Positions 1-32,686 of a stretch of 32,686 nucleotides of DNA are shown piece after piece. The first letter of the stretch is position 1. The number at the start of each line of letters is the position of its first letter. The translations under genes and the position numbers were made by a program. The notes below the pieces were generated by a model. That model saw only the letters and a program-made list of their open reading frames with translations, searched no databases and had not been told where the DNA came from. Source of the stretch: Promethearchaeota archaeon. GTDB lineage: Archaea; Asgardarchaeota; Hermodarchaeia; Hermodarchaeales; Hermodarchaeaceae. The DNA is taken from assembly GCA_048939245.1 (NCBI GenBank), contig JBHLPR010000025.1, positions 1 through 32,686 on the forward strand. Reading direction: 5' to 3'.

Positions 1-1301
1 CAGAGGTAGTGGACTAACTGCTTGGTCATGTTGACCAAGTCATCGATGCGAATCCATTCATCGGGTTTGTGTGCGGAGAGGTTGTCAAAGGATGCAGCAC
101 CCATTCCAATGATATTGTCAATTTCACAAGCCTGAGTGATGAAACCCATATCTGTGGAGGCAGAAGCGCCACCAATAATGAACTCGTTGTCTTGGTAGTT
201 ATGAACAGCTTTGAGGGCTTCTCGCATTTTTTGTGCGTACTTACTGGAGGTGTCCGCCTTGAATGGGTGATACGAATGGATAAAGGTGGTTTTCACATCC
301 AGGGCTTTGCTTTTGACCTTACCGCGCTTTATCGCTTGCTCAATCTCTTCGACGATTTGGTCATAGGTCTCTTCGGGAATATAGCGGCGGTTGATGATCA
401 CTTCACAGTCGGCAGGTACGATGTTGCTCTTTGTTCCCCCACGAATTATGTCGATGTTAAACATGGGGGTGACTTTGTCTGATGGGGCGCCTAGAGACTG
501 CAAGAGAGGAACGATGGGAATGCTTGATTCACGTTTTTCCACTTCGATTTTTAATTTGCGTAACTCATGGAGAATGGGAATCATGGCTTCAATGGCATTG
601 ACTCCCATGAAATTCATGCCAGAATGACAACTCCGACCCTTGGTTGTGATTTTCACGTCCACATTGCCTGCAACTCCTGCAATAATCAAAGGCATCTGTC
701 CTCCAAACTCGGTATTAATTACATGCCCTTCGACATAACCGTGCTTAGCTAGATGGTAGATGCCTGGATACATACCAATTTCTTCATCGGTACAAAAGGT
801 GCAGTTAATATTGAAGTGAGGTTTTAGACCTAATTCCTGTATGATTTCCAAGGCAACTAGGATGGAGGCGATGCTGCTTTTCATGTCAATGGCTCCACGT
901 CCATAGAGTTTGCCATCTTCAATGACGGCGTTGAAGGGATCTTTAGTCCACGCTTCTTCGATGGGGACCACATCCATGTGCGCATATATGGTCACTGTTT
1001 CGTGTTGGTTCTGGTTTTGGCGCGCAACTAAATTGATACGAGGGCCTTCCAGCGTAAAAGGGATCATAGCAATTTTTTCTGGAGGAACAACGACGCGTTC
1101 GGTGTGAAACTGAAGTTTCTGAAATGCTGGTTCCAAGTACTGAACCATTTCTTCGTAGTTGTTTCCTGGTGGAACAACGGTGGGAATGCGAATTAGGTCC
1201 TTTAGCACATTGATAAGGCGTTCTCGCTTGGTTTCAACGGCTTGGAACACCATTTCAGAATTTGGTTTTGATCTGGGGGGTTTTCGCTTTCGTGTAATCA
1301 T
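1..1301 (-). CDS. M20 family metallopeptidase/deacylase (ArgE/DapE-like), 3' end runs off window
   Basis: Not in ORF track. Manual translation of both ends, which share one frame, from ATG 1301 (alt ATG 1253): LKDLIRIPTVVPPG...YAHMDVVP...WTKDPF...GKLYGRGAIDMKSS, and at the window edge SAHKPDEWIRIDDL. These are M20 zinc-binding motifs. Confidence 0.9.
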   Translation of the reverse strand, partial: MITRKRKPPRSKPNSEMVFQAVETKRERLINVLKDLIRIPTVVPPGNNYEEMVQYLEPAFQKLQFHTERVVVPPEKIAMIPFTLEGPRINLVARQNQNQHETVTIYAHMDVVPIEEAWTKDPFNAVIEDGKLYGRGAIDMKSSIASILVALEIIQELGLKPHFNINCTFCTDEEIGMYPGIYHLAKHGYVEGHVINTEFGGQMPLIIAGVAGNVDVKITTKGRSCHSGMNFMGVNAIEAMIPILHELRKLKIEVEKRESSIPIVPLLQSLGAPSDKVTPMFNIDIIRGGTKSNIVPADCEVIINRRYIPEETYDQIVEEIEQAIKRGKVKSKALDVKTTFIHSYHPFKADTSSKYAQKMREALKAVHNYQDNEFIIGGASASTDMGFITQACEIDNIIGMGAASFDNLSAHKPDEWIRIDDLVNMTKQLVHYL

Positions 1302-1465
1302 ATCTTTTGATGAACGAGTAATGGTTTTCACATTAGATATAGAATAATGGTGCTCAAAAACCCCCTAATACAAATAAGTAAACTGAATGCGGTCTTCTTA
1401 ACCGGAATGGAATTTCTGAGCAGTGTTCCGAAACGCCTTTACATACACGTTCAAAGACAAAACTG

Positions 1466-2602
1466 ATGAATTCTGTTCTTCAGGCTTTTACCCGCCACTC
1501 CGAGACTGTTCGCGATTACATCGTAGCTCTAATCCAAGTGGATTCTGGAATCTATAATATTGAACAACTGAAGACGATTCTACAAGAGCCTGATACAACC
1601 GTTCGGTTGGAAACCGAGTGGCTCCACTCGCTTCTCCAGCTCTTATCCTATGTTCAGAAATACATGCAACTTGTACAAAACTGGGTCAATCATACCCAAG
1701 GGCTTCTTAGGAATCTGGGCGCATCTCAACGAGAACTCAGCAGATATGATAACCGAGAGGTACCCGCTTCGAAAATTCTGCAGAAAAAGCAGCTAGACCA
1801 GAATTATCTTCGCTGGGTGCTTGAAGACACAGCACAAGAACTTGACCGATTGATAGTCTCTGTTCATCAATTAATCGCTGAATTACCCACCTTCCTTCAA
1901 TTAATTGAACAATTTGGTGGTCCATTTGTTGGCAATTTTCGACAAATAGCGGTTGCTTGGGAAGCGAATGCACGTCGTGATTTCTTAGTGCCTCTTTCTA
2001 CTATTCTTCAAGAAGTTGATACGACCGCTGATTCATCCATTATCCTTCAGCAGTTTGCACGGTATTTAGATACGATTGTCCAAGTCGTTTCCGTATTGCC
2101 CATGTTTGTCACCGAATCGTCCAAACTCACTACCTATTCACCGGAAGCGCTTAGTTCGAGTGAATGGCTCGTCAATCAACTTATCGAAGGCACAGAACAA
2201 CTTCGACAGTTTGTCCAAATTCGCTCACAGGTTTATTCTGTATTAATCAATGAACAAAAGGCGCTTTGGCATGCAGTTATTCCCGCTGATACTCCCGTTG
2301 AACAGGTTATAATCACAATGGGAATTAATCCTGCGCAAAAAGTGGCAGATCTTATTCCCAATCCTTTCCCCATGGATACTCTACCCTTAGCGTTTAAACA
2401 AGCTGAAGAAGCGCTCACGATATGGGCGGCTACTATTGAAGCATCAGTGCCTTATCTCAACAAAGCTTTGGTTCTCAACCAAATATTACAATCACCGGCT
2501 GTTGCCAAATTCTTACAAGCTGAACAGCGGCGATTAGAAATTTATCACGAATGGCACCCACGAATTACCGAGACCTTTAAGGCACTTAAGAAATCATTGT
2601 AA
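1466..2602 (+). CDS. hypothetical all-alpha helical protein
   Basis: 378-aa ORF, rich in L/Q/E/V, no Cys, amphipathic helical pattern, no motif recognised. Confidence 0.75.
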   Translation: MNSVLQAFTRHSETVRDYIVALIQVDSGIYNIEQLKTILQEPDTTVRLETEWLHSLLQLLSYVQKYMQLVQNWVNHTQGLLRNLGASQRELSRYDNREVPASKILQKKQLDQNYLRWVLEDTAQELDRLIVSVHQLIAELPTFLQLIEQFGGPFVGNFRQIAVAWEANARRDFLVPLSTILQEVDTTADSSIILQQFARYLDTIVQVVSVLPMFVTESSKLTTYSPEALSSSEWLVNQLIEGTEQLRQFVQIRSQVYSVLINEQKALWHAVIPADTPVEQVIITMGINPAQKVADLIPNPFPMDTLPLAFKQAEEALTIWAATIEASVPYLNKALVLNQILQSPAVAKFLQAEQRRLEIYHEWHPRITETFKALKKSL

Positions 2603-2607
2603 GCAGC

Positions 2608-3429
2608 TCAATAACGAATGTTCTTCCTCAAGAAACCTTCTTTGATTCGTTCCTTAATTGTTTCAAAATCACTGCCCACAATCTCAATCTTATTTAAATC
2701 AGCTTCCCCTAATCCTTGTTCCTTAGCAAGTTGAACCATTTTCATTTTCTCAGGATTTTTCCCCACTAACGCAAAGGCAACGGTGTCAACAGCTACCGCA
2801 TCCCGTCCAACAAGAAATACATTCGCTGGAATACGTTTTTCGATTTTCGCAGCCGGTGATGGAAAAACAGCGGTACCATCAATTACAGCTAAATCAATTC
2901 CACCCACCGCTTTGAATAAACTAAGCACGACAGCTTCCAACTTCTTGTGATACACAGCTTTCTTTCTCATCGGTGCTAATCCAAACAGGTTCTTAATCAC
3001 CGATCCCTTGGAATATCGACGCAAGATATGCGAACTAACTAGCACACGGTTTTCAAAAAGCAGATGTGATAATTCCATCTCCTCTCCAGCAATATCTGAC
3101 TTCTTTGTCTTCATATCCTCGGAGAGATTAAATGGCACAACACGGTCCGAAAACAGCTCTTTCCAAATCTGGAGGCGCTCGGTCCCAGTTCCCCGATAAT
3201 TATCAGATTCAATCAACCAAATCTTCGGTGTTTTCGAAAAACTTTCAACGATAGCCCGTGCTACAGGCACCGTTGTGTAAGCTTTCTGCTTGGGTTCGAA
3301 CACACCTAATTTATACAAAACTTCCCGATTGGAAGTATTCAGATCCGAAATCCCCCCAATTAATTTGAGCGCCTGCTGAAAGGACGATGTCATATCCTTT
3401 CCAAATTCCATCAACGCTACTTTTACCAT
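2608..3429 (-). CDS. DUF362 domain protein
   Basis: KNLFGL, IDLAVIDG, GRDAVAVDTV and GLGEADLNKIEIVG motifs typical of DUF362; ATG 3429 preferred. Confidence 0.8.
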   Translation of the reverse strand: MVKVALMEFGKDMTSSFQQALKLIGGISDLNTSNREVLYKLGVFEPKQKAYTTVPVARAIVESFSKTPKIWLIESDNYRGTGTERLQIWKELFSDRVVPFNLSEDMKTKKSDIAGEEMELSHLLFENRVLVSSHILRRYSKGSVIKNLFGLAPMRKKAVYHKKLEAVVLSLFKAVGGIDLAVIDGTAVFPSPAAKIEKRIPANVFLVGRDAVAVDTVAFALVGKNPEKMKMVQLAKEQGLGEADLNKIEIVGSDFETIKERIKEGFLRKNIRY

Positions 3430-3527
3430 AATCAATCACGACTTGAAATCAAAGACATGAGATGTCATCCGGCATGAACTAAAAACCTATTTACTCAGCG
3501 GTCTTTTCATTAAAAGTGTGAAATTTC

Positions 3528-3980
3528 ATGGCTGAGACCTGTGGCTTCTATTGGCTTGTAGAAAATAAACTTGCAGGGTCTGGCTATCCCGGATCCTGTT
3601 TGGATTGGTTGTATAATGCACAAGGCATCCGTGCGCTCCTTTCCCTTCAACCACTCACTCCAGATGATTTGCTCCAGGCTCAACAACTCGGATATCACAT
3701 CAACACAGTCGCGATTACTGATTTTACCGCGGGTTCACCAGATCAACGGCAAATGGCGGTTGAAGGAATCGTTGAGTTTCAGAAGAAAAACCTTCCAACC
3801 CTTGTCCATTGCCAAGGAGGATTGGGGCGAACAGGGATGATATTAGCCCTTTATCTTGTCCAACACAAAGGAGTTTCACCCAATTCAGCGATTTCCCAAA
3901 TTCGTCGCATTCGAAAGGGGTCAATTGAACCGAATACTGGGCAAGAAGAAGCCATATTCGCCGCACAAGATGAGAACTAA
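3528..3980 (+). CDS. dual-specificity protein phosphatase (DUSP23/CDC14-like)
   Basis: P-loop VHCQGGLGRTG (HCX5R), general-acid ITDF, N-terminal FYWLVENKLAG, C-terminal RRIRKGSIE. Confidence 0.92.
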   Translation: MAETCGFYWLVENKLAGSGYPGSCLDWLYNAQGIRALLSLQPLTPDDLLQAQQLGYHINTVAITDFTAGSPDQRQMAVEGIVEFQKKNLPTLVHCQGGLGRTGMILALYLVQHKGVSPNSAISQIRRIRKGSIEPNTGQEEAIFAAQDEN

Positions 3981-4000
3981 CTTCGAATTTAAGGTGGGTT

Positions 4001-5395
4001 TTAGATATCCAGCTTTTTGACAGCCTTGCGTTTGAGAAACTGACCGTGATTACTCTCACCGACTAATATTCCATCACTTACCACGATCTTTCCTCGTGAG
4101 ATAGTCATATGGGGATAACCTTTCAGTTTCCATCCTTCAAAAGGACTCCAATCGCAATTCGTTTGTAGGTTCTCGGCATGAAGGGTTACCTTCTTTTCTG
4201 GATCAAACACAACAAGGTCAGCATCACTTCCTGGCGCGATTGTTCCCTTTCGTGGAAACATTCCAAAAATTTTCGCTGGATTGGTGCTTACTAGTTTTAC
4301 AAGATGGTTAAGTGAAAACCGCTTTTTGCCTACTCCTTCAGTGTAAAGGAGGGGAAACATTGTTTCAACCCCGGGCAGTCCAAAGGGGATTTTTCGGAAA
4401 TCGCCTTTCCACATGGCTTTTTGCTGGGTATCAAAAGTGCAAGTGTCGGTGGCAACCACTTGGATTTCGCCGTTGATAAGACCCTGCCAGAGTCGCGCGT
4501 TGTCTTCCTTCTTTTTTATTTGTGGACAGGTAGCATAGAGATGGCCATTTTCTCTCTTGAACACCGAATCATCAAGCAGAAGGTATTGTGGACAGGTTTC
4601 CGCATACACTTGTACGCCTCTTTCTCGAGCATCATGAACATACTGTGCACTTTCTCCTGCTGACATGTGAACAATATACAAGCGTCCACCTGTTACCTCT
4701 GCCCATTTGATGGCTCGTTGGACCGCTTCGGATTCTGTGAATGCTGGTCGGGAAAGAGTATGAGCATAGGCTCCCCATTTTTCCTTCTCTTGGGCATATC
4801 TATCAATTAGCATCTCGAGAATATCAACACTTTCTGCATGGACACCAATCATTCCCCCAAATTTCTTTGTTTCTTCGAGGGCTTGAAAGAGCATGCCATC
4901 ATCAGCCATCCACCCCTCATTTTTGTAGATCATGAACATCTTGAAGGTGGGAATACCATAGTCGATGACTTGTTTGATTTCAGCTTGTGTTTGTGGATTC
5001 CAGTCAGTAATAGCAGCATGTAACCCGTAATCAATATAGACTCTTCCGTCCGCTTCTTTTCGGCGGGCTTCCACTGCCTCCATTATAGAATGACCCTTTT
5101 GTTGAATAGCAAAATCAATTACAGTTGTAACACCGCCCATTGCAGCCGCTTTAGTGCCATTTTCAAAATCATCAGCTGAAACGGTGCCACTGAATGGCAA
5201 CTGTAAATGTACGTGGACATCAATAGCTCCTGGAAAAAGATACATGTCGGTTGCATCAACAACCATTGTATCCGTTGTTGGTGCGATGTCTTTTGAAATC
5301 GTAATGATCTTTTCTCCTTTTATCCCGACATCGGCTTGAAATGAATTGGTGGCGGTTACAAGAGTTCCGTTTTTAACAATCATGTCCAGCTTCAT
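4001..5395 (-). CDS. hydA: dihydropyrimidinase (cyclic amidohydrolase)
   Basis: PGAIDVHVH, DDFENGTKAAAMGGVTT, FKMFM, HAE, YAETCPQYL, PGVET, DWSPFEG. Confidence 0.95.
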   Translation of the reverse strand: MKLDMIVKNGTLVTATNSFQADVGIKGEKIITISKDIAPTTDTMVVDATDMYLFPGAIDVHVHLQLPFSGTVSADDFENGTKAAAMGGVTTVIDFAIQQKGHSIMEAVEARRKEADGRVYIDYGLHAAITDWNPQTQAEIKQVIDYGIPTFKMFMIYKNEGWMADDGMLFQALEETKKFGGMIGVHAESVDILEMLIDRYAQEKEKWGAYAHTLSRPAFTESEAVQRAIKWAEVTGGRLYIVHMSAGESAQYVHDARERGVQVYAETCPQYLLLDDSVFKRENGHLYATCPQIKKKEDNARLWQGLINGEIQVVATDTCTFDTQQKAMWKGDFRKIPFGLPGVETMFPLLYTEGVGKKRFSLNHLVKLVSTNPAKIFGMFPRKGTIAPGSDADLVVFDPEKKVTLHAENLQTNCDWSPFEGWKLKGYPHMTISRGKIVVSDGILVGESNHGQFLKRKAVKKLDI

Positions 5396-5506
5396 ACAGA
5401 GTCACTTCTCCGTTTTTTCATCCCTTTAATACCCTTTATGATTTTGGGAAACGTCTAAATCACGAAAACACCATGTCTACTCAAGATTTCATCTGTTGTG
5501 ATTATA

Positions 5507-6373
5507 ATGAGAAAAGTTCGAATTGGATTAGTTCAGACTCGATGGGAAGGCAGTATTTCCGGTGAGGACGCCATTCAAAAAGACATCGAGAAAATGATTC
5601 AGAAACACGAAGCTTATGCTAAAACCGCTGCCCAGAAAGGCGTTCATATTCTCTGCTTTCAAGAGTTGTTCTTCGGACCCTACTTCTGTGCAGAACAAAA
5701 ACCACTATGGTATAAATTTGCAGAACCGATTCCGGGACCTCTTAGTGATCGCATGAGTCGTCTTGCAAAAACCAATAAAATCATACTAATTGCTCCGATG
5801 TATGAAGAAGAAATGAAGGGGATTTACTACAATACCGCAATCATCATCAATAATGATGGTACACTTTTAGGAAAATATCGGAAAACCCACATCCCCCACC
5901 TTGGACCAGGTTTTTGGGAGAAATTCTATTTTAAGCCCGGAAATCTAGGATATCCAGTTTTTGAAACCGAGTATGGCAAAATTGGACTTTACATCTGTTA
6001 CGATAGACATTTTCCTGAAGGTGCGCGGGCTTTAGGATTAAATGGGGCTGAAATTGTCTTCAATCCCTCTGCCACGGTTCAAGGACTCTCAGATCATCTT
6101 TGGGCTCTTGAACAACCAGCACATGCAGTTGCCAACGGTTATTTTATTGCAGCAATTAACCGTATCGGGGAGAGCCCTTGGAAAATGGGAACATTCTATG
6201 GAAGTTCTTATGTGGCAAATCCACGCGGGGAAATTGTCAAACAAGCTTCTGCAGATAAGGATGAACTCCTCATCGTTGATATTGATCTAGATATGATTAA
6301 GGAAGTCAGAAATACGTGGCAGTTCTTCCGTGATCGGCGCCCAGATTTGTACAAAGAATTATGTGATCTTTAG
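5507..6373 (+). CDS. beta-ureidopropionase (nitrilase/CN-hydrolase family)
   Basis: Catalytic triad motifs CFQELF, YRKTHIP, ICYDRHFPE; FWEKFYFKPGNLGYPVF; WQFFRDRRP; adjacent to hydA and preA. Confidence 0.9.
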   Translation: MRKVRIGLVQTRWEGSISGEDAIQKDIEKMIQKHEAYAKTAAQKGVHILCFQELFFGPYFCAEQKPLWYKFAEPIPGPLSDRMSRLAKTNKIILIAPMYEEEMKGIYYNTAIIINNDGTLLGKYRKTHIPHLGPGFWEKFYFKPGNLGYPVFETEYGKIGLYICYDRHFPEGARALGLNGAEIVFNPSATVQGLSDHLWALEQPAHAVANGYFIAAINRIGESPWKMGTFYGSSYVANPRGEIVKQASADKDELLIVDIDLDMIKEVRNTWQFFRDRRPDLYKELCDL

Positions 6374-7722
6374 AGGGTTTTCTCAACTTCAGTGAAAGCC
6401 TTATCGAGGATTTGATACGCTGAATCAATCTGGTCTCTGGTTAATTCAAGTGGAGGCTGGATTCGGATAGCATTTCCATCGATTCCACCCTTTCCAATGA
6501 GCAGCCCTTCAGTCTTACAGAGTTCCATTACTTGGAGTAATTCTTGTGATGCTGGTTCCTTCGTTTCCTGGTTTCGAACCAATTCAATACCCTGCATCAT
6601 TCCTTGTCCGCGTACTTCACCAACTAGTTTATGTTCTTGCTTTAGTGCTTCTAGCTGCTTTTTCAGATACGCCCCCTGTTCAGCGGCACGTTGGATGTAA
6701 TTGCTTTTTTGTATTATATCAATAACCGCAACTGCTCCCGCACAAGATAATAGGTTTCCGCCGAATGTGGCAAAGCTGTCCGTCGTAGTATACTCGCTAG
6801 CATATTCTGGTGATGTTAAAAATCCACCAATCGGAATGCCACTCCCAAAACCCTTAGCTAAGGTAATGATATCGGGATTGACTCCTGTGTGTTGAATACC
6901 CCACCATTTCTTGCCTGTTCGACCGAATCCAGTTTGTACTTCGTCACTGATGTAGAGCCCATCAAACTCTTTTACGATTTCATAAGTAATTTGAAAGAAT
7001 TCGGGAGGAGGTTGAATTATTCCGCCAACACCTTGGATTGGTTCAACAATAAATGCTGCTAGAGCTTTGTTGGTTTGCGTTCGGATAAGTTCGCGGAGAT
7101 ATCGTGCACATTGCATATCACACTCCGGGTACTCTTTTCCAAAGGGGCACCGATAACAATAGCCATAGGGCTGAAATCGAACACCAGGTGGATGGGCTTC
7201 AGGAACTGTACGCCATCCAGCACTTGATATTTCTCGGGTTAGTGCTGTTCGTCCATGATAGCCATGGGTGCATGCTACTACATATGGGTTGTTTTTGAAT
7301 TTTCGTGCCATGAAAAGCGCTGCCTCATTTGCCTCTGAACCACTATTGACAATGAATGATTGAGTTAATCCCTTAGGCGCGATTTCGGCTAGACGTTTTC
7401 CTAATACCGCATAGGGAATCGTAGCATATAATGAACTCGTGTAGACTAACCGATCCAGTTGCCATTTCAATGTAGCAATGAACCTCGGATGATTATATCC
7501 GGTAATCGTTGTGCAAATACCTGCAAACAAATCGATGTACTTTTTTCCTTTCGAATCTTCAAGAGTGGCGCCTTCTCCACGGACTAAAAGCAAGGGGTTT
7601 TCATAATAGTGTGAAACAGCGGGAACTACATGTTTCTTCTCTATTTCCAGGATTTTTTCAGCTGAGTAGGCTTTTCTTAGGTCTTCGGGAACAAGCTGCT
7701 CATCCATTTTTCTCAACTCCAT
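6370..7722 (-). CDS. class III PLP aminotransferase, AGXT2/PYD4-like (probable beta-alanine aminotransferase)
   Basis: NSGSEANE, GYHGRT, EPIQGVGG, DEVQTGFGRTG, TLAKG, TFGGN; substrate inferred from context. Confidence 0.88.
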   Translation of the reverse strand: MELRKMDEQLVPEDLRKAYSAEKILEIEKKHVVPAVSHYYENPLLLVRGEGATLEDSKGKKYIDLFAGICTTITGYNHPRFIATLKWQLDRLVYTSSLYATIPYAVLGKRLAEIAPKGLTQSFIVNSGSEANEAALFMARKFKNNPYVVACTHGYHGRTALTREISSAGWRTVPEAHPPGVRFQPYGYCYRCPFGKEYPECDMQCARYLRELIRTQTNKALAAFIVEPIQGVGGIIQPPPEFFQITYEIVKEFDGLYISDEVQTGFGRTGKKWWGIQHTGVNPDIITLAKGFGSGIPIGGFLTSPEYASEYTTTDSFATFGGNLLSCAGAVAVIDIIQKSNYIQRAAEQGAYLKKQLEALKQEHKLVGEVRGQGMMQGIELVRNQETKEPASQELLQVMELCKTEGLLIGKGGIDGNAIRIQPPLELTRDQIDSAYQILDKAFTEVEKTL

Positions 7723-7751
7723 CAAGGAGACATATGACTATTCACTATCAC

Positions 7752-7764
7752 ATAAAGACTTTAT
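7752..7764. promoter_or_regulatory. palindrome ATAAAG-A-CTTTAT in divergent promoter (back-to-back TATA or operator)
   Basis: Perfect 6-1-6 inverted repeat between the divergent aminotransferase and preA starts. Confidence 0.35.
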
Positions 7765-7809
7765 CTAGTAGAATCATCTATTTAGAGTCAATCGGAGGAA
7801 ATTCAACTC

Positions 7810-9024
7810 ATGCCAAAGTATCCCTTATCCGTCGAATTCGCTGGTATTCCGTTCAAGAATCCCTTTATGCTCTCGTCAGCTCCACCAACGCTCGATGCCA
7901 AACGCGTCATTCGTGCAGCTAAACTGGGCTGGGGCGGAGCTGTCTTGAAAACGGTAACAGAAGAACCGACCGTGGACCCACGTACCCGCTTGGGCGTATT
8001 ACGTGAGCAGGGACACCTAATTGGGATGAATAATATTGAGCTCCTTTCACGGCACTCTCTGAAAAAATGGATTAACTCTTGGATACCCGAGATCAAAGCA
8101 AGAACCCCTGAGGATTTTGTCGTTGTTGCTAGCATCATGTCTAGCCCAGAACCAGAAGGCTGGACTGCTCTAGCAGAAACTCTTACACAAACAGGAGTAA
8201 ACGCCTTGGAACTCAACGTTTCATGTCCTCATGGATCACCAGAGAAACATATGGGCGCATTCATTGGCCAAAACCCAGAACTCGTAGAACGAGTTACTAA
8301 AGCGGCAAGGAAGGGGACGGATTTACCAATTTTTGTAAAACTAACTCCCAATGTGACTGACATCGTTCCCATTGCCAAAGCTGCTGTAAAAGGAGGCGCC
8401 GATGCATTATCCGCTATTAATACCGTTGAATCGCTTATCGGCATTGACATTGAGACCGCAACCCCGTACCCTTTCGCATATAATTCAGACTTATCCAATC
8501 CTCAAAGTACGTATGGTGGATACTGTGGTCCCGCCATTCGACCTCTAGGTCTACGGTTTGTTTCACAGATTGCTAAGGCGATTCCAACAATTCCTATCTC
8601 GGGAATCGGTGGCATTGGAAACTGGCAAAATGCAGTAGAATATCTAATGGTTGGTGCTAGCACTCTTCAAGTTTGCACGGCGGTTATGTGGTATGGTTTT
8701 CAAATTATTAGGGATTTCACTCAGCATTTATCCAAATTTATGAAGAAGAAGGGTTACGCCACCCTTAGCGCAATGGTTGGCAAAGCGCTTCCCAAAATCA
8801 CGACTTGGACGGATCTACCAAAACTACCCCCCGTCATCGCTTACATCGATCCTGAAAAATGTATACTTGGTAAAGAATGCAGGATCGCATGTGCTGATGC
8901 CGGATATCAAGCTATTCGCATGGACGGACAACGTCTCATCGTAGACCCCGAAAAATGCGATGGATGCGGACTTTGTGCTGTGGTCTGTGGAGAAAATGCT
9001 GTGGAATTTGTGAAAAAGGAATAA
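7810..9024 (+). CDS. preA: dihydropyrimidine dehydrogenase PreA-type subunit (FMN barrel + C-terminal ferredoxin domain)
   Basis: NPFMLSSAPPT, GWGGAVLKT, GMNNIELLS, ELNVSCPHG, KLTPNVTDI, YGGYCGPAIRP, QVCTAVM; C-terminal CDGCGLCAVVC. Confidence 0.95.
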   Translation: MPKYPLSVEFAGIPFKNPFMLSSAPPTLDAKRVIRAAKLGWGGAVLKTVTEEPTVDPRTRLGVLREQGHLIGMNNIELLSRHSLKKWINSWIPEIKARTPEDFVVVASIMSSPEPEGWTALAETLTQTGVNALELNVSCPHGSPEKHMGAFIGQNPELVERVTKAARKGTDLPIFVKLTPNVTDIVPIAKAAVKGGADALSAINTVESLIGIDIETATPYPFAYNSDLSNPQSTYGGYCGPAIRPLGLRFVSQIAKAIPTIPISGIGGIGNWQNAVEYLMVGASTLQVCTAVMWYGFQIIRDFTQHLSKFMKKKGYATLSAMVGKALPKITTWTDLPKLPPVIAYIDPEKCILGKECRIACADAGYQAIRMDGQRLIVDPEKCDGCGLCAVVCGENAVEFVKKE

Positions 9025-9049
9025 ACCTCTTCTCTTTAAAGGTGTGATT

Positions 9050-9481
9050 ATGTCACTTACTACTGTCGGTATAATTCTTAACTTTGCTATTGACCTGGAA
9101 GCCTCTGCGGCCGCTTTTTATGAAACTGCGATCACCATCACTCAAACACAAGACTTGAAGAGTCTTTTCGAAGCCCTTATCATGCAAGGACAAAGTCGAA
9201 TACAAACGCTTATGCAATTTCGCCAACAATTATCACTTGACCAAAAGAAGGCTACGGTGACAGGCGTCAATAGTCAGCATTATCGGCCCAAAACCGAATG
9301 CCCGCCAGGATGTCCAGATAACCAATTAATTCGATTAGCATTGGCATTGGAGCAACAGATACACGACTTCTACCAAGATTCCAGTGATAAACTTGGTTTC
9401 CTCGACGCCCTCTCCGACGAATTTAATCAGCTTGCTAAAATTCACTTACTAAATCAAAAGAAACTACATACAGCAGGCTAG
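9050..9481 (+). CDS. ferritin-like/rubrerythrin-like four-helix protein (degenerate)
   Basis: Duplicated A-x-x-LE...FY helices (FAIDLEASAAAFYE; LALALEQQIHDFYQ). Confidence 0.7.
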   Translation: MSLTTVGIILNFAIDLEASAAAFYETAITITQTQDLKSLFEALIMQGQSRIQTLMQFRQQLSLDQKKATVTGVNSQHYRPKTECPPGCPDNQLIRLALALEQQIHDFYQDSSDKLGFLDALSDEFNQLAKIHLLNQKKLHTAG

Positions 9482-9507
9482 CGGATTTTACAAAAAACAT
9501 TATCTGA

Positions 9508-9537
9508 TTCTTTTGTTGAAATGTTCACAACAAAGAA
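9508..9537. terminator. imperfect inverted repeat (terminator or operator) before TATA-like TTTTTTAA
   Basis: TTCTTTTGTTG-N9-CAACAAAGAA; TATA-like element at about 9552-9559, 28 nt before ATG 9587. Confidence 0.35.
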
Positions 9538-9586
9538 AAGCGAGGACACGGTTTTTTAACTTGCTTCTGGTTCTTCGGTGACAGTT

Positions 9587-10438
9587 ATGTGCAAAATTTG
9601 TACTGCCCATGGCGGGGGCAAAAAATGGTTCGAAGTCAAACGTCATGTCGAAGTGAAGTTTGCCAAAGAAATGGGGTTTGAGCCTTGGGAAAAAGACCAC
9701 TGGCAATACGTCCACCAGCAATATGCTCAACTGGCGGCTCAAGCTGGTGACGCCATGGCCAATCCAGCGATGGCCGATAATGTCCGGAAAATGATAGATG
9801 ATATGATCTTTCAAATTCATCCCCTAGAAAAAGGTGTTAATTTCACCTTTCCCCAAGGACACGGCGCCCAAGTACTTACGCGGGAAGAAATTGAAGGGGT
9901 CATTAAGCTTTCTGGTGAACCGTATCTAGTTGAGTGTCTATGCCGTAAAATGATTAACGGAGCCAGTGACAGATGCTGCATTCCTCTGGGGCTTCATGGT
10001 GAAACTGCTGAAATGTTTCCCTCCAAGGACGAGAAAGTGGAACGCATTAGTGTTGATGAAGCAATTGCCTTAACTCGGAAATTCAATCAGCAAGGGCGGG
10101 TTCATACGCTTGCTGGAACTCCTCTTCCAATGGCGATGGCTGTCTGTAATTGTGAGGTTCCCTATTGTATTGCCTTGCGTCCCAGAGTGGACATGGGCTT
10201 CAATTACATCATAAAAAGCCATTGGGTCGCGAAGGTTGATGTGGATCAATGTTCTGGTTGTCGGGAATGCCTTTCACGGTGTCAATTTGGAGCGATAACA
10301 TTTTCAAACGCAACCGAACGTGCCAATATTGACATGTGGAAGTGTTACGGGTGTGGACTCTGTAAAGAGACATGTCCTGAAAATGCAATCGAACTCATCC
10401 CCCGAGAATCCTTACCCGCATTAAAGGACTGGTGGTAA
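9587..10438 (+). CDS. 4Fe-4S dicluster protein with N-terminal MCxxCxxHGxGKKW domain
   Basis: MCKICTAHGGGKKWF, ECLCR, VCNCEVPYC, CSGCRECLSRC, CYGCGLCKETCP. Confidence 0.88.
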   Translation: MCKICTAHGGGKKWFEVKRHVEVKFAKEMGFEPWEKDHWQYVHQQYAQLAAQAGDAMANPAMADNVRKMIDDMIFQIHPLEKGVNFTFPQGHGAQVLTREEIEGVIKLSGEPYLVECLCRKMINGASDRCCIPLGLHGETAEMFPSKDEKVERISVDEAIALTRKFNQQGRVHTLAGTPLPMAMAVCNCEVPYCIALRPRVDMGFNYIIKSHWVAKVDVDQCSGCRECLSRCQFGAITFSNATERANIDMWKCYGCGLCKETCPENAIELIPRESLPALKDWW

Positions 10439-10440
10439 AC

Positions 10441-10689
10441 ATGCAGAACTACTACAAGGTTGAATGGGATCACGACAAATGTCAGAATGCTTTTGAATGT
10501 GCCCAGTGTTTGCGTGTTTGCCCTCAAGCCGTTTTTGCATTGTATGCATCTAATCGTCAAGAAGGCATAGTACCAACTGAATATGTGATTTCTCCGGCAA
10601 TGCAAATGTTTTGTAACGGATGCAATGCTTGTATCGAAGTATGTCCCAATGATGCGATCAAGGTCTATCCAAAATCTAAGGCTCAATGA
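10441..10689 (+). CDS. 4Fe-4S ferredoxin
   Basis: CQNAFECAQCLRVCP and CNGCNACIEVCP; starts 2 nt after the upstream stop. Confidence 0.88.
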   Translation: MQNYYKVEWDHDKCQNAFECAQCLRVCPQAVFALYASNRQEGIVPTEYVISPAMQMFCNGCNACIEVCPNDAIKVYPKSKAQ

Positions 10690-10749
10690 ACACGAAATCT
10701 AGAAAAATATCTTTTCATCAACCAGGGAGTACGACATGCTCACTTCGTG

Positions 10750-11205
10750 TCATAATTGGAGTTCCTCGATTTTGCTGATAATCTGATCAACATGTCCTTT
10801 AACGCTGACCTTAGGCCACACAAAGCGAACAACACCTTCTCGGTCGATCAGAAAGGTAACCCGTTTTGCTGTACCAATAATTTCCCTCTTCACGCCATAA
10901 AGCTCAACGATTTTCTTGTCAGCATCTGCAATTAGCGGAAAAGACAAGTCATGTTTAGCCTTAAAACCCGCTTGCCTTTTGACACTATCCGTACTCACAC
11001 CTACCACTTTAACGCCCATACCGGTGAGTCGGATCATATTATCGCGAAAAGAACAAGCTTCCTTAATGCAACCTGGGGTGTTAGCCCGGGGATAAAAATA
11101 CAAAACCACGATATTGTCTCTCAGCTTTGCCAGTTCTAATTCGGTATTGTCATCAGTGATTCCAATAAAATTTGGAGCCGATTGCCCAACTTCAGGCATA
11201 TCCAT
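10750..11205 (-). CDS. bcp: peroxiredoxin BCP/PrxQ
   Basis: LYFYPRANTPGCIKEACSFRD (PxxxTxxC plus resolving Cys), RVTFLID. Confidence 0.95.
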   Translation of the reverse strand: MDMPEVGQSAPNFIGITDDNTELELAKLRDNIVVLYFYPRANTPGCIKEACSFRDNMIRLTGMGVKVVGVSTDSVKRQAGFKAKHDLSFPLIADADKKIVELYGVKREIIGTAKRVTFLIDREGVVRFVWPKVSVKGHVDQIISKIEELQL

Positions 11206-11273
11206 TGTAGAAACCTCAGTCAAATGGGAAGCTGCGTACTCTTCTTATTCGTTTCGCAATTCTTAGAAGGGCT

Positions 11274-11993
11274 CTAGATTGGTGTAAATTCGCTTTTACG
11301 CGCCCCACACACCGGGCACACCCAGTCTTCGGGTATATCTTTAAAGGCTGTGCCAGGCGCAATACCATGTTCGGGGTCACCAACAACAGGATCGTAAATG
11401 TAGCCACACACAACGCATTGATATTTTCCTTTTTCTTCTGTTTTGCTGGTCTTTTCCGGAGTTGGTGGAACATAGGTCGCTGCCCGTTTCGATGTTTTAC
11501 CGCCTTTGACTTGGTGGTAGTACGCATATGTTAAAGGGGTCCCCTCTTCCAACATCTCTGCCCCTTTAACTTCTCCAATAAAAATGGTGTGTGTATCGAC
11601 ATCCACCTGGTTGGTCACCTTTACTTCAAGATACGCAAGAGCGTTATCAACAATGATTGGACAGTCTTCAAGTCCTTTCAAATGCTTTACCTCGCTAAGC
11701 TTATTCAGCTCACGCCCGGACCTGAACCCAAATCGACCAATGAACTTCATTGGAGTAGATTGGTCAAGAATTGAAACAGAAAACATACCGCTCTTTGTAA
11801 TCAGTTCGTGAGTAAGATTTTCCTTATTAATACTCACCGCGACGCGTGGAGGAAACGCGGTTATTTGGAATACGGTATTCACGATTTGCCCATTAATTTG
11901 ATCATCTGCTTTCGCTGCTACGATGTATAATCCATAGCTGAGAAGATTGAGCACAGACATATCCAATTCTTTATCCATTTTACTCAGCTCCAT
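11274..11993 (-). CDS. flavin reductase-rubredoxin fusion (high-molecular-weight rubredoxin, Hrb-like)
   Basis: [41 protein letters not shown]; C-terminal CVVCGYIYD...[10 protein letters not shown]; start uncertain. Confidence 0.92.
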
Positions 11994-12021
11994 TTAGAAA
12001 ATTCAAATTACGTGTAGATTG

Positions 12022-12234
12022 TTAGTTTTCCGGTTCAATTACAAAGTTACAATCCTTGATTATGTAACTAAATCGCTTTATCATGTCCAACGCTTGCTGA
12101 TAACTTATTTTTAGGTGCCTGTGTGAAGGTGCCAACATCTCATCTAAGCTACTATTCCACTCAGTAATTTGGTTTTTCTCAAAGTGAATACGACGTGGTT
12201 TACAATTATCCAAAGGAGGATTCAAATCAGACAT
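12022..12234 (-). CDS. small hypothetical protein
   Basis: 70-aa ORF preceded by Shine-Dalgarno-like GAGGTG 6 nt before ATG, co-directional with and 28 nt upstream of the Hrb-like gene. Confidence 0.45.
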   Translation of the reverse strand: MSDLNPPLDNCKPRRIHFEKNQITEWNSSLDEMLAPSHRHLKISYQQALDMIKRFSYIIKDCNFVIEPEN

Positions 12235-12523
12235 TGGCTACACCTCTGTTTCATCCAAATGTAACGTCTAACATATTTGCTAGAAGTGCTTACAATTTTA
12301 CTCCAAGATATTAAAGACGCTATTTATCTATTCCGCGATTGCGAAGAACCAGAACTAGCATCACAACGAGCTGCCCGTAGCCTTTTTATATTCGAGATGA
12401 ATTGGAGAAAGAAGCAGGTCTAATACTCTGAATCGTTTTCTCTTGTGGCTACCTCTCATTGCGGCAGAACTTGAGGAAGGATTTAGTTGGAAACCTGATT
12501 ATCGAAGCAACGTGGTACCGAAA

Positions 12524-12982
12524 ATGAGCTACGATCGAGAGCCTGTTGAGGCTACAGTCGCTGAATTGCGACCTTTTATGAAAAGTTTGAACATCACCTT
12601 CAAGGTCATCGAAAAAGGTGAAGAGCGCGAAGTCACCTCCCGCCGCGATGGTGAAACCCATCGAGTTGTTGACGCAACTGCAGGTGACGCTACTGGTGTC
12701 GTACTAATCTCATTGTGGGATGACAATATTGAATCCATCGAAGTCGACAAAACTTATCGCCTAGAAAAAGGCTACACCAGTCTTTTCCAGGGACACCTCC
12801 GGCTAAACATCGGGCGATATGGCGAAATCAGTGAAGCTGACGAAGCGATAGATGAAGTCGACGCAGAAAACGATATGTCTGCTGCAGAACACGAACAGCC
12901 ACGCTACCGACGGCGAAGCTATGGTGGACGCGGTGGCGGATCCCGCCGTGGCGATCGGCGCGATCGTGGTCGTCGCTACTAA
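12524..12982 (+). CDS. ssb: single-OB-fold single-stranded DNA-binding protein (Sulfolobus SSB / hSSB1-like)
   Basis: LNITFKVIE...GDATG...ISLWDD...GYTSLFQGHLRLNIGRYG OB fold; acidic linker then R/G-rich tail; ATG 12524 preferred over TTG 12443. Confidence 0.88.
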   Translation: MSYDREPVEATVAELRPFMKSLNITFKVIEKGEEREVTSRRDGETHRVVDATAGDATGVVLISLWDDNIESIEVDKTYRLEKGYTSLFQGHLRLNIGRYGEISEADEAIDEVDAENDMSAAEHEQPRYRRRSYGGRGGGSRRGDRRDRGRRY

Positions 12983-12996
12983 TCTCTCCTCATTGC

Positions 12997-13036
12997 CCTT
13001 CACGCCTCATAATTTGGCGTGAAGGCTCCCCTTTTT
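12997..13036 (+). terminator. hairpin terminator after ssb
   Basis: Perfect 10-bp stem CCTTCACGCC/GGCGTGAAGG, 9-nt loop, followed by CTCCCCTTTTT, between convergent genes. Confidence 0.7.
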
Positions 13037-13045
13037 CTCAAATCG

Positions 13046-13543
13046 TCAACCAAGGCGAGAACTACTTTCCAATAATATTTGTGAAGAAATTTCAGCTAAA
13101 ATCAAGTCAAAACCCGGTTCTTCAAAACGAATCCCCTTTTTTTGAAAACCGAGGTGTTGAAAATAAAACTGTTGGGCACGTGAATCAATCGAGCTCACTG
13201 TAGTTTTAATAATGCCAATTTGATGTGCCACGGCATATTGGGCTAGTTGTTTTAGAAGCCAGGTTCCCGTCCCTTGTTGTGGAGGAATCGCACAAACAAA
13301 TCGGATGAACAACTCTTCTGAACGATGGTAAAAGTCGAGAAGCCCTTTTACACTATTACGCACGGTAGCAAGCCAGATTTTCCTATTGTCTTCTCTGAGA
13401 GCATTCTGTAAATGGGTCTCAATTGATTCAGCCAGTTCATCGAAAGATTCGGAAGCGCCCGGCGGCGTCTCCAACAATAAGCCTTGAGCGTAAATCCGAG
13501 CAGCCAGTTTAAGATTCTGCTTAGAAAGTAGTGTAATTTTCAT
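13046..13543 (-). CDS. GNAT family N-acetyltransferase
   Basis: Motif A QQGTGTWLL and motif B RAQQFYFQHLGF. Confidence 0.85.
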   Translation of the reverse strand: MKITLLSKQNLKLAARIYAQGLLLETPPGASESFDELAESIETHLQNALREDNRKIWLATVRNSVKGLLDFYHRSEELFIRFVCAIPPQQGTGTWLLKQLAQYAVAHQIGIIKTTVSSIDSRAQQFYFQHLGFQKKGIRFEEPGFDLILAEISSQILLESSSRLG

Positions 13544-13711
13544 CGAGTTCAGTTGGGAAATCGTTCGGACCTCCAACAAGGGGATAGCATTCTTTTATCA
13601 GTTTGAATGATTGTCTCTCGAACAGTCACTGTACTTAAGATATCCGGGAGGCATCTGATTATAGGCGTATCCGTCGGATCTCAAGAACTTACCTGCCAAA
13701 TGGTGTGCATA

Positions 13712-14047
13712 ATGCCCATCGACCGGAACTTCGCAATAACTTGGAAACAAACTGCCACTCATAAGAACCATTCGATCTGGCAGTCTGAAACATCTAAATT
13801 AGGGATTCACGGAACCCGTGTGGCTGTGGATTTTGATGAATGTTCAGGGTGTATGAAATGTGTGACTGTCTGCCCTGAAGACGTATTCAAGCGATTTGAA
13901 GTAGCCTCTGGAGTAATCAAAGCAGATCCTGAAAGAGAAGATGTATGTTTAGACTGTTTGGCCTGTGAGCTAGTTTGTCCTGAAGATGCTATTTTTATTG
14001 CTCGACAGCCATCAAAATCTGATACCTTAAGCGCTTTATTGGACTAG
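13712..14047 (+). CDS. zinc-containing-type dicluster ferredoxin (Zfx-like)
   Basis: MPIDRNF...HKNH...KLGIHGTRVAVDFDEC, KADP, CSGCMKCVTVCP and CLDCLACELVCP. Confidence 0.85.
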   Translation: MPIDRNFAITWKQTATHKNHSIWQSETSKLGIHGTRVAVDFDECSGCMKCVTVCPEDVFKRFEVASGVIKADPEREDVCLDCLACELVCPEDAIFIARQPSKSDTLSALLD

Positions 14048-14086
14048 CACACATACTTCCTAGTATTCCTTTGAGCACTACTAAGG

Positions 14087-15364
14087 ATGGATTCAACCAT
14101 GTTTGATGTGTTACTAACAGAAAGAGAACGGCAAATCCGTGATGAAGTTCGCACCTTTGTTCGAGATAAGGTGGATTCCAAACTAATAATCCAAATGGAT
14201 GGAAATGAACAGGAATACCCCTATGACTTCATTAAGACAGCGTCAAAAGCTAATTTACTTGGATTGCGATTTCCCAAAAAATATGCAGGGCGTGGGTTGA
14301 ATTGGGTCTCTGAAATGCTGGCAATCGAGGAAATTGGGGTGCTAGGGATTGCTCTAGGATGCGCATATTCGCTTCCCAGCATTGTCGGTGAATCCATCGA
14401 TAAATTCGGAACCGAAGATCAGAAAAAGTCATACCTCACTCCTGCTCTTTGCGGTGAGAAAATCTGTGCTGAAGGGCTTACTGAACCCAGAGGAGGCTCA
14501 GACTTCTTTGGCACCAATACGTCAGCAATCCTTGAAGGGGATCATTTCATAGTTAATGGGGAGAAACGATTTGTGGCAGGTGGTATAGGTGCTGACTACT
14601 TTCTAATCTATGCAAAAACGAACATGAAGGCTCCTCCTCATCGATCTCTCAGTGCATTTCTGGTCGACCGTGATATGGGCGTGGAGGTTGATGAGCATTA
14701 TAGTCTCATGGGCTGTCGGGGGATGGGTGCAGCTCGAATTGTCTTAAAAGATGTGGAAATTCCCAAACAAAATCTAGTGGGTCAATTGGATGGAGCCACT
14801 GAGATCTTCAATGCTATGATGGTTCCTGAAAGACTCACATCTGCTGCAGGTGCCATTGGGCTTGGACGTGCAGCCTTAGAACTCGCTGTACGCTATGCTG
14901 CCCGACGTGAAGCGTTTGGTAAGACGATTAGTCGTTACGAAGGGATAAACTTCAAAATAGCCGATTGCGCGACAGCATTAGACGCTGCCAGAGGGTTAGT
15001 ATATCGTGCTGCACGGCTCGCTGATGCAGGACAACCTAGTCGAAAGGCGGTCTCGCAAGCCAAGGTCTTTGCTACTGAAGCATGCTATCAAACGGTCTCT
15101 GATGCTATGCAGATTCTTGGGGGAATCGGCTATACCGACGTTTATCCTATCGAAAGACTATTTCGAGATGCACGACTCGCCACCATCTGGACGGGAAGCA
15201 GCGAAATCATGCGCCTGATTATTCAAAGCGATATATTCAAAGAAATTCTCAAAGAGCCCAAGGGCACAAAACGGGATGTAGAATTGGATACGCCGGGTGC
15301 TAAGAAAACCGTTGAGAAAGTATACCGTGAAGATCCAACTAAATATTTTCCGAAAAAAGATTAG
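14087..15364 (+). CDS. acyl-CoA dehydrogenase
   Basis: GLTEPRGGSD, VNGEKRF, REAFGKTI, QILGGIGY, ERLFRDARL, IWTGSSEI. Confidence 0.95.
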   Translation: MDSTMFDVLLTERERQIRDEVRTFVRDKVDSKLIIQMDGNEQEYPYDFIKTASKANLLGLRFPKKYAGRGLNWVSEMLAIEEIGVLGIALGCAYSLPSIVGESIDKFGTEDQKKSYLTPALCGEKICAEGLTEPRGGSDFFGTNTSAILEGDHFIVNGEKRFVAGGIGADYFLIYAKTNMKAPPHRSLSAFLVDRDMGVEVDEHYSLMGCRGMGAARIVLKDVEIPKQNLVGQLDGATEIFNAMMVPERLTSAAGAIGLGRAALELAVRYAARREAFGKTISRYEGINFKIADCATALDAARGLVYRAARLADAGQPSRKAVSQAKVFATEACYQTVSDAMQILGGIGYTDVYPIERLFRDARLATIWTGSSEIMRLIIQSDIFKEILKEPKGTKRDVELDTPGAKKTVEKVYREDPTKYFPKKD

Positions 15365-16356
15365 TCTTCACTGGGAGCGGAGTAAAACACTTCATTCAGC
15401 TGTTCTTGAGCAGTGATTTGATGGTTGCGTCGAAGCTGTGAAATCATGGACATCAAGGAATGCATGGGAATATCAAGCGACTGTGATACATCTTTAAGCC
15501 GACAGGGTCGCCGCTGAAGCATAGTCAATAAATCTTCTTGCAATGATTGGTGGGATTTCCAGGACGCAGCCTGTTTTCGCGCATCATGGCTCCCGTATAC
15601 CCAAATACGTTCTGCCTCATAGTAGTCCCCCAGCTCAGATGCAAAATCATCCAATTCGAATTTTTGAATTGGTTTCACGCGGTCACTACTAGGTGGTCGC
15701 CAAGGCGTATACAGTTGGATAAAATCTACAACCGGTGCTATTTCAATCAATTCACCCACTAACGATTCTCGGGCTGGGCCCCTTACATTTGAAATATCTG
15801 AGTCCAATTTCAGTAACATCACTTCAAGAGCTATCGTCGCCGTGCTCAGTTTTCTCAGTTTATGGATGCCTTTCACCAGTTGGTTGTGGTGAAATGAAAT
15901 GAGGGGTCTGTTAATTGCACGGTGAGTTACATCATCTCCAGCATCAAATTTGATAGTTACAATATCAAATTCGCAAAGGTTTTTCAATACCCTCTGATTT
16001 CCAAGTAATGATCCATTCGTTAACAATACAACAGGCAAACCAGGGAGTTGTTTTCGGGTTATGCCCACCATCGATCCCATTCTTAAGTTGAGAGTAGGCT
16101 CCCCGGACCCTGAGAATGTCACCACATCTAAACTATCAACAGACAACTGGCGAAGATGCTTTTCAAGATTATTTCGAAGCATATCTGCATCAGGAAGTTC
16201 ATGTTGGTATCTCGGTATAGGTTTAGCTGGGATTCGAGTGGCTCCTAACTGGCAGTAAACGCAATTGAAGGTACACCTTTTCGGTGGAGGAACCGGATCA
16301 ATGCCCAAAGATCTTCCGAAACGCCACGACATCACCGGGCCATAAACTAAATCCAT
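15361..16356 (-). CDS. radical SAM protein (COG0731-type)
   Basis: VYGPVMSWRFGRSLGID, CTFNCVYC, TFSGSGEPTL, LTNGSLL; C-terminal helix-turn-helix-like segment (RRPC...). Confidence 0.92.
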   Translation of the reverse strand: MDLVYGPVMSWRFGRSLGIDPVPPPKRCTFNCVYCQLGATRIPAKPIPRYQHELPDADMLRNNLEKHLRQLSVDSLDVVTFSGSGEPTLNLRMGSMVGITRKQLPGLPVVLLTNGSLLGNQRVLKNLCEFDIVTIKFDAGDDVTHRAINRPLISFHHNQLVKGIHKLRKLSTATIALEVMLLKLDSDISNVRGPARESLVGELIEIAPVVDFIQLYTPWRPPSSDRVKPIQKFELDDFASELGDYYEAERIWVYGSHDARKQAASWKSHQSLQEDLLTMLQRRPCRLKDVSQSLDIPMHSLMSMISQLRRNHQITAQEQLNEVFYSAPSED

Positions 16357-16393
16357 AACTCGTTATCCTTCTTGTAATCCTTTGGGGTTCTAT

Positions 16394-16717
16394 TCATTGT
16401 GTTTTTTGAAGCTGCCCTTCCTTGACCACTATCACCAGAGGACGACTTTCTGTTAATGCGGTAACGACTTTCTTTCGTCCAGTTTGAAGAAGCCGCCATA
16501 CAGTTCCTCGAGAAACTCCCATCTCTTTTCCTGCATCCTTCTGCTCATGGCCTTGCTTATCAACAAGCCGCATTGCCTCCAGTTCTGACGCATAGAGCTG
16601 TATTGGCGTCGAGTTTTTGATCTCAGTTGGAATAAAAGAGGTCTGTGCGGGGATCCGCCCTAAACTAACTGGTTTTGGCGGGCGTCCGCGACCTGCCCAT
16701 CCGCGACGATATCTCAT
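16394..16717 (-). CDS. DUF134 family HTH protein
   Basis: GRPPKP, ELEAMRLVD, AGKEMGVSRGTVWRLL, RKKVVTAL. Confidence 0.92.
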   Translation of the reverse strand: MRYRRGWAGRGRPPKPVSLGRIPAQTSFIPTEIKNSTPIQLYASELEAMRLVDKQGHEQKDAGKEMGVSRGTVWRLLQTGRKKVVTALTESRPLVIVVKEGQLQKTQ

Positions 16718-16761
16718 TTTTGTTCGTTATGAATTGCCCCTTGGATACATTTATATATTTC

Positions 16762-16801
16762 TGTGCATATACACAAAATAATTGTGTGCATAAACACAAA
16801 A
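16762..16801. promoter_or_regulatory. tandem palindromic operator-like repeats
   Basis: TGTGCATATACACAAAA (16762-16778) and TGTGCATAAACACAAAA (16785-16801), 23-bp period, next to TATA-like TTTATATA at about 16750. Confidence 0.7.
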
Positions 16802-16817
16802 AGAGGTGATAACCCAA

Positions 16818-17108
16818 ATGTGGCAACGTGGAAATCGAGGACGTGGTCAGGGTCGCAATCAAGGTCAATGGCCAGGTAACGGACCTTTCTCTCATCTTCC
16901 TCCATGGCAACGCCCAGGCTGGCTCTATGGACGTGGTAGTTGTTGGTATCTATATTCCCAACAGCAAAATCAAGGTATCGCTCCCGAACAAGCCCCTCCC
17001 TTCCCAAACCAATTCGCATCAGGTATAAACTTCTGTACCCAATGCAGTGCGCCTTTACCAACCAACGCGAATTATTGTCCTAGCTGCGGAAAGAAAGTTG
17101 GGAATTAG
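16818..17108 (+). CDS. small Gly/Arg-rich protein (DUF5320-like N-terminus) with C-terminal zinc ribbon
   Basis: SD GAGGTGA; WPGNGPFSHLPPWQRPGWLYGRGSCW; CTQC...CPSCG. Confidence 0.75.
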   Translation: MWQRGNRGRGQGRNQGQWPGNGPFSHLPPWQRPGWLYGRGSCWYLYSQQQNQGIAPEQAPPFPNQFASGINFCTQCSAPLPTNANYCPSCGKKVGN

Positions 17109-17157
17109 CTTCTGGTGCAATAATACCTCTTCATCGCACTCTAACGACTCTTCAGGT

Positions 17158-18030
17158 TCAGTCATGGGTGTCGAGCTGCTGCTCAACTTTTTTCCAAATA
17201 TTTTCCAACGTCTTGGATAAGCGATTAGTTGGAGCATATTCGACAATGGGCTGACCAGCGACGACCGCTTTGTACATGATGGTATCATAGACCAATTCCC
17301 CTACTATGGGTATTCCCTTTTGCTCGCAATACTCTTTTATTTCACCAGTTTTTTGCAGATTCAAATCGGCTTTATTAATGAGAACAGTGACAGGAATGCC
17401 GAAGTGCTGGAATAGTTCAAGAATGCGTTCTAAGTCATGAATAGCTGCTACGGTTGGTTCGGTGACAACTAGACCGGCTGAAGCTCCGGTAATCGCAGAT
17501 ATCGCTGCACAGGCTATTCCTGGGGGACCATCAATTATGATAAGATCTTTCTCATTTTGGGTTGCTAATTTTAATGCGAGTTCTCGAACATGAGTAACGA
17601 GCTTTCCAGAATTACTTTCGCCCGCAAGCAAAAGGGCATGAGCCATTGGACCATACTTGGTTTCGGAAGTATAGATGTAACCTGAAAGGCGGTCTTTCAT
17701 TTCTATTGCGTTTTTTGGGCAACTAATGTAACAGACTCCGCATCCTTCACACATGATTGGGTCAACTTGAAATTCCGGGGTAATTGCATCAAATTTGCAC
17801 GCAGCTTCACAGATACCACAACTAGTGCATAAGTCTGGATCAATTACAGCGACTTTTGTCTCGATAAATTCCTCCGAAGATTTGATCTCAGGGGCCAGGA
17901 GTAAATGTAGATTAGGTGCATCAACATCACAATCAGCTAAGATAGGATTTGGAGCTAAAGTTGCTAATGCGGCTGCAATAGATGTCTTTCCGGTTCCACC
18001 CTTTCCACTCACAATCACCAGTTCTTTCAT
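17158..18030 (-). CDS. MinD-superfamily P-loop ATPase with inserted ferredoxin domain (COG1149)
   Basis: SGKGGTGKTS, DCDVDAPNLHL, CTSCGICEAAC, CEGCGVCYISCP, NSGKLV, DGPPG, VTEPT; ATG overlaps upstream stop (TAATG). Confidence 0.95.
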   Translation of the reverse strand: MKELVIVSGKGGTGKTSIAAALATLAPNPILADCDVDAPNLHLLLAPEIKSSEEFIETKVAVIDPDLCTSCGICEAACKFDAITPEFQVDPIMCEGCGVCYISCPKNAIEMKDRLSGYIYTSETKYGPMAHALLLAGESNSGKLVTHVRELALKLATQNEKDLIIIDGPPGIACAAISAITGASAGLVVTEPTVAAIHDLERILELFQHFGIPVTVLINKADLNLQKTGEIKEYCEQKGIPIVGELVYDTIMYKAVVAGQPIVEYAPTNRLSKTLENIWKKVEQQLDTHD

Positions 18031-18875
18031 TAGCTCTTCGCCTCCTGAATTGCTTTGAAAACAGCTTCCAGTTTTGGTTGCCATTCTGTTAATTTGGTGA
18101 CGAAGGGGATGCCTTCAGCGAATAATTCGGCAATTTGACGACTATGTGGAATTTCTAATATGATAGGAAGCTGTTCGCTAGAACAATATGAGTATACCTG
18201 CCGATCTCCGATACCCGCACGATTAATTACGACACCGATTGGAATGTCAAGTTGGCGAATCGTGTCAACCGCAAGCTGCAAATCATGTAAGCCAAAGGGT
18301 GTTGGCTCGGTAACTAAGATGGCATAATCGGATCCATGAACTGATTCAACCATTGGGCAAGATACTCCTGGAGGCGAATCGATAATCACGGTTGTTCCAT
18401 TGGTTGTGCTTGCTTGTTCTTTGACTGCTTTGATTACTGGCACGACAAGGGGTTCACCTACATCGAGGTTCCCATAGACAACTTGCATCCCTTCTTTTGT
18501 TACTCCGCGATGGATTGCACCTAGCTTGCGTCTTCCTTCCTTGATCGCCTGGTTTGGACAAACTAAAATGCAACCTCCACAACCGATGCAGAGCTCAGGA
18601 AAAAAACTAACCCCGTTTTTACCAACAAAGATGGCGTGATTAGGGCAGAATTCTACACACTCTTTAGATTGAGTACATTTCTCTTGGTTGAACTCGGGAA
18701 CGAGCGCATACACAGGCTCAACTTCTTCTTCATTAAGGGGGAGAAGGGTATGCACGTTCGGTTCATCTGCATCACAGTCCAATACTTGAATCGGTCCAGA
18801 TAATGAAAGAGCAAAATTCACAGCAAACGAGGTCTTACCTGTCCCTCCCTTACCACTCGCAACGGCAATTTTCAA
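18030..18875 (-). CDS. MinD-superfamily P-loop ATPase with inserted ferredoxin domain (COG1149), second paralogue
   Basis: ASGKGGTGKT, DCDADEPN, CIGCGGCILVCP, DSPPGVSCP, VTEPTPFGLHDL; TTG start. Confidence 0.95.
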   Translation of the reverse strand: MKIAVASGKGGTGKTSFAVNFALSLSGPIQVLDCDADEPNVHTLLPLNEEEVEPVYALVPEFNQEKCTQSKECVEFCPNHAIFVGKNGVSFFPELCIGCGGCILVCPNQAIKEGRRKLGAIHRGVTKEGMQVVYGNLDVGEPLVVPVIKAVKEQASTTNGTTVIIDSPPGVSCPMVESVHGSDYAILVTEPTPFGLHDLQLAVDTIRQLDIPIGVVINRAGIGDRQVYSYCSSEQLPIILEIPHSRQIAELFAEGIPFVTKLTEWQPKLEAVFKAIQEAKS

Positions 18876-18915
18876 ACTAACTACACCTTATTCCTCATGC
18901 CATCGATTTATCTGT

Positions 18916-19293
18916 TCATCTATGCCGTGCTTCACGGCATCCGTCTGTTAATTCCTTCAATTCGCTGTTCTTAAATGCGGTAAGAACTTCCCCCAGAGTA
19001 TTTGCTGTGGCTTGCATTACTGCAACGCCTTCTGATTGAAATCGTCGAAGGGCCCGAGGACCCATCCCAACGGTTATCACCGTATTCGGTGCAAAACTTA
19101 GGAGAATATCTGGCGGGCGTTCGCCTCCTCCTCCGAAATGTCCACTTCGATTAGGAGCAAATTCTATTCTCCCTATTTCGTTGTTTTCGGAGAATTCAAT
19201 GATGGCAAAGAATGGAGCTCTGCCAAAATGTGGGGACAGTTCGCTTGCTTCACCTGCTTCATTCAACACAGGAACAATAACACGTTCAACCAT
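18916..19293 (-). CDS. NifB/NifX (IssA/MTH1175) family metal-cluster-binding protein
   Basis: SPHFGRAPFF, GMGPRA, C-terminal CREARH. Confidence 0.92.
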   Translation of the reverse strand: MVERVIVPVLNEAGEASELSPHFGRAPFFAIIEFSENNEIGRIEFAPNRSGHFGGGGERPPDILLSFAPNTVITVGMGPRALRRFQSEGVAVMQATANTLGEVLTAFKNSELKELTDGCREARHR

Positions 19294-19325
19294 ATTATTC
19301 AACTCCTAACTATAGGTTGGAACCC

Positions 19326-19754
19326 TTACCAACGGCCACGACCCCCACCGCGTCCACCACCACGTCCTCCGCCGCGTCCCATTCCCATCCCCGTATGAGC
19401 GGGTGTGGTTGATGAAGCGGTTTTGGTGAGTTGATTGTTCTTAAATTGGTTAATGGCATCATGGACGCTTCCCGAAATTCCGGTGTAAATTTCTACACCG
19501 CCGGCGTTGAGGGCATGATAGGCATTGGGTCCTAAATTACCAGTCAAGACAACCTTTGCTTGATGATCCACAACAAATTGGGCAGCCTGAATTCCGGCTC
19601 CTCCACCTGTCATCGCTCCGGGGTTAGGCGTTGATTCAAATTCCATGGTGTTTGAATCAACAAAAATGAAGTTCGCACATCGCCCGAATCGGGGGTCAAC
19701 TGGTGCATCAAGCGTTGGACCTTGAGCGGTTACACAAATTTTCGTCTCATTCAT
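19326..19754 (-). CDS. NifB/NifX family protein (Orange-protein-like) with Gly/Arg tail
   Basis: VDPRFGRCANF, GGAGIQAAQ, TGNLGPNA, tail HTGMGMGRGGGRGGGRGGGRGRW. Confidence 0.93.
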   Translation of the reverse strand: MNETKICVTAQGPTLDAPVDPRFGRCANFIFVDSNTMEFESTPNPGAMTGGGAGIQAAQFVVDHQAKVVLTGNLGPNAYHALNAGGVEIYTGISGSVHDAINQFKNNQLTKTASSTTPAHTGMGMGRGGGRGGGRGGGRGRW

Positions 19755-20184
19755 CTCCTGTTTTGTCAACTTCTGACTGTGCTAACCGGCGCAGATAGTG
19801 GCTGTTACATTTTGGGCAGCTAGTTGGTCGTCCTGTACCAAAGGGTTCTGTCCATTGGTGTTGACATGTAAAGCATCGAAACCATCGTAGTTCTGGTAAT
19901 TCAATAGGGCCTCCTTCAATTCGAAGAGCCTTGCCGTGTACTAGGGCATCGGCAATTTTATTATGAGCAGACTTTAGAATCCGGTGCAGTGTGGGTTGTG
20001 ACACCTTCAGCTGTTGGGCTGCTTGGTTTTGAGTAAGTCCCATGTAATCTTTGACGCGAAGGGCTTCAAACTCATCGACATTTAAGACAACTTCGTCAAT
20101 GGTGCCGATGGGTATGCCTCTCGGCTTGTAGTAGCTTACGTTGGGTTCGGCGCGGACAAATCTGCGCTTGTATGGTCTTGGCAC
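19747..20184 (-). CDS. DUF134 family HTH protein with C-terminal zinc ribbon
   Basis: MPRPYKRR, YYKPRG, DEFEALR, VSQPTLHRIL, ADALVHGKALRIEGG, CFTC...CPKC; GTG start. Confidence 0.93.
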   Translation of the reverse strand: MPRPYKRRFVRAEPNVSYYKPRGIPIGTIDEVVLNVDEFEALRVKDYMGLTQNQAAQQLKVSQPTLHRILKSAHNKIADALVHGKALRIEGGPIELPELRWFRCFTCQHQWTEPFGTGRPTSCPKCNSHYLRRLAQSEVDKTGDE

Positions 20185-20188
20185 GTTT

Positions 20189-20202
20189 TGAATATATATT
20201 CA
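20189..20202. promoter_or_regulatory. perfect 14-bp palindrome between TATA box and start of the DUF134 operon
   Basis: TGAATATATATTCA, 4 nt upstream of GTG; minus-strand TTTTTATATA at about 20207-20217. Confidence 0.7.
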
Positions 20203-20305
20203 TAACTATATAAAAAACTACCTCATATTCCAGCACCAGCACAACATAAGAAGTCAAAACACGCAATAATTAGCTTACCCCTTTACAAGTTGAATGTGTG
20301 ATACT

Positions 20306-22075
20306 ATGAAAATCTCTGGTGGAGAAATACTCGCCCAATGTTTAGCCAACGAAGAGGTACAATATATCTTTGGCATTATCGGTGACCAATGGAATTCCTT
20401 CTTTGATGTTCTCGCTCGAAAGGGTGAACAATTGGGCATCGAATTCGTAACCACACGGCATGAAGCTGCAGCTGCTCATATGGCTGATGCCTATGCCAGA
20501 ACTACCAGAAAACCTGGAATTTGCCTAGGAACCGTGGGACCTGGAGCTGCAAATCTTGTGGGTGGAGTGTATGCAGCTCATGCGGATAGTGTACCCCTTA
20601 TTGTGCTTACAGCACAGAATCAGCGATGGCGGATCTATCCAGATACGGGAATGACACAAGGGCTTGATCAGATTCAACTTTTCAAACCCCTTGTCAAGTG
20701 GAACGCTGTAGTATGGACCATTGATCGTATTCCGGAGCTAGTTCGACAGGCTTTTCGAGTAGCTTTAGCTGGTCGACCAGGACCTGTACATCTTGATTTT
20801 CCCTCCGACATCCTCTATGGGACAGTCGACTCACCACCCCTCTTGGTCTCTCCCCATAAATACCGAGTCACTAATCAGCCCACTTCGTATCCAACGCTAA
20901 TAGGACAAGCAGCACAACTACTGCTGGAAGCGGAGTTTCCTCTTATTCATGCTGGCACAGGTGTCTTATGGGCTAATGCCTCAGAAGAACTAGTCGCGTT
21001 AGCCGAACATCTTTCTGCTGGGGTAACCATGAGCCCGGCTGCTCGCGGTGCGATTCCCGCAGATCATCCATTGGCAATCGAGCCCGGTCTTCAATGTGGC
21101 GCTTATGCACAAAACCGTGCAGATCTCGTTCTTCTTGCTGGAGGTCGTCTGGGGGATTTAGATTTCTGGGGTAAACCTCCTGGTTGGAAGCCACCTGAGA
21201 AACAGAAACTCATTCAAATAGATATCGAGAGTGAAATGATTGGCGTTAATCGGGAAGTCGATTTAGCCCTTGTTGGAGATGCAAAAAGCACCCTCCAATT
21301 TCTCCTTTCGGAAGTAAAACGCCGGAGTGAACCAAAGATACCTTCGTCCATTCTTGAGCAATGCCAAACCTCCCGCAACGCATTCTATCAATCCCAACTG
21401 AAGATTGCGTCCGAGGACACTGAGCCGATTCATCCTCTTCGCCTTGTCAAGGAGGTACGAGATTTCTTTGACCGAACTGCAATCAGCTGCATCGATGGAG
21501 GGAACATCAATCTTTGGGCACTTCATCTGAATCGGATTTACGAACCTCGAACATACCTCTATGCCTGTGATTCGGGACATCTTGGAGTAGGATTGCCCTA
21601 CGCCATAGGAGCGAAAATTACACATCCTGATCGGCAAGTGTATCTAATCAGCGGGGATGGTTCCTTTATGTTCAATATACAAGAATTGGAAACGGCGGTT
21701 AGACATAATGCCCCGATGATAGCTATCGTTGCTAATGATCGCCGCTTTGGGATGATTGCAGGGGTTCAGCATCTCCTATTTGAAAACAGATATTATCAGG
21801 TCGACTTCACCGATGTGCGATACGACAAAGTGGCACAGGCGATGGGTTGCTATGGCGAACGTGTCACCAAGACAAAAGAAATTCGCCCAGCTCTTAAACG
21901 GGCTGTGAAATCCAAGTTACCGGCAGTTATTGATGTAATCATTGACAGGGATGCGAACCTAAATCCTCCCGAACTTGCATTAGTTGGATCAGTGTGGTTG
22001 GAAGGGTGTAGTCCACCCCCAGTCGAGGAAGAGAAAAAGGAGAAAAAAACGGTATCGGAAGTTGTGGCCAGTTAA
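20306..22075 (+). CDS. thiamine-pyrophosphate-dependent enzyme (acetolactate synthase / 2-hydroxyacyl-CoA lyase superfamily)
   Basis: TRHEAAAAHMADAYAR, GPGAAN, RPGPVHLD, GHLGVGLPYAIGA, SGDGSF...ND TPP motif. Confidence 0.92.
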   Translation: MKISGGEILAQCLANEEVQYIFGIIGDQWNSFFDVLARKGEQLGIEFVTTRHEAAAAHMADAYARTTRKPGICLGTVGPGAANLVGGVYAAHADSVPLIVLTAQNQRWRIYPDTGMTQGLDQIQLFKPLVKWNAVVWTIDRIPELVRQAFRVALAGRPGPVHLDFPSDILYGTVDSPPLLVSPHKYRVTNQPTSYPTLIGQAAQLLLEAEFPLIHAGTGVLWANASEELVALAEHLSAGVTMSPAARGAIPADHPLAIEPGLQCGAYAQNRADLVLLAGGRLGDLDFWGKPPGWKPPEKQKLIQIDIESEMIGVNREVDLALVGDAKSTLQFLLSEVKRRSEPKIPSSILEQCQTSRNAFYQSQLKIASEDTEPIHPLRLVKEVRDFFDRTAISCIDGGNINLWALHLNRIYEPRTYLYACDSGHLGVGLPYAIGAKITHPDRQVYLISGDGSFMFNIQELETAVRHNAPMIAIVANDRRFGMIAGVQHLLFENRYYQVDFTDVRYDKVAQAMGCYGERVTKTKEIRPALKRAVKSKLPAVIDVIIDRDANLNPPELALVGSVWLEGCSPPPVEEEKKEKKTVSEVVAS

Positions 22076-22183
22076 TTAACTAAAGGCTGAAAAATTAACG
22101 GCTTCATAATTCCATTTTCATTTCTAAGCATCTCTTCATTAATCATACTTTGGTATTCCGAATGATTACATAGTGTTGCTTCG

Positions 22184-22654
22184 CTACTCAATTTGTATGT
22201 GTCTAGGTTGCTTCTTTTTTTGAATCCGAAGCTCCAGAAGTCCATCACTAAATGTGGCTTGGATATTCTCTGCATCAGCATCACGTGGTAAGGAAACTCC
22301 CTTTGAGAAGCTTTGGAATCGGATTTCCCGTTGAGCAGTTCCCCAACGCTTGTAGTGAACCTCTTGCCGCATTTTTGCCTGGACACTCAGATGGTCATCC
22401 AAAACAGTGATTTCAATATCTTCTTTGTTCACCATAGGTAAATCGAGGGTAACAATATATTCCGATTCGGTCTCTTGGACATCTCCAAGTGCCTTAAGAC
22501 AACAGGTTTCGACGTCCCACAGCGATTGAATGCGAGACCGAAAACTAACTGGTGGTCCAAAGAGTTCTTCGAAACGACGGTGGAGCGCCTTCACAGAATC
22601 ATCTAGGCGTTGAATCTCATCTTTGTCCTTTTTTGACCGTTTTATTTCAGGCAT
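22184..22654 (-). CDS. small heat shock protein Hsp20/alpha-crystallin
   Basis: DLPMVNKEDI, ATFSDGLLELRI, terminal IQIE (IXI); SD GGAGGA upstream of ATG 22654. Confidence 0.92.
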   Translation of the reverse strand: MPEIKRSKKDKDEIQRLDDSVKALHRRFEELFGPPVSFRSRIQSLWDVETCCLKALGDVQETESEYIVTLDLPMVNKEDIEITVLDDHLSVQAKMRQEVHYKRWGTAQREIRFQSFSKGVSLPRDADAENIQATFSDGLLELRIQKKKQPRHIQIE

Positions 22655-22667
22655 TCTCACTTCCTCC

Positions 22668-23450
22668 TCACGAATAGAAGGCAGGAATTTGAAACTCCTG
22701 CTCTTTACCACTGGTTTGCATCGTGTTGCTTGTTTGGTTCATCAAATCCCGGACTCGAACACGGACCTCCTCCGCTCCTTCGATGAGTGCTTTCGTAGGA
22801 ATGGGAACATCAGTGAGTGTGGACAATGTCTTAATTGCCTCCGCTGCCGCACCAGGATCAGGGAAATTAAGGAAAGATTGTGCCATCACATAGGTGACTG
22901 GTATCTTTTGACGCTGAGCTTCCAAGAGAATAATCGCATAAGCGCCTGCTACAATACCCTCATCCAGGAACTTAACCTTCTTGTCCATAATTCTATCATA
23001 CTCGGACTCCACCGTAGCAACCGCGTACACTTCGGGAACTTCAATCTGTGATCGCATAGCAGGGGGTAAAGCGGTTCCTCCCAGAGCGGTTATGGATTTG
23101 GGTTCCAGTTCCTGGAGATACCGTAAAATTGCCGTCGAGACAGGGCGCATTGCCTCTGCAGGCAGAGGAATCTCAGAGACGATTAATAAGAAATCATCAT
23201 TTGCATACAATTGGATAGGTGGACGGGCTTTCCGATTATGAATTACAGCAATCGGAGGCATAACCTCCGTATCAATATAACCGGCCAGCCGCATATTTAG
23301 AGCCTGCACTAAATGCATCCCTGCTATTGTTCCGACCAGTCCCGCGTCTGGTAAAGCGATAATGGCATGTTTCTTACCTTTTGGTTGCTCAACTAATTCC
23401 ACAATCTCGAAAAGTGTCTCTTGCACTACCATGATATCTTCGTCCTCCAT
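22668..23450 (-). CDS. PAC2 family proteasome assembly chaperone (PbaA/PbaB-like)
   Basis: LPDAGLVGTIA, ITALGG, FPDPGAAA; C-terminal FYS (HbYX). Confidence 0.92.
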   Translation of the reverse strand: MEDEDIMVVQETLFEIVELVEQPKGKKHAIIALPDAGLVGTIAGMHLVQALNMRLAGYIDTEVMPPIAVIHNRKARPPIQLYANDDFLLIVSEIPLPAEAMRPVSTAILRYLQELEPKSITALGGTALPPAMRSQIEVPEVYAVATVESEYDRIMDKKVKFLDEGIVAGAYAIILLEAQRQKIPVTYVMAQSFLNFPDPGAAAEAIKTLSTLTDVPIPTKALIEGAEEVRVRVRDLMNQTSNTMQTSGKEQEFQIPAFYS

Positions 23451-23513
23451 AGTCTCATCAGAATAAATAGGAACGTAAAAAAAGTTATGGGCGCCAATGA
23501 ATTTGAAATACTG

Positions 23514-23792
23514 ATGTCAAATCAAGGACACTTCATTGGAGAACGAATCATCGTTGAAGTAAAAGATCTCGAAAAACCTGTTAGTTTTACATGGCGAAAA
23601 AAACATTACAAAATCCTTGAAATCGAAGCCAGCAATCGTCGACTCGATCTCCGAAGTACCTGGTACCGACGGAAACATCGAGACTATTTCATTGTACAGG
23701 TTGAAGATGGAAGACGCTTTGAACTTTATCGGCATCGGGTTCCCGGAAAACCCTACTGGGTGCTAACCCGCGAACTCTCCCCGAATGGCTAA
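23514..23792 (+). CDS. small basic hypothetical protein (DUF6504-like)
   Basis: PVSFTWR...WYRRKHRDYFIVQVEDGRRFELYR...WVL pattern. Confidence 0.65.
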   Translation: MSNQGHFIGERIIVEVKDLEKPVSFTWRKKHYKILEIEASNRRLDLRSTWYRRKHRDYFIVQVEDGRRFELYRHRVPGKPYWVLTRELSPNG

Positions 23793-23804
23793 CAACTTCA
23801 CAAT

Positions 23805-24476
23805 CTATCCACGGCTCTCTGGTAACCGAAACACGAGAACCTCATGTGTCGGTGTCCACGACAACGTTTCCAAATAGGTAAAACCCAGTGGTTCTAATTG
23901 CGAGTGAACCCCCTCTATTTTCCGGATAGGCGCATATCGAAGCGGTTGAACAGTGAAGCGGAAGGCCAACCGGCCCCCTGGTTGAAGAACTCGCCGGATT
24001 TCTCGGAAAAGTAGTTCAGGTGCTCTCAAACCATTCAATAATCCAGTAACCACTGTTACTAAACTAAATGTATTTTCCGAGAATGGCAAAGTGTTTTGCA
24101 CATCTCGGCACAGGAACTGAGTCCTAGATTCTGTGCCTTCAAGACGTGTCTGTCGTTGTGCTTCATGTATCATCTCTTCTGACCAGTCGATTCCTACAAC
24201 ATGTCCCCTGAAACCTCGCTGTCGTGCCACAAGGCGTGGTAGATGACCTGTTTGCGTTCCCAAATCTAGGAGTTCTTCAGTGGGACGAATATCCAGTCGC
24301 TTGATTAGATGTTCCCATAACTTCCAGTCATCCCGAACTTCGAATGATACTGATCGGCGGTCATATCCCCATCGAATTAGCCCTTTCCCGAAATACCGTC
24401 CTTCCGTGGCAATGATGAATATAAGAACTGCTAGAAGTATCCCAATGATTGCTAATACGGCGAATAGAATCCACAT
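23805..24476 (-). CDS. class I SAM-dependent methyltransferase with N-terminal membrane anchor
   Basis: LLDLGTQTG, GIDWSEEMI, LPFSENTFS, EIRRVLQPGG; hydrophobic N-terminal helix. Confidence 0.9.
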   Translation of the reverse strand: MWILFAVLAIIGILLAVLIFIIATEGRYFGKGLIRWGYDRRSVSFEVRDDWKLWEHLIKRLDIRPTEELLDLGTQTGHLPRLVARQRGFRGHVVGIDWSEEMIHEAQRQTRLEGTESRTQFLCRDVQNTLPFSENTFSLVTVVTGLLNGLRAPELLFREIRRVLQPGGRLAFRFTVQPLRYAPIRKIEGVHSQLEPLGFTYLETLSWTPTHEVLVFRLPESRG

Positions 24477-24565
24477 TGCGTCCGAAAAGTAATGAGTTGC
24501 ACGAAACTTAACTGCTTTTAGGAAGAAGCGCCCATAATATGAGAATTCGCTAGGACGGATTTACC

Positions 24566-27121
24566 ATGGCTTTAACTGGCAAAAAAGTTGGTAAATTTGC
24601 CATTGCCCTTGCACTTGTCATCAGTATGTCTGTCATTCTTATCATTCCTCTGGACATCATCCCTCCACTTGGTGGGCTCATAGACCCCTTTACGGGCATC
24701 TGGACAGTGTATCAAGATGCTGATCACCCTCCTTATGCTAGTGTTCATGTTCCTGGTCTATCTGAACAGGTAACTGTAGTCCGAGACAATTGGGGGGTCC
24801 CCCACATTTACGCGGCTAATGAACCGGATTTGTACTTCGCATTCGGGTATGTGCAAGCACAAGATCGGCTTTGGCAAATGGATATTACGCGACGTCAAGC
24901 CCGCGGTCAACTTGCCGAGATTCTTGGTCCCAATTATATTTCTGCGGACCGGTTTCTCCGTACGCTTGGCATGGAACGTGCTGCGCAATTGACCATTGAT
25001 CATATGTATGCTCAGGAAGATGAAGAAAATACAACGCTTGTAGCGAATATGGAAGCGTTTGTAAATGGGGTGAACTTTTTCATCGCAAATGTGGGACCAA
25101 ACCTGCCTCTTGAATTCAAGCTCCTGAACTACCGTCCCCGCCCTTGGACTCTGATCGATTCAATCTCTGTCGGACGAATCCTCGACTATGGGCTCTCATG
25201 GTCTGACACCGATCTCCAATTTGCCAATACTATAGCAGAATTAGGGAACGATTCCGCATGGGAACTTTTCCCATTAAATCCACCTCTCCAAACCCCTGTT
25301 GTCCCTGAATATGGGGCTACCTACATTCCTCCCCCATCCTCTGATATCAATGCTAAAGATATCCCTGACTCCTTGCAACAATCGATTTCTGATATCTTAT
25401 CCTGGACCGAGAATATCCCTGATCCAGAAAATATCCTGTCACGATGGCAAGGGGATTTCATTGGTTCCAATAATTGGGCGGTCAACAGCACTAAATCTGA
25501 GACTGGAAGACCAATTCTTTGCAATGATATGCATCTTTCTCGTGATGTTCCTGCCATTTGGTATCAAGCGCACCTCGTAGCCGCTGATACAGGGCGGAAT
25601 ATCTATGGCTTCGTTCCTCCAGGTGTTCCTCTCATCATCGCTGGACACACCGAATATGTTGCCTGGGGCTTTACCAATGTTGCCGCTGATGTCATCGACT
25701 GGTATTACTATAACATCAATCCCTCGAATCCAAACGAATATTGGTACAATGGTGCCTGGCACACCTTTGAAGAAGAAACCACGATTATTCAGGTTAAAGG
25801 TGAAGCTCCCTATTATCACACCATCAGACGGAGTGTCCATGGTCCTATCATGTCTGATGTGGGTACCAATTACAATGACTACGTTATTGCACAACGGTGG
25901 AATGGAGGCGAACCAAGTTACGAATTAATTGCCTTGAATAGAATGACCATGGCACGAAATTACACCGAATTCATTGAAGGTCAAAAATTCTGGTGGACCA
26001 TCTCGCAAAACATTGTCTTTGCCGACATCTATGGAAACATTGCCATTCGACCCACGGGTCACTGGCCGATTCGCGCAGAATGGTATGGGGGCCTCCCCCA
26101 CAACGGATCTGCAGGTGAAGGCGAATGGATTGACTATGTAGATTTTGATGCGTTACCATTATCACTTAATCCTGACCGTGGTTGGGTCGTGAGTGCAAAC
26201 CAGCTTGCAGCAGTACAAGGACCGTCTGCTTATCCTTACTATATTCATCAAGGTTATGCACCTGGCTACCGTGCCCGACGCATAATTCAGATGCTGGAAA
26301 GCGATGACAGTATCACAGTTGATGATATGAAGCGCATCCAAAATGATGTACTAGACACGGCCGCAGAAGCCTTAGTTCCATATCTCATTGATGCCTTCGA
26401 TAATGCGTCACCATCCATTACTAGTGATCCCGTGTTGTCCGACGCCATTGACGAATTGCGCTCATGGAATTTCACCATGTTGAAAGAATGGGCGGCGCCC
26501 ACCATTTGGCGGGCATGGTATGACTATTATAATGAATTCGTCTTCGCTGATGAATATCCTACAAATCGCGGCGGTCTTCTTTGGCCTTCTCCAGTCATTC
26601 TAGAAAATCTAACTCGGTTTAATCCGACTTCTCACTGGTTCAATGATACTACTACCAGCTCCACCGAAACACGTGATGATATCATTCTCAGTTCCTTCAT
26701 TGAGGCTATGGAGGCCTTGACAGAGGAAGAGGGTACAGATGTGAGCCAATGGACATGGGATAAGTTCCACTTCGTCGTCTACTCGCATATGGTTGGGGAC
26801 GCCTTAGGACATGAACCGATTCCAGCGGATGGGAGCGGTGTGACCGTGAATCCATCTCGAGTAAACATGTGGGCACGCGAACAAGGCGCTGCAGGCGGTG
26901 GTCCGAGTGAACGACTCATTGTGAATTTTAACGATGTGTGGCACGCGCTTAGTGTAATTCCTGGAGGTGAAAGTGGGCATCCACTCTCACGCCATTACAG
27001 CGATCAACTCTTCCAGCTCTTCTTAGTAGGGGACTACCATGTCGACTATATCTACTTTGATATTGATGATATGCTTCTCCTGCCTATTCGAGTAGAATCA
27101 ATCTTGGTACTAACGGGGTGA
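24566..27121 (+). CDS. penicillin acylase family Ntn-hydrolase (peptidase S45), membrane-anchored/secreted
   Basis: RDNWGVPHIYA, GYVQAQDRLWQMD, GSNNWAV (beta-chain nucleophile Ser), NDMHL, PGGESGHPLSRHYSDQ; N-terminal TM helix; many NxS/T sequons. Confidence 0.95.
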   Translation: MALTGKKVGKFAIALALVISMSVILIIPLDIIPPLGGLIDPFTGIWTVYQDADHPPYASVHVPGLSEQVTVVRDNWGVPHIYAANEPDLYFAFGYVQAQDRLWQMDITRRQARGQLAEILGPNYISADRFLRTLGMERAAQLTIDHMYAQEDEENTTLVANMEAFVNGVNFFIANVGPNLPLEFKLLNYRPRPWTLIDSISVGRILDYGLSWSDTDLQFANTIAELGNDSAWELFPLNPPLQTPVVPEYGATYIPPPSSDINAKDIPDSLQQSISDILSWTENIPDPENILSRWQGDFIGSNNWAVNSTKSETGRPILCNDMHLSRDVPAIWYQAHLVAADTGRNIYGFVPPGVPLIIAGHTEYVAWGFTNVAADVIDWYYYNINPSNPNEYWYNGAWHTFEEETTIIQVKGEAPYYHTIRRSVHGPIMSDVGTNYNDYVIAQRWNGGEPSYELIALNRMTMARNYTEFIEGQKFWWTISQNIVFADIYGNIAIRPTGHWPIRAEWYGGLPHNGSAGEGEWIDYVDFDALPLSLNPDRGWVVSANQLAAVQGPSAYPYYIHQGYAPGYRARRIIQMLESDDSITVDDMKRIQNDVLDTAAEALVPYLIDAFDNASPSITSDPVLSDAIDELRSWNFTMLKEWAAPTIWRAWYDYYNEFVFADEYPTNRGGLLWPSPVILENLTRFNPTSHWFNDTTTSSTETRDDIILSSFIEAMEALTEEEGTDVSQWTWDKFHFVVYSHMVGDALGHEPIPADGSGVTVNPSRVNMWAREQGAAGGGPSERLIVNFNDVWHALSVIPGGESGHPLSRHYSDQLFQLFLVGDYHVDYIYFDIDDMLLLPIRVESILVLTG

Positions 27122-27127
27122 TACGTA

Positions 27128-27544
27128 ATGTCCATTGCACAGCAAATCTATGAAACCTTTGCAAAACAAAATCTTGTCAAAACCTACTTACTCCTCCTCG
27201 TATTGACAATGGTCTTGCTCTACCTTTTGAGTTGGCCTGGGGTCATTCTCGCTGCAGCTATCGCAGGGTTCTTCGTTCGACGATACTCACGGGCAGCACT
27301 TATCGGTTTCCTGGGCGGTCTTACAGCATGGGGACTATTAGTGGGCATACATCTGGCCTTTGGTGGAATCGCGGTCCTCGAGCTCTTTGGGGCACTTGCA
27401 GGATTAGAAGGATTAGGTGCAGCCTTGTCAGCAATTATTGTCCTCATTGGAGGACTACTCGGACTAGCTGGTTGTCTCCTCGGTAATGCCATTTTCAGTT
27501 TCTTCGAACAATACTTCATTGAAACCTCTGAAACTACCCCCTAG
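27128..27544 (+). CDS. small integral membrane protein
   Basis: About four Gly/Ala/Leu-rich hydrophobic segments; starts 6 nt after the acylase stop. Confidence 0.8.
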   Translation: MSIAQQIYETFAKQNLVKTYLLLLVLTMVLLYLLSWPGVILAAAIAGFFVRRYSRAALIGFLGGLTAWGLLVGIHLAFGGIAVLELFGALAGLEGLGAALSAIIVLIGGLLGLAGCLLGNAIFSFFEQYFIETSETTP

Positions 27545-27716
27545 CCATCTCTTCTTTAAACCTCGGAGGTCTGATGAAAAAAATAGTGGTGATAAGGAAA
27601 AAGATTCTAATTCAACTATTATGCCAAATTACCCATAGCTTGACTAGCATCCCCAAACCCTTAAAATATCAAAGGGTATTGATGGCGCAGAAACATGAAA
27701 ACGAGGAACCCTTCCA

Positions 27717-29474
27717 ATGGAACAGCTAGTTCATAATGGCATCCGGATTATCGAACTTCCTAATCCCACAGATATGGTGCTGACCATCCGGGGTACAGAA
27801 TACACGCTCGATGCCCAGCAAGAACAGATGGCAATGGCTTTCGTCGCGAAACGACATCTTGGTTATTGGGAAGACCAAGTATTTGTTCGTAATTTTTTGA
27901 AGGATTTCAGCAAGGCGTTAGGTATTAAACCGGTCCTAAAACCCCAGGAAATCCAATTGGAACCCCTCTTTCAGGAAGGTATTGTTCGTAGAGATCGCGA
28001 ACAGCAACGGAAAGAAGCCATGACAAAGGAAGACCGTAAGGCATTGGCCACACAGCGGAAAGAAACCCGGGAGACCCTCCGCGAACAATATGGGTATGCA
28101 ACAATTGATGGAGCGCACATCGAAATTTCAAACTGGACAGCTGAACCAAGCTGTATTTTCATGGGACGTGGCAAACATCCGCTGCGGGGAAGATGGAAGC
28201 CCGGTCCCCAACAAAAGGACATCACCCTGAATTTAAGCCCGGATGCACCCATGCCCGAGGGTAACTGGGCAGGGCGCGTTTGGCAAACTGATAGCCTCTG
28301 GATTGCTCGCTGGGAAGATAAGCTCTCAGGGAAAACCAAGTATGTCTGGGTTTCTGATACTGCACCTATGAAGCAAGACCGTGAGGCGCAGAAATTTGAT
28401 ATGGCCCAGCAACTAGCCAAGCGGATTAAGGTGGTCCGTCGGGCTATCCAAGATGGGATGAACGCGAAACGTGCCCGCCGACGCCAAATTGCTACTGCCT
28501 GCTATCTTATTGATGTCTTAAGTCTGCGAGTGGGAGACGAAAAGGATCCTGATGAAGCTGACACGGTCGGGGCTACCACCCTTCGACCTGAGCATGTTAC
28601 AATAAAAGCCAATGGTGAGGTGGAATTCGAGTTCTTGGGCAAGGATTCTGTTCCGTGGCATAAGACAGCAAAGCTCCCTCCTGAAGTTGTCGAGGAGTTA
28701 CAGGAACTACTCAATAATGCTCGAGCACCAAGCCAAAGCAACCCCAAGGGAAGAGCGCATCCAACTAGGGTTGAACCCCAAATTTTTCCTGATGTCAAAA
28801 GTCGTAACGTGAATGCATTTCTTTCAGAGATTATGCCAGGACTCACAGCGAAGGTCTTCCGGACCTATCATGCTAGTAGCACCGTCCGAACTTCTTTAAG
28901 TCATTCAAAGGTAAAACCTGGAGATCCCAAATGGGTGAAGAAGAACGCCGCAAAACAGGCAAATCTTGATGCAGCGATTGTATGTAACCATACCAAACAA
29001 GAGCCTAAAGGGTGGAAAAGGCGGCTACAACGTTTCCGGGAACGACAAAAGAAAGCAAGAGAACGGATTCAAAAAGCTAAACAAAATTTAGAAGCCCGGC
29101 AAGCGCGATTGAAAGAACTCGAAACCAAACAAAAAATGAAGCTCCAACAATTGAAGGAGAAGGGAAAACCTATCCCACGGGGTAAAAATCGACCGTATAC
29201 ATCCTCAATCGCCACTACCCGACGAAGTGTTGAAACCGCGAAAGAACGTCTAGCCCGCGCCAGAGACGCCAAAGACAAATTAAACGCACAAATCGACATT
29301 GCCAAAAAAACCCGGACATGGAATTTAGGCACAAGCCTCAAATCCTATATTGACCCCCGTATCTATCGAGATTGGGGACATCAGGTCGATTATGATTGGA
29401 AAGACTTCTACTCGAAGACGCTCCAACGCAAATTCGCTTGGATTGCTAACGAACACGAACCAGCGAAAAACTAG
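27717..29474 (+). CDS. top1: DNA topoisomerase IB (eukaryote-type)
   Basis: LVHNG, FMGRGKHPLRG, LRVGDEKD, ADTVG, FLGKDS, AKVFRTYHAS, CNH, GTSLKSYIDPR with catalytic Tyr544. Confidence 0.96.
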   Translation: MEQLVHNGIRIIELPNPTDMVLTIRGTEYTLDAQQEQMAMAFVAKRHLGYWEDQVFVRNFLKDFSKALGIKPVLKPQEIQLEPLFQEGIVRRDREQQRKEAMTKEDRKALATQRKETRETLREQYGYATIDGAHIEISNWTAEPSCIFMGRGKHPLRGRWKPGPQQKDITLNLSPDAPMPEGNWAGRVWQTDSLWIARWEDKLSGKTKYVWVSDTAPMKQDREAQKFDMAQQLAKRIKVVRRAIQDGMNAKRARRRQIATACYLIDVLSLRVGDEKDPDEADTVGATTLRPEHVTIKANGEVEFEFLGKDSVPWHKTAKLPPEVVEELQELLNNARAPSQSNPKGRAHPTRVEPQIFPDVKSRNVNAFLSEIMPGLTAKVFRTYHASSTVRTSLSHSKVKPGDPKWVKKNAAKQANLDAAIVCNHTKQEPKGWKRRLQRFRERQKKARERIQKAKQNLEARQARLKELETKQKMKLQQLKEKGKPIPRGKNRPYTSSIATTRRSVETAKERLARARDAKDKLNAQIDIAKKTRTWNLGTSLKSYIDPRIYRDWGHQVDYDWKDFYSKTLQRKFAWIANEHEPAKN

Positions 29475-30148
29475 GTGGCTTTTTTAGGCTCTATTGTTGT
29501 AAATTTTTGAATTCCTTGCTGAAATGCCTTTGCAGCGCGAGCGGGATTCTTAGCCTTGGTGATACCCCCTCCAGCAATCACAATCTCCACCGGATACTCT
29601 AAGATATTGGGTAAATCTGCAACTCGGATTCCGCCAGCAACAGCAAGACAAGGGTGACCACGCAATCGTGAAACCGACTCTAATTCCGATAAGGGCGCAC
29701 GCCGTGCGGCTCGACGGTCCAACCCACTGTGAACACACGCATAGTGAATATCTGTGCCCTTATAGGAAAGCCCTAAAATATCGGCAAGTCGACTCATGGG
29801 AATACGGGAGACAATTAAATCCACCATCACTTCAACATCAAATTCATGCGCTGCTTTTAGTGCACCAATGAGGGTTTCATTATAGGCATCAGCTAATACG
29901 GTAACAATATCCGCTGAGGCCTGGGCTGCCATCCGCACCTCTAAATAGCCTGCATCCGCAGTTTTGAGATCTGCACATACCGCCTTATTCGGATACGCTT
30001 TCTTGAGCGATTTCACGGCGCCAATACCTTCTGCTTTTATTAGCGGGGTTCCTGCCTCCATGATATCCACATACGGCGCAACTTGTTCCGCAACTTTGAT
30101 TGCGTTATCCAAATTTTCGAAGTCTAAGGCAACTTGCAGTCGAACCAT
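29471..30148 (-). CDS. 3-hexulose-6-phosphate synthase (HPS/KGPDC family)
   Basis: LQVALD, EAGTPLIKAEG, ADLKTADAGYLE, HSGLD, AVAGGI, GGGIT. Confidence 0.88.
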   Translation of the reverse strand: MVRLQVALDFENLDNAIKVAEQVAPYVDIMEAGTPLIKAEGIGAVKSLKKAYPNKAVCADLKTADAGYLEVRMAAQASADIVTVLADAYNETLIGALKAAHEFDVEVMVDLIVSRIPMSRLADILGLSYKGTDIHYACVHSGLDRRAARRAPLSELESVSRLRGHPCLAVAGGIRVADLPNILEYPVEIVIAGGGITKAKNPARAAKAFQQGIQKFTTIEPKKAT

Positions 30149-30302
30149 GGTCAGCACAACCTATACACTCCTCGATTCGGCGCCTATAAAGGCACTTATC
30201 CGTACGGATTCTGTAAAAAAACGGCGTAAGCAAAAACCTTGCTATAAGCTAGAACACGATGACACGAAAGGATAAAAGGTGAAAACTAGCACACTTTCCC
30301 AT

Positions 30303-30686
30303 ATGAGAGCTTTGACCTGCATTGCAATTCTCTTCGGAATCATCGCAATCGTTGCGGGATTCTTCGGCTTCATGTTCTTGATTGCCACCGTCGGGGACAT
30401 TGCCGCAAACCAAATGACTGCCCTTATGCTCTTTGGTGCCACCGGGATATTGATTGTTGTCGCAATCATCCTCGGCTATATCGGACAGCGACAACCCGAA
30501 CGGGTTGTTGTCCAGGCCCAAGTCGACCTCCCAAGGGACTTTGATGTCAGTGAAGTTACCTGTCCACATTGTGGAGGTACCCCTACTCGGGACAACTTAG
30601 CCTATGATCCACGAATCGGGGCCGTGGTCCTCACGTGTCCCTATTGTAGTAAAGTGTCTCAACTTGTCGAAGACGTTAAATGGTAA
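30303..30686 (+). CDS. two-TM membrane protein with C-terminal zinc ribbon
   Basis: Two hydrophobic helices, then CPHC...CPYC, ends QLVEDVKW; alternative GTG start 30279. Confidence 0.8.
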   Translation: MRALTCIAILFGIIAIVAGFFGFMFLIATVGDIAANQMTALMLFGATGILIVVAIILGYIGQRQPERVVVQAQVDLPRDFDVSEVTCPHCGGTPTRDNLAYDPRIGAVVLTCPYCSKVSQLVEDVKW

Positions 30687-30775
30687 TTCCAAGACGGAAA
30701 ACACAAAAGCCTGTCTTAACCTAGTCCAACTTAAAATAAAGCAAAATTCCCCATTTAGGCCTTAGCGAGCTGAAT

Positions 30776-31150
30776 ATGTCAATGGTGTCTAATCCCCCAC
30801 CTCCCTCTTCTAATTCACTATCAAGTGAAGCCATCGTTAAACAGCTCACCCAGGTTCTAAGTGACTTGAAAAGAGAGGGAAAACTCATCAGGATCCAAAT
30901 TTGCCCGAAATGCAAATCCCCCAATATTCGCGGTCAAGAAACCTGGTATGACATCGGTGGTGCCATGGGGATAACTCCCCCCAAGTACCGCTGTCTTCAC
31001 TGTGGCTACTGGGGACGAGTTATCATCGAAGCCACCAACGAAGATATCGACGAAAGGGTCCTCGATGACTTGGCGCGAAACGACGCCGAAAGCGCCCAAA
31101 AGCTCTTGAATGATATTAGCCAACAATCAACTAAACAGAAAGATCATTGA
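30776..31150 (+). CDS. zinc-ribbon hypothetical protein
   Basis: CPKCKS...YRCLHCGY. Confidence 0.75.
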   Translation: MSMVSNPPPPSSNSLSSEAIVKQLTQVLSDLKREGKLIRIQICPKCKSPNIRGQETWYDIGGAMGITPPKYRCLHCGYWGRVIIEATNEDIDERVLDDLARNDAESAQKLLNDISQQSTKQKDH

Positions 31151-31166
31151 AGGATGTGCCCAACTA

Positions 31167-32686
31167 TTGACCCGTATCAAATTCTTCCCCATTGCTCTCA
31201 TGGTGTGCCTGTTCATCACATTTGCTAGTCCATTAGTCCTTGCTCATGGTTTCTCAGGAACCAGTACCCCAAATATCAACGCAACATCACACCGACTGAG
31301 CCCTGTAAACTATGATTTCCGGATCCTCAATGAAACCGTACAAGTCTTTCCCCAAATAGATGCATCCGCACTCATCAACTACTCTATCACCTTTGAAAAT
31401 TACGGCACCGAATTCGACTACATCGATATCGGATTACCTAACACCTACTATCAACTATCTAGCTTTCGTGCTTACTGGTCCCTTGAAGGTGCACCCTATG
31501 TTGAACTCACCTCCATCGCACCTTCCTCTGTAGTTGATATTGGAATTGAGATTTATATTCCCCCAGCCGTCCAACCCGGAAATGGGGAAGAAGGCACGAT
31601 TCTAGTCTGGGGCAACCAGGGTCACATGGTCTATCTTGATACCGACCCCGCCACTCCCGGTTATGTCGGATATGAATTCATTCCCACCTGGTATGGATCC
31701 AGTTACAACCGGGGCACCGACTATCTTGCCTGCCATCTGCACTTCCCACCAGGCTTCAACAACGGCACCATCGCCAAATACTATTACAACGCCCCCACGA
31801 CCCACTACTGGACCAACACCAACCTGGTCTACGTATGGGAATACACTAACCTCGCCAATTATCAAGGCATCCTCCACGGCATCGGCTTCCCCTACGATGA
31901 ATCCTACATCACCACCTACTACACCACCAACGGCGGCACCACCACAAGCATCGACCTCTGGGCCTTCTTAGAAGAATACGGCGAACTCCTCATCTACGCC
32001 GTCATTTTCATCATCTTCTTCGGCGCCTGCTGCATCGGCGCCATCAAAAGTACCCGCCTTGCTGGTGCGGGACGCCGCCTTGTCAAACGTGGCTACCTTC
32101 CCCCCGCTGTCAAAGTCGAAGCCCTGGGCATCCGCCGCGGCCTCACCGTCATCGAAGCCGCCGTCCTCAACGAAACCCCCCTGGACCGCGTCTTCACCAT
32201 GGTCGTCTTCGGCCTACTCAAAAAAGAGCTCATCACCGTCCAACGAACCGGCAAAGCTAAACCCACCTTCCACCCCAACCCCGACGCGATCGCGAAAGCC
32301 GCCAGCGCCAAAGGCCGCCTCCACTACTATGAACGCCTCTTCCTCAAAGCCATCACCCCCCAAGGCAACCTGCACAAAACCCGCGTCCGCACCATGCTCA
32401 ACACCCTCATCAAAACCACCGCCCGCAAACTCGAAGGGTATAGTCGCACCGACACCAAAGCCTTCTACACCCGCATGATCGACCAAGCCTGGAAACAAAT
32501 CGACCTCGCCACCACCCCCACCGCCCAAGCCAGCGCCCTCACCGACTACGCCGAATGGCTCCTCCTCACCCCCGACTACGAACGCCGCATCAAAACCTAC
32601 CCCACCTACTACGTCCCCGGCTGGTACTGGTGGTGGATCCTTGCCAGCCACCCCCGTCCCCACACCATCACCCACCCTCCAGGCAC
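31167..32686 (+). CDS. large single-pass membrane protein (DUF2207-like architecture), 3' truncated by window
   Basis: Not in ORF track. Open frame of at least 506 codons from TTG 31167 (alt ATG 31200): signal peptide, beta-rich exterior domain (DYIDIGLP, FIPTWYG, HFPPG), TM helix LLIYAVIFIIFFGACCIGAI, then YLPPAVKVEALGIRRGLTVIEAAVL...GYSRTDTKAFY. Confidence 0.85.
   Translation, partial: MTRIKFFPIALMVCLFITFASPLVLAHGFSGTSTPNINATSHRLSPVNYDFRILNETVQVFPQIDASALINYSITFENYGTEFDYIDIGLPNTYYQLSSFRAYWSLEGAPYVELTSIAPSSVVDIGIEIYIPPAVQPGNGEEGTILVWGNQGHMVYLDTDPATPGYVGYEFIPTWYGSSYNRGTDYLACHLHFPPGFNNGTIAKYYYNAPTTHYWTNTNLVYVWEYTNLANYQGILHGIGFPYDESYITTYYTTNGGTTTSIDLWAFLEEYGELLIYAVIFIIFFGACCIGAIKSTRLAGAGRRLVKRGYLPPAVKVEALGIRRGLTVIEAAVLNETPLDRVFTMVVFGLLKKELITVQRTGKAKPTFHPNPDAIAKAASAKGRLHYYERLFLKAITPQGNLHKTRVRTMLNTLIKTTARKLEGYSRTDTKAFYTRMIDQAWKQIDLATTPTAQASALTDYAEWLLLTPDYERRIKTYPTYYVPGWYWWWILASHPRPHTITHPPG

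Follow-up and report, generated by a model that had tools for sequence, protein, structure and literature searches.

The DNA analysed here (the window) is the whole of contig C102, 32,686 nucleotides in length, from a 2.5-Mb Hermodarchaeia assembly (genome G000), and its right-hand end carries a steep excess of C at silent sites. We read this stretch as the left flank of a footprint produced by recurrent homing-endonuclease breaks and their strand-biased repair by gene conversion, in this case by intronless homing, and we put the probability of this reading at about 70%. It starts from direct observations, namely the geometry of the skew, an endonuclease gene with its fold and catalytic acids, the linkage of that gene to the skewed host gene and a neutral block that is allele-specific. 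The features concerned, from gene calls made with our own dipeptide model (by which some skewed genes were miscalled), are as follows.

29474 to 30148, minus strand: hexulose-phosphate-synthase-like gene, beside the ramp
30303 to 31700, plus strand: ramp of the left flank, fourfold C 0.38–0.58
30303 to 30683 and 30776 to 31147, plus strand: two small Zn-ribbon genes within the ramp
31110 to 32684, plus strand: host gene, 525 amino acids in the window, open at the contig end
31700 to 32686, plus strand: plateau of the left flank, silent sites C-rich and G-poor
32684 to 32686, plus strand: putative in-frame junction of C102 with contig C117 (reverse complement), overlapping by 3 nt
C117, 2672 to 2923, minus strand: last 84 codons of the host gene
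C117, 1 to 1491: convergent free-standing double-LAGLIDADG ORF, tail-to-tail with the host gene

From position 31600 onwards C occupies 155 of the 194 fourfold-degenerate sites against a genome rate of 0.245 (P ~5e-59), and from 31740 the four bases stand at C 0.83, A 0.05, G 0.05 and T 0.07, whereas A has a genome value of 0.29. The counts on which the original prediction was built were all reproduced exactly: third positions are T in 17 and C in nine of the 36 host-gene codons at 31452–31559, C in 30 and T in none of the 38 at 32127–32240, the bases at 32461–32520 comprise 27 C, 17 A, eight G and eight T, and 36 of 38 Lys, Glu and Gln codons end in A. Its description of the bias as a joint skew towards C and A has to be given up, as A falls at fourfold sites while C rises; at the two-fold sites of the plateau C reaches 0.89 and A 0.97, and A-ending codons prevail in the skewed part only where A/G is the choice. 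Nor does the bias switch on at 31600, as had been proposed. The best single step lies at ~31750, a smooth decay (scale ~940 bp, centre just past the edge) fits equally well (−logL 569.7 vs 570.8) and the two genes upstream of the host gene are already tilted, with C at 0.43–0.44. On the coding strand of the gene at 29474–30148 two-fold C is 0.18 and A 0.59 (vs 0.38 and 0.70) with ordinary fourfold sites; the numbers are small, and this gene is possibly a faint, mirror-sense tail of the zone. Towards the contig end G+C climbs to ~0.6, and 17 runs of at least four C residues lie within 1.2 kb.

The host protein is a single-pass membrane protein with a β-sandwich ectodomain and a conserved C-terminal Cys-Ala ladder, which is the most conserved part of the family. 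Pfam DUF2207 was matched weakly (E 0.003) by one of 41 homologues, and the structure atlas gave a weak match (TM 0.40) to a cluster with 20% DUF2207, which suggests a DUF2207-like protein at most; neither the host gene nor the two cargo ORFs described below had matches in Pfam or PDB sequence searches. The interval 30303–32684 forms a conserved three-gene module of a Zn-ribbon membrane protein, a soluble Zn-ribbon protein and the Cys-Ala-ladder single-pass protein, with no Pfam family of weight.

The host gene is open at the contig end; we infer that it continues onto C117, and the joined gene has a length within two residues of that of an orthologue. On C117 the C bias runs on for 42 codons, 40 of them C-ending, and then stops ahead of the stop codon, ~130 bp beyond the window edge (virtual position ~32815). 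A neutral, A+T-richer block of ~1.8 kb follows, containing the tail of the gene, ORFs of 162 and 141 amino acids and the C-terminal half of the LAGLIDADG ORF, and within the N-terminal half of that ORF the mirror bias appears, with G (on the window plus strand) at up to 29 of 40 third positions. Two parts of the original prediction are borne out by the mirror flank on C117 and by the orthologous loci: the strand-specific process is local and has its centre shortly beyond the right edge, and the sign flips past the contig end, where the flip brackets an insert. The cargo ORFs of 141 and 162 amino acids are located at L172:1524-2427, inside the neutral block, and a homologue of the 141-residue product lies directly upstream of an actin-linked endonuclease (L310:1061-1501 and three relatives).

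The ORF on C117 encodes a monomeric protein with two LAGLIDADG motifs and HTH segments, with a long HTH-rich N-terminal part. Its predicted structure (pLDDT 91.7) displays the double-LAGLIDADG fold, i.e. two LAGLIDADG helices in an α-β-β-α-β-β-α arrangement, and Foldseek matched it to I-DmoI (TM 0.70 by target, rmsd 3.7), I-SceI and PI-SceI/intein endonucleases, with WhiA in the top row. The LAGLIDADG_3 model scored above its cut-off on C117, and the other Pfam and PDB sequence searches with the endonuclease returned weak matches only. WhiA/DUF199 is a domesticated LAGLIDADG protein that likewise combines this fold with HTH, and it has no catalytic acids; unlike WhiA, the present ORFs keep their acids (Asp is retained in both motifs of the linked alleles) and are multicopy, patchy and often decayed. 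The ORF stands alone between intact genes, and the intein models searched had no match on C117.

An endonuclease is linked to the same host gene in G003, G004, G006 (where it is frameshifted) and probably G011, giving four to five genomes in total, and in G008 a second, tandem copy of the ladder gene is found instead. In G004 and G011 a second LAGLIDADG paralogue that has lost both catalytic acids lies between the gene and the intact endonuclease; these acid-less copies (L194:845-2098 and L171:200-1438) are tail-to-tail with the intact ones. The linked alleles share 60–87% identity in the skewed N-terminal half and 30–72% in the neutral C-terminal part, and this drop, which falls roughly where the skew ends, goes with mosaic relationships, whereas an unskewed endonuclease pair is evenly similar along its length. 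In G001 and G008, where no endonuclease lies directly behind the gene, the C-run extends into the Cys-Ala ladder and ends ~12 codons short of the stop; where an allele has the endonuclease, it stops earlier or is broken into patches, and the silent sites of the last 12–40 codons vary between alleles.

We also determined, by a silent-site scan of assembly G000, that such mirror flips are a genome-wide feature: 21 two-sided flips run C-left/G-right and three the reverse, or 11 and none under a stricter model, and the genome contains ~22 strong zones. Their change points are sharp, often within 10–30 bp, nearly all lie inside genes and, by inspection, nearly all centres fall on conserved protein motifs. 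Inward-strand values of fourfold C/G are 0.53/0.05 for genes that point to a flip (background 0.245/0.155) and 0.35/0.11 for genes that point away (background 0.155/0.245); as the bias inverts in opposite-strand genes, it follows position and strand and not coding sense. The skew is back at background by ~2 kb. Deamination of single-stranded DNA, the process originally suggested, fails on its own because it would raise A together with C: A is depleted at the fourfold sites of this locus, and genome-wide the A/T ratio hardly moves near flips. In the comparison of orthologue silent sites that had been proposed as a check, the ramp recurs in nine orthologues and flips in secY, porB, H+-PPase and hydrogenase keep their positions throughout the genus and, in part, in its sister genus. 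No flip was found in secY of other Asgard classes, and small samples (540 kb) from three further Asgard genomes contained no two-sided flip. The flip centres have no DNA motif in common (a search for enriched spaced k-mers gave only G+C-rich words), and orthologue alignments at the flips revealed no invariant silent positions.

The layout at the present locus, a conserved gene with rising C that faces a LAGLIDADG ORF whose C-terminal part is neutral and N-terminal part skewed, is repeated at the genes for the hydrogenase large subunit (seven genomes), actin (five) and a Rab-like GTPase (two to three). Within 1.5 kb of a strong zone we found five of the eight LAGLIDADG_3 loci, against 2.3% expected for each (P ~3e-7), and two zones that are orphans in G000 have a LAGLIDADG neighbour in relatives, at the acyl-CoA dehydrogenase and ETF-alpha-like genes (C118) and at an MvhA-like gene at the end of C115. 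Inteins tell a similar story. In Hermodarchaeia MCM, PolB and PolD the skew is +0.3 to +0.76 before the intein, ~+0.05 inside it and −0.2 to −0.67 after it, the flips match the intein junctions within a few codons, and these junction positions are shared with unskewed archaea. In addition, two porB genes of G000 flip at the codon that carries an intein in the porB homologue of another Asgard. Most inteins tested in other Asgard classes are unskewed, one MCM excepted. No skew surrounds the V-ATPase A, Cdc48 and Hel308-like intein sites or many endonuclease copies, which fits their being recent arrivals.

Several further observations concern these loci. The actin protein (L204:2427-4714) is almost invariant in five genomes, its gene faces a third LAGLIDADG family and its skew ends near a conserved C-terminal motif. 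An MCM with two inteins from a complete genome of another family (L278:856-9929) flips at +0.32/−0.39, and the right flank of a porB-like intein from another Asgard class (L277:2652-4727) is unskewed. Many Hermodarchaeia genes host inteins (L243:2004-4463 and L240-L276), among them genes that, from their motifs, we take to be those for Cbf5, Cdc48, V-ATPase A and RNA polymerase and one of the radical-SAM type, and most of the inteins at L240-L276 are unskewed.

How such flanks might arise can be set out as a sequence of events, in which we infer both the cutting by the putative endonuclease and the repair chemistry. Where an allele lacks the endonuclease or has a different one, the enzyme would cut the conserved Cys-Ala-ladder codons close to the 3′ end of the host gene, and the allele that encodes the enzyme would then serve as donor for repair of the break by gene conversion. 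What lies between the flanks (gene tail, cargo and nuclease half) would be copied on both strands and so stay neutral, while for 1–2 kb on each side one strand alone would be resected and refilled, in a strand-biased step that, on the break-ward strand, puts C ahead of every other base and A ahead of G. Candidates for this step are biased heteroduplex correction (NucS/EndoMS), fill-in synthesis that favours G, or damage to extruded nascent strands plus transversion; NucS is present in the genome and the match to MutS is weak. Repetition over the history of the genus would rewrite the silent sites, and intein sites would be subject to the same process. If each enzyme has its own target, no common motif would be expected and the sites would lie on conserved codons. 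In close genome pairs the zones are not more divergent and A-to-C differences are approximately doubled on the inward strand, with divergence times as a confounding factor. Extended to the lineage, this proposal would mean that in Hermodarchaeia free-standing LAGLIDADG families home without introns and compete with one another through exchange of nuclease halves and target-bearing gene ends, and that a lineage-specific strand-biased repair scars every long-used cut site; the scars would then record past programmed breaks and point to frequent recombination between alleles. We advance this wider version tentatively, at slightly less than even odds.

In roughly half of the ~22 strong zones (among them secY, H+-PPase, radA, thioredoxin, Rab and porB) neither an endonuclease nor an intein lies within 1.5 kb, and no endonuclease was found near secY, porB, H+-PPase or radA in relatives, the check covering 12–18 relatives where looked at (12–16 for radA, secY and H+-PPase). 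These orphan zones nevertheless stay strong and are conserved across the genus, and need enzymes acting in trans, elements since lost, or a host-defined hotspot. The last of these could be extended to all sites, if breaks or recombination start at host-defined hotspots on conserved motifs (e.g. where exchange between divergent DNAs begins) and these in turn allow endonucleases and inteins to persist. The endonuclease-free zones, the placing of nearly all centres on conserved motifs and the hypervariable slots downstream of the zones would all suit such hotspots. However, the flips lie within a few codons of intein junctions that unskewed archaea share, the neutral block matches an allele-specific cassette, and the skew fades in some intein-free MCM genes (weaker in G006, nearly flat in G002), even if that of G014 still flips at site a. 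We regard host-defined hotspots as unlikely. As a separate observation, in 13 genomes (L316-L328) radA stays C-rich until 55 codons from its end, and a hypervariable slot with no endonuclease follows the gene.

The C-left/G-right polarity of the flips (21 against three) is also that of the GC skew at replication origins and of the deamination gradients on the mitochondrial H-strand, and the original prediction had named an origin among its candidates. This sign would result from many sequence-independent origins, through deamination of the lagging-strand template or errors of a start-up polymerase. Unlike those skews, the present one spans 2 kb with no replichore tail or long-range inversion, recurs at about twenty sites, lacks a fourfold AT skew, and has its centres inside genes, split by neutral inserts of 0.8–1.8 kb. 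Searches for ORB repeats gave three loose matches on C117 (1.8 expected) and seven in the 23 kb surrounding strong zones, fewer than the genome rate predicts, and orc1/cdc6 homologues are found on C81, C22, C91 and C72, away from the flip centres, with none on C102 or C117. As the zones fade within ~2 kb and come with no ORB or cdc6, an origin is very improbable here.

A transcriptional cause, either R-loops at convergent genes or selection for C-rich, G-poor RNA at termination, is likewise very improbable. The host gene and the endonuclease are indeed convergent with C-rich coding strands, and coding strands across the genome have C above G (0.25 vs 0.16). Among 286 convergent pairs, however, only 1.4% of gene ends reach such skew; flips also fall within genes, past which point the coding strand is G-rich, genes that point away from flips are affected too, and at this locus the bias ends ahead of the stop codon. 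It is harder still to credit codon selection by translation, with high expression of the gene favouring C endings. Several skewed genes (radA, secY and actin) are housekeeping genes, but fourfold C is 0.15–0.42 in ribosomal-protein genes and 0.24 in Lys/Arg-rich short genes, the bias shifts within single genes, and its inversion on opposite-strand genes refutes such selection for the two-sided flips. Finally, chimeric joining in the assembly, or recent import of half of the gene, which the high G+C of the contig end and the break of several assemblies in the host gene might suggest, is refuted, because unitigs (contigs, not raw reads) of two runs span 30266–32080 and 30266–31922 across the ramp without mismatch and the ramp is shared by nine orthologues with syntenic neighbours and 54–77% protein identity, drawn from Hermodarchaeota/Promethearchaeota assemblies and not independent by kinship; a related strain's sequence also spans 31413–32018, and the assembly breaks fall in C-run-rich DNA. 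In the EF-2 gene of another Asgard (L135, G029, about 103900-105600) most of the length is strongly C-ending on one side only, which is probably translational selection.

The homing footprint that we favour has partial precedents. The free-standing T4 endonucleases SegF, SegG and MobE home by gene conversion with co-conversion of up to ~2 kb (PMC2790892; reviewed in PMC13565253), a range that the ~2 kb reach of the present skew matches. As in T4, the endonuclease gene lies beside a conserved gene, apparently outside any intron or intein, and the cut would fall at a distance, inside the neighbouring gene. Unlike T4, the setting is a cellular archaeal chromosome and not a phage, the protein is a LAGLIDADG enzyme with a long HTH-rich N-terminal part and not GIY-YIG or HNH, and the allele-specific block seems limited to the nuclease half; no compositional footprint is described in the papers that we searched. 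Haloferax MCM inteins home by gene conversion (PMC10643990) and offer a second parallel, with a LAGLIDADG cut at a conserved site, gene-conversion repair and co-conversion of the flanks, and the Hermodarchaeia MCM, PolB and PolD flips at intein junctions resemble this homing; the present locus differs in having no intein, and most intein sites tested in other Asgard archaea are unskewed. At human meiotic break hotspots, mutation is strand-asymmetric within ~2 kb of a recurrent break (PMC7615360), with the same rotational symmetry as here. However, at those hotspots the exposed strand loses C and A by mutation, whereas here the equivalent strand gains C, so that, as we read those data, damage to a resected tail would give the opposite sign; in addition, silent sites here are near-saturated and no shared DNA motif defines the sites.

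Both intronless homing and break-centred strand asymmetry are already known; the contribution of the present locus is the link between the mirror skew and a free-standing endonuclease. The literature searched, in which few subscription papers were covered, contained no description of homing sites with a mirror codon skew close to saturation, or of chromosomal free-standing LAGLIDADG homing in Asgard archaea. If our reading is true, silent-site composition would map repeated cutting and conversion in uncultured Asgard archaea and would provide indirect evidence of frequent homologous exchange between cells in these relatives of the eukaryote ancestor. It would also predict where a new set of meganucleases cuts, show that intronless homing, known from phages, takes place on archaeal chromosomes too, and expose an undescribed strand-biased repair step. 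The strong local bias in core genes used for phylogeny and origin prediction (secY, radA, mcm, polB, polC and actin) is a warning for work on this lineage.

Two minor observations concern the contigs themselves. The window also contains, at 27717–29471, a topoisomerase IB of eukaryotic type, in which all three Pfam domains are present. Five other assemblies (L004, L007, L008, L009 and L010) likewise break in the C-run-rich 3′ part of the host gene, and the C90/C18 and C81/C58 contig breaks also fall at skew zones, so that short-read assemblies seem to be fragmented by these zones.
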